DNA of 64,000 bases. Source: Heptranchias perlo (Eukaryota). The DNA lies in assembly GCF_035084215.1 (NCBI RefSeq), contig NC_090362.1:13330001-13394000 (forward strand), in the 5' to 3' direction. A program made the translations under genes and the position numbers. Of the stretch, positions 1 through 64,000 are shown one piece after another (positions within the stretch are counted from its first letter, which is position 1; each line of letters begins with the position of its first letter). The notes under the pieces are model-generated. The model saw only the letters and a list, made by a program, of their open reading frames with translations. It made no database searches and was not told where the DNA came from.

Positions 1-1028
1 CTGGTATTTTGCCCAAATGGCATTCTTCACCTATGAGCCTAGACAGTGTCTTGTCAGCAAGATATTCGACCAAGGAGGGCATCAGCAATGAACCTGAACC
101 CTGTTGTCACCTGATGCCCGCACGCACTTTCCAGCAGGGGTGCTGGATAGTGTCGGGAGTGGGAACCTTGGCTGATTGTGTTTATTCAGTTCCATAATCC
201 AGGGGTGCTGAGGCAGATTGTAGATCCTACTGCCACCCCCACCGGCTGAGATCTGCTAACTCAGCATGGTCTGGGGATTGGACCTGGGAGCTTTGCTTAA
301 TGTAGGTTTTCCTTTGGTGGTGGGGGTGATGGTTGTGGGATTGTATTGTGATATTATATTGATCGCCCAAAATATTCAGGAAAATAATAGCAAAACCTAA
401 GTCAAATGCCAGAATCAGTGAAGAGACCTGGTGATTAAACTTAGGCTGTTCCTCAACTGTACGTCACAGATGGACACTGAGCAACGAACTTACCAACTGA
501 ACCATTGGGGGAGACCCCTCCCCAATTAACAGCACCACTGGTACTTTGTGTTCAGGTGGTGAGAATTCAATGCATTGTGGAGTATCTTCATCACTAGGTA
601 TAGTTATTAAGTGTCTTTAATTCTTGGGTGAACCACTAGGTAGAGCACCCTGTGATGAGAGTGTTCTACTCCCAAGGAAGTCCACAGCCAGTACAGTACT
701 GCCTCCCAGACCGCATGCAGTTGGCAGCTTTTGTGGTATTAAAAACGGGGTGGGGAACTACAGATCTTATGGAAGACATAGGGTCCCCGATAGTTAAATA
801 CACAGCCCTGCGAATTATAGAGCAGGGAGTTCCCAGGTTTGACCCCTGCCTGTGAAAAGTGAGCTGATCTCAGCCAGAGCACCAGTTGTGGAGCCATGAC
901 TGGGCTCAGTGTCCTTGGGTGAGGTGGAGGGGGGGAATTCAGACAGAGGTCCCTGCTCTTGGTCACTACGTTGTGACCTCTGCTGAAAGGTCTATAGACA
1001 TTGTGAAGCAGGATTGGCCTAAAAAATA

Positions 1029-1436
1029 AAGACTTGCATTTATATAGCTCCTTTCACGACCTTGGGCAGTCCCAAAGCGTTTCACAGCTTTTGAAGTGTA
1101 ATCACTGTTGTGATGCAGGCAGCCAATTTGCGCACGGCCGGATCCCACAAACAGCATTGTGACAATGACCAGATAATGTGTTTAAGTGATGTTGGTTGGC
1201 CAGGACACCGGGGAGAACTCCTCTGCTCTTCTTCAAAATAGTGTTACCATCCACCTGAGAAGGGCCTTGGTTTAACGCCTCGTCCGAAAGACGGCACCTC
1301 TGACATTGCAGCACTCCCTCAGTACTGGCACGGGGAGTGTCAGCCTGGATTATGTGCTGTCTGGAGTGGGGACTATGAACCCATGACCTTCTGACTCAGA
1401 AGCGAGAGTGCTGTGCACTGAGCCACTGCTGACACC
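1029..1436 (-). mobile_element. Deu-domain SINE (SacSINE1/AmnSINE1-like), near full length
   Basis: Close similarity to copies at 52776-53224 and 55748-56171; tRNA-like head (gaacccatgaccttctgactcaga...cactgagcc) and tail ttgcatttatatagc. Confidence 0.75.
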
Positions 1437-1677
1437 CAGGCTATGCTATCTCTCATGGTCAAATAGCCTGCAGATACTCGCTGTCTAGGCTTAGTCGGAG
1501 AATGGTCACTGGGAGGACAGCTGTTATTTGTGAAACTGCACCTCAGCAAGAACCAGACGAGAAGAGATAATCGTCACGGTTCTGTTCTCTGTTACATCTG
1601 CTCCTTTTGGAAAAGAGATTGCACTGCAGCTGAAAGTTACATCTTTGTGCTTTATTCTTCCCCTCTACCCCCGACAG

Positions 1678-1950
1678 ACAAACCACTGGTTGGAGATCCT
1701 GCAGGCGCTTGTGCTGAGCTCGAATGCTGACCTGCAGCACCGAGGGCTTGTCATCACTCTCAACGTGATGAGTGCGGAGCGGGACCTGGCAGCCCTGCTC
1801 ATGGAGACGGAGATGTTGGAAATCCTGTCCGCTCTGACCAGGGACGGAGATGAGAAGAAATGCAAAGTGTCAGCCGCTGCCAAGGAGTGTCTCGCCCAAG
1901 CAGTGGAGTACGGCCTAATAAAACCCAACGAGGAGGGGACCAGCCCGTAG
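1678..1950 (+). CDS. UNC45A: UNC-45 myosin chaperone A, last coding exon (upstream exons outside window)
   Basis: Acceptor ...ctacccccgacag|; [25 protein letters not shown]...[25 protein letters not shown] matches the recalled UNC45A C-terminus ([22 protein letters not shown]...AVEYGLIQPN); adjacent to RCCD1 as in mammals. Confidence 0.93.
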
Positions 1951-2794
1951 CAAACGCAAGACATTGCAGGGACACATGGACCAGCTTGCAGGCGAGAAAC
2001 ACTCCCACTGCGCGATATGCTGCTAACTAATGACCTCTGGATGGGTAATCCGTCCTGCAAAATGTCTTATTCACAGCAGATTACTGAATATTTTGATCAC
2101 AGTCCTTCACTCTGAGGGGCTCCAGTACCAGCAGACCCCCACCCCCACCGACAGCGACTTGGCTTACATAATATTGGTTGAATAATTGTGGTGTTGCAGG
2201 ATTTTCCTGCAGTGTTGAAATCACATCAGAAAAAGTGCTCGCCCTGTGTGCGGGTTGGAATCGTTTAATTTTTTTTTCATTCCCACCCAGTTGCCAGCTG
2301 TTGGCTTGCTTCCATGGCCACCCGCAGCCTCTGGCACCTGGCCCAAATGACCACTCTGTGTCTGTGAACTCGGTCAGTGAGAGTTGGCGGGCTATTTTGT
2401 CTCTCCAGCGGGTCACTGGACAGGAAGAGGGGCCCCTAGCTGATTTTTTTCCCCCCCTCCCCCCGGCCCAAACCAAGGACGCTGAGGTTGATTCCACTAC
2501 CCTAGCTGAGGTCAGCTCACTCGGACTGAGGGGATCAGCTCACTCGGGCCAAAGAATGCAGGTTTACCTTTGTACAATCAAGAAAATGCCACAATATTTT
2601 AATATAAAGTTAAGAGGGAACATCAAACTACATGGAACACTAGCACAGTGGAACAGAGATGTAGATCTGCTTTTGGTGTGGCTGGGGGAAGCTATGATTT
2701 TATGATTTTTTTTAAAAATGAACAATGTTTCAGTAATTATTGGTTACTTATATGTATGGCACCTTTTATTGAATTATCTACTTTTACATTTACT

Positions 2795-3150
2795 GTTTGG
2801 CTCAGTTAGTAGCACTGTCATCTGTGGGCCAATAGGTTGTGGGTTTGAACCCCATATAATCTGTGCTGCCATTGCAGGGCAGGGGTTCATTTGTTCAACC
2901 AAGGCCCTGTCTGGTGGATGTTAAAGATCCCATGGCACTACTCAAGAGTAGAGCAAGGATTTCTCCCCATCTCCCGACCCTCAACATTCCTTCCTCAACT
3001 AACGCCATCAAAACAAAAGCAGCTTGTCCGCTCATGCGTCTCATTGCTGTTTGTGGGAACATGCTATGTGCAAAATGGCTGCTGTGTTTAACCATATAAC
3101 AACAGTGACTGCACTTAAAGCAATTCATTGGATGAAAAGCTCTGAGATGT
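2795..3150 (+). mobile_element. Degenerate Deu-type SINE in probable UNC45A 3'UTR
   Basis: tggctcagttagtagcact...ggttgtgggtttgaaccc head; tctcattgctgtttgtgggaac...gctatgtgcaaaatggctgctg core. Confidence 0.6.
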
Positions 3151-5259
3151 TGCAGTGATATGGTGCTTATTTTAAGCATAGGTTAATCGTTTAGATTCTA
3201 AAAAGAAAGTACATAAATATTTGGATTTAAAAGAAAGTTCATGATTCCACTAGGTGTTTAACACTTTCCTAATCCCTATTTGGTCCATTTCAATGAGTCA
3301 GAAGTTGCTGTGACCTTTTGAAGAAAACAGTCCTTGGGACCCTGAGGCTGCATTTACTCTACAACTGTAGCGCAGTGTGAAACAGTTTCACTTTGCACCC
3401 ATGCAGTCGTCATAATGTAAATTAGGTCTGAATTGGAATTGGTGGGAGGGAGTTGTGCTCTGCTTTGCCTTGGTATCAGTTCAGATGTTAACACCTGATT
3501 TTCACAACAGAAACTAATCTACGTCAATGCTAAACTCTTGTGAATACACACGTAGTAGAATTAGTAGCTCGATAAAACAGCTGCCTGAGTGAGATGAAAG
3601 GAGATGAACCGGTTTAATTATCAAAATGAGCTCTGTCACTTCACTCTGCATCTCACGCCTTAAATTATCTTTCTCACTTAAGTTGAATTAAGATTGATTA
3701 TCATCAGTATTGATGCATTATGTGTAATCACATAAGGCTCCGTACGCAGGCCTTATTGCGAAGGATGTTTGTTAATGTTGCTGTTGCAGGCTAGTGCCTT
3801 TCATATTTAAGGTGAGATAAGGTTCACCATTGACGGGATTTCATCAAATATTTGCTTGTTTACAATCTGCGTTGCTGTTCATTGCATCTACAAAATGACA
3901 AGTAATCCAAGGGGCTGAAGTTCCGCCAGTCACCTATTCTAAAATCCGAAACTGTAACACTAGCAACTGTGTCATGGCAGAAAAGTAGTGGAAGAAAGGA
4001 TTCACTAGTAAAACAAACTTGGAGGAATAGAAGATATTGGAGAATCACACATGAAGAACAGCCACTTAACCAAGATTCATAAAAGCTAACAATTACTGTG
4101 GAACAAACAAGTCAATGCCTTTTGTGAGGAGAGAAATAAAGGTTGTATCTAAAGAAACAATCAGATTGCTGACAAATTCAGAATTTAGACAGGAATCGTC
4201 CATTGCAATTAATTTTTCATCAGAATTATGATTCATATTTAATATTCAGTTCCAATAAACATTAAACCCGAATAAAATCCAAGTAGCATTAAATGGACCA
4301 TTTGAAATCAGATGCCATATATTTTCACTGATGAAAATTTAAGTGAATCTTAAATTCAGATTCTTCCCTCCTCCAGATCCTGGCAGTTGGAGGGAGAGGC
4401 AATGAAGTTGGAAGCTCAGCTTATGATGGTGAGGTTGTGAATGGTCTCGTTCAGCCTGACAGAGAGGCCAGGGAGCAGAGTTTGTGGCGGGGTGGGGGGC
4501 GAATACAATGGCTTTGGTCTTCCTAGTATTTAATTGGAGGAAATTTTGTCTTCTCCAACACTGGATGTCTGACAAGCAGGAGGTGGGGGTGAGGTAGAGC
4601 TAGGTGTCAACAGCGTACCTATAGAACCTGACTTCAGTGCAACCTGCACCACTCAAGAACTGCCACATTGTGCAGGAAGTGGTTCAGTTATCTCACATGG
4701 TGGCCAAGGTAAGTCAAGGCACTGAGATTGCATCGCTGGTATAACTCATACGAATTAAGAGCAGGAGTACACCATTCGGCCCCTTGAGCCTGCTCTGCCT
4801 CACCCTATTACCACACCGGGCAGGGCAGTCACCCACTAATCCTCCCAAAAAGCTCAAGATTGCTTTTAGCAGCGTAGAAGTTTACAGCACAGAAGGAGGC
4901 CCATCACACCTGTGTAGAGGGAGTTTGACTCTATCTGCAGAAAAGTAATTTAAAATCACAATAATTGTATATATTCCCTATTAACAAGAGGCAAAAATAT
5001 CATAAGGCAACCTTAAGGATTCTTGTGATAAACTGTTCTTGTGGTTAAGTGTGGGCATCCTTGAACCTTGATAATTTGTGACCTCACGTGTATCCAATTC
5101 GTCTGTATCATTCCTTAATTGTCCCTCTTTTTTATTCTTGTATATTGTGCTCTGTATTACTCTGTATGTGAGTTGAAGTGGAAAAGCAGTGGAATGTACC
5201 ACTTCCATGTGTAATCTTTCTAGTAATCATCGTACTGCTGCATTATATACAAATCCAGC

Positions 5260-5265
5260 AATAAA
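5260..5265 (+). terminator. Candidate UNC45A polyadenylation signal (alternatives at 4135, 4254, 4271)
   Basis: AATAAA followed by a U/GU-rich tract (ttaattttgtcttgtgttgggtg). Confidence 0.45.
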
Positions 5266-5499
5266 GTCACTTAATTTTGTCTTGTGTTGGGTGCACCAGG
5301 TAGGTGCTCATTTTTTTTATATGTACAGTGCAGTGGTTGCTGGGAGTGAGGTCGCTGCGCGGTTGCTCATGGGTGTGAGGTCACAGCGCGATGACTGTGG
5401 CTGGCGAAAGTGAGAGCGAGACTGAGTCTGCGCGGGTTCGGAGTTTTCAAATTTACCGGCCGCGGTTTTCCGTTGCCCGGCAGTCGCTCCTTGCGGGGA

Positions 5500-5851
5500 A
5501 TGGCGGCCCCTGGATTAGGCGGCGCTGGGCACTGGTTTGGGTTCGGGTTTAATCGATTCGGGCAGGTTATTAACCCCGGGTCCCGGAGGGAGTGTGAAGC
5601 GGACGGGTGGATACTCGAGCCCCGCGTGGTGACTGCCTGCAGCCCGGGACCGGGCCAGGAACGGGTTGAAGCCGAGGCAGAGAGGCAGTCACCGCCTCCT
5701 AACGATGACCCGCGGGGTGGCGGCAGGTCGGGGCCTGAGGGGCTGCAATCAAATCCCAGACGTGAGGGGCCCGGCGGCAGGAGGTGTCCGGCGGAGAGTG
5801 CCCCTGTTTCTAAGATCTGTCCCTCCTGGAGTCACTCTACGTATTTGACAG
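5500..5851 (+). CDS. RCCD1: RCC1 domain-containing protein 1, exon 1
   Basis: In a CpG island; MAAPGLGGAGHWFGFGFNRFGQ...SKICPSWSHSTYLT resembles human WFGFGFCGFGQ...VSASWSYTAFVT; donor G|gtgtgt, phase 1. Confidence 0.88.
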
Positions 5852-5863
5852 GTGTGTGGTAAC

Positions 5864-6860
5864 AGGTGAATGTGTAGCCTTCGGGCCAGTGAGTGTCTCA
5901 GGTGAATGTGCACCGCTTAGGTGAGTGCGTGTCCCGGGTGAATGTGTAGCCCACAGGTGAGTGCGTGTCCCGGGTGAATGTGTAGCCCACAGGTGAGTGC
6001 GTGTCCCGGGTGAATGTGTAGCCCACAGGTGAGTGCGTGTCCCGGGTGAATGTGTAGCCCACAGGTGAGTGCGTGTCCCGGGTGAATGTGTAGCCCACAG
6101 GTGAGTGCGTGTCCCGGGTGAATGTGTAGCCCACAGGTGAGTGCGTGTCCCGGGTGAATGTGTAGCCCACAGGTGAGTGCGTGTCCCGGGTGAATGTGTA
6201 GCCCACAGGTGAGTGCGTGTCCCGGGTGAATGTGTAGCCCACAGGTGAGTGCGTGTCCCGGGTGAATGTGTAGCCCACAGGTGAGTGCGTGTCCCGGGTG
6301 AATGTGTAGCCCACAGGTGAGTGCGTGTCCCGGGTGAATGTGTAGCCCACAGGTGAGTGCGTGTCCCGGGTGAATGTGTAGCCCACAGGTGAGTGCGTGT
6401 CCCGGGTGAATGTGTAGCCCACAGGTGAGTGCGTGTCCCGGGTGAATGTGTAGCCCACAGGTGAGTGCGTGTCCCGGGTGAATGTGTAGCCCACAGGTGA
6501 GTGCGTGTCCCGGGTGAATGTGTAGCCCACAGGTGAGTGCGTGTCCCGGGTGAATGTGTAGCCCACAGGTGAGTGCGTGTCCCGGGTGAATGTGTAGCCC
6601 ACAGGTGAGTGCGTGTCCCGGGTGAATGTGTAGCCCACAGGTGAGTGCGTGTCCCGGGTGAATGTGTAGCCCACAGGTGAGTGCGTGTCCCGGGTGAATG
6701 TGTAGCCCACAGGTGAGTGCGTGTCCCGGGTGAATGTGTAGCCCACAGGTGAGTGCGTGTCTCAGATGAATGTGTAGCCCTTAAGTCAGTACATGTCTCA
6801 GGTGAGTGCGTATGTGTTTCACAGGTGAGTATGTACCCCACAGCTGAGTGTGCATCTCAG
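5864..6860 (+). repeat. 36-bp minisatellite (gtgagtgcgtgtcccgggtgaatgtgtagcccacag), 23 perfect copies at 5921-6748 plus degenerate flanks
   Basis: Directly visible: 828 bp = 23 x 36; explains the repetitive minus-strand ORFs. Confidence 0.98.
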
Positions 6861-7994
6861 GTGTAGACCTGATGGTGGCAGGGGTTAGAGATTGGTTTAA
6901 AAGTCCATTCAAATGTCTGCTTCTTTAATCAGGAAGACCAGAAAAGGCAAAAGATGGGAAAACGGCCATTTGCGCTCACTCTTACGACTCCAACTCTCCC
7001 ATTATAGCATCCACCTGTATTTTGAATTACCTTAATGCTCTTGCTGTTACAGTCTTACCCAGAGGATTATTCCAAACATCACTATTGAGTAAAAACATTT
7101 TTTTATCTGCTTTAAATATTTTTAAGTAAGCTGAACTGATATCCCCCTGATTTACTTTCATGGCTTACTTTGAAGTAATGATCTTACCATTTAATATTTT
7201 ATATATCACATTGAGGTTCTCTCTAAATTTTCTGTAGACTACAACTTCAGCTTATTTTTCCTTGTAGCTCACCCGTTTCACACTTGGGATTATTCTTATG
7301 CAGGCAAAGAAGAAGGATAACAACAGTGACTAGATTCCAAAAAGTAGTTCATTGGATTTGAACTGCGTCCTGAAGATGTGAAAAGGCACTATATAAGTTA
7401 GCCGATCTTATCCAGGGTAGAAGTTGGGAGCTACAATTAGCCACAGCGTCCCTGGGCTAGGGAGGGACAGATCGGAGAAGGATTCTACTGTCTGCTGGAA
7501 AGTACATGTGTGTTCCTTTCATGTAGGAATAGGATTGGACTATGACTTAATGATCCCCATGGGTGAATGGGAACAGGAATAGGCCATTCAGCTTCTTAAG
7601 CCTGTTCTGCCATGCAATTAGATCAAAGCAAGTCAACTCCATTCACCTGCCTTTGTTCCATATCGCTTGGCCTAACAAAATCTATCAATCTCAGTCTTAA
7701 AATAGTTTGCCAATGCTTGCTGTTTCATACATCATAGAAATTGCAGCACAGGAGACAATTTGGCCCATTGCACCTGTGCTGGAAAGAACATTGCTTCTAT
7801 CAAGATGAAATATAGCCCCTCGCACGAAGTACTGGAGTGATGCTGGGACCAGTACCTTCAGGAGAGGAAAATAATAAAGGTTTTCAGATCTGTATCACTG
7901 TGTACCTTTATGGTTCATTCTATCCTTTTACACATCAAAATAAACCCCACCGAGCAAGTTCCATATCATTAACTTTGTTTCAGTTTTGTTCCAG

Positions 7995-8219
7995 ATGATG
8001 GATCTGTTTATTCCTGTGGTTTTGTTGGAGGTCGCCCTTGGCATCAGATTTGCATTAGTAATCAAGGTTGCACAGACATCCTGTCCTCTGAGAAATATTT
8101 GCTAATGTTGTGGCAGGACAGAGTGGAATGCTGGGATATCCAAAACCTCTGTACTGAAGGGACCAAGGGTGACGTGACTTGGACGAGGCAGCTGAAGGAG
8201 GGAGAGAGGCCATGTACAG
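7995..8219 (+). CDS. RCCD1: RCCD1 exon 2
   Basis: ttttgttccag|...ACAG|gtatag; open 225 nt, phase 1-1; DDGSVYSCGFVGG...CTDILSSEKYLLMLWQDRVECW. Confidence 0.82.
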
Positions 8220-10419
8220 GTATAGTAAATTAGAATGCAACACAGTCTTCTTCACCCCTTCCCTAATTCTACTGCTTTTATCCGTTTGCTTTTTTTTCCC
8301 CTCACATTTTTTTCCCTCTCAGGCTATTGATTCCTTGCTGGGTATGTTTGGGTGCCAGTAGCTTCCAGTGCTTACCCATGTGACACAGTGTCAGTTGGGG
8401 GCAAAGATTGCAACTGAGCCTGATCACTGCCCTTGTCCCACATCTACATGTGCCCTTCTAGTTATGGCAACTGGATTTGGAGCAGGTACCCTGACCTTTT
8501 TTAAAACATGCTTTCTCCTTGCCTCCTGGTACAGGAACTATAATTAAAATCAATTGTAGTACCCCAACTAGCTGAGACCAGCTCAGTCAGCCAGACTGGG
8601 GATTGAACTTAAGTCTTCGAGTCTGTGTAGCTGAGCTGCTAATTGCCTTGACCAGCTGAGCTAATGGAGCCTTGCAGCCACAGCTTCTTGCCTCTTACCT
8701 CACTTCAACTAAGCATCTTGGGCCTTCATCTAAGTTTCTTGAAATAAAAGTATAAACATTTTGTTAGTCTGGTTGGAGAGACTGAGGTACGATGATGGTT
8801 ATTGCAATTGGCTTCATTGATGATGCTGGTTCACAAATTCATATACCCTCACATTTATTTCACTGAAGTAATGGACTTCTGTTAAAGCTTACACCACTGG
8901 TCCTTGCAATTTGGCCCCTTCCACTTTGGCCCTCAGAAGACTCGCTGCTCCTTATGTCTTTTGGCCTCCATTCATGACCTCTTAAATTTTGTTGTGCTGA
9001 CCGAGCTTAGGATTAAACGTTGTTACTTCACCAACAAAAAGAGGCAGAGTTGTCCCAACTTCTGTACAGTGAATGAAGCACCCTATTAATGTAGGACTAG
9101 GTAATAGAGTTGTTGATTTTGTTCTTTCTATTCCTGCGAGGAGGTCCCTGACCTCCAGAATGACGTAACTGAAATCAGGATCTGACCAATTGGCAAATCA
9201 CAGGACCCATACCCCATCGTTTGTATAAAGCATTTGATGGAGCCGCTCTCAAGCAATACGTTGGTTAGGTTTGTGACCCTTGGCACTAAGTTAGTGAATA
9301 ACATCGCCCTACAACAATTTTTACACCTTCTGTACTAACTGACTTGTTTATTGAGTACTTGTAACTAAAAATCAATGATAAATGAATGCTTTCTGTCTAA
9401 ATTAGTCATATTCATAGGTATAGTGCGCATCGGGACACTAGGATAAGCAGTTAATTTATTCAGAGCTGATGCAGTATGGCTTGTATATGTTCCTGTCATA
9501 ACTCCTGTAGCTGTAAACTGGGTACATTGTACAGAGGCCAACAGAAAAACGAACATTTGAGAACAAAATTTAAGCTATATTTGTGATGGTATTGCCTATC
9601 ATGTCATAGTACACCAGCTGTATAAATATGCGCTATAATCAACATGATTCTCCTGTACAAATGTCCTAATACCCCATACAATTCATACTGCAGTATTAGT
9701 CTTTATGTAGTGAGTGAACACAGGAAATTAAATGGCAGCTTTTATGTAGCGGAGCAATGAGTGGTGATTTGTACCTACCCCACTGTAAATCATATTAGAT
9801 TAGTTAATACTCCCCTCTGATTACACAAGGTGTAGGACAGATTTATGCATCAACACTAATTTATACATTTAAAAGAAAATTAAAGGCTTGCTGGGTAAAT
9901 GCATGGCTACGGCTAACGCCAAGTGATATAGCCCAGGTCTTGGGTTCAGTCCCTGATCTATGCCAAGGTGGTGGGTTGCTACACTTAGCCTCGCTGTCCC
10001 TAGATTAGGAAACAGGAGTAAAAACAGAAAATGCTGGAAAAATGTAGCTGGTCTGTCAGCATCTGTAAAGAGAAGAAAAGTTCACTTGATATGAAAGGCC
10101 CACCCCCCAAAACCTTAACTTTGTCTTACAGATGCTAACAGACCTGTGATGCATTTTCAGTCTTATTATGTGTTGAGAGTAGGAATCATTGGATATTGAT
10201 CGACAGTGGGAATGTAGGCCAATTTACAGCTGTCTAGCCCAGGGTCACTAAGGCCATCGGTAAAGCCTGTCGATTGTCAAGGTGAATTTGTTAACTCAGC
10301 ACAGACCGTGGATCAAACCTTGGGTCCTCTGCTCTATATGGATCAATACTGCATTGTGTGATTGCTTTCATTACTAGGGAATGGCGGAGGGGAAACTCAT
10401 ACTTTTTCCCCCCTCACAG

Positions 10420-10573
10420 CACTTCCACTGGTCCCTGGTGGCTACGTTATAACAGTTCCTCCATTTTACAAACCATTGTCACCAATGCTTTGTGCAAGAA
10501 AGCTGGTACTTGGCACTGAGCATGCTCTCCTACTGAGCTTTGATTGGACAGTGTATTCCTGGGGCTCGGGACG
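10420..10573 (+). CDS. RCCD1: RCCD1 exon 3
   Basis: LPLVPGGYVITVPPFYKPLSPMLCARKLVLGTEHALLL...VYSWGSGR; cacag| and |gtaaga. Confidence 0.92.
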
Positions 10574-11399
10574 GTAAGATGTTTTTTAATTATGTACTTG
10601 CTGTTGTATAATTGGCCCGTGTTCTGGATTATGAGCTAAATAATCTGACTATATACAGTCGTAAAAAGATCCAGTCTCATTAAAATTGTTGGTTTGAATT
10701 CAGTCACTCGAGGATGTGTCTGTGTTTTTGTATCTAATTCTAAGGGACCAGTGTGGTACCCATGTGGGTTAAAATACTGCTTTTTCACCTCTATTTGAAC
10801 ACAGCCAGACAGATAGGGTGAAAAGTTTCATCTCTTGCTGCTGCCTGAAATAAGCTGATGCAAAATGTCTTTGAGCAGTCTCAACCCTGTTCATAATGGG
10901 TGCAGCACAATTATGCAATCTCAGAGTGTAGTATGCCCTGTCACCTCACTGCAGGGGACAAATGTGTAGATCCAAAATTATTTGTCAAAGTTGTAGATGT
11001 TACTCTTTTCATTTCAGATACCTAGTGTCTGTACTCCTAGGCAAATACAGAGTAAAGCTCCCTGCAATTCTGTCCCAACAATGTACATTGGCCCCAGTGT
11101 CAGAAAAGAATCTCTACTGCACTTTTGTTCCATTTCGCACACCAGCTATCCTGTAGCTTCTCTAAGTGAGATTGTTGGTTTAGTGCAAATTAGGGGCACT
11201 TTTGTGCTGCATCTCATTATCTGTAATGAATTTGAGCCCATGTCCTAGAAAGGGGAAAAACTATTGTCTAACCTACTGCACCACTTAATCTCCTCAAAAG
11301 TGTACAGATGTCCTCAGTACTATATTGGTGGGGTACTTAAATGGATGCTAATATAAATCTGTATTGTCCAAAACTAGTTGCTGCGTCACTGGTTATTTA

Positions 11400-12105
11400 C
11401 TATTCTATTAGATTTCATACTTCTATTTCAAATTGAATTTTCACATACCTGGTTCCACTCTTGCCTATCCAGTCATAGCTGGAGAGTCTCCTGCAATGGC
11501 TTCTCTTCCCTCACATCGTTACCTCTGGAATCCCCCAAGGATCTATCCTTGGTTCCCTCCTATTTCTCATCTATATGCTGCCCCTTGCGACATCATCCTG
11601 GGCAATCTTCTATCTTCAACCTTGCATAAACTTGAGCTCATCCAAAACTCTGCCCATATCCTAACCCGCACCAAGTCCCGTTCACCCCTGTACTCGCTGA
11701 CCTACATTGGCTCCCGATCCACCAACGCCTTGATTTTGAAATTCTCATCCTCATGTTCAAACCCCTCCATGGTCTTGCCCCCCTCTATCTCTGTAACCTT
11801 GTCCAGCCCTACAACCTTCTAAGAATTCTGCGTTCCTCCAACTCTGACAATAATCTTGTGCATCACTCACTACCTTCGTCCCATCATCAGCCGTCTAGGT
11901 CCTAAGCTCTGGAATTCCCACCCTAAACATCTCCGTCTCGCTACCTCTCTCCTTAAAGCTTACCTCTTTGACCAAGCTTTTCGTCACCCATCCTAATATC
12001 TCCTTCTTTGGCTCAGTGTCAGTTTTTGTCCGATTATGCTCCAATGAAGCATCTTGCGAAGTTTTACTACATAATAGGTGCTATATAAATGCAAGTTGTT
12101 GTCTA
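11400..12105 (+). mobile_element. L2-clade LINE 3' fragment
   Basis: RT remnants (PQGSIL-like; LHKLELIQNSA..LTRTK; HWLPI) and tail ctatataaatgcaagttgttg shared with 13050-13318, 54250-54625 and 57080-57355. Confidence 0.75.
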
Positions 12106-13372
12106 CAACCCAATATTAAAGTATCTAATTATTTTTGAACTTCAGTAATAATAACTAAATTTTGTCAAAATAACCCTGATCATTGGAAAAAACTTCCCGT
12201 TCACTACATTCTGATCTTATTATCTTTAAAATCAGTTCTGTTTTTCCTTCCAAACCACTGTTTCAGTCTCTCATTACTCAGATTTCATCCTAGATGTTAT
12301 CTGATTGAATGTTAAGTATGCTTTTCTGTACATTATATATTCATTACTTTTCTGATATTTGACCTGGATCATTTTAATCTCTCAAACAAGGTCATACTCT
12401 GACAGTGGCAGTGACATGCAAGCTACATATTGGACTAGGATGGGCAAACAGGACTGTGTCACTTTGATTGTTGTAAGCTTAAAAGTAGCCATCCCACAAT
12501 AATTTCACATCTGAAACACGCTAATAATATTTCTACATAAACTGGCTGTTATTAGCTCCCCTGATGACCTAGTGGATAAAGGAGAGCCATAAAGACCAGA
12601 AGGTGCAGTTTGATTCCTGGCCTTTGCCGAGTTGATCTCAACCAGGACAGCTTTTTGGATGTTACTGTTAGGATGACTTCCCTTGGACCAGAGTTATGGC
12701 TCCTGTTTATTATCCACTGACCCTTTTGGAAAGTGCATGAATTTTGCAGGATTAGGCTTGGCTGTAATAAATGCCCAAGATTAAATACCCTGCCAACATT
12801 AATTGTATAGGCTCACATGTGACAAATGGCCACGGGTGAGGTGCTGGAGCGCATCTAGGACCTGTGGAAATGTACCCCAGCACAAGCCAGCACCTTCAGA
12901 AGAGAAGAGAGAGAAAATTGGATAAAGGATTTCAGCTGGTAAAATACTTTGTGAGCATTGACATGGACCTGATTTGACATTCCTGGAGGTGGTGTGATTT
13001 TTATTTTTAAACACTGTTGATGGCATTCTATAGTAAATTTAGTTCAAAACCTTTGGTCCTCCAACTCTGGCCTCCTGCACATCTCCCCCCACCACTCTCC
13101 CATTGGTGACAAGCCATCAGCTGTCTCTAAACCACACCGTACTCTGTAAACCCCTCCACCTTTCTACTTCTCTTCCACTTTTAAAGCATCCTCAAAACAT
13201 ACCTTTTCCACCACACTTTCAGTCATCTCTCCTAACTCTCCCACCCCTGTTTCGCCTCCGTGAAACATCTTGGGACATTTACTTCGTTAAAGACACTAAA
13301 GAACTTCAAGTTGTTGTAAATATTTATCCATTTGGTGCTTATTTTTCAGCAATGTATTATTACTTTTTACAG

Positions 13373-13494
13373 GCATGGTCAGTTGGGTCATGGTAGCGTT
13401 GATAATGAAACAGAGCCACGAATTGTGGAGGCGTTACATGGGCTGGCAATGGCTGAAGTAGCAGTTGGGGCCTGGCATTCCGTAAGTGCAAGTG
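13373..13494 (+). CDS. RCCD1: RCCD1 exon 4
   Basis: RCC1 repeat [40 protein letters not shown]; ttttacag| and |gtaaga. Confidence 0.94.
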
Positions 13495-14421
13495 GTAAGA
13501 TTTGTCACAAAGTTGTGCACTACAGCATTATCTTATCTGCGTAATATTTACGGACCCCTGATTTCTCCCCCCTAATGCAGTTCTCAGCAACACTGGGTCT
13601 CCTGTGGTACGGGAGGTAAAGGATAGTGTGGATTTTATCTTCTCCTCCATCAAGAAGCTGCATCGATGCCTCCACTACTACCTGCTGATGAGGTGTACTT
13701 ATCCCCTTTCCCTGATGGCATGCCCTGCCACATGAAGTACTCTATCTACTAGCCTGGTATAAAACTGATGATTCATTTGCTAAAACAGTTTTTACTCCAG
13801 TTTTCTCCTTGCCTCTCCTGTAGGCACTGACTTGTACTGGGGTAAGGTTCCATGGGTACCTCATCCAAGTGACCATTGTCAGCCTAGACGGTGAGTGACA
13901 GAAGGTTATTCAAGCCATCACAGCTGAGTCTGATTTTGTCCTTGTCTGAATGTTCACAGATGGACATTTTCTAGCAGTAGTCACAGGATAGTGATCAGGA
14001 GTAGAAACCCTGGCTCCTTTTTTCCTCTTCCCTATCCTGGGGCACTTAAGCCAACTATAGTGACCCATCTGGTGACCTTACTGGGATCAGCTACCTCAGG
14101 ACAGATCAACAATCGAGCATGGGCCTTTTCTGGACTGTATGCCTTTGTACCACACTATGCATTTACCCAGTTGTAGCAGTTTCTAAAAGTAATTAATTTA
14201 GGACCCCTTAATGTACCGCATAGTGATGTAACATGATTGTTTAGGGCTCTCTCATTAACTGAGAAACCATAGGAATCTACAGGCATGACTCTACTATAAA
14301 AGTTAGATGTTTCCCAACCTCTTTACCACCTGTTAAATGTACAAGTTTGGTTTAATGATGTATTTAATTATAACTTGTCATTATTGGATCTTGTGTTTAC
14401 TTTTAAAAAAAAAATAATTAG

Positions 14422-14541
14422 CATCAGGAGACCTGTACGTGTGGGGATGGAATGAGTCAGGACAGTTGGGACTGCCGACAAAGTCACGTTCAGAGGAGGA
14501 GCATCGGATCCCCTCTCAGCAGAAGGGGCTCTCCCAGGGTG
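14422..14541 (+). CDS. RCCD1: RCCD1 exon 5
   Basis: ASGDLYVWGWNESGQLGLPTK; phase 1-1; donor |gtaagg; acceptor could alternatively be 6 nt downstream. Confidence 0.88.
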
Positions 14542-16535
14542 GTAAGGATATTTGTTTTTAAACTGTTGTGTACCTCTCAAAAGTAAGAATGTTTTCAACA
14601 AGAACTCAGTTGTAGGATTTAGCTTTGCAGTACTACAAATACCCTGTATATACTGACACTTGGCATCCTAGATAAATACAGTTGTGTAGTGAGACCTAAA
14701 AAAGTTTGTCCTGTGTGTAATGCAGATATTGGCCAGGTCACTTTAGTAGTTTTGAAGAGCCTGTCATCTCACACATGCAGGTATATTTTATTACTTTGCT
14801 AATGTTGGTGATAAAGTCAGTATGAATTCTTCACTAACAATAGGTGGAGGAAAATATTACCTCTTGGACTGTTTCATATTCCCCTTTCCCTCCCAGTTGT
14901 ACCAATAAATAAATAACCTGATCATATGGGTTGTCTTCTGTGTAAAATTAACATACAGAAATGTAGTATATGTGCATTAAGCCGTATGTGAACTTTGCTG
15001 ATCGATTTATAAAAGAAACAAGCCGTTATAATTTGTACTTTTCATTGAACCTGTTCTTTAAAACCTTATCACGCAGCAGCTTGGAAAGGGTTTACACAAT
15101 TTATTATGGAATGGTTCAGCACCAATGCATTACTTTGTTATCATGGTAACAAGGAACATAGCAGAACAAATAGTCCTTGTTGGCAAACTGCATTTTAGTT
15201 ACACCAATTCACAATATTGAATTTTTTTCACCACTTTTCTCTCCTCCTTTCCTGAAGACGACCTTTGTAGTGAGTCTGTTGGATATATACTGGTTGCCCT
15301 CTGGTACCTCACCTAAGGGATCATTCCTGAGCTTAGACAGTAAGTTTCAGCAGTTTGATTGAGTGAAGCATCACAGCTGAGTCTATCCTGTCCTCATCTG
15401 ACAAGCACATGTGCATTTTCCAGCAAGGGTCACTTGATAGAAATCAGGAATTTTCCTTTCCCAAATCCAGGAACACTGAGAGCAATTGCAGCGCCCCTAC
15501 TACTGCTCCATTAGCTAACTCCATCGACTGGCTGTCAATCCTGAGACCTTCCTGGTATCTATGGCTCAGCTACTTGCTGCTTTAACTAACCGAGCCGTTC
15601 ATACTGTTTTTAATATGAGCTAACCCAGAATCTATCATGCCCCTTTATATTATAGGGTTGCTTCCAACAGTAAGTGCAGCATCAGAGGCAATCAAGACAC
15701 TCTTGCCATTGGAACTAGCAATACCGTCCCAGAATGGTGATTTCTCTCTCTGCCTTACATGGAATTTACAATCCAGAAACAGACCATTCAGCCCAACTGG
15801 TCCATGCTGGTGTTTACGCTCCACACAAACCTCCTCCCACCCTACTTCATCTCACCCTATCAGCATCTTCCTCATGTACTTACTTTCCCTGTAAATGCAT
15901 CTATGCTAATCACCTCAACCACTCCATGGTTTTTCATTTTCTTTGACTATTTTAGTTAAAGAGTTGGTGGGGATGAGGCTTTGTTTGGGCGAGGTGGTGG
16001 GAAGTCACGTAATGAAACCTCCAGGAATAGCCCCTACAGAGTTGGTAACCCTAAGCAAGTGTATGATTCAACTTCAGGCTTCACCAAAGCCTGCTGGACC
16101 AAAAGCTCCCGACAGCATTTGTTATCGTGTCAGTCATTGTGAGTCTCACTGTGGACAGGCTGGTCTCTCGACCTGTCTGAACAGGACAACAATATGGTTT
16201 CCCCACTGACACTGCAAAGATGCAAAAGTGGTTTTGCACTAATTGCATGTGAGAGATTAGCATGTGGACAATAGTGTTAAAGTTATTCAGAGCAACTACA
16301 CATTTGTGTAATTGTTGCAGAATCTGCCCTACAGCAGAAATTAGAAAGATTCAGCATCAGTGGGAACCGGCACAATTACCAAATTACTTGTTCCCATTCA
16401 ATGTAGTTCATTAACATAAAATGGGCATCACTTTTATTGTTAGCAGTTACTTTATTTTAAATGGCAATAAACATTCAGTGCTTGTAAGGGTTAGCTGGTG
16501 TTTAGCTTAAACTGTAACTTCAATTTTACATGCAG

Positions 16536-16715
16536 GCACACCGACCCCTAGTGATGCTGGTGACATGATTACAAAATCCACCAGTAAAGAAGCAGCTGCG
16601 GGAGATCTGAATGTGTTTATCTCAATCCAGGCATTTCCTGCACTGGTGGATTTACCAGAGGAGTTGGAGGTCAGCAAGGTCAGCTGTGGGTCACGACATA
16701 CTGCGGCCGTCACCA
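16536..16715 (+). CDS. RCCD1: RCCD1 exon 6
   Basis: [34 protein letters not shown]; tgcag| and |gtacgt. Confidence 0.92.
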
Positions 16716-17868
16716 GTACGTGACAGTAGGCACTGAGTAATGGTTATGTTTTTCTCTAGAGAATGGCAAATTGGTCTGTGTGGTGAAACTGATTTTTTTT
16801 TTGATAGTTTTGCAATGTGTAACCACTGATGTAAAATTAGTCACTTTAATGTTGTGTTAATGCAAGATTTTAACATTCTTAATGAGAGACATTAGAAATG
16901 AAAGGTCTTGGCTGTTTGTAGAGCTGAGATTTTAGATTGTGAATGGTATCGGTGGACTTTGCTCTCTTTAAGCCCCCTCCCACCCCAAATCACACAAGTG
17001 TTCCTCAGTAGACAAGGAAAAGAGTCTATCTGAATAACATGTCCATGGACACTATTACTACCATCCCTTGGTTAATTGGCTAGAAAGAGTGCTTGAGCAA
17101 TGAAGGGAGAGGCCCCTCTCGAGTCAGTTTCCCTTGTTCCCTTCCAAACTGTCCAGATGGGATGGTGAGCTGTGGATGTCAAGGATGCCTGATGTCATTA
17201 CAGATTGGGATTCGGGTCTCCTAGTGAGAGTGCAGTGCTGTAACACGTTTACCAGATTATAGATTTGAAGATAAAGATGATTTAAGTTTCACACACCTTC
17301 ATTATGAGCAATCTAGCCCAAAAAGAGAGAACTGAAAATTTGAAATGAAAACAGGAGGTGCTGGAAATACACAGCAGGTCTATCAGCTTCTGAAAATAAA
17401 AAAACCTGATTAATGTTTGAAGTGCAGATTCTTACTCGAAATATTAATCTATCTTCAGATGCTGATGTGCTGTGTATTTCTGACACTCTTGTGTCTGTTG
17501 TGAACAACAGTAGCAATTTCAGTAAAGGTACTGGGTCTTGTTGGTTGAGTACACTGTCTAGAAATTTGTACAGCATAAATCAGACACAATTAGTCTGATT
17601 CTTAAACTAGAAATCAATTTTTTTCATTCATGATGTGGAGGCATTAGTTATTGAGATTATTAAGGTTTTTGATGTTTTTCGTCACTAGCAAACCTCACAA
17701 CTTGAGCTCGCATCCATCCTTCTATCCAGTTGTGGACTTGGCAAAAAGAGGCCTAATCTTCACATTTTTTATATATTTAGATTTTGACAGGAGCTTTCAC
17801 TGACAAGAAGTTCAATTAAGTAGCTTCAGTCTTGACTATTAAATCCTGTCATTTTTCCTCTTTTTCAG

Positions 17869-17898
17869 AGGGAGGTAAGCTCTTCACATGGGGCTGGG
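17869..17898 (+). CDS. RCCD1: RCCD1 exon 7 (30-nt micro-exon)
   Basis: tttttcag|AG GGA GGT AAG CTC TTC ACA TGG GGC TGG G|gtaagt = KGGKLFTWGWG. Confidence 0.9.
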
Positions 17899-17949
17899 GT
17901 AAGTAATAATCAAATAAACTGTTGATCGAAATAAGGTTTAATGTTAATT

Positions 17950-18360
17950 TTGGTTCTGTTGGTAGTATTCTCTGGACTAGAAGGTTGTGAGTTTGAGCTC
18001 TAAATCAGGGATTGAGCTCTTAATCTAGACTGCCACTCATGCAGTACTTAAGTGAGTTTTCCATTGTTCAAGGTGCCATCTTTTGGATGAGTTCCTGTTT
18101 GCTGTTCTAGCAGCTGTTGATGGGGCCATGGCACTATTAAAAGAATGGGTAGCTTTCCTTGTGTCCAGGCCATTATTCATCCTTCAAGCAACATCACCAA
18201 AACAAATGGACCAACTAGACTTCATCTCAGTGATGGTTTGTGGGCTGTCGTTGGTGTAAAATGGTGGCTGCATTTTCCTACGTTACTGGGCTCCATAGTA
18301 CTTAATAAGTGAAGTTCTTTGAGACTTTTCAATGTGACATGGTGCTGTATCAATGCAAGT
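17950..18360 (+). mobile_element. Degenerate Deu-type SINE
   Basis: Head gaaggttgtgagtttgagc; core ggccatggcactatt...catcaccaaaaca; tail gctgtatcaatgcaagt. Confidence 0.6.
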
Positions 18361-18403
18361 ATATTATTTTCACTAAGTTTTACAGATTTTTTATATTTTC
18401 CAG

Positions 18404-18552
18404 GTAACTATGGACAACTTGGCCATGGACAGACTAATAGTTCTGATCTTCCAAGGCTTGTTGAGTACTTCATACAAAACCATCTTTCCGTTCTGGATGT
18501 TGTCTGTGGGCCGTGGAACACTTTTGTGTTTGCACAACAGGAAGAATTTTAA
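18404..18552 (+). CDS. RCCD1: RCCD1 exon 8 (last)
   Basis: GNYGQLGHGQTNSSDLPRLVEYF...VVCGPWNTFVFAQQEEF*; spliced total 1332 nt = 443 aa + stop. Confidence 0.94.
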
Positions 18553-19065
18553 ATTGCGGATGAATTGTATTCTGTCAAACTGTGGAATATGTGTGTTTAT
18601 GATCGTATGGAAGAGCACCACAGTGGCCTAGTGAGTAATAGTGTAGTACTGAGCCATACTATCTGCAGTTGTTGTTTTTGATTCCCAATCTATGCTGAGT
18701 TACCTAAGGCACTAGGTTGGACACTCATGGGTTAGGGAGGGGACAAAATGGCTTTTGTTTCCTGGTCCTGATTTGTTATCCAGTGACCCATTTTGGAAAC
18801 TGCGAGTGTAGACACCTGGTGGGGGTGCCTTTTATGGTAAAATAGTCTGCTGACACTTTCTATCTTGACTTTTGAGAAGAATGGTCACTTGGGTGAAATA
18901 TTGGAGGACCTAAAGTGCCCGTAGGATTGTAACCCTGCAGGAGTTAGCACTTTCAGGAAAAGAAGAAAAAAAAATGGTTTCCAAACATTAAAATTTGCAT
19001 TGGTATCAGAACAACATGGCTGATATGAGAACTATGCAACTGATTAGGATCAAAAATGTTTATAA

Positions 19066-20190
19066 AGAATCATAGAATGGTTACATCACAGGAGGCCATC
19101 GAGCCTGTGCCAGCTCATTGTAAGAGCAATCCAGTTAGTCCCATTCGCCCGCTCTTTCCCTGTAGCCCTACAAATGTTTTCCCTTTAAGTATTTATCCAA
19201 TTCCTTTTTGAAAGCCATGATTGAATCTGCTTTCTCCACCCTTTCAGGCAGTGCATTCCAGATCATAACTCTCATGTTTTTCCTCATGTCACCTTTGGTT
19301 CTTTTGCTAATCACCTTAAATCTCTGTCCTCTGGTTCTCGACCCTTCCGCCAATGGAACAGTTTCTCTTTATCTACTCTATCTAAACCAGTTATGATTTT
19401 GAACACTGCTTTTAAATCTGCTGTCAACCTTCTTTGCTGTAAGGAGAACAACCCCAGCTTCTCCATTCTATCTGCGTAACTGAAGTCCCTCATCCCTGAC
19501 ACCATTCTCGTAAATCTTTTCTGCACCCTCTCTAAGGTCTTCACATCCTTCCTAAAGTGCGGTGCGCAGAATTGAACACGATACTCCAGTGGTGGCCGAA
19601 CCAGTGTTTTATAAAGCATCAACATAAATTCCTTGCTTTTGTACTCTATGCTTCTATTTATAAAGCCTGGAATCCCGTATGCTTTTTTAACCGCTTTCGC
19701 AACCTGTCCTGCCACCTTCAAAGATTTGTGTACATATACCCCCAGGTCTCTCTGTTCCTGCACCCCCTTTAGAATTGTACCATTTAGTTTTTATTGCCTT
19801 TCCTCATTCTTCCTGCCAAAATGTATCACTTCGCACTTCTCTGCGTTAAATTTCATCTCGTGTATCCGCCCATTCCACCAGGCTGTCTGTGTCCTCTTGA
19901 AGTCTATTACTATCTTCCCCACTGTTTACTACACTTCCATGTTTTGTGTCATCTGCAAATTTGAAATTGTGCCCTGTACACCCAAGAAGTCATTTATATA
20001 TATCAAGAAAAGCAGTGGTCTTAGTACCAACACCTGGGGAACACCACTGTATACCTTCCTCCAGTCCAAAACACAACCGTTCACCACTACTCTCTGTTTC
20101 CTGTCACTTAGCCACTTTCGTATCCATGCTGCCATAGTCCCTGGACTTCAGTTTTGCTGACAAGCCTGTTATGTGGCACTTTATCAAGAC
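19066..20190 (-). mobile_element. CR1 LINE, 5'-truncated, frameshifted RT and 3' end
   Basis: WIRKWLSDRKQRVVVNG...SGVPQ; LYKTLVRPPLEYRVQF...LERVQKRFTRM; tail ttctatgattct. Confidence 0.92.
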
Positions 20191-20879
20191 AGAATAAGTT
20201 GGAAAGTGTTTAAATTATTAGTTCCTATTGATACAGAAAACACTGTGTATGGATCAGATTTCCTGCCATATCCCTCCCCTTTCACATCTATATTATTGTA
20301 ATATTCCCACTCTGGTCTACTTTGATTTCCTCACTATCCACCCCTCCATCTTGCATCATCTCTCAGGTTTTGAGGATGTTTTTGAAGGCTATCTGTTCAC
20401 CCTTGCCTTTGGTTGCTTCCCGTAGCGCTCTCCCAGCTCCTGCTTGATGTCTGAACCCCATTGTGAAGCATATTAGGATATTGTATTACATTAAATGTGA
20501 AGTTGTTGTCCGTAATAAGTTATCTAAAGCAATGTAGAGAACTTTTTGTAAACGTATTAAAATTAAGTATTTTATATTAATAGAAATGGATTTTTTATCA
20601 GCTCCTAATATTCATACAGTAAAATTAAAAGTAAACTAATAGATTTAATTGTCAATTGACCTATTTAAAAACTTTTAACTTTTCTGTTAACTTTTAACAG
20701 AAAACTCACATCACTTGTGTAGAGAGGGAGTGTCCAAGAGGTGGCCTGAGTTGAATCCATCCCATGAGCTCTCTTTACCCAGCCTGTGGTTCATTCCTTT
20801 CTTCAGTGTTTGTGCACAAAGCTGACTTAATTTATTAATATTGGGAGTTTGCTGAGGATAGCCCAGAGTTTGTTGCCAT

Positions 20880-21420
20880 TTTCACATCCTTTTTCTATTG
20901 GATACTCTGGAATTTGTAACTGAATTTGAGAGTTTATGGAGGGCCCCTAAATGACAAGTCCCAATCCTTGGTTCAGGTATTGGAATCATATTGACATAAA
21001 TCAGGAATCGGATTGGGCTGAGCGCTGTGGCATTCCCACCGTTGAGCAAAACCTGGTGGATATTGCTCCTTTTGACACCAATTGTGTGCTCTGCCAGGAA
21101 ATTTAATATCCATCGAGTATGGTCGCTGGGCATGTCGTCTAGCCGTAGCGAAGTCTTTTCCACATCCAGGAACACCACCAGTGTGCGCTCTTTCTTGTTA
21201 AGCTTGGAGGATATTTTCTGACAGTTGCTGCAAGTTGTCACTGGTGGTGCTTTCTCCTGAACCCTGGCCTGAGTTGAAGATCAACGTTCTCGAGTTGATA
21301 TTAGAGACAGTGTGCGATGACTTTCCCAGGCAGCTCAGCAGACTGAGGCTGGGAATCGCTGGGATCATTAGGGTCTTTGCCTGATTCGTGGACCATTGTG
21401 AGCACAGATCACAATTCACA
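20880..21420 (-). mobile_element. Highly decayed non-LTR RT fragment (I/Jockey/Nimb-like)
   Basis: SLLSCLGK, LNKKERTLVVFLDVEK, RWILNFL, LSPIRFLIYVN motifs across frameshifts. Confidence 0.6.
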
Positions 21421-21683
21421 TTAGGCTCCCAGTATCTTGGGAATTAGCCCAGAAAACATCCCACTACTTTTTGGCATTGGCTTTGAGAAGTTGTCAGATT
21501 CCACAATATTCATCATTGTTCCTTGCTTGACCCGAGTTTGCTGCCATTAGCTGGGGCAGCACATTTGGGAGAATATGGAGGTAAGGGGGAAATGAAGGGA
21601 AAAACAGGAAGTGGAAATCAGACTACTCAAACATTTTTGTTGGCTAAAACTGATGAAAAGTGAGTGCTTAAGCTGAAAATACT

Positions 21684-21689
21684 TTTATT
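21684..21689 (-). terminator. Candidate CIB1 polyadenylation signal
   Basis: AATAAA on minus strand ~320 nt after the stop codon. Confidence 0.45.
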
Positions 21690-22005
21690 GGACAGTAAAA
21701 ATGTTAAAAGGTTTCTGTCATTTTAAGCATTCTAGTCACAAAATAGGAATTTTTTTTTCCATTTAAGACACTTTGAAACATGATTATTTTGAATACTGTA
21801 GCTTTAGAAATTGATGCTGTGATACAGATGAAAGATTTCCAGTGAAAGACTCTTTTGCTTCCTCTTTCTTTCCCCCACCCCCCCAACCAAAAAAGTAAAG
21901 ACAGTCTGAGTTTATGGAATCAGGAGAACACTGATCTTTTCCATAGGGCCAAAAGTTCCAAAGAGGTCATTTGATTTTTCCCATCACAGATGATCCACGA
22001 TTAGG

Positions 22006-22027
22006 TTACAGGACAATCTTAAAGGAG
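22006..22027 (-). CDS. CIB1: Calcium and integrin binding protein 1, coding exon 7 (last)
   Basis: cctttcag|C TCC TTT AAG ATT GTC CTG TAA = SSFKIVL*. Confidence 0.93.
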
Positions 22028-22887
22028 CTGAAAGGCAAACAAAGTTTCATCAAAATCTGCAGAGGAGGAGAGCAGCAGCAGCTCAACACATTTTTACTTT
22101 TAATTCTTCCACTCCCCCAGCTGACTCATGCTGGGGACTGTGTCACAGTGGTACTTTGTCCAGGTGGACATACAAGATTAGATAGTAAGTGTAGGCAGGC
22201 TATTTAGCTAAGTGAGTGGGGGAAGAGCTGGACATTTTTTGAAGGACACAGGAGGAGCACTGGACTGTTTTAAGTCCCTTGTGAGGCCACGCAACACCTG
22301 GTACAAATAGACAGAGGGTGTGAGACGCACGCTTCATTTGTACCTCAAAATTGCAATTGGGTTCTTATGCAAATCAGGGTCACGTGACATACATATTACT
22401 AGAGACCTGAAACAAGCAGGCACTCCAGCCATTTTGTGCTCCACCTCCGTGCTCTTGCATGGTTGGTAGATGTGATTGAATCAAAGCCCTGCCAGAGTGC
22501 CAGCTTAAACTGGGCAGTAAATGACCTGCCATTTTCAGGCTGTTACTGCCCTGTTTATGCTGGGCATAATGAATTAAAATCAGCCTTGTGGTGTCCTCAC
22601 AGGTAATCCACATGTATATTTTTCATCAGAGACCAATTGCAGTTCCCCAACTGTTGGCCCAGCTGTGTTTAATTAAGCATGGACCAGAAATCAAATCTGG
22701 TCTCAATGAATTTAGATTTAGTATTTACAATAGCATTCCTTTTCTCAAAAAAACATTATCTGACTTCGTGCACTTTTGTGCTCCCCATCGGTGCTCTTGT
22801 TCAGTTTATAGAAGTGATTGGATCAGGTTTCAGCTAAGATGTGTGTTACTGAAAGTGTGAAGAGCCATTAAATTCTGTTTACTGTAC

Positions 22888-22976
22888 CTCACAAAGTCAG
22901 GGGATCGGGAGATGACGTGCTGAAATTCTGAAAGATTCACGGTCCCATCTTTATCAATATCGGATTCTTCCAAAAT
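22888..22976 (-). CDS. CIB1: CIB1 coding exon 6
   Basis: EF-hand ILEESDIDKDGTVNLSEFQHVISRSPDFV; 89 nt. Confidence 0.95.
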
Positions 22977-25214
22977 CTGAGTGAAACAGTAAGTATATAT
23001 TTAAAATATTTTAAGTCTTAGGTCAGGCGATGACCCAAATATCGCTTTTTCAAAGTGGCAAAACAATCTTAAAAGGAGAAAGAAATCCAATCATTTAATG
23101 CTGGATTCTTCAAACCTGGATCTTGAAATTTACAAGTAGCAACAATTAATCTAAATTTTTTTTTACTTTGCCCACTGGCCTTAAGGGGATAAACCAGGTT
23201 AGCATCTAAAACATCACAACTGTAATCCTCAAACTACTAATGATCAACGAACGGCAATAAGCTGGTACTTTAAATTTACTGATACTCAGCACTTTATTCA
23301 GAGAATATCGATTACATACACTCTGAATGCAAGCTGTCTTTAGTTTTTAATTCTAACATTTTTTTTGCTTTGTCACTTGCTACAAGTCCTCCATTGGTCA
23401 TTAAGATGGGATGGTCTGGCTCTCTCTCTCTCACAGCAACTGTCCATGTTACTAGGCTAACATGAAAAGTCAAATCTAACTACAGGCAAGGCCACTCACT
23501 TGTGATTTTCATGTGGAAATGGACAGAATCCCAGAATAGAATGCACCACAAGAACAGTAAAAATCCCTATTATTCCATATAATAGAATTTGACATTAGTA
23601 ACAAACCCTGGGTCTTCAAGTCAGAATCATGGTTGACTACTTGAAGAGGTAGAAAATACCCTTGCATAAATGATAAATTAAAATCTCTTAATTTACTATT
23701 AATTCTAACAGAACAATGTTCTAAATTATATTTTTTGTTGAATTAGAACCCAAACATTTCCTATGTAACACACAGTAGCCTCACTCTTATGTTTCTCATT
23801 GCAAGAGAGAGGGCGTAGAGGCATAACCTGTTCGAGTCGAACCAATTACCTAACAATTTAAATATTTTTAATAGGAATAAGTTTATGTAAAAAAAGTAAA
23901 TATTTTGCATAATAGTAAACCACCAGGAGCTCCCCTGAAATGAATTACTGTAACTCTTGCAAAATCCCAGTTGGTGTTCCTGCTGAAGCAGTGAATGCTG
24001 GGCTGAGTTCTGTAGTTCACTGCCAACAGTGCCACAAACTTCCTCTAGGTTCCATAACAAAGTACATTTGAAAATTAATGTACAAGGGATATATAGGAAA
24101 TGACTTCTTTCATCATAAACAAAATAGAAAATTAAAATTGCTCAAATAAATATCTCCAGTTTAATATCATGGGGAAGGGGGAACCCCAAGGGGCCACAAT
24201 GCCAACAAGAAAAAGTAGTCACTCGATTTCTGGCACAGATTGCTATACAGTGACACCTGTTGGAAAGGGTGTACGAGTGGACAAGGATCTCGTTTGGCTA
24301 GCGTGCTTCTAGTCTGCTGACATTCACCATCTAGGCTCACATGAAGAATGTGTACCTGGGCTAGAGACTTGAAAATATGTACCTCAATTAGAGAGGAGGG
24401 GAGAAGATTCAGAGAAGGAAAAAAATAATCGAAAGGAAGTTGATTTAAGTCCAGTATGAATAGGCTGATAAACCTATGCATGTATCTATATAGTAATCTG
24501 ATATTCATAACATTCTGGGGGCAAAGCTGCAATGCAACTAGAAAAGATCATGAAATATTTAAACACATTACTGTCTGGTTGACTCCAACTTTCCATTCAT
24601 GGCATTTTCATAGACTAGGAAGCAGGTTACTGGCCTGTACCCTCAAGGGGAGAGTGTGTAAGGGATGATAAAACAAAGGTAAATAATAAATGAACTAAAT
24701 AGAAATAGCATTTGTATAGCACCTTTCATGACCTCAAGACGTACCAAAGTGCTTCACAGCCAATGAGATACTTTTGAAGCGTAGTCACTGTTTTAATGTA
24801 AGAAATGCAGCAGACAATTTGCACGCAGCAAATTGGGATTAATGTTTCCCCTTCCTTCCAAGTAAAATACGCTGTTCTCGTGCTCTTTCTGCTATCTAAA
24901 TTCTCACTTTGATTTTAACATAAGATCATCTCACCGCCTCCTACTTTAACTTATTCTTTCTCAGCACTCGGCAACTGTACAATTCTTTCCATCCTCCTAC
25001 ATCTACAGGCTTGGAGGCGGAAGGGAAGACTGAAGGAAGTAAGGAGTGCCACAGTTAGCATCACTTCATCATTTCCTGATTTATCTTGCCTTCTCTTGTA
25101 CTCTTTCCAAACTTGGTATCCTAGCTTTGCATCTAGGTTTCTCAATTTAAATAAAGGATGCTGTTTAGTTTTAAGTATTAAAATGAGCAATTTGTCAATA
25201 AGAGTTTCCCTTAC

Positions 25215-25333
25215 ATTTTGAATCAGCTGGTTCATTTCAGGCTCTGTCAGTTGTGTATCGGATGTGCCTCCGGTCAGACAATTCACCAATTTCTTCAAAT
25301 CCTCTTTATCTAAAGTCCCGTCATCATCAAAAT
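25215..25333 (-). CDS. CIB1: CIB1 coding exon 5
   Basis: EF-hand DFDDDGTLDKEDLKKLVNCLTGG...EMNQLIQN; 119 nt. Confidence 0.95.
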
Positions 25334-26260
25334 CTGATCAGTGTAGAAAGAATGAACATTTTAAACCCGTACAAACACACGCTCCATGTTAAATCAGTGT
25401 TACTCACAATCCTAACAGTCTTTCACGTGAAGCCAACTCTTATGAACACCAACCTACTGTGCAGCAAACTGATGGGCTCAGTTTTGCACCCATGGCATCT
25501 CATGTACTATGCTCTCCATTACAATCATGCCACTTTAAGAAACTGCTGTGCAGAGGTCAGTCAGTTTCCCCACAGGAACAGGATGGGGGAGCAAAACGCC
25601 AAGGGTGATAAATTCCATAAAACTACAGCCTTTTTCTTTCTGCTGAAGGCTTTGACTCTTTGCTGTGATAACAGGCACCCTCCAGTACCGTCCCCAAGTG
25701 GTCAATCTTCAGATTTGAGCTTACACAATGAGTGTTAGCAGATTATTTGGATGTTGGGGAGGAGAATCACAGCTGATCCAGATGCTATCCCTCTCCAAAT
25801 ATGCACATTTCTCACAAGGATCATCCGATAACGATCAGGAGCAGGAACCCTGGCCAATATTCCCCTCCCTAACCCAGATGTGCTGAGCCCAATTATCAAT
25901 CCCCTACTGCCGCTCCAGTTGGGATCAACTAACTCAGCTACTCAATTTAGTTAGCTGAACAAATCATAACCTTTTAGTAGAGGGCACACAGTTGGTCTGT
26001 GAATACGAGATAAGAATTCTCTTGTTTTTTTCTTACTGGGAAAGGAGAGAAGGAGCAGCACTGAATCTCAGCTTGGGCAGGAATCCACAGTCTGATAGTT
26101 CTGTGTATGGAGGCCCAGACACACATGGAAAAGCAGGTCTACCAAGGGCCACAAGTGAAGGGGAGGCAGGCTACAAGTGACCCTGGCTTCATTACAAGTA
26201 CCACTGCATTAAAACAGGCTACAGTATCCGTTGTACTAACCCCTTGAAGACCAGACTAAC

Positions 26261-26414
26261 CAAAAATTCGAAAAGCATAGTGAGACTTGATATCGGGAGT
26301 TGCGGAATCACTAAACGCGCTGAACATGTCCAAGAAATCCTCAAAAGACATACTGCCATCCTTTTCATCCGCAGTTGAGAACACCAGACAGATTCTTTCT
26401 CTGAAAGGGTTAGC
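26261..26414 (-). CDS. CIB1: CIB1 coding exon 4
   Basis: [51 protein letters not shown]. Confidence 0.95.
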
Positions 26415-26989
26415 CTATAATTAAAACACAACATAATTTAAAAATAAGGTAACTTAAAATAGTTAATGCCTTTGTTACTCCTCATCTTTGCAGTTTTGGC
26501 CATTATTCACGAGATCGCCTTAACCGTGAGTAGCAGTCAATGATCTGACTGGAGGGCATCACAGCTAAAACCAATCCTGTCCTAAATCATCAGGGAAGCA
26601 AGTAGCCATTCTTCATGTGAGAACTTATGCCATGATTGTCAAGAGGCTATTTTACCACAAGGGCCATCACAGCCAAAACCAATCCTATTCTCACCCACCA
26701 TCCACAGAGAGGCACCTTCCAGCAAGGATCACTTGATAGTGAGCAGGAATCCTGACTGATATTTTCCTTTCTTGAGCCCAGAAAGCTTTCAACAATAACT
26801 TTTGTTTACACAGAATCCATTTCTGTATTAGATTTAATTTTCCAGCACTACATAAACCATTGTGATGCATCAGTATCTTTGCTAAAGGATTTTCCTGTTG
26901 GGAACTATTAGGCCAATAAAAGAGCTCTCCACAGACTGACCATTACACATTACTGAAATCCTAGAGGCCGCACTGAGATCGTCTCATAC

Positions 26990-27092
26990 CTTCAACTCTG
27001 GCATCTCACAGATGCTGTCCTTTGAAACCCGCGTGTTCTGGAGGTCAACCTGTTGATCTTTCGAAAGCAGCTCCGTAAATAGTCGATGAGCA
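26990..27092 (-). CDS. CIB1: CIB1 coding exon 3
   Basis: AHRLFTELLSKDQQVDLQNTRVSKDSICEMPELK; aag| and |gtatga. Confidence 0.92.
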
Positions 27093-27854
27093 CTTTGTGG
27101 ATAAAAGAGTTAATGGCCATTAATGTTAAACCACTTCTTTGGAATGTTACATACAAGCAATGCAAATTTTTTTAACCAGAACTGCAGATTACAATGTAAT
27201 TCACAACCAGGATACAGGTTAATTTTTAATGCAGGGCAAGACGCCAGTTGTTCCTCAGCACTGCTATATACTGGACTCTGCATTGATTCAGTTGAATTAG
27301 CTGTTGATAGTTCACTTGGACTTGGACACAAAAAAAAATCGTTCACACCGGTCATTAAATCATCACCATCGTTACAAGCAGCTGTTTTTTATCTTCCTTC
27401 CCTCCTCTCCTGAAGTGCTAACTCCTTGCTGAGCTATAGTTCCACAGGTACCAGATGTCATCTGATGCCTCACCCAAGCATCCATTCTACTTGTGTGAGT
27501 CTAGACAGTGAGTGTTAATTGCTATCTGACTGTGGAGGCATCACACCAAGCCTGGTGCAGTTCTCACCCTATATCTACATATGTGCAGTAGTCACTGAAT
27601 AGCAAAGAGGAGCAAAACCGTGGCTAATTTTTCTCCCTCCTCATAGGCACAAGGCAGCCAATTGCAGTGTCCCAGCTGCCATCCTTGCTGAGATCAGCTA
27701 ATTAGTGCAGTTCAACGATCAAATCTTTGACATTCCTGGTCTAGAAGAGTCATTGCCACATTGGGGAGTGTATTTAGCCACTAAGTCATTATTGTAGCCC
27801 TCTAGCAGTTGCTGAAATGTCAAATCCCACCTTGGTTAACTGATGAACGTTTTC

Positions 27855-28875
27855 AATATTGGCTCAGTAACAGGAAACAAAGGGTAAAAGTCGATGGATG
27901 TCTTTGCGAATGGAAATCCGTTTCCAGTGGTGTGCCACAGGGCTCAGTGTTGGGTCCCTTGCTGTTTGTGGTATATATTAATGATTTGGACTTGAATGTA
28001 GGGGGCATGATTGGCAAATTTGCAGACGACACAAAAATTGGCCGTGTAGTTGATAGTGAAGAGGATAGCTGTAGACTCCAAGAAGATATCAATGGGTTGG
28101 TGGAAAAGTGGCAAATGGAGTTCAACCCGGAGAAGTGCGAGGTAATGCACTTAGGGAGGGCAAACAGTAAAAGGGAATACGCAGTAAGCGGGAATATTGA
28201 GCGGGGTAGAGGAAGTGAGAGACCTTGGAGTGCACAGGTCCCTGAAGGTGGCAGTACAGGTAGATAAGGTTGTGAAGAAGGCATACGGAATGCTCTCAGT
28301 TATTAGCTGAGGTATAGAATACAAAAGCAGGGATGTAATGATGGAACTGTATAAAACGCTGGTGAGGCCACAGTTGGAGTATTGTGCGCAGTTCTGGTCA
28401 CCACATTACAGGAAGGACGTAATTGCTCTGGAGAGACTGCAGAAAAGATTTACAAGAATGTTGCCAGGGCTTGAAAATTGCAGCTATGAGGGGTGACTTG
28501 ATTGAGGTGTACAAAATTATGAAGGGCCCAGATAGAGTAGACAGGAAGTAACTGTTTCCCCTAGCAGAGAGTTCAAGAACTAGAGGACATAGATTTAAGC
28601 TGATTGGTGGAAGGATTAGAGGGGACATGAGGGAAAACTTTTTTAACCCAGAGGGTGGTGGGTGTATGGAATTCACTGCCCGAATTGGTGGTAGAGGCAG
28701 GGACCCTCAACTCTTAAAGTACCTGGACCTGCACCTGAAGCGCTGTAAGCTGCAGGGCTACGGACCGGGTGTTGGAAGGTGTGATTTAGAATGGGCACCT
28801 GGTGGTTGTTCGAGCCGGCGCGGTCATGATGGGCCGAATGGCCCCCTTCTGTGCTGTATCTTTTCTATGGTTCTA
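27855..28875 (+). mobile_element. CR1 LINE, 5'-truncated, in CIB1 intron
   Basis: WLSNRKQRVKVDG...SGVPQGSVLGPLLFVVYINDLD...KFADDTK; tail ttctatggttcta. Confidence 0.93.
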
Positions 28876-28924
28876 ATATCCTCCAGCATCAACAAGAAAT
28901 AAAATATAAAAGTCGCCTACTTAC

Positions 28925-28959
28925 TGCAGAATATCTTGCTTTGTTAAAAAAGTCAGTTC
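28925..28959 (-). CDS. CIB1: CIB1 coding exon 2
   Basis: tttag|ELTFLTKQDIL(H)|gtaagt; 35 nt. Confidence 0.92.
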
Positions 28960-29154
28960 CTAAAATAAGAGGAAAAAAAGGATTGAACATTTTCTACTAC
29001 AGGCATAGGCTGCAGCAATGGTTAAATCAAAGCGCATTCAGGCAAGTCAGGTTATTTATGTACCAACCACTGATGGGCGTTCCTGGTCTTTACAGCATTG
29101 GGGAGAAAAAGGCTTTTACTCCCTTCCTGCTTCTTATGATCATGATTCAATTAA

Positions 29155-29580
29155 CAACTGTCAGTTTGGCTCAGTTGATAGCATTCTCACCTCTGCGGGC
29201 TGAATCCCCACCCCAAGGCTGACACTTCTGTGCAGTATGAAAGGAGTGCTGCATTGTCAAGAGGTGCTGACCTTCAGATGACACATTAAATTGATGCTCT
29301 TTCTGTTTCTTTAGGTGGATGTAAAAGATCCCACAGAAATATAACAAAGAAAAGTAGGGCATTCTAGTGACCTGGTCAACATTGCACTGCTCTCCTCAAC
29401 TAACACAATCAAATCTAGATTAGCTGATTATTTATCTCATTTGCTAATTGTGAAATCTTGCCATGTACAATTGGCTGCTGTATTTACAACAATGATTTCA
29501 CTTCAAAATGTAGCGAATGTGATGTGAAGCACTTTGGGACATCCTGAGAGATACAACAAGGTGCTATATAAATGCGAGTT
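29155..29580 (+). mobile_element. Degenerate Deu-type SINE
   Basis: tggctcagttgatagcattctcacctctg head; aagcactttgggacatcctgag...gctatataaatgcgagtt tail. Confidence 0.65.
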
Positions 29581-29937
29581 CTATCTTTCTATTCATCTTC
29601 CACTGGGTTTTTCTGCTGGCCTCACTAATCTTGTTACTGCAAAGTCTCATTCTCTTAGGTGAAGACAGCAGCAAATGGAAACCAATAGGTTCACCTCATG
29701 CTCGGCTTTATGAGACTTTGATCCGATACTGCAACTAAGACGGGGTGGCCACCGACTGCCACCCAGACCAACTTAGCGATTATCGAAAAAGAGTTGCGAT
29801 AAAATACTTTGGATTTAATTTATTTTTCTAAGTACATAGAATTACAATTTAATCCAAATTTCTGACACTGACTCCAATCAGTCAGGGGAAAAACTCCCCT
29901 AAAAAATGTTTTTATAAGTTAAATTTTATTTTCTCAC

Positions 29938-29988
29938 CTGATATTCAGAAAGATGCTCCTTGGAGAGCTGGCTGGCCGATCCCCCCAT
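29938..29988 (-). CDS. CIB1: CIB1 coding exon 1
   Basis: MGGSASQLSKEHLSEYQ|gtgaga, N-myristoylation-type start; in-frame upstream TAG; spliced total 573 nt = 190 aa + stop. Confidence 0.93.
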
Positions 29989-31699
29989 GTTCCCAATTCG
30001 ACCCTACTGGCTCCAAACTTTGATTTCCAGATCCTCTGGGAACAAACACCCTCTGTGATTGCCAGCAGTTTCTCTGAACCCTGGTGTAAATGAATTGAAA
30101 AAAACTGCAAATGCTGGGACCACACAGCAGGCTGGTCTGCACCTGAAAGGAAAACGGACAGGCTAATGTGTGAAGATCTTTCTTTAGAACTGGAAATCGA
30201 AAAATAAGTGAGTCCTTTTATGGGGTGGAGGGAGGAAACCAACAACAGTTAAAAGCAGAACTAGGACTGCTAACTCTTGTCACAGGCAGTTACTGGATTT
30301 AATAACTGCAATTTTTTTGAAAAGCTAGAGAGGTGAAAACTGGTAGATGATACTCGAGGATCATCTGAGGCAGTGAAAAGGCATTAAACTAACTTACATT
30401 TATTACTTATTTATTACTATCTTTCACAGAAATTCTCCCAAAATACTTCTCACTTAATTTAAATTATACAGTTACTATTGCTATGTGGACAAATAAGCAG
30501 GATCCCACAAAACGAGTGAGATGAATGATCAGTTAATCTGTATCTGGTGGATTTGATTGGGAGGAATGTTGGCCACGGCCTTGCTCTTTTGAGTAGTGCC
30601 TTGGGATCTTTAACCTTCACCTGAACACAGCCAAGGGATTAAAGCATCATCCTAGATTGTGTTCAAGGGTGTGAACATACTTAAGTAAGACCATGAAAAG
30701 GCAAAAGAAACCCTCCAAAATGGAAGGAGATTAAATAATGGCAGAAACCAGCATGCAAATGGGGGAAGACAGCCAAGGTCTGAAGTCAGTGGTCAGAGTG
30801 GAGAGGTTCAGAGTGCTGAGGAGACAGATGAGATACTGTTCCTGAACCCTACATTAAGCCTGGTAGTACAGACCAAAGAGAAAAGGTCAGGAGTAATGGG
30901 AGGTGGAGTTGAAGTGGTGAGCCATGGGGAGGTTGTGATCAAACTTAGGGGCAGAACAGATGTGTTCTCGTGTAACTAAATCACCTGATTTGCACAAGAA
31001 ACATGGGTCAATTCCCCCCTCAGGAAATCTTGATATTTAATATTAAAATGTTAACTGGAAAATGAGGGGGTGGGGAAGTGATGAGATAAAGCTCTTGACT
31101 CCTAACAGTAATGCTGTATACATTCCTTCATGCATTATAAATCAGATCATTGATGGTTTGGCATCTTGTTACAAAGAATAGAACATAATGCTCCTGCTCC
31201 TAATTACTCTAAAGTTGGACTTATTGGGAAATGCATGTACTGGATACCAAGTGAGGAGAGACTCTGATTCAACTATGATCCAGTGTGCGTATCCCCCCCC
31301 CCCCCACCCCCCGGTCAAGTTTATAACGCCATCTGAGATCAGCAGTTTATTGACTTTGGATCTTTGTTGTTTTCATTGACAAGACAGATAATGATAAAGG
31401 CCATTAGGTACATTTTAGCTCATCGATCCAGTGAATCCTCTATCACAGCAGGAAACATTTTCTTAAATAATTCCAGGGTTTTTGCCTGCATTACCTACCC
31501 CGAAGTCTGTGCCATGTGTTGATCATCTTATGTGTGAAGAATTTCCTGACAAGTCCTAAAATTGTTCTTGCCAATTTGAACCCCTCTTGTTTTACCATCA
31601 ATCCTCGTAATTGAATGAAGATGAGGATGGCTCATGAGGAAATAGTCAGTTACTTTGACCGGTTTCTTTATTATGTGGGTGCTGAATAAAGTGATCAAC

Positions 31700-33570
31700 C
31701 TTGAATAACTCTTGTAGAAACTTCACAAATAAACATCAGGTGTGCTGAAGAAATAAAGGGTTAACAGCTTTAAAGCAGTAGCATGCAAGCGGTTGAGGTG
31801 GAACTACAGGAAAATAAAACTTTCATCAGCTTAGTTTTTTTTTAAAAAGACGACTGATTTAAAGGGGAACACCTCAGTTGCAACAAAAGGGGCTTGAACT
31901 GCCCAGAGCACACACTGTTTAGTGATCTAAACAACTTCTTACTGGGAACTGGCACAACCCTAATAATTTGATTTTTAATGTTTAGAGAACGAGTGAATGC
32001 CTACAGCTAAGATTTGAGCCTAGGAAATTAAAAGGCACAGTATGACAAACAAACAGCCAAACCCAATGACACTCAGTGCAGGATTTTGGAAATGTCTGTA
32101 TGACTAATGGACAGGCTGAAACTAGCATTCCTGGAAGACTAGTGAGTACAATAAAGGTTTTATGGATGTAGAACAGAAAGCAACTAAAAAGCTGTTAAAA
32201 GTGAGCCAGCAAGATATGCCTGGATGAGCTATGCTGCTGCACACTGTTGTATTCCCAAGCTGAAACTTTAAAGATAGAAATTCAGCAAAAGAAGGCAGAG
32301 ACTCAGGATATTAGGGCAGAACTTCAGCAAACGAAGACATAGAATACAAAATTAAAACAGCAGTTGCTCTGAAAGAGGCAACAATCCAACAAAGGAACGT
32401 GGACTTTAAACCACAATTAGCACAAAACAAAGCGCCTTATAAAGCAACAATTTTCCCAAATGGGAATAAAGTGCCCAGGTGTTACAAAACCTTAGTCAAA
32501 AGGCAGAAGAATTCATTTATGGAGACCCTGTATTAAAACCAACAACAGGAAAACTCACCCAGCGAGAGAAATGCAAACACGAGATGAAAAGCAAAATGAT
32601 CGGAGATTGTAAGTCTTAAGAACCGCAGGAATTGAAAGACTAGATATAGTCAAGGCCAAGAGCAAACTGAGGAGCTTAAATGTCATAAACATCCATGTGA
32701 AACAGATCACGCTAGTCTTTGTTCCCAGATACCTGGTGTAGGAAACATTATCCTAAACGATGGATACGATCGGAAATCAAATTGAAAACTCACAAGAGCA
32801 GATAAAGTTAGTAATGTCCAGCAAGCTTCCCCTCCGTAGAGAAAATTATCCCTCCCAAAGGGAGGAGTTATCACCCCAGTCAGGAATAGCTGGAGAAGCT
32901 CGCCCCTCCCAGAGGGAGGAGTTACTTTACCAATAGTTCAGCGTAGGAACCGGGGCGTTTCGGGCTTTGTGAATAACCACATTTCCCATGATGAAAGATA
33001 TGTGTTGTCTCTACGAAATGTTAGAATAATTTCTCTAGAAGATTATAACCATTGCAGACGAAGAGTAGAATATTTTGACTGACAACGGTCCAAGGAGTCA
33101 CAAATTAAGGTGAATGTCCAACCAAAATAGTTAGGATGTCAGGGACAGCCTAGGGAGAGTATGGGAGAGATGAATGACAGGATTCAACTGCGTCCTTCTC
33201 TGGTACTAAACGCCAAATAAATCCCAACTCATTAATTTCCAGAAAGTTTTAGCATAACCTGGCAATCCTGCTAAGCTAAAATATTTCAATGAAAAACCAA
33301 TGAATAACAACACATAGAGGATGTAACCGAATACAGGTCAAGAATAAACACTTTGACAGACTGAAGTCAAAGAAACCACCTAAAAGGTCCATACCTAAAA
33401 CATGGGTCCAATAAATCTTAGATTCACTCCAGGGCAAGTATTACCCTGATGACAAGATATAAGACACTCCCAACAATTAAGCTATAAAGGGCAAATCTAT
33501 TTAAATGAAATCATGTTAAAGGATTCCACTGATAATGCTTCACCCAAGGAAATGGGATAGTGCCTTTGAA
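31700..33570 (+). mobile_element. Decayed LTR-retroelement/ERV-like gag-pro segment (tentative)
   Basis: A-rich stop-riddled stretch unlike neighbouring repeats, with protease-like fragments ITIADEE*NILTDNGPRS and PTH..ISRKF. Confidence 0.35.
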
Positions 33571-33829
33571 TATAAAAGTGTTTAATAATGGGCTCCTATG
33601 ACTACCAGAAACCTGATGCATTCTATAAATTGTTCCCCCATTTTGACCACCTTTATCCCATTCTTTCTTGGGATAAGCCTTCTGCTTCGATTCCAACAGC
33701 TTCATTAATCCCGATTTCCCTCTCTAGGCTCAATCCCCACCCCTTGTCATATCATTTTAAATCTTTCCCCATTGCTCTACTCTCTCTGCAAAAACTGCCG
33801 TTTTGCTTCAGGTGAAGATTCTCCTATCG

Positions 33830-34330
33830 ATATAGCCCTTGCTTGTTCCAGATCTCACTCCAATGTCTGAAGAATGTAAATCTCTCCCTCTGTACTAGTC
33901 CTGCAGCCATGGGTTGCCCTTCGTAATCTTCTTATTACCCTGTCCATTGTGTGGCACACGATCAATCCAAAGATTACCATCCTTGAGGTCTTGTTTTTCA
34001 GTCTACTGTCTAACTCCTTAAATTCCCTCTGTAAGACCTCAAATAGACTTCTAACTATGCAATTGGTTGCAACATAGGCAGTGAGCTTTGGCTGTTCTCC
34101 CTCCCATCAGAGGTTTATTCCACAGTTCTGTAATGTCCTGCACCCTGGCAACATGGAGGAAACATACCTTTCAGCGATGAATGCAAAAAAGGCTGTATAT
34201 TCTTCTGACTATAGAATCTCCCACTGCTACCACTCTCTCATTCCTCTGACCCACTTCTTTCTCAGCAGCCCCCCCTCCCCTCCCCTCCCCTGCATCATCC
34301 ATGAAGGCCCACATATCACACTCGACACAT
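33830..34330 (-). mobile_element. CR1 ORF1 (SGNH esterase) remnant
   Basis: ERVVAVGDSIVRRIYSLFC resembles the CR1 ORF1 GDS-block. Confidence 0.65.
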
Positions 34331-36174
34331 ATCATGAGGGTTCCCTGCACTGCCAACCCTCTGTATAACTGACTAAAAGTGTGCATAGTCTTAGCCTGAA
34401 CTCCAAGCACCAAACTCTCACCAGAATCAAACTCTGCTTGCTCACTTCAAACAATCATCAATTATAGGGAAAAAAATCTTTTACCATTCCTAAACTGATT
34501 TCTGAATTTGGCAAAACTTCCTCCTTTAAATCTCACACTTTTATGACTCACCAAAATAAAAAAAAAGGAGCTTTTTGTTATTGATGAGTAGAAGACAATC
34601 CAGTAATGAACTGTTGGGGCCTTGTGAAGGAATAAACAAGCAGGCATGTACTTGCCCTCATCTTCTGCTCAGTGACTCCTTATGCAAATTACAGCTGAGC
34701 TATTGCTTGTTAGAGAAAATTCCCAGCAGTCATCCACTCTTCACTCCTCTCACCTACTGCTGGTATATATGACTGCTGGGAACTAGGCTAATAAAACATG
34801 TTCTACTAAACTATAACTAACCATACTCAAGTCTAAAGTCTACATCAGCATTTCAGAGCTGCCAGGGTGAATGGTTATTCAAAAAAAAAACAAAGCAGGA
34901 AAAACAGACTATCGCAACTACAATCTGGATTTATGCACTGTGTGTTTTCTTCTCAATAGCATCGTTCCTTAAGAGGTCACATTTAATAGATGCTAATTCT
35001 GGGTCTATTTAAAAACCTGAACCCTGAAACAGTCAGGGTGTGTTATATTAGAGTGTGACCTTAGGACTGTCATTTATGATATCAGATTTCCTCTTTTGCG
35101 TTTGTCTAAATACATTGTGGTTAAAACTGCCCTCTGCACCCCCCCAACCACCCCTGCTGTTGCTGAAGGTGGTATATTATATGAGCCATACAGACCAGGT
35201 TCAAAGTGTGATTAGTTTGCTGCTCTCAGTTAGGGCCCAGGGATGGGGGGAGGGGAGCTGAAGAGATCAGCCAGGTTTCCTGCTCTTCATCACAAAGCAA
35301 TAACTTCACAAAGGGGAAAAGTACATTTTAAAACTTGGATGAAACATTAGGTTTGAAGCCCACTTTCTGTTCACAGCTCAGGCGAAAAGCAAGAGCTTTT
35401 CTCTTCCCCTGGTTCAGTACGTCGATGTACCATCCAGTGTGGTAGTGAGCCATACCTGCTAGGGAAGTTACAGGCTTGATCCTCAATCTGTGCTGAGCTA
35501 GGTGGTTTCGACAGGAGTCTTGATGGGACAGCCCCATTGACTTTAGTGTCCCTTTGAAAGGGAATGTTAAAAAAAAGCCAACCGTTCCCCATTCGTGATC
35601 CCTATCCAGTGACTCCTGCCTCAAAACCGGTGTATGGACCTGAATTGAAACAGAATTAGGCTCAACTATGATGTCTCTGTGGTCAAATAGTCTGCCAACA
35701 AACTGTCTAAGATTACACATGAAGAATGACCAGCTACCTCAATACCTACCAGGGACTGAACTCCAGGCCTGCAGGTCTATATGGCTCCATACCACACTAA
35801 CTGGTACATTTAGCCACCAAGCCATGGATGATTTATTTGTGGGGGTAGATTATTTATGAACTTCGCACTGCTTTCCATAGTTCACATAGTCCCAGCTTCG
35901 ACAGTCAAGTTGCTGGCTTCTCGAGCACTTCTCTGTTGCTACCGGTACCGGCCTCCCTGCACTACTCTGTTTGCTTTTCTACCTGGTGCCAGACATGAGC
36001 CACAAACAGAGCCTAGACTCAGGTAACGTTCCACAAGATCCACAATAAAGGTCATTATTGGTAGTATAAGTCAACTCTTTTATATTTCCGAATGCAGTCG
36101 ATTTGCCAATGACTATACTTTTATTTAAGACTAGCAGGTCTTCTATGGCATTGCTCACAGTGAGTCAGAGGATA

Positions 36175-36726
36175 AACTGGAGTATTGTGACCAGTTCTGA
36201 GCACCGCACTTTGGAAAGCATGTGTTTGCTGTAGACAGGGTGCAGAGGAGATTTACTAGAATGATTCCAGGGATAAGGGACTTAATTACGTGGATAGACT
36301 AGAGAAGCTGGGGTTGTTCTCCTTGGAACAGAGACGGCTGCGAGGGGATTTGATAGTTATTCAAAATCATGAAGGGTCTAGACAGAGTAGATAGAGAGAA
36401 ACTGTTCCCATTGGCGGAAGGGTCAAGAACCAGAGGGCATAGATTTAAGGTGATTGGCAAAAGAACCAAAGGTGATAAGAGGAAAATCTTTTTTACACAG
36501 CGAGTGGTTAGGATCTGGAATGCACTGCCTGAGGGAGTGGTGGAGGCAGATTCCATCATGGCCTTCAAAGGGGAACTGGATAAGTACTTGGAACAAAAAA
36601 ATGTGCAGGGCTATGGGGATAGGGCGGGGAAATGGGACTAGCTGGATTGCTCATGCATAGATCCGGCGCGGACTCGATGGGCCGAATGGCCTCCTTCCGT
36701 GCTGTAACCTTTCTATGATTCTATGA
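36175..36726 (+). mobile_element. CR1 LINE 3' fragment
   Basis: MKGLDRVDREKLFPLAEGSRTRGHRFK...FFTQRVVRIWNALP; tail ttctatgattctatga. Confidence 0.93.
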
Positions 36727-37859
36727 AGTTGTTTTATAATAGGAGTGACGTCAACATAATGTGATGAGGATATTGTTACAGAAAGTGTGGCACATAAGTG
36801 CACATCAAATGGAAGACTTGCAAATATAGATATAAAAATGTGTAGATCTTTTAATATACTGTATATAATGCATTGAACATCATTTATATTCCAACTATAC
36901 AACAAATATATTTAGAGAGTGTCAGTTTCTCTGCCGATTAGAATATTAGCGTGAAGTTCTGATGTATCTGATAGTCGGAGGGGCTTTGGATTGATTGGTG
37001 TGGAATGGGATATGCAAGTAACGGGGAAACAGGCAGTTTCGTGGGCAGGAGACTGAAAGCTGGAGCAAGAGACATGAGGGGGTAAAAAGTTTTTTTTTAA
37101 TGTTAAAACAGTACAAAAAGTTAAATATTAATGTTAAAAACTAAGTTTACTTCCAGAAAATAAATTGGCAAGAGTTGGGATACATCAGAAAGTCACTTCA
37201 CAGACCCACCTTGGGCCAGAGCTTGAAACTACAATGGTGAATGTTGACACAAAAAGCTGGGGAGGTAGTCGGAATGGGTAGTGGTCATTTGAAGTGGATG
37301 GGTCGTGGGAAGTTTAGGAGGTGGTGATTTTGGTGGATTCTGAGCAGTGGTTTGATGAGCTGAGGCGGTGGGAGACTGGGAGGCAGAGGCACAGCGAAAG
37401 TGGGAGCAGCGGGTGAAGGAAAAGTGGGAGCATTTGGAACGGTGGGAAAAGGGTAGATTGGACGGGGGGGGGGGGGGGGGCAGTCAAGGAGCAGATGGTT
37501 GACCTGGAAAATACAGGGGTGGGCAGGCAGAAGAGGCGAGCAGCTGTGGGAGGGAGCAGTGGAGAGAACCCGGCCACTGGCTTTCAAACATGTGGGGTGT
37601 TCAAGTGTTAATTTATCTTTGTAGGTTTCCCAGCAAAGTTTCTCTCCTGTTACCCTCTCTGTCCATGACTGCTCTACTGCACTCTTCCCCTTCCCTCCTG
37701 AAAGCACAGAGCCGGAAAGAGGCATCTTAAAAGGTAAATTCATCTTTTTACGCCCCCACCTCCCAGAAGAGCTGCTGCTTCCTGTTGCTGGCTTCTCTCT
37801 CTTTTCCCCTGGGCTTCTCCACGCCCTTAGCCAAGTTATCTTTGTAGTTCCCCAGGGAT

Positions 37860-38225
37860 GCTCCGATCCTTGCAGTCTCTCCGCTCCTGTTAGATCGCCT
37901 GGCCCCGCTCCACTGCCGACTCTCCCGCGGTAGGTCCCTTCGGTCTTTGCCCGAAGCGGAGCGGTTGGGGGGGGGGGGGGGGAAAGAGAGGAAGGCTCAG
38001 TGTCGGCACTTGGAAGCCGGACTCGGAGCCCGGCGAGCGAACGAACGAAAATGGGAGTTGGAGACGTGGAAGGAATAAAAGGTTTGGAAATGTATTTTTT
38101 AAAAAAAAGTTCACTATTTAAAGTAAAAAAGTTGCAAAACTTTACTGACCTGCGTACAACTTACCGGAAGTTAGGAGAGATTCCAGAGACTGGCTCCACA
38201 GAGCCGCCTGGTGGCCACAATTACG
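37860..38225 (-). promoter_or_regulatory. CpG-rich candidate CIB1 promoter/first non-coding exon with ETS and CTCF-like motifs
   Basis: CpG island; CCGGAAGT 38164-38171; minus-strand donors CCG|GTAAGT and GCAG|GTCAGT; TGGCCACCAGGCGGC on minus at 38203-38217. Confidence 0.5.
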
Positions 38226-38609
38226 GTCCAAAAGAACATGGAACCACATCCAAATCACACACCACCCTGACTTGGACATAATCCTTAAGCATCGCTGAGT
38301 TGAAATGCTAGAATTTCCTCCCTAACTCCATCGTGGGAGCATCATCACCACCTCAGGGCAAGCCAATAAGTGCCAGCGTCACCCACATCCCAAGAACCGA
38401 AAGAAACCTGTTCGGTGTTGGGAGGGACAGCAGAAACTCCCTTCACATGGCCACACGTTGACCATTACATAGTGACTGTTTGCAGAGCATTTTTGTTCTT
38501 TGCCACGTTTGAACCCGAAGTGTGGATTTACAGTTGAAGATGGAGAGCAGAGCAGGCCAGGAGACCGTGAAAAAAGTTGCCCATGTTTGAAGAAAGACCA
38601 TGAAGAGAG

Positions 38610-38812
38610 GAAGGAAACACTCAACAGGTCAGGCAGCATCAGTGGAGAGAGGAAGATAGGGTTAATATTTCAGGTGAATGACCATTCTCCAGACCTGAAT
38701 CATTAACCAGCCTTCTTCCCCTCTCGACAGATGCTGCCTGACCTGCTGAGTGTTTTCAGTATTTTCTGTTTTTATTTCAGATTTCCAGTATCTGCAGTAT
38801 TTTGCTTCTTGT
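38610..38812. mobile_element. Penelope-type short element, degenerate head-to-head hairpin
   Basis: caggtcaggcagcatc...gatgctgcctgacctg inverted arms; same family as 44685-44856. Confidence 0.65.
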
Positions 38813-39640
38813 TTTAATGAAAAGAGGAAGGTTGTGGCCCAATCATGGAGTGCCATGGGGAGGGGAGAGGCAGCTGTGGAACCGGTTATGAAAAACTAAG
38901 TTAATTTTTTTAAAAAAAACCTTAAAGTAACAAAAAAAGTTTAAAAAGCTAAGTTTACTTGTCTGGAGGAAAACAAAATGGCAACAGTGTCGGGAGATAG
39001 ATCTCAGAGAGCCATCTAGTAGCCAGAGTCTGCAACTACATCAAATTGGTATAACAAAACTGAATGGGAAATTGCAACATACCAATTTCCAATGGGAAAA
39101 GCCGACAGATGTGTGAGCAAAAATCATAATAGGAAATAAAATTTGTGGATAGGAAATACATACTATGCAATATGTTGAATATATATAGATAGATGAAAGC
39201 ACTTTTAGAAGCATTGAAAATGATGGGAGCCTGTGTGGCAGGTGCACTGCACAGCAATTTGCATTAAATAGACAAAATGATGCATCAGCTTTTCCCCCAA
39301 TTCTTTGATGACACCCACATAGCACCAATGGCACCATGAAGCACATAGTGACAGGCAACAGGGGTCTTGGCCATGGATTTCCATTGGCTGAATAGCCTTA
39401 TCGGCTCAGCTACCTAAATATGGTAGCTCATACTATGAAGAAATATATCACTGAAAAGTCAACTAGCAACAGTTGATAAAAGGATATGCCATAAATGTGG
39501 TTGTATTGATTTACAGAGCCACTGCCAAACATGGCTCTTGCTTGTGCCCTGTGGTCATCTTCATTTAGAAGTGTCTTGTGTTATTAGGACTGAGTATAGA
39601 ATGTTGTTGCATAGACTAGGCTTGTATTCCCTTGAGTATA

Positions 39641-40118
39641 GAGACCGTCATCCACCTCCTGATGGACTGCCCCTATCGTGCAGAAGTTGTGGAGAGCGAT
39701 GCTTTGGTATGTGTCCTGGTTCAGCCTCAACAGTTCGGTAACAGCCCATAGAGCACAGCGTCCTCTGTTTCCCGGGACACACACCGAGACGTTTATCAAC
39801 TGTGGCTGGAAGACCATCAACTCCGTGAAGGAGGCCCCTTGGTCCACCTAAAACCTGTTGGTCTTCCAGCTGAAGGACCGAGTATTGCAGACTAGCACAC
39901 TGCATGGTCTAGGAGTATGTGCTGCAAGACACAGTGAAGCAAGGTGCAACCTACACAAAGGCGCTATGGGGAAAGGCCACCCCACCTTGTATTGTACAGT
40001 ATGTGTTTATGTACTGTATTTTAAATTGTAATCATTGTGTACAATCAGTTGTAGCAGCTTGGAAGTGTGGTATCTTTAAAATTTTTATGAAAAAGTATAT
40101 TTTGAATTTTTTTAAAAA
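39641..40118 (+). mobile_element. Tx1/L1-like LINE 3' end nested in a CR1 fragment
   Basis: ETVIHLLMDC, GTHTETFINCGWKTINSVKEA, KALWGKAT; AT-rich 3'UTR ending in an A-run. Confidence 0.7.
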
Positions 40119-40500
40119 AGTGATGTAATTGATGTGTTTAAGATGAATAAAGGATTTGATAGGATAGAGAGAAACTATTTCTTTCCTCTGGTGGGGGGGG
40201 GGGGGGAGTCCAGACCAAGAGGCATAACCTTAAAATTAGAGCTAGGCTGTTCAGGGGGTGATGTCAGGAAGCACTTCTTCACACAGAGTAGTGGAAATCT
40301 GGAACTCTCTCCCCCTCCTCCCCCCCCCCCAAAAAAAAACTGTGGATGCTGGGGGTCAATTGAAAATTTCAAAACTGAAAGATTTGTTAGGTGAGGGTAT
40401 TAAGGGTTACAGAACCAAGGTGAGTAGATGGAGATAAAATACAGATCAGCCATGATCTACTTGAATGAAGAGGCTTGAGGGGCTGAATGGCCTCCTCCTA
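40119..40500 (+). mobile_element. CR1 3' fragment (continuation of 39585-39640)
   Basis: FKMNKGFDRIERNYFFPL...RKHFFTQ; gggctgaatggcctcctcct 3' stem. Confidence 0.8.
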
Positions 40501-41522
40501 TCTCTGAGTAAACAATCCACTCAGTTTTATAAATTCTAGTTATTTAATAAGAAATTGTAAACAAATACAGACTTCAATCAGCAATCATTGATTTACACAA
40601 CATTGATATTTCACTAGACAAGGAAGACATACATAAAAGTGCAATTGGAGACATCTAGTCCAACCCATTTCCCTGCTTTTTACCCCCTTTAATATTTTTC
40701 AAATGTTTATCCAATTTCCTCTTAAATGTTGTGGATAACACAGCATCAATAGCCAGCAGCAGCAATGTATTCCATATTCAAACAAGTGTGGGGAAATTTT
40801 TTCTGGCCCACTTTTCACAAACTTATGCAGTAAACACAGAACAAAAATCAATGGTTTAATGAATTGCACAATGGTTCAATCATTCAGTTCTAAAAGTTTA
40901 AAAAAGAAACTTTTTTGTAAGTTGTGTAGAAGGTAGGAAGGGTTCATCATTTCAGAAACAGTTTATAACAATCCCACTCGCCAGGATTTATATAAAATCT
41001 CACTCAGTGATGTTCCAAACTACTTTCAGTTGATATGACTTCAATCAGAAGTCAGATTTCATATAAATGGCAGTGCAGGAAGTGGCCATATAGGATAATG
41101 CCATTGGAGCCATCCACTCCATTTCCCTGCTTTCTGTCCCCCACCTTTCTTTTTTTCCCAAGTATTTTTCCAATCGATTGTAAAGCACGTTTTCCCACAC
41201 CCTGACTATCCAAATGCTCAACAGTGGATTCTGTTGCTGGTTACGTTTATAGATCATCGTGAAGCTATTATACATAAGAGTCTCAAAAAAGTGAAGCATA
41301 ATACACATTTTCCCCAAACACGGAATTCCCCCTTCCCATTCCGAAGACATTGACTCATGCTGGGAATACGTTTTAAAGTTGACCTGCCGGCTGCAGGGAG
41401 CCTGTATGTCCAGGGCTGGCCATCTCGCCAAGATCAATGTAACAGCAGCTAGAAGGGAGCAATTAATGCACTCCATTTGGGTGATGGTTGCGAGAGGCTG
41501 ATAGGCAGCTGGTGAACTGATT

Positions 41523-42845
41523 TCAATCCTCTAGAAGCCCAGTTATTTCTGATCTAAGTTGGGAGAGTTCCTCTTCAGAGAGTAAGTGCTTGCGGATTAT
41601 TTCCAGCGCCTTCCCCTCAGTCATCTCGCTGTAATGGTGGGGGGTTTTGATGGGCAAGTGTCCCGCCAGCTCACACAGAGCCACGTTAAATGCCGACTCC
41701 TCCTTGACGCCGAAGCAGGATCTCCGCGGCCAGAGTATGAGCCGAACCCCGTCCCGCGATCCCGGGTCTGCAACTCGGCCCCCCAGCGGGCAACCCCGAG
41801 TCAGGAACAGGTTGTGAGCCAGCGATCGGCCCAGGAAGAAGTCGGTGATTCGGTGAAGCGCGGCCGCGGTCTGCGGGATGTCGGTCCCGTCCGTGTACAG
41901 GACCAGCCCTCGAGTGGGGTGTCCGGACAGAAGGTGAACTCGGTGCAGCGGCTTTGGCCGGGGCCGGGACCGGGACCGGGGCGGCTCGCGTTCCCCTTCA
42001 GCCCGCTGGAGCCCAGGTTTGTCCAGTCCTGGCCCCGGCTGATCCCGGGTTGTCCCAGTCCAGCCCGCTCCTACATCCAGCTCGGGCTCGGCTCTATTAA
42101 AACCCGTGCCCGGGGCCAGAGGCTCGGTCGGGGCCGATTCCACCTCTAACTCGTGTCCCAAATAATAGCCGTGCAGGTGCAGGTGATTGACGGAGGCGAA
42201 GGCCCCGAGACTGTTAAACCCCATTCGGAAGCCCGGGTCCGAGCTCAGGAAGACCAGCTCCAGGGCCTGGAGCAGCGAGTCCCCGGTTAAAACCTGCGGC
42301 AGAGCCCGAGCCGGGTCGGGGAGCAGCAGAACGTGGCCGTACTCCAGGGGGCTCACGTTGATGATCAGCAAGGCACCCCCTTGCCCCGTAAGTCTGTCCC
42401 CGGGACAGGCGGCGCCTCCCCGGCGGAGGGCGAAGAGGATCTCCCGGGGCCGGATCTTGCCGAAGTTGAACTGATTGGGGTCGAAGGGCTGCCGGAGGCT
42501 GAGGATCTCCTGCGGCCTCCGCCGCTCCGTTCCCCGGCTGACGTTCAGCTGGGCCACAAAGCGGCGCGGCCCCGGCAGCACCCGGCTGAGCAGCTCCGGC
42601 CCCCGCAGGGCGTAGCGGAAGCAGCCCCGGGACATCCGATCGGCCCAGGCCGAGCGGAGCGCCGCATCGAAGCGGCAGCGGGTTCCCGGGCGGCCCCACC
42701 GGACCCCGCTCTTAAAGAAATCACCCTCCGAGTACGCGAACACCTCGGCCTCCGTCCACGGTCTGGCCTGCTCCGGCTCCCCGTTTACCGCGGCTCCATC
42801 CGCCGGCTTCAGCTCAGCGATTCCCGCCTCACTGGGCGCCGCCAT
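41523..42845 (-). CDS. GDPGP1: GDP-D-glucose phosphorylase 1 (VTC2-like HIT family), single coding exon, 440 aa
   Basis: RFVAQLN..RG.ERRRPQEI...FDPNQFNF.KI; INVSPLEYGHVLL; GFNSLGAFASVNHLHLH (HIT motif); FNVALCELAGHLP. Confidence 0.96.
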   Translation of the reverse strand: MAAPSEAGIAELKPADGAAVNGEPEQARPWTEAEVFAYSEGDFFKSGVRWGRPGTRCRFDAALRSAWADRMSRGCFRYALRGPELLSRVLPGPRRFVAQLNVSRGTERRRPQEILSLRQPFDPNQFNFGKIRPREILFALRRGGAACPGDRLTGQGGALLIINVSPLEYGHVLLLPDPARALPQVLTGDSLLQALELVFLSSDPGFRMGFNSLGAFASVNHLHLHGYYLGHELEVESAPTEPLAPGTGFNRAEPELDVGAGWTGTTRDQPGPGLDKPGLQRAEGEREPPRSRSRPRPKPLHRVHLLSGHPTRGLVLYTDGTDIPQTAAALHRITDFFLGRSLAHNLFLTRGCPLGGRVADPGSRDGVRLILWPRRSCFGVKEESAFNVALCELAGHLPIKTPHHYSEMTEGKALEIIRKHLLSEEELSQLRSEITGLLED

Positions 42846-43540
42846 TTTATGGTGACGTCACCAGCCGCGCCGAGGCCCCCGTTTCCACGGCTTCCAAAGG
42901 GAGCTGTCCCCCCCCCGCCGCCGCCGCCGCCTGTATGCACAGCCCAGCAGCTATTCGAAGATTAAAGAATAGACAAGCAATTTGATTCCTTTTACACGGA
43001 ATAATAATTAATTTTCCAACGACATCCCTGCATCAGCTTTTATTTTAGAGTAAATTAGAAAGCCGCTCAGAAATAAGATTGCACTAGCCAATCGAATTGC
43101 GATTCTGTCAGCCTATCAGAGCTTTTGTAATTTTATTTTAACCAATGAACATCGACCTACTGATTTCCAGCCAATAATCGATGGTTGAGTGTCACTACAC
43201 AACCAATCAGCGTTATGCAACGCAGGCCACCAATGAAAAAGCGAGGCTCCGCGGACCAATCAGAACTAGCATTTGGTTGCCATGACTGCGAGGCGGGCAG
43301 AGCGCGGCCTGACAGGGCGGCGGGCGCCAGGTGAGTGAGGAAAGCGGAGAAGGGGGAGTTCGGGCGCGAAATAAAATAAATAATGAAATAGCCGCACCGC
43401 CGAAAGTTTACATCGGGACGCGGTCAGCACGGAGTGGGTTGAAAGCCACTCGGAGCCCCAACGTTTCCCACCTGTTGTCGGCGCTTCAGTACCATAGCAA
43501 CGCGCCGCGGCAACGGGCCTTAGCAACGGGCAACTAAACT
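42846..43540. promoter_or_regulatory. Divergent GDPGP1/TTLL13 promoter: CRE, six CCAAT boxes, RFX half-sites, non-coding first exon donor at 43330
   Basis: TGACGTCA 42853-42860; CCAAT at 43088, 43142, 43171, 43203, 43230, 43256; GTTGCCATG ~43277; CAG|GTGAGT 43330; RGCAAC x4 at 43494-43534. Confidence 0.7.
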
Positions 43541-43669
43541 TGAGCAAACTTTTGCACAGTAAACAAGCTGCAGGCTTTGATCCAAGATAAAACCTTTAGT
43601 TAACTTGGGGTCACCAGATTAACGGTTTAATTTTAGCAAACTCAAGATGGCAAATGCATTGTACTGGGT

Positions 43670-44420
43670 TTTAAATATTCAATGTGAGGTGGTGCATTTT
43701 GGTAAAAGGAATAAGGAGACCACCTATTCCTTGGAAAGTAAGAGTCTAAATGGGGTAGAGGAGCAAAGCTAGGGCTACAGATTCACAACGTAAGTTAACA
43801 AGGCCATAAAAATGCAAACAAAGCATTGGGGTTCATTTCTAGAGGGATAGAATTGAAAAGCAGAGAATTATGTTAAACTTGTATCGTACCTTGCTTAGAC
43901 CACACTTGGAGCACTGTGCACAGTTCTGGTCTCCATATTACAAAAAGGATATAGAGGTACTGGAGAAAGTGCAAACAAAATACTGGAACTGAGAGGTTAT
44001 AACTATCAGGAAAAACTGAACAGGCTGGGGATGTTTTCTCTAGAAAAGAGAAGGCTAAGGGGTGACCTAATGGAGGTCTTTAAAATTATGAAGGGGTTTG
44101 ATGGGGTAGACGTGGAGAAGATGTTTCAATTTCCACTTGTGGAGGAGTCCAAAACTAGGGGCCATTAATATAAGACAGTCACTAATAAATCCAATCAGGA
44201 GAAACTTCTTTACCCACAGAGTGGTGAGAATGTAGAACTTGCTACCACATGGAGTAGTTGAGGCGAATAGCATCGATGCCTTTAAGGTGGAGTTTAAAAA
44301 GAGAAAGCAATAGAAGGGTATGCAGATAAGGTTAGGTGAAATAGGATGGGAGGAGGCTTGTGGTGGAGCATAAGCACAGACATTGGCCAATTGGCTTGTT
44401 TCTGCGCTGTAAATTCTATG
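43670..44420 (+). mobile_element. CR1 LINE 3' fragment
   Basis: CEVVHFG; LYRTLLRPHLEHCAQFWSPYYKKDI; tail aattctatg. Confidence 0.88.
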
Positions 44421-44684
44421 TAAAAAAAACTTTTAAAATTCCTGTGTTTAAATTTTTGTACGTTTCTGCCTTGCTCTCCTGAAGGCTGGAATACCTTTTT
44501 CCTGTGCATCCTTCATTACCACCCCAAATGGCCATTCTTCACGTCTGACACCAGTGAATGTGGGCAGGCTATTCCACTGTGGGCGGCATCACAACAATCC
44601 CAGATCTTGTCCTCACCCGACTTCAGGATGTTTGACCAAGCTTTTGGTCACTTGTCATAATGTCTTCTCCTTTGGCTGGTCGTC

Positions 44685-44856
44685 ATCTGTGGAGAGTTAA
44701 CGTTTCAGGTCGATGACCTTCAGAGTTCTGACGAAAGGTCATCGACCTGAAACGTTAACTCTGTTTCTCTCTCCACAGATGCTGCCTGACCTGCTGAGTA
44801 TTTCTAGCACTTTTTGTTTTTTTTTCAGATTTCCAGCATCTGCAGTATTTTGCTTT
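44685..44856 (+). mobile_element. Penelope-like short element with perfect 28-bp inverted repeat
   Basis: Arms 44693-44720 and 44735-44762 are exact reverse complements; body ctccacagatgctgcctgacctgctgagtattt. Confidence 0.75.
44721..44763 (+). ncRNA. Minimal type I hammerhead ribozyme motif (Penelope-associated type)
   Basis: cagagtt-CTGACGA-a-aggtc(atc)gacct-GAAA-cgtt-aactctg: helix I 7 bp, helix II 5 bp, palindromic ACGT in place of helix III. Confidence 0.65.
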
Positions 44857-46670
44857 AGGATTTTTTTAATAGTTAGAACGGAAATAAAACACGAATTATT
44901 GATGGAATGGTATATAACCCACTGAAAAGAAAAACGGGAGATAGATGGCTGAGATCAATGGAAAGAAGCATGGATGAAATTAAAAGACATCAAGTAGTTA
45001 ATAGCTCAGGTATTTAGAGGTGGTCGAAGGGAGAGGTAAGAAGATGGGAGACATCAAAAACACAGATAGCCTGCAAGACACGGTGCTGAAAACAAGCACA
45101 AAAGTAGGTAGGTAACAGGGGCACAAACTGTCCCACCTGCACTCATAAAGGATCTCCACCGCAAGTGTAAACCTGCTACTCCTCCCCTGGCCGCTGACAG
45201 ACCCAACTCATGTCATTGGCACCCTGGCTGTAAACAAATGGCTGAGGTCCAAAGTCAGAGAGCTGACCTGAAGTGTGTAGGAGAGAGATAAGGTGCTGTG
45301 CCACATGTATTTTGTACAGATGCCTCCAGACGTAACAGCACCCACAATAGCATCAATGAGCATGGTTGTTTTCAAGTTGTTCTGGCTGCTGTGCAAACAT
45401 CACAATATAAATTCAATTAAGGAAAAAAACAACACTACGAGTGTTGGAAATCTGAAAGAAAATGCTCCAAATCTGTCAAACAACTGAAAAGGGAAACGAC
45501 AGGTTAATACTTCAGGCCAAGGGGAGAGACCCTTCATCAGAACTGCAAAAGGTAGGTGAGCCCCTTTATGGGATCGATAAGAACATAGGTTAAGTGGGAT
45601 GCAGAGCTGGTACTGCTCCATAGAAGCGGTTCAGCATTTTAAGTGTGCTACAAGTTGTTACCATAATAAGACTATAAAAGCCTTAGTTAGCTAGTATCAA
45701 CAGTGAAAGGACTATTGAACATTGCATTGAGAGCCCATGGCATTGGTTTCTGTAATGTTATTTTTCCCATGTGGTACATTTCCATGGATGTCAATTACCC
45801 TCCGGTAACTTGCCCACGTGATGATTCTTCATGTGTGAGCCTAGGCAGGCTAGTCAATCACATAGGGCACCATAGAAAACCTAATGCTGCCCTTCACCCA
45901 TCGTCCAAATGTACACTTTCAATCAGGAGTCACTGGATATCAATTACGAGTAGGAACTCTGGCTGCTTTGATTTTTTTTCTACCCTCCCTAGCCCAGCGA
46001 TGCTGAATCCAAGTGTCACAACCTAACTATTGCCCCACCTGAGTTCAGTTATCTCAGCTCACACCAAGGATTAAACCTGTGATTCAGATCCACACCAGCA
46101 AGTGGATTCACCCATTGAGCCATTGGGGATGTTTATCAAAATACTACAATGAGAATTTGTTTATCGCAGCGTATCTATAGTACACTGTGTTATTGCAGTC
46201 GCTTTACAGCAAGCTTTTCAGTAGTCTGTGACATTACATCACCTCACTTTGGGCATTGAGCTGTTTTCCAAAGCAGTTGCTGTGATACTGCAGTAAATAA
46301 AGCTATATCCCCAGTAAGTGCTGATGTGATAGAAGACTCTGTCTGACATGGGCTATTCATTCTTGAAATATCAAAAAGAATCTGTGCCTATTGAAAAGTG
46401 CCCACATATAGATGCCAGCTGAGGACAAGATAGAGCTCAGCTGGAATTTCTCCACCCGGCCCAAATGGCCAGTTGACATTCACTGTCTCCTCATGGGTCA
46501 GGTACCAGATAGCTGCTGTATCTCAGCTGGATTTGAGCCAAGATCGCAGAGGTGAAAGATCTAACCTACTGTGCCACCCAGTCCCCACCTAGGTTATTTC
46601 TGTTGTTGGTCAGTCTGAGACTGAGGATGTTTTTGTCAGTCCCTTTCACAAAGTCTCTACATCTCACAGA

Positions 46671-46975
46671 ATGAATGCTTCCGGAGGCATGAGTGACTCC
46701 GAGGAAGAGTCAGCTGAAGAAGAAGCAGAGAATGAGGAAGAGAGTCCAATTGAGGACTCGGAGGACGACACTGAGCCAGTTCAGAAAAAAGCCAGTGTGC
46801 TAAGAGGGACTATAACAACGAGAGAGTTGGTGAGGCACATCAAACATCGTAAACAGGTGGGAGAAGAAAAGGAACTTCACAAACAAGAACAGATAATATC
46901 CAACCAGAACACTGAAGGAAAAGACCCTGCCATGAAAGAAGAGACACAAAAGAAGAAAAAGAAGAGGAAACGCAG
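46671..46975 (+). CDS. TTLL13: Tubulin polyglutamylase TTLL13 (TTLL6 paralog), first coding exon
   Basis: cacag|A ATG; acidic N-terminus then KKKKKRKRR; donor AG|gtataa, phase 2. Confidence 0.8.
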
Positions 46976-47040
46976 GTATAACCGGGACTGATCTTTTCAT
47001 GGTCTTTCACATTTTTACCACCACTTTCACAATATTTTCT

Positions 47041-47168
47041 ACTGACCGGTGCACCGCAGGCTCCTCCCTCACACTGACCGGTGCACCGCAGGCTCCTCCC
47101 TCACACTGACCGGTGCACCGCAGGCTCCTCCCTCACACTGACCGGTGCACCGCAGGCTCCTCCCTCAC
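47041..47168 (+). repeat. 32-bp tandem repeat x4 (actgaccggtgcaccgcaggctcctccctcac)
   Basis: Exact copies start at 47041, 47073, 47105 and 47137. Confidence 0.97.
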
Positions 47169-48606
47169 ATTAATCAATATTAACCTGGATCGTATGAATT
47201 CTGCTCCCATATCTGGGACGACTCTTCTAACAGATTTCCCACATTCATAGACAAGATGTAAGGAAAACTTGTTGCCTTGTAGTTAACCCTTCCCTCAGAC
47301 CCTTCCCTCAGCTCTAGCCTCCCATTTCACATTGTCGCAACTTTTATTGTTTTATTTTCTCATTACTACTATGTTCATTGCTTCTCTGAACTTTCCTCTC
47401 TTAGTCCTTCTAAGGCCAAATAACACCATTCAACACATTCTTCCTCCTCCCTATATCCTCTTTGTGTTGAAATTAAGACTGCACACTTTCACACAACCTC
47501 AAAGTTGTGGACCTCCTTACCTCTTGCGGCCTTCCTTTGCTCCTACATCTTTTGTGTTGAAAATCACAATGGGGCTGCATGTCCTTGGCTATGTGGGCGG
47601 ACTCCTGCCATAACTCCTGCAGGAGTCCCACGGAGCGGCTCAGAAAATGGCCAGAATCCAGCTCCCCAACTGAGCTGGGATATCCTGCTCAGCTCTCTGA
47701 GGGCTGGAGCCTCTGGCTGGCCTCTAGAAGGCCCCGGGCACTCCCTAGGGGATGCCCCATACGCTGGGCGTTCTTGTTCCTTCTTCTAATATGGAGTCTG
47801 GTACACCATGAGATGAGGCATATCCAATTCCAGAAGGGTGCAAGTGGGCCCCAGGGTTGTTTGGGGGGGGGAGGGGGAGAGGAGGGAGAGGAGGGGGGAG
47901 AGAGGGGGAGAGGGGGAGGGGTCAGGCCAGGATTCCCAAAGATAATGGAAATCTTTTTGAAACCAAAGCTTTGTATCAAACTCCCTTGGTAAGCGGATTG
48001 AAGGGGCCGACGATAGCAGGGAAGGACCCAGGTACCCCCCACCACCCTCTCATCCCTCTCCCCACTCTCACCACACCCCCACTCCCACCACCTCCACCCC
48101 CTCCCCCTCGGATGGTAGTCGGGACTGGCAGACACTTGAGGGGTGCCTGTAGCCACACAGAAGCTGACAGGAAGCCAGGTGCCCTCTCACTGACCCCGTA
48201 TACTCTGGCAGGGTCAGTAGCGGAGGTCACCGACAGGCACCATCCCACTGCACCTGCCAGGATCACAGCTCATGGATTATCAGTTTCAATATCTGTTCCT
48301 TCTTGGTATCTAAAAAGAGGAATTGTTAAAATCTTTTAGGTGGAGGGAGACTCTTCATCAGGGCTGACAGATGTACTGCGTATTTCCACAGTTCTATTTC
48401 ATGTTTCCACTTTTTCTTTTGTTACCTAACAATGATTTATCGTGACTCCTCTACACACTGAATACTATCTTTAACTGTTGTGCTATGAAATGGCAATGCG
48501 GAGCACAGCCCAGTCATTTCCCACATGGAAATTTATAACATCTGTCTATTTGATTAAGATTAGCAAACTGCTCTGCCCTTTTTTCTCAGCCTGTTCTTTC
48601 TTGCAG

Positions 48607-48647
48607 GTGGATTGGAATAAATCTGCTCAATTGCAAGTATGAAAGTG
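48607..48647 (+). CDS. TTLL13: TTLL13 coding exon 2
   Basis: WIGINLLNCKYES(V); ttgcag| and |gtgagt. Confidence 0.9.
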
Positions 48648-49329
48648 GTGAGTATTAATGGGATCAGGAAATAGGGGAGATTCGCACAGACCTATATCTA
48701 TACAGCACATACTAATTTTTGCCCTCCAATTTCCTCCCCTCCTCTCCTGAAGGCACTGACTCATTTTGGGGTGCAATTCCATGGGTGTCGGCTGCTCTTT
48801 TGTGTCTTGCTCAGGTAACCATGTACGAGCTTAGACTGAGTGTTGGTCAGGTTGTTCAATTTTGGGCCGCCTGTGATGCCCTTACTAATCATGGTGTTCC
48901 CGAAGCCCATACACATGCACTTTCAAGCAAGAAAGAAAGCAAGCAGGAGCAGGAACCCTGGCTAATTCCACCCCTCCCTTCACTACCCCATGGATACTGA
49001 TTGGATATCAGAAGTACAACTAGTGTTTCCCGATTGCTACTCCAGCTGAGATCAGGTAACTCAACACAGTCTGGCACATCGAACCTAGGACCTTCCCAGT
49101 ATCTGTAGCTGTATCTTGCACCAGGCAGTGTTTTTACCTACTGCTCTATTCTTGTATATATAAGATGTATAGACCGAAATATATTTCAGTAGTCTACTCT
49201 CTAATAAGTCTAGTTTGGTTGGTATTCTGTTTTGATAGTTTATTGCACACTCACTGAATGTGAGGATGCCTGTTCCATTTACATTTCACTTAAATCTTTA
49301 ATTACTGAATTAATTGGTAAAAGATTTAC

Positions 49330-49650
49330 AGATCAATTTTTTTCTCTGTCCCATCCTCTTCCCTTCTTCTTCATTTCTTTATCTGTCCCATTCTTACTCT
49401 TCTGAATTGTTCATTCATCCCCTGTCTCTTTTATACCTTGCTTTCTTTTTCTATTTCTTTCTGTCTGTCCAACTCTCTGTTCCTTTTCACCTCTATCTTT
49501 CTCTTTCTTGTCTATCTATCTATCTATCTCTGTCTCTTCCTCTCTCCTCTGCCTCTATCTCTGTCTTTCTCTCTGTCTAACTCTGTCTCTCTCTGTATCA
49601 CTCTCTTTGTATCTCTCTGTATATCCCTATGTATCTCTGTATCTCTCTTA
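49330..49650 (+). repeat. CT-rich low-complexity tract
   Basis: tctc/tatc-rich pyrimidine run upstream of a TTLL13 acceptor. Confidence 0.8.
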
Positions 49651-49702
49651 CCTTGCCATGTGACAATGGTTTATGTCTCTACCCTCTGTTCTTGTGTTCC
49701 AG

Positions 49703-49821
49703 TCCGTCGTGCAGCTCGTCGTTATGGACTGAAGGAGGTTGGGGAGGATGAAGAATGGATATTGTACTGGACTGACACTGCCGTCTCTCATGAAAGAGTT
49801 ATGGAGATGAAACGTTTTCAG
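49703..49821 (+). CDS. TTLL13: TTLL13 coding exon 3
   Basis: VRRAARRYGLKEVGEDEEWILYWTDTAVSHERVMEMKRFQ. Confidence 0.93.
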
Positions 49822-50533
49822 GTCAGGATCATGGCACAGAGGAGGAAAAGAAGAAATAAGCATGTAAAGTGATTGGTTTCAGATTAATGAGATGTGGACA
49901 CACCACAGTACTGGACTGGCACTTTGTCTTAAACATTTTTGTTTCTGAAGAACTGTAAGTTATAAACTATTCTTGAGCTCAACTTACTGTTATGATGCCT
50001 TTTTAATTGTTATTTTTCACTTAAACTAGATGTTTGCAGAAAAACCAGGACTATATTCTTATAAATGTTATTTTAATTACAAGAAAAAGTTGTTATCTGA
50101 TCGGTGAATCCTTCTCTCATCTCTCGTCTCCAGCCTCTCTGTCTCCGTTGCAATCTTGTCTCCCCCGCTCTTTTTCTCACTTATCAATACTACTATGGTC
50201 ATTACTTCCCTGAACTTTCATCTCATGTTCCTCCCAACCCACAGTACAACATTCTAAACCCTCTGCTTCCTCCCTGTTGAAAGAGGTTCACAACCACATC
50301 TCCTACTCTAATTCATTCCTTCTCAAAACTGTTGAACTCTGTGTGTCCGTCATTCTTCCCTTCTTCCTACTGTCCAAGGCTTTTAAAATCCAAGCTCGGT
50401 GGCACCTCATGACTGTATCTTTTGATTTTCCTTTTCTTCTCTCCAGCCCTTCCTGGTCTGTATTTGTCTTTTCTTTCTTTCAATGTTATCTGGTGTGTGT
50501 AATTGTTGATTTTTGTATTTCTTTTTTTTGCAG

Positions 50534-50664
50534 AAAATCAATCACTTTCCAGGAATGAGTGAGATTTGCAGGAAGGACCTACTGGCCAGGAATTTGAACA
50601 GGATGCTGAAACTCTTCCCGAAGGAATATAACATCTTCCCACGTACATGGTGCTTACCTGCCGA
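50534..50664 (+). CDS. TTLL13: TTLL13 coding exon 4
   Basis: KINHFPGMSEICRKDLLARNLNRMLKLFPKEYNIFPRTWCLPA. Confidence 0.94.
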
Positions 50665-51271
50665 GTGAGTGACCTTAGAATTGAAGATGAAATGTATGTG
50701 CAGTCTTACTGGTGGTTGGGTGGAGATAAGGATAGCTGGCTGAGTGAAAAAGAACTTGTATTTATACAGCGCCTCTTCACATCTCTCAGGATACCTCAAA
50801 GCACTTCATATACAATAAACTATTGGAAGCGCAGTCACATTTATTAAATAGGTGAGTGCACAGCAAGCTCCCACAACAGTAACGTGATGAATAACCAGTT
50901 AAACTGTGGTTTATTGGTATTTGTTCAGGGAGGAATGTTGGGCAGTTCATTGGGAGAAGTTCCTGCTCTTAGCTGGTCATTCATAGTGTTGCTGTTTTTG
51001 GGACGTTGCTTTATATTTTTAGGGTATCTTGTGAATGGGTTGGGGACGTAGACGTTTTCTTGTGATTGGTTTGGGGGAATTGGCTAGTTGAAAAGTTAGG
51101 TTCGATTGAATTGGTGCTTGGGTCTCCCGGTTATAGGACTTGCTAAATTCAGTCTTTAGTTGTGATCTTTTGGGAACTTGAAGGTGAAGCCGATATTTGC
51201 TGATGTTATTTAGCTGTGGGCAATGATCTTTATCGTGTGATCTTTAAACGTTCTGTTTGTATACTGTGCAG

Positions 51272-51428
51272 TTTTGGGGATTTTCAGGCCTACTGCAGGA
51301 TGAAGAAGACTAAGACATATATCTGTAAACCAGACTGTGGGTGTCAGGGCCGGGGAATATTCATTACCAGGAACTTAAAGGAGATTAAACAAGGAGACCG
51401 CCTGATTTGTCAGCAGTACATCTCCAAG
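51272..51428 (+). CDS. TTLL13: TTLL13 coding exon 5
   Basis: YICKPDCGCQGRGIFITR...ICQQYISK. Confidence 0.94.
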
Positions 51429-52481
51429 GTAACAGCAACCAAACATTTTGCTTCCAATTTTCTTCCCCCCTCTCACTTGACAGCTGCACTCCAGTACCTT
51501 AACGCAGTAACCAATCTTTAAAATGTGAGCCTGAACAGTGAAGGTTAGCGGGCTATACGACTGTGTTGGACATTGCATCCAAGTCTAATCCTGTTCTAAC
51601 CTCAAGACCAGACACACACTTTCCAGGAGCCCTGAGGCCGACTATAGTACCTCCACTGCCACCCCAGCTGCGATCAGCTAACTCAGCACAGACCAGGAAG
51701 CTGGGTCCTGCTCTATATGGATCAGTAACGCATTGGGCAGTTCATTAAGCCACTGGGAGTAGCCTCACAATATGCAATCTGTCAAGGTTGATTCCAGACA
51801 TGTTTCCCACTAGCCCCTATACTACTGTATTATTTTTTACTTTAAACTCCTGCGACTAAACTCCCCTCTGTCAGAGCTCAGTGTACAAAATCATCTAAAA
51901 AAAAATGATGAGAAAAGGCCACTTGGCCCATCAAAGCTCATCCTGTCCAATATTCCACCTTTCCCAACACCGAACTGTTCTCTAATTAGGGCCAGGAATG
52001 GGATTAGAGCGCGTAGGTTCCGTTGAAGAGCTGGCACTGGCACTGGCACAGAAACAACGGGCTCATTGACTTCCTTCCGTGCTACATTTTCAATGATTCT
52101 GTGATTCTAATTGTTCTGAATGTGCCTTGAAGTTTGTATCCCTACTCCCCCCGCCCCCCTCCCCCCAGCTGCTTGGCAGATTATTCCAGACATTTCGATC
52201 ATTTGACCTTTTTTAACCCTTGCCCCACACTTGGAATCATTCTTGTTGGTTCTCTTCCCCTCCAGTGCTTGCATATCCCTTTTGCAGCAAGGCCAACAGA
52301 ACTGTACACAATACCCCAAGTGCGATCAGACTGGTGTATTGAAGAGTCTCAGCATAACCCCAGTAGATTTGTATTCCACTGTTTGAGCTATGCATCCCAT
52401 GATTTGGTGCGAAGATCATGTTTGCTGTTTGACAAGTTTTGTACAGCCTGCCTAACGTAGCCTTCAATATCTCTTTCACAG

Positions 52482-52625
52482 CCTTTCCTCATAGACGGTT
52501 TCAAATTTGACCTTCGTGTCTACGTCTTGGTCACATCCTGTGATCCCTTTCGAATTTATATTTACGACGAGGGTTTGGCAAGGTTTGCAACGAGCAAGTA
52601 CAGCGAGCCCTCTAGCAGCAACTTG
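52482..52625 (+). CDS. TTLL13: TTLL13 coding exon 6
   Basis: [37 protein letters not shown]. Confidence 0.94.
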
Positions 52626-52775
52626 GTAACTTTTATTCCTGTTATTGCCGGGTTTATTGTTATTGTATTTATTGTATACTCGCATTTTTTCTGTCTTCTG
52701 CATCTTGTGGACGTATAACAGTTTTTTTTTAAACAGTGAACTAACACATCTGGGGATAAAGAAAGAAAGGCAGGC

Positions 52776-53224
52776 CTTGCATTTATACAGTGCCTTTCAC
52801 GACCTCAGGACGTCCCAAAGAGCTTTACAGCCAATGAAGTACTTTTTGAAGTGTAGTCGCTGTTGTAATGTAGGAAATGCAGCAGATAATTTGCACACAG
52901 CAAGGTCCCACAAACAGCAACATGATAATGACCAGATAATCTGTTTTCAGTGATGTTGGTTGAGGGATAAATATTGGCCAGGACATCAGGTGAACTCCTC
53001 TGCTCTTCTTCGGAATACTGCCATGGGATCTTTTACGTCTACCTGAGAGGGCAGACGGGGCCTCAGTTTAACGTTTTATCCAAAAGACGGCACCTCCGAC
53101 AGTGCAGCACTCCCTCAGTGCTGCACTGGAGTGTTAGCCTAGAGTTTGTGCTCAAGTCCCTGGAGTGGGGCTTGAACCCACAACCTTGAGTGGGGCTTGA
53201 ACCTACTGAGCCACGGCTGACACC
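52776..53224 (-). mobile_element. Deu-domain SINE (SacSINE1-like), best-preserved copy
   Basis: Full head-to-tail homology with 1029-1436; small internal duplication of gagtggggcttgaacc. Confidence 0.8.
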
Positions 53225-54249
53225 GTGGTAGGAATATGTAGATGGCTGTTCTTGTGTTTATCTCTCATTTCTTTTCTCCCCTCCTGTCTTGCTGGGGTAC
53301 TGTCCCACGCCTACCAGCTACATTCAGTACCTCCCTCAAGTGAGAACTATGAGCAGGGTGCCCGAACTGAGCTATGGACCTATGGCAAAATAGCCCTGGA
53401 ATTCCAGCCTTTGCGTTTTTAGTTCTTACCCTCTGGTTTGTCCCGTTTTAATTTTGTGGGCCTGGAGGCTTGGAAAGGCCTGTTTTAGTGCTGTTGCTTC
53501 ATTGGTGGCTGAATCCTACATTAAAACGCCAAGATCTATTACTACCACCAACCTGAGACACATGATGATTAAGGGGAATGTGGATTCAAGCTTTATATGT
53601 GGCCCCTAAGGTCTAATTCTATACACCTAGGTGGACCACAAAGGCAAAAAGTTTGGACAGCCTGGCTTAGATAGGATATTCTACCATGAGGACATCACAG
53701 CCAAGACTGGTGTTGTCCTCACCCAATGTCCACACACCCATTTTCAGCAGGGGTTACAGGAGAGGGAACCCTGGCTGATTTACTAACCTCCTCCACCCAG
53801 GGACACTGAGGCCAGTTCTAATGTCTGCCCCTGCTGAGATCACCTATCTCAGCACAGATCAGCAATCAAACTTGATTCCTCATTGAGTCTATTTGGCTCA
53901 GTACCACACGCGGCAGTGCATTTAACCCATTGAGTCACAATTGGCGCCTAACGTAAATCACCTCAATAGTTTTGGTGATGGATTCCATTTTAGTACCATC
54001 CCTCTGCAGGCTGTAAAGTAAATCAGAACCTCTCGACAACTTAGTGCCCTCAGAGGAAGAAGGAAGATGTTTGGGCATGGCGGTTGTAAGGGAGTGATTT
54101 ACATTACAGCCTGTCGAGATGGCCATGTTTGGGAACAACTGGCAGTCTTTATAAACTGGTGCAGCTCAGATCTGAATGATTAATGTATAAGACTGATGTT
54201 ATCTCTTTATAGTGATGGCTCTTAAGGCTTGTATCCCTGTATTTATCTA

Positions 54250-54625
54250 CAACAATAACTTGCATTTTATATAGTGCCTTTAATGTAGTAAAATGTCCCA
54301 AGGCGATTCACAGGAACATTATCAAACAAAATTTAGCAACGAGCCACATAAGGCAATATTAGGACAGGTGACCAAAAGCTTGGTGAAACAGGTAGGTTTT
54401 AAGGAGAGCCTTGAAGGAGGAGAGAGAGGCAGAGAGGTTTAGGGAGGGAATTCCAGAGCTTAGGGCCTAGGCAGCTGGAGGCACGGCCGCCAATGGTGGG
54501 GTGAAGAAAACCTGGGATGCACAAAAGGCCAGAATTAGAGGAACACAGAGATCTCGGAGGGTTGTAGGGCTGGAGGAGGTACAGAGGTAGGGAGGGGATT
54601 TAAACACTAGGATGAGAATTTTAAA
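54250..54625 (-). mobile_element. L2-clade LINE 3' end
   Basis: Reverse complement of the 11750-12105 and 57080-57355 tails. Confidence 0.75.
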
Positions 54626-54687
54626 TTCTAAGTTCCTTGTGTCACCCATGTCCCAAATCACTGAAGTGTTTTATTTGTTGATGACAG

Positions 54688-54773
54688 GATGACATCTGCA
54701 TGCACCTGACAAACTATGCCATCAACAAACACAGCAAGAACTTTGTCAGAGATGGGGACGGTAGCAGCAAAAG
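54688..54773 (+). CDS. TTLL13: TTLL13 coding exon 7
   Basis: DDICMHLTNYAINKHSKNFVRDGDGSSKR (TTL HLTN motif). Confidence 0.94.
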
Positions 54774-55420
54774 GTACATTTAACAGGCTGGAAAGGAAAA
54801 TCTAACAGTAAACCTACATTCTTTCCCCACTTTCACTATGCAGCAAATATATCATAAAGATCCTATAAATGTTGCCCTGATGGCTGGTACGGCAGTGAGT
54901 GGCTGCGTTTGTCACTAGATCAAAGCGTTGTGGGATCAAACATCACTGGGAGGCTGGCTGGTTTGGTGGGAATCCTCGGTACTTAAACCCAAAGCTTTTG
55001 TGATCTACTTTTGGTATAAATCTGGTGCCATGGTCATAATTTTCAGTCGGCATCCCTAAGACCCAAAGCCAATTGTGCTGGTGAAGCACTATCCCTATTT
55101 CAAAGGAGCTACATGATGCCAGTCACTGAAGCCTCACCATTTTCAACTGCTTGTCAGTCAGACATGAAGATCTCATTGATGTAGTGCAAGGTCTTGAAAA
55201 TATCCCGCGACAGACCCAGCTGTAGCTGTGCTGTTTTAGCCCATTACGGAAATGAAACTCAGGCAGTTTCTATAATGTGTGGCCGATCTGCAATGCTAGT
55301 TTTACTCCTGGGTGGCAAGTGAAAAATTTACCCCTTGCTGTCTGATGTATTAGTTAAAAGTAGAAATGTATCTATCTACCCCTGTATTAGTCCATTCATA
55401 CTGTGTTCTGTCTTGTACAG

Positions 55421-55646
55421 AAAACTGTCCTCGCTTAACAGATGGTTGGAGCAGCGCGGGCACAACATAGCAAAGGTTTGGGCAGACATTGAAGATGTGA
55501 TCGTTAAAACTCTAGTTTCTGCCTATCCGATCTTAAAGCACAATTACCGGACTTGTTTCTCCAGCTATCTCTGTGGCAGTGCCTGCTTTGAGATACTAGG
55601 ATTCGATATCCTAATGGATCGCAATTTGAAACCATGGCTCTTGGAG
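55421..55646 (+). CDS. TTLL13: TTLL13 coding exon 8
   Basis: KLSSLNRWLE...SACFEILGFDILMDRNLKPWLLE. Confidence 0.94.
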
Positions 55647-55747
55647 GTGGGTTAAACAAAGAACAAGGTGTAATCATTGCAGATGGTATCAAAAGACTGT
55701 TGGAAAAATATGGCACTACAGAGTGCAAGAGGAACTGCTAGTAAAAG

Positions 55748-56171
55748 AAAGAACTTGCATTTATTTAGTACCTAATCACACTCTCAGGATGTCCCAAAGC
55801 ATTTGGGTCAATGAATTACTTTTGAAGTGTAGTCAATGCTGTTACATAAGCAAACATGACAACCAATTTGCACAGGTCCCACAAACGGCAAATGAGTTGA
55901 GTGACCAGTTCATCTGTTTTTGGTGATGTTGGCCCAGGACACGGGGAGAACTCCCTGGTCTTCCAATTGTGGCACGGAATCTTTAACAACCGCTTGAACC
56001 ACCTTGTGGAACCTCAGTTTAATGTATCATCTGAAGGCCAAAACCCCCATCTCCCTCAGTACTGCACTGCAGAGCCAGCCTGGATTATGTGCTCAAGTCT
56101 CTGGAGCGAGACTTGACCCCACAACCTTTAGACTCAGAGGTGAAAGTGCTACTACTGAGCCAAGCTGACAT
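55748..56171 (-). mobile_element. Deu-domain SINE
   Basis: Homologous to 52776-53224. Confidence 0.75.
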
Positions 56172-56224
56172 TTGAGGGGTAGTTGGGGTTTTGAGACCAA
56201 GCTCTGGTATTGTGAGGTTCTGTG

Positions 56225-56560
56225 TTTCGTTATTGTGCAGGGGAGGTGCTGTCAAAGTAAATTGGTGAGTTGCTGCTGTGCATCCTTTAGGTTGTATGTA
56301 CTGCAGCCGCAGTGCGCCGGTGATGGAGGAGTGGATATTGAACCTAGAGACAGGGGTGCCAAACAACCAAACTGCTCTGTCATGGATGGCGTCGAGCTTC
56401 TTGAGTGTTGTTGCAGCTGCTCCCATCCAGGCCAGTGGCAAGTATTCCATTACGCTCCTGATTTCAGCCTTGTCGATGGTGGAGAGGCTTTGAGGGGTCA
56501 GGAGGTGAGCCACCCGCTGTGGAATACCCAGCCTCTGCCCCGCTCTTGTAGTCCAGTTCA
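56225..56560 (-). mobile_element. CR1-group LINE RT C-terminal fragment of a second family
   Basis: RAGQRLGI..RVAHLLTPQSLSTI.KA.IRSVMEY.PLAWM.AA.TTLKKLDAI. Confidence 0.7.
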
Positions 56561-56865
56561 GCTTCTGACATCCATACACAGCACTTTCACATCCACTGGA
56601 TGGCGATCAGGAGCAAGAAGCAGGATTTATTTCCTTCATAACGCAGAGACATTAAAGGTAATTGTAGTTATCCACCTATTGCCCTGGATGAGATCAATTA
56701 ATTTATTGCATGCCAAATCTCAAGTTTTGTTTGCCACACCTCAGTTGAATATGGAGTCTCCTTGACAACGAATTATTTGACTAGATCTGTGGTTTTGTAC
56801 AAGTGCATTCAATAACGGCCAGCCTGTGTGTTATGTACTAACACATCCCACATTTTGCTTTCCAG

Positions 56866-57047
56866 GTGAACCACTCCCCCAGTTTCACTACAGATTCCAG
56901 GCTAGACCGAGAGGTGAAAGACAATCTACTGTATGACACGATTTGTCTGATAAACCTTGGAGTAAGTGACGTGCAAAAGGTGACGGAGGAGGAGAGGCGC
57001 AGGGTGCAGGAGCGCATATGGCACCGCCACACAACTCGCGAATTAAG
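56866..57047 (+). CDS. TTLL13: TTLL13 coding exon 9
   Basis: VNHSPSFTTDSRLDREVKDNLLYDT (completes the catalytic EVN motif). Confidence 0.94.
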
Positions 57048-57079
57048 GTAGAGGATGTGGTGTCCAAAGGTACACTGTA

Positions 57080-57355
57080 CAATTCCGGCCTCTTGTGCAT
57101 CCCTGATTTTTATCGCTCCACCATTGGCGGCTGTGCCTTCAGCTGCCTAGGCCCTAAGCTCTGGAATTTCCTCCCTAAACCTCTACCTTTCTCTCCACCT
57201 TTGAGATTCTCCTTAAAACCTACCTCTTTGACCAAGCTTTTGGTCATCTGTCCTGATATCTCCTTATATGGCGCAGTGTCAAATTTCGTCCCATGAAGTG
57301 CCTTGGGATGTTTTACTACATCAAAGGCGCTATATAAATGCAAATTGTTGTTGTA
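57080..57355 (+). mobile_element. L2-clade LINE 3' end
   Basis: cgctccaccattggcggctgtgccttcagctgcctagg...ctatataaatgcaaattgttgttg. Confidence 0.75.
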
Positions 57356-58649
57356 ATTTCACGAGGTTCTGCCGCTGTTTTTTAAATCCATCCTAAAGTT
57401 TTTTCATTCTCGGGATGTGGACGTTGCTGGCTAGGCCAGCATTTACTGCCTATCCCTAGTTGCCCTTGAGAAGGTGGTGTTGGGCTGCCTTCTTGAACCA
57501 CTGGCAGTTTGATACACATTAATGGTTTGCTAAGCCACTTCAGAAGGCAATTAAGAGTCAACCATGTTGGTGTGGGACTGGGATCACATATAGGCCCAGA
57601 CCGGGTAAGGACAGCAGGCTTCCTTCCCCAAAGGACATTGGTGAACCAGTTGGATTTTTACGACAATCATGGTCACTTTTACTGATACCAGCATTTTATT
57701 CTCAGCTCTCACCTCCTCTCCTGAAGGTGCTGCAGTACAGGCGCTGAGCAACAACCACCCCCTACCCTTTAATCCCCCACCCCCACCCCCATCCTACCCC
57801 AAACCCCCCCGCCCCGCCAGTGCCTCACCCGTGGCCATTCATGCATGAGCCTCGATGGTGAGTGATGGCAGGCTATTTGAATCTGTGGGGCATCGTAACC
57901 AAGCCTGATCTTGTCCTCGCCTGATGCCGTACACATGCACTTTCCATTGGGACGAGGTTGGCGAGGGGTGGGGGGGTCACTTAATGATGCTTGGGGAGAA
58001 ACCATGGCTGGTTTTCTCTCTTTAACCCAGGTGCTGAGGTCAATTGCAGTTACCCTAGTCAATTACCTTAAATGAGATGAGCTAACTCGGCACAGAACAG
58101 GGATCTAACCTTCCTGATCTATCCAGCTCATTGAATTTTTAAAAAAAGTTTTCATTTTTGAAAAAAAAACTTTAAAAATTGTGATTCCATTCTCAGCTTA
58201 CTACAGAATGTTTTCCATACTCCCTTCTTTTACGTGTGAGCCCAGACTGTGAGAGCTGGTGGGCTATTCAACCATTCAGGGTCAACATACAAGCAGGGGT
58301 CAATGGATAATGGTCAACGGCAGGAACCCTGGCCAATTTTATCCTCCCACCCAGCCCATGGGCACTGAAGCCAATTGTGACACCACAGCTGCTGTCCCAG
58401 ATGAGATCAGCTAACTTGGCAAAGTCCAGCATTTGAACCTGGGACCCCCGGTCTGTGTGGCTCACCACCACACCATACGGTGAATAAGACTCCTCCTTTA
58501 ATGATAGCGCAACAACAAACATCCATTTCTAAACGCCTTTAACTTGGGGAAAAAATATCCCAAAGCGCTTCAATGAGGCGTAATAACAGAGGTAACGATA
58601 ATGTAGTCTGATTACCTTTCTCCTGATTTTATGTCTGTTACTTCCACAG

Positions 58650-58838
58650 ACGGGAGCAGCACGAAAACAACCAGTTAGCCTGGCTCCAGCAGGTGGAAAA
58701 GTATGAAAAGGAACACCTGGGAGGATTCCATCGGATTTACCCACAGCCCGACTCCGAGAAATACGACAATTACTTTAAACATAGCGGATCGCTCTTTCAG
58801 GAGACAATAGCTTCCAGAGCGAGGGAAGAATGTGCCAG
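58650..58838 (+). CDS. TTLL13: TTLL13 coding exon 10
   Basis: EKYEKEHLGGFHRIYP...SLFQETIASRAREECAR. Confidence 0.93.
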
Positions 58839-59204
58839 GTATGAACTATAGGCACTTGGGCTGAGAGCTATTCATGAGCAAGGAGGACTATTGATATGGA
58901 TGGAAGAGTGCATTGGTTATAAGGCCTTGTGCAGACACAGAATTGTTTTGTACTTAATTGTCCTGGCAGTACATCCAAACACTCTATTTGCTTTTGCAAT
59001 AGCTTCGTGTCATTGGCCATGGACCTTCAATGATTCATGCACAGTAACACCCAGGTTCTTCTCCCACTCAGCAGCCTTAAGCATGCATGGTGTATACATG
59101 CTTGGCATTGCTGCTACCCAAGTGTATAACACTACATTTATCTATATTAAAAATATCTGCCAAAAACAGACCCATTCCAGCATCGCATCTAATGCCTGCA
59201 ATTA

Positions 59205-60426
59205 TAGAAGTTACAACATGGAAACAGGCCCTTCGGCCCAACATGTCCATGTCGCCCAGTTTATACCACTAAGCTAGTCCCAATTGCCTGCACTTGGCCC
59301 ATATCCCTCGATACCCATCTTCCCCATGTAACTGTCCAAATGCTTTTTAAAAGACAAAATTGTACCCGCCTCTACTACTGCCTCTGGCAGCTCGTTCCAG
59401 ACACTCTCCTCCCTTTGAGTGAAAAAATTGCCCCTCTGGATCCTTTTGTATCTCTCCCCTCTCACCTTAAATCTGTGCCCCCTCGTTATAGACTCCCCTA
59501 CCTTTGGGAAAAGATTTTGACTATCGACCTTATCTATGCCCCTCATTATTTTATAGACTTCTATAAGATCACCCCTTAACCTCCTACTCTCCAGGGAATA
59601 AAGTCCCAGTCTGTCTAACCTCTCCCTGTAAGTCAAACCATCAAGTCCCGGTAGCATCCTAGTAAATCTTTTCTGCACTCTTTCTAGTTTAATAATATCC
59701 TTTCTATAATAGGGTGACCAGAACTGTACACAGTACTCCAAGTGTGGCCTCACCAATGCCCTGTACAACTTCAACAAGACATCCCAACTCCTGCATTCAA
59801 TGTTCTGACCAATGAAACCAAGCATGCTGAATGCCTTCTTCACCACCCTATCCACCTGTGACTCCACTTTCAAGGAGCTGTGAATCTGTACTCCTAGATC
59901 TCTTTGTTCGATAACTCTCCCCAACGCCCTACCATTAACGGAGTAGGTCCTGGCCCGATTCGATCTACCAAAATGCATCACCTCACATTTATCTAAATTA
60001 AACTCCATCTGCCATTCATCGGCCCACTGGCCCAATTTATCAAGATCCCGTTGCAATCCTAGATAACCTTCTTCACTGTCCACAATGCCACCAATCTTGG
60101 TGTCATCTGCAAACTTACTAACCATGCCTCCTAAATTCTCATCCAAATCATTAATATAAATAACAAATAACAGCGGACCCAGCACCGATCCCTGAGGCAC
60201 ACCGCTGGACACAGGCATCCAGTTTGAAAAACAACCCTCGACAACCACCCTCTGTCTTCTGTCGTCAAGCCAATTTTGTATCCAATTGGCTACCTCACCT
60301 TGGATCCCATGAGATTTAACCTTATGTAACAACCTTGTCAAATGCTTTGCTGAAGTCCATGTAGACCACGTCTACTGCACAGCCCTCATCTATCTTCTTG
60401 GTTACCCCTTCAAAAAACTCAATCAA
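59205..60426 (-). mobile_element. Young 5'-truncated CR1 LINE with uninterrupted 355-codon RT C-terminal frame
   Basis: ORF 59274-60341 with GVPQGSVLGP, FADDTK, RPHLEYCVQFWSP. Confidence 0.95.
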
Positions 60427-60932
60427 TACAGAGGGAAGTTCGTCTAAAATTTGGAATTATTGTTATTTATAGGGGAGAGTGCTTGTTGTGACAGCTCTGT
60501 TTTGTTGTCTCCTTTCACTTTTCTCCCCTCCTCCTGAAAGGTGTGACTCACCCTGGCATCTGGTTCCATTGGCACCAGTTGCTCTCTGGGATTTTGTCCA
60601 TATGGTCACTCTTCATCCATAAGCTTGGATGAGTCAATGTTGGCAGGCTGTTCAGCTGTGGAAGCAGTACCACTGAGCCCTGTCCTGTCCTTGCACAATG
60701 TCCATGTAGGCACAGGAGCAGGAATCCAGGCTGATTATTTTGCACCCTCTTCGTGGTCCAGAAATGGTGGGGTCAATCTTGAGTCTTCAACTGCTAGGCT
60801 GGCTGGAGTCAACTGGCAAGATCTTTACATGTAGCTGGTGCTGGGAATGTGTGAGATGTACAAGAGCTGCTGATACATAGATTTGTGTTGGGTGCATGTT
60901 TATTGATCAGTCGTTGGATACTTTGTGATCAG

Positions 60933-61113
60933 GCAGCAATTGGAGGAGATCCGCCTGAAAAACGAGCCAAAGGAGCAGTTAGGAAAGGGGAAGAAATTGA
61001 AGGAGCCAAAGGACAGCAGCCTGCAAGGGGAGTCAGGGGGCGAGCGCACAACACTAGATCTGCGCTCCAGGAGGCGCCTTGGCTGCTCATCCTTCAGGAA
61101 GTTAAAGAATGAG
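60933..61113 (+). CDS. TTLL13: TTLL13 coding exon 11
   Basis: RQQLEEIRLK...LQGESGGE; gatcag| and GAG|gtacca. Confidence 0.88.
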
Positions 61114-61789
61114 GTACCATTTCCAATTATTACAACTGCGTATTTCACTCCTCTGCTGTGCAGCTACTAGAGGAACTGAAGCAATGGTATTTTAAATCTC
61201 TATGTTGAGTTCTTAATGCTGACCAGCCCTGTACAGAGATGCACAAGGGGATCAAAGTTCCTCTACAGGTTAAACACTTTGGATGAAATTCCTTAGTTGG
61301 CTAATTTAACAAACACATTAACCAATTTGTTGAAAACAGCATATAGAGGAATTTGTAACCCAAAATGCACCATCTGATATTTGCAATTTGAAATGATTGA
61401 AACTATTATAAAGCAGAAATGAGTTAGGGGCAATATTGGGGAAATAATTTCTCCCCACCCAAATTCCTCTTCTCTCCTGAATGTGCGAACTCTTGTTTGG
61501 CTATGGTTTATGGCCACCAGGTGCCATGTGCAGGCCTGGCCCAAGAGGCCATTCTTCATGTGTGGGCTGAGTGTCAGTGGGCTGTTCGATTGTGATGGTC
61601 AAGCTTGATGCCCCATCAAATAGCCAGCCACATAAGCCCCAATTTTAATTCAGGATGGGAGGGAGTGAGGAGAGCAGGAAGCCCCCATGGCATCGCTAGT
61701 GAGAGGCCTGGGTGATTTTAACTCCTGGGCCTCGTTTTATTATGATTGACGTGTTGCCCACCGGAATCTGAGAAATGAGTCGGAGAACT

Positions 61790-62026
61790 ATTTGAAGAAG
61801 AGCAGGGGAGTTGTCCCCGGTTTCCTGGCCAATATTTATCCCTCAACCAACATCACTAAAACAGATCATCTGGTCATTATCCCATTGCTGTTTGTGGGAT
61901 CTTGCTGTGCGCAAATTGGCTGCTGCGTTTCCTACATTACAACAGTGACTGCATTTCAAAAGTACTTCATTGGCTGTAAAGCGCTTTAGGACATCCTGAG
62001 GTTGTGAAAGGCGCTATATAAATGCG
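61790..62026 (+). mobile_element. Deu-domain SINE 3' half
   Basis: Reverse complement of 52776-53010. Confidence 0.8.
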
Positions 62027-62679
62027 CCTGTTGCTGTTACTCTGCCTCCTCCAAATGCAATCCTCTCTGCCACCTGAACCCGCCCCTGCCTCAGCGGTCC
62101 GATGATGTGCTCAATAATCATTCTGGTGGTCCAATGGAATTGATTATACCTTTGTTGCTCAGGTATGGTTGGGGTGTCATGAGCCATGTTTGAAAGACTA
62201 TAGCTTAGCCTCTAGCAGCCATCGTGTCACGTTGGTGGAAGGGTTGCATATTGGTGGGGGGGGGGGGGTAATGGCTGCGTGTCACAGCAAAATCGTCCCT
62301 ATAAAAAGAAACACCGCTCCTTTTCAAATCTCCAGGCCCACAAAATTCAAACAGGACTAACCAGCGGATAATGAGGACAATTAAGACTGAGTTGCCTGGG
62401 TTTCGTGGGCTGAATTGTCAGGGTTCAGAGGCTGCATGTGGGCAGAGTTTGGTGACTCCCATACTAGGCCATCAGTGGAGCTTGCTGCCTGTTAGTTGAT
62501 CCTTCTCTCATCTCTAACCTGTAACCAAGGAGGGGCATGCAAGTCTCATCTTATTTCCTTAATATTTTAATAAGAATCAAGCCAGCCATAGGACTGTACA
62601 AGAGGGCAGGTGAAGTTGATTGCAAATTGTACTGACTTTGTTCCACACCTACTATTGTTCAATGGGACTAGTCAGAACT

Positions 62680-62870
62680 GATGGTGCAGTGGGTTAGACA
62701 CTGGTCTGTCACCTCTGGGACCTGGGTTTCAAATCCAGCCGAGACCGATGGGAGGATTATCTCCTTTGCCTGTTGGCTGTAAGGCTCCTACATCAAATGG
62801 GTTTGAGCATTCTCAAGCCAGTACCTGCACTGCCCCTAATTTGGTACTAAATTGGCAATCTTGATCAAAG
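62680..62870 (+). mobile_element. LF-SINE-like element (second decayed copy ~10750-10930)
   Basis: tcacctctgggacctgggtttcaaatccagcc and tggtactaaattggca resemble the recalled LF-SINE consensus. Confidence 0.45.
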
Positions 62871-63132
62871 AGGTTACAGGATGGCTGGTATGGGGAAACA
62901 TTAGATACTGATACATTAGGTAAGAGTAGAGAGAAGCTACCTCTGCATCTAGCTGTGCTCAATGTGACCTGGGGATACTTTTTGCTGTCACTGGGTGTCC
63001 AAAATGCTATTCCATTAACATCCCTCACCTTGACGACTACAAAATTTGCTGAAAAATTCCCAAAAAAGGAACAGCTGGAATAAATTTGTCCAGTGAAAGA
63101 TGTTAAACAATGCCTCTTTGATTCTGTTGTAG

Positions 63133-63219
63133 GTCACAGAGCAGTTGTTGCCATTGGGTGCCTATCCTATTCACCTCTGTCGACTGACCTTTCAGGATCT
63201 TGCTTACGAACCTGATTAA
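63133..63219 (+). CDS. TTLL13: Possible alternative terminal exon of TTLL13
   Basis: ttctgttgtag|, phase-0 open frame VTEQLLPLGAYPIHLCRLTFQDLAYEPD*, AATAAA at 63249-63254. Confidence 0.35.
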   Translation, partial: VTEQLLPLGAYPIHLCRLTFQDLAYEPD

Positions 63220-63583
63220 TTCAAATGCAAGTGCTCTGTGCCCTTGTCAATAAAGGTGGTTGCAAAAAGAATACAACGAGTTACTAATTCTGTTTTAATT
63301 GTGCTTCACATTTATCAAAACTTCAGAGAAAATTTTTAAAAAACAGGCAGGACACTGTAATGGGAGGGTTTGGATACTCTGGTGAAATATGGTTTCAGAA
63401 TGTATTTTTGTGATCTGATTTAATCGGAGAGGCCCCAAGTGAACTGCAGGATCTCAGGGAGGCTGCCTGCACTGGCAGCCTGTGCGGCCTTCCATAAGAG
63501 AGAGCAGCACCTTAGAACTAAAGACAGAAAATGCTAAACACACACAGCAGGTCAGGCGGCATCTGTGGAGAGAGAAAAACAGA

Positions 63584-63620
63584 GTTAACGTTTCAGGTCG
63601 ATGACCTTTCATCAGAACCC
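63584..63620 (-). ncRNA. Second minimal hammerhead motif, at the end of a Penelope-type element (63520-63620)
   Basis: Reverse complement gggtt-CTGATGA-a-aggtc(atc)gacct-GAAA-cgtt-aactc. Confidence 0.6.
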
Positions 63621-64000
63621 ATTAGGATCATGTGCCTGGTATTTCTCTGCAGCGACCATGCAGGTGATTTTCCAACGCACATACTATTTTTTTTGATGTA
63701 ACAGGTTCTGAAATCCTTTGTGTGACATAGATGGGGTATTTTCAAATGCTGTGCTTTAATCAGTGAGGATGCAATGAGTTTAAGTTCTGCTCTTACTGTG
63801 TTATTAAAACATTAGATATGCAAATATTGAGCAGCCTCAGAAAGAGGGTGAATGCTATAATGATGAGACTTAGGGCATGGCGGGGGCGGTGTTGGTAATG
63901 AGCTTCATCAGGCCAAAAGATCTTTTCTTGGGAGTTCCTTGTGTTGCTGACCTGGTAGTTTCAGGACAGGGATTATCTAAACTGACAGTGAACATGGAAA

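Follow-up and report, generated by a model that had tools for sequence, protein, structure and literature searches.

Is the ribozyme-like sequence at 44721-44763 of the window (the whole stretch of 64,000 nucleotides of Heptranchias perlo DNA that was analysed) a working part of the gene in which it appears to lie, or a remnant left by a mobile element? A sequence-only reading had described it as a Penelope-type hammerhead of a non-autonomous, retrozyme-like family, masked by its own inverted copy and able to act as a switch inside the TTLL13 pre-mRNA. We find that the feature is almost certainly a short non-coding head-to-head insertion, consisting of that end of an abundant Penelope-like element (PLE) which carries the hammerhead, Table 1. 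The identity of the family and the inertness of this copy are, taken jointly, highly probable. The locus is one of thousands of scars of a known type and has little importance in itself; a pile-up of 5' ends across the family is worth keeping. Statements on PMC4209133, PMC8557442, PMC3846280, PMC2377424, PMC5408684 and bioRxiv 2026.07.22.740005 refer to the accessible parts of these sources.

Table 1. Features at the locus and in the neighbouring gene. In the columns: positions in the window, strand, feature, evidence.
Positions	Strand	Feature	Evidence
43270..43330	+	Inferred non-coding first exon of TTLL6/13-type gene, CCAAT boxes, donor at 43331	Sequence alone
44631..44684	+	Fragment of another repeat, element in or beside it	Three other window copies
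44685..44724	-	Head-to-head arm: inverted copy of the first ~57 nt of the element, 5'-truncated and with internal deletions, ending 2-3 nt from helix I first base	Sequence comparison
44721..44723	+	CAG supplied by the arm junction, lengthens helix I to 7 bp, query copy only	Family comparison
44724..44760	+	Minimal type I hammerhead: helix I AGUU/AACU, core CUGACGA+A, helix II AGGUC/GACCU, GAAA-CGU-U	Sequence, fold, definition in accessible part of PMC4209133; cleavage only predicted
44724..44856	+	Direct arm: 133-nt family end segment, helix I first base to common 3' end, tail included	Identity to other copies at most 97%
44825..44856 (approximate)	+	Optional tail, bounded by the two 3' ends common in the family (~+101, ~+135)	3'-end histogram; tail concept PMC8557442 (accessible part), PMC11167929
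45489..45551	+	Non-coding exon, GT..AG intron 45552-46669 to first coding exon	One contig, 1/4 runs

The hammerhead motif

The core strands, helix II and the palindromic ACGU that replaces helix III read as had been claimed, with the core CUGACGA at 44728-34 (+) followed by one extra A, a 3-nt loop closing helix II ahead of GAAA-CGU-U, and 44756 as the last base before the predicted cut. Both core strands, the extra base after A9, the palindromic 15.2-16.2 and helices I and II are those of a minimal PLE hammerhead. The G10.1-C11.1 pair of that class is replaced by A-U. Among the 6,837 core-intact motifs counted in the genome this pair is A-U in 5,801, G-U in 950, A-C in 78 and G-C in only 8. 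The 7-bp helix I of the sequence-only reading is present in the query copy and, since its outer CAG comes from the arm junction, is confined to it; the helix I of the family has 4 bp, and in 33 long copies CTTCTTCC precedes AGTT.

No Rfam hammerhead model matched at E<=10 in 43500-46000, where none of the five hits was to a hammerhead, so the Infernal check suggested earlier gave no match. The suggested look for covariation had different outcomes between families and within this one. Both sides change in nine of ten helix pairs across 8 copies from several families (0/500 shuffles equal), in an alignment that is mostly one family contrast and has one empty row; most of the change comes from a second family, 29% identical in protein. 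Inside the family no compensatory change was seen at 10.1-11.1, where G-C occurs 8 times against ~13 expected by independence, and the only common change is the pair-keeping A-to-G (950, versus 78 for the pair-breaking change). Published minimal hammerheads show no cleavage as monomers and are weak as dimers (PMC4209133), and the anole hammerhead requires protein (PMC11167929). The hammerhead of the present family is predicted to work only in a dimer or with the element's protein, and we propose that it serves the element's own cycle and not TTLL13.

The Penelope-like family

A DNA search of the 3.25-Gb genome gave 1,429 first-look candidates, the best copies being 97% identical. The motif is not a chance occurrence, since a 33-nt pattern has 3,337 exact matches genome-wide and its reversed control none. 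The core-intact motifs number at least 6,837.

The Penelope origin of the segment was likewise confirmed by its link to Penelope frames. Longer copies extend upstream into the end of a GIY-YIG open reading frame (ORF), and of 30 loci found by the GIY-YIG C-terminus, the query locus among them, 29 have the segment downstream in the same orientation. Loci L100-L106 hold open frames of 413-673 aa with the reverse transcriptase (RT) motifs IKPADKGG, MDVQSLYTSIP, GVAMG and YIDD. Locus L103 is a complete pLTR-ORF-pLTR unit. Its direct repeats, at 2368 and 5289, have a spacing of 2,921 bp, and a 30-codon upstream ORF lies at +55, ahead of the main ATG (+172). In three of the 30 loci (L071, L083, L094) the segment runs on into the ORF start. 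The Pfam matches to RVT_1 (E 0.0015-0.0027) and GIY-YIG (E 0.0029) are both below the curated cut-off, the ESM Atlas gave 0.97 to RT/HTH_animal clusters, and a PDB search with the RT fragment returned no match.

A telomerase-like RT with the DKG motif, a C-terminal GIY-YIG with CCHH (VYCIxCxxCGLLYIGET...H...H) and a partial-tandem pLTR around the ORF place the family among EN+ PLEs. The linker between RT and endonuclease, CERRRCNTC (CX4CxxC), fits the CX2-5CxxC of Neptune/Nematis in PMC8557442, by whose definitions the family is, as judged from its sequence, of Neptune/Nematis type. No part of the ORF is found at the query locus. Other copies in the window lie at 38614-38807, 63520-63618, 17332-17490 and 10020-10078; two of these are inverted pairs, and the one at 63615 (-) has an intact core.

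Ends of the copies

We collected 156 loci using patterns located 3' of the ribozyme, of which 144 were unique and 140 could be aligned; the sample covers the first 106 Mb of one chromosome (C1) and favours little-decayed copies. In 35 of the 140 the 5' end lies between -5 and +5 relative to the start of helix I, a hazard of 0.033/nt at the peak versus ~0.002/nt over -300..-17. In the literature searched, with subscription papers and Repbase outside reach, we met no description of such a pile-up where the hammerhead begins. The 3' ends of the 140 copies are bimodal, at ~+101 and ~+135-140, leaving a tail of ~35 nt, and 39 copies have an adjoining inverted arm. An inverted, 5'-truncated arm together with an optional tail of 30-40 nt is a further EN+ trait.

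Most of 33 long copies carry TTAAAAA or TATAAA ~30 nt above helix I, and CCAGTTC at the 5'-end peak, which we take to fit the initiator consensus. Of 100 short copies, 54 have a G just before their first base, compared with a background of 41% (p=0.006; hand count), with a split of 40/60 after T and 14/40 after G. At 30 loci a duplication was present in 8, the G lying inside it in 2 and belonging to 3 extra bases in 3. The excess is therefore not a clean cap signature, being partly target-derived.

As a possible signature of the cut site, seven of the 140 copies start at +30..+33. Four of the seven share an upstream junction with what appears to be another repeat, and these starts were therefore rejected as evidence of cleavage in vivo. 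L196, L205, L214 and L262 start at +31 after similar GC-rich sequence ending CCC(A/T), where a junction with another repeat has probably recurred.

A separate short family or a host switch

Could the short copies be a non-autonomous retrozyme- or SINE-like family of their own, 133 nt long, with its own masters and borrowing the Penelope enzyme? The short copies do form a discrete size class (35/140), 9 of 19 arm-free short copies are directly flanked by target-site duplications, compared with 8 of 342 mismatched controls, local tandem arrays exist elsewhere (49-nt units at L239), and pLTR-derived retrozymes have been described (bioRxiv 2026.07.22.740005). However, the distances are 0.116 between short copies, 0.106 between long ones and 0.112 between short and long, and the nearest neighbour carries the same label at a rate of 0.52, identical to the 0.52 obtained by shuffling (p=0.54; 32 short, 49 long). 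Out of 15 variable columns only two, both at gap edges, differ between the classes. The short copies also lack the -30 box and would therefore lack the inferred promoter. The query locus has one motif and no tandem, and we see neither the tandem units, each with a hammerhead, nor the non-autonomous lineage of non-LTR retrozymes. Because duplications abut part of the short copies, and short and long copies are intermixed, the short class has arisen repeatedly from the autonomous family and is not a retrozyme lineage. The non-autonomous family of the sequence-only reading had to be given up, given the ORF link, the full unit of L103 and the lack of a separate short lineage, and we regard it as highly improbable. 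At the query copy itself no target-site duplication was seen by eye.

Co-option of the query copy as a conformational switch, cleaving or sparing the TTLL13 pre-mRNA, is more improbable still, to the point of being negligible. What speaks for it is an intact core with a helix I of 7 bp, likely sense in a promoter-near intron. The perfect 28-bp inverted copy directly upstream, on which the idea was built, is there (44693-44720 / 44735-44762), and the true arm is longer, a 40-nt reverse copy over 44685-44724 that lacks 4 nt at one place and 10 nt at another. A stretch of 96 nt folds at -60.6 kcal/mol with a z-score of -12.2, and 0/200 shuffles are as stable. The hairpin reaches -51.6 kcal/mol versus -18.6 kcal/mol for the best ribozyme-compatible fold, a gap of ~33 kcal/mol, and the predicted ensemble probability of the open fold is ~5e-28. 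With the hairpin that far ahead, the arm is to be seen as an off-lock rather than a switch. As the arm is transcribed first, co-transcriptional folding should also favour the hairpin. No same-strand partner motif was found in the window, where the + strand has only this one core-intact motif and the other core-intact copy sits on the opposite strand. The hairpin's advantage and the missing same-strand partner in the window together make a host switch unlikely. The copy is moreover young, 97% identical to others, inverted arms are common in the family, and motifs of this kind are uncut as monomers (PMC4209133) or, in the anole, need protein (PMC11167929). The mirror arm is thus predicted to hold the ribozyme motif shut, and the query copy is for this reason likely inert for the host gene.

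The host gene

The gene on the + strand has a Pfam TTL domain, and its closest solved structure is TTLL6. By synteny we take it to be TTLL13 and its single-exon neighbour to be GDPGP1; the inferred first exon contains what is presumably an X-box-like motif. Four runs of presumed-RNA contigs from one sample were compared over 42500-47700; contigs of this kind cannot reveal starts or cuts, and that none was seen over the inferred first exon carries no weight against it. In one of them 45551 is spliced to 46670, the start of the first coding exon, which places the element upstream of that exon. The claimed position, sense within TTLL13 intron 1, is plausible from the CAG/GTGAGT donor below the CCAAT boxes, although the only spliced contig begins downstream of the element.

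An older antisense Penelope copy (45424-45547), which also begins at helix I, shares bases with the spliced exon, whose donor lies a few bases past the end of the copy. Head to head with the TTLL gene lies a 444-aa single-exon ORF (41523-42857, -) with no Pfam match, and the two are separated by a short promoter with several CCAAT boxes (42860-43330). Elsewhere in the window, at 5848-6863, there is a tandem repeat with a period of 36 bp and long open frames.

A candidate start site at helix I

From the pile-up of 5' ends we derive a mechanism by which the short copies may arise. The element's protein would nick AT-rich DNA, and reverse transcription would start inside the element RNA at ~+135 or ~+101, as for the anole element in vitro, whose internal starts define its tail (PMC11167929). 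If the first base of helix I is also the first of the RNA, with a TATA-like box at -30 and the initiator consensus at +1, the enzyme would therefore run off the RNA 5' end after 100-135 nt. The short cDNA could then be joined to the target, giving stubs such as the query copy, a second short copy would yield the inverted arm, and longer copies would form only through a template jump. That the stubs are run-off products of the reverse transcriptase at the RNA 5' end is likely from the position of their ends. For a start site at helix I combined with run-off of internally primed cDNA our confidence falls just short of balanced, the support being entirely DNA geometry. The same geometry recurs in the second family (29% protein identity), with TATAAA 30 nt above helix I.

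The pile-up could instead mark a 3' splice site, or a stall of the reverse transcriptase after the folded hammerhead, and not a start site, which we consider rather unlikely. The bases of helix I also make a good 3' splice site (poly-Y CAG), the intron of D. virilis Penelope ends at helix I (PMC4209133), and the rate of ends is raised on either side of the peak (0.010-0.012/nt). D. virilis Penelope also has a transcription start upstream of helix I (PMC2377424). A splice site would, however, leave a common upstream exon, and the duplication-flanked short copies have none: only three matching pairs occur among 19 flanks, none as a common junction, and three such short copies retain the C(AG) that splicing would remove. 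As to a stall, the reverse transcriptase meets the stem from its 3' side at +37, and no 5'-end peak was seen there. The canonical TATA box at equal spacing in the second family also argues against both.

Returning to the start site at helix I, a fuller model can be put forward somewhat more tentatively. Transcription would begin exactly where the hammerhead begins; the ribozyme would thus form the RNA 5' end and would remove a capped leader of 33 nt, and run-off would give a strong-stop cDNA of 100-135 nt that either ends as a stub, as at the query locus and in about a quarter of copies, or, by a template jump, rebuilds the pLTR. If this is true, the strong-stop cDNA would supply the missing mechanism of pLTR regeneration, and the ribozyme would act as a decapping gate. 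Both the regeneration of the pLTR and the role of the hammerhead in vivo are stated as open questions in PMC2377424 and PMC11167929.

Comparison with known elements

The family resembles EN+ Neptune/Nematis PLEs (PMC8557442, PMC3846280) in its RT with DKG, its C-terminal GIY-YIG with CCHH, the CX2-5CxxC linker, the partial-tandem pLTR, the 30-40-nt tail and, at part of the short copies, target-site duplications, and the inverted 5'-truncated arm is an already published feature of PLEs in the same sources. A TATA box and an initiator in the pLTR have been proposed there for Pen2a_Av. The query locus differs from these elements in having no part of the ORF, and the sharp pile-up of 5' ends at the hammerhead is a further difference as far as the searched literature goes. 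With the metazoan PLE hammerheads of Cervera and De la Pena 2014 (PMC4209133) the family shares the type I fold with no helix III, the palindromic 15.2-16.2, the extra base after A9, the short helix I and the mostly single dispersed motifs, with some opposite-strand pairs. It differs from them by A-U (or G-U) instead of the conserved G10.1-C11.1 and in having U as base 17. The accessible part of PMC4209133 names no sharks; the supplements of that paper or the data of Lunse et al. 2017 (cited in PMC6765202) may list shark motifs.

Poseidon of Anolis carolinensis (Frangieh et al. 2024, PMC11167929) is similar in its two internal RT starts that define the tail, its AT-rich targets and a hammerhead near the ORF start. 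Unlike in Poseidon, the main ATG is 172 nt downstream of helix I, with the 30-codon upstream ORF between them, and the Zn-finger of the linker points to another clade. Non-LTR retrozymes (bioRxiv 2026.07.22.740005) are likewise non-coding, hammerhead-bearing and pLTR-derived; they are defined there as tandem units each with a hammerhead, while the query locus has a single motif in an inverted layout and no lineage of its own.

A second family and satellites

The second Penelope-like family forms head-to-tail arrays of 7.8-8.2 kb near chromosome ends (L290-L294, L230-L237), at 0.93-1.02 Mb and 198.12-198.27 of 198.56 Mb on C1 and at 141.42-141.55 of 141.86 Mb on C4. It has an open frame of 744 aa with RT and GIY-YIG, both Pfam matches being above the cut-off, and an upstream frame of 754 aa with a weak GDSL/SGNH match (E 0.011). 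Neptune elements with an esterase are mentioned in PMC5408684, and the literature searched yielded no subtelomeric arrays of an EN+ element. Its hammerhead is textbook minimal, with a 7-bp helix I, G-C at 10.1-11.1 and GUC, 30 nt below TATAAA. This intact subtelomeric family is a ready test case for the start site at helix I.

The conserved repeat of L238 and related matches is dispersed and has both core strands, yet helix II cannot form and it is probably unrelated. At 0.44 Mb of C10 (L091/L107) there is a satellite of 44-46 nt derived from the hammerhead 3' half inside an inverted arm. At 32.43 Mb of C1 (L239/L240) tandem units of ~49 nt each contain the hammerhead region of the family, with 40 matches in 3 kb, and this array is a local retrozyme-like satellite in which dimers are possible.
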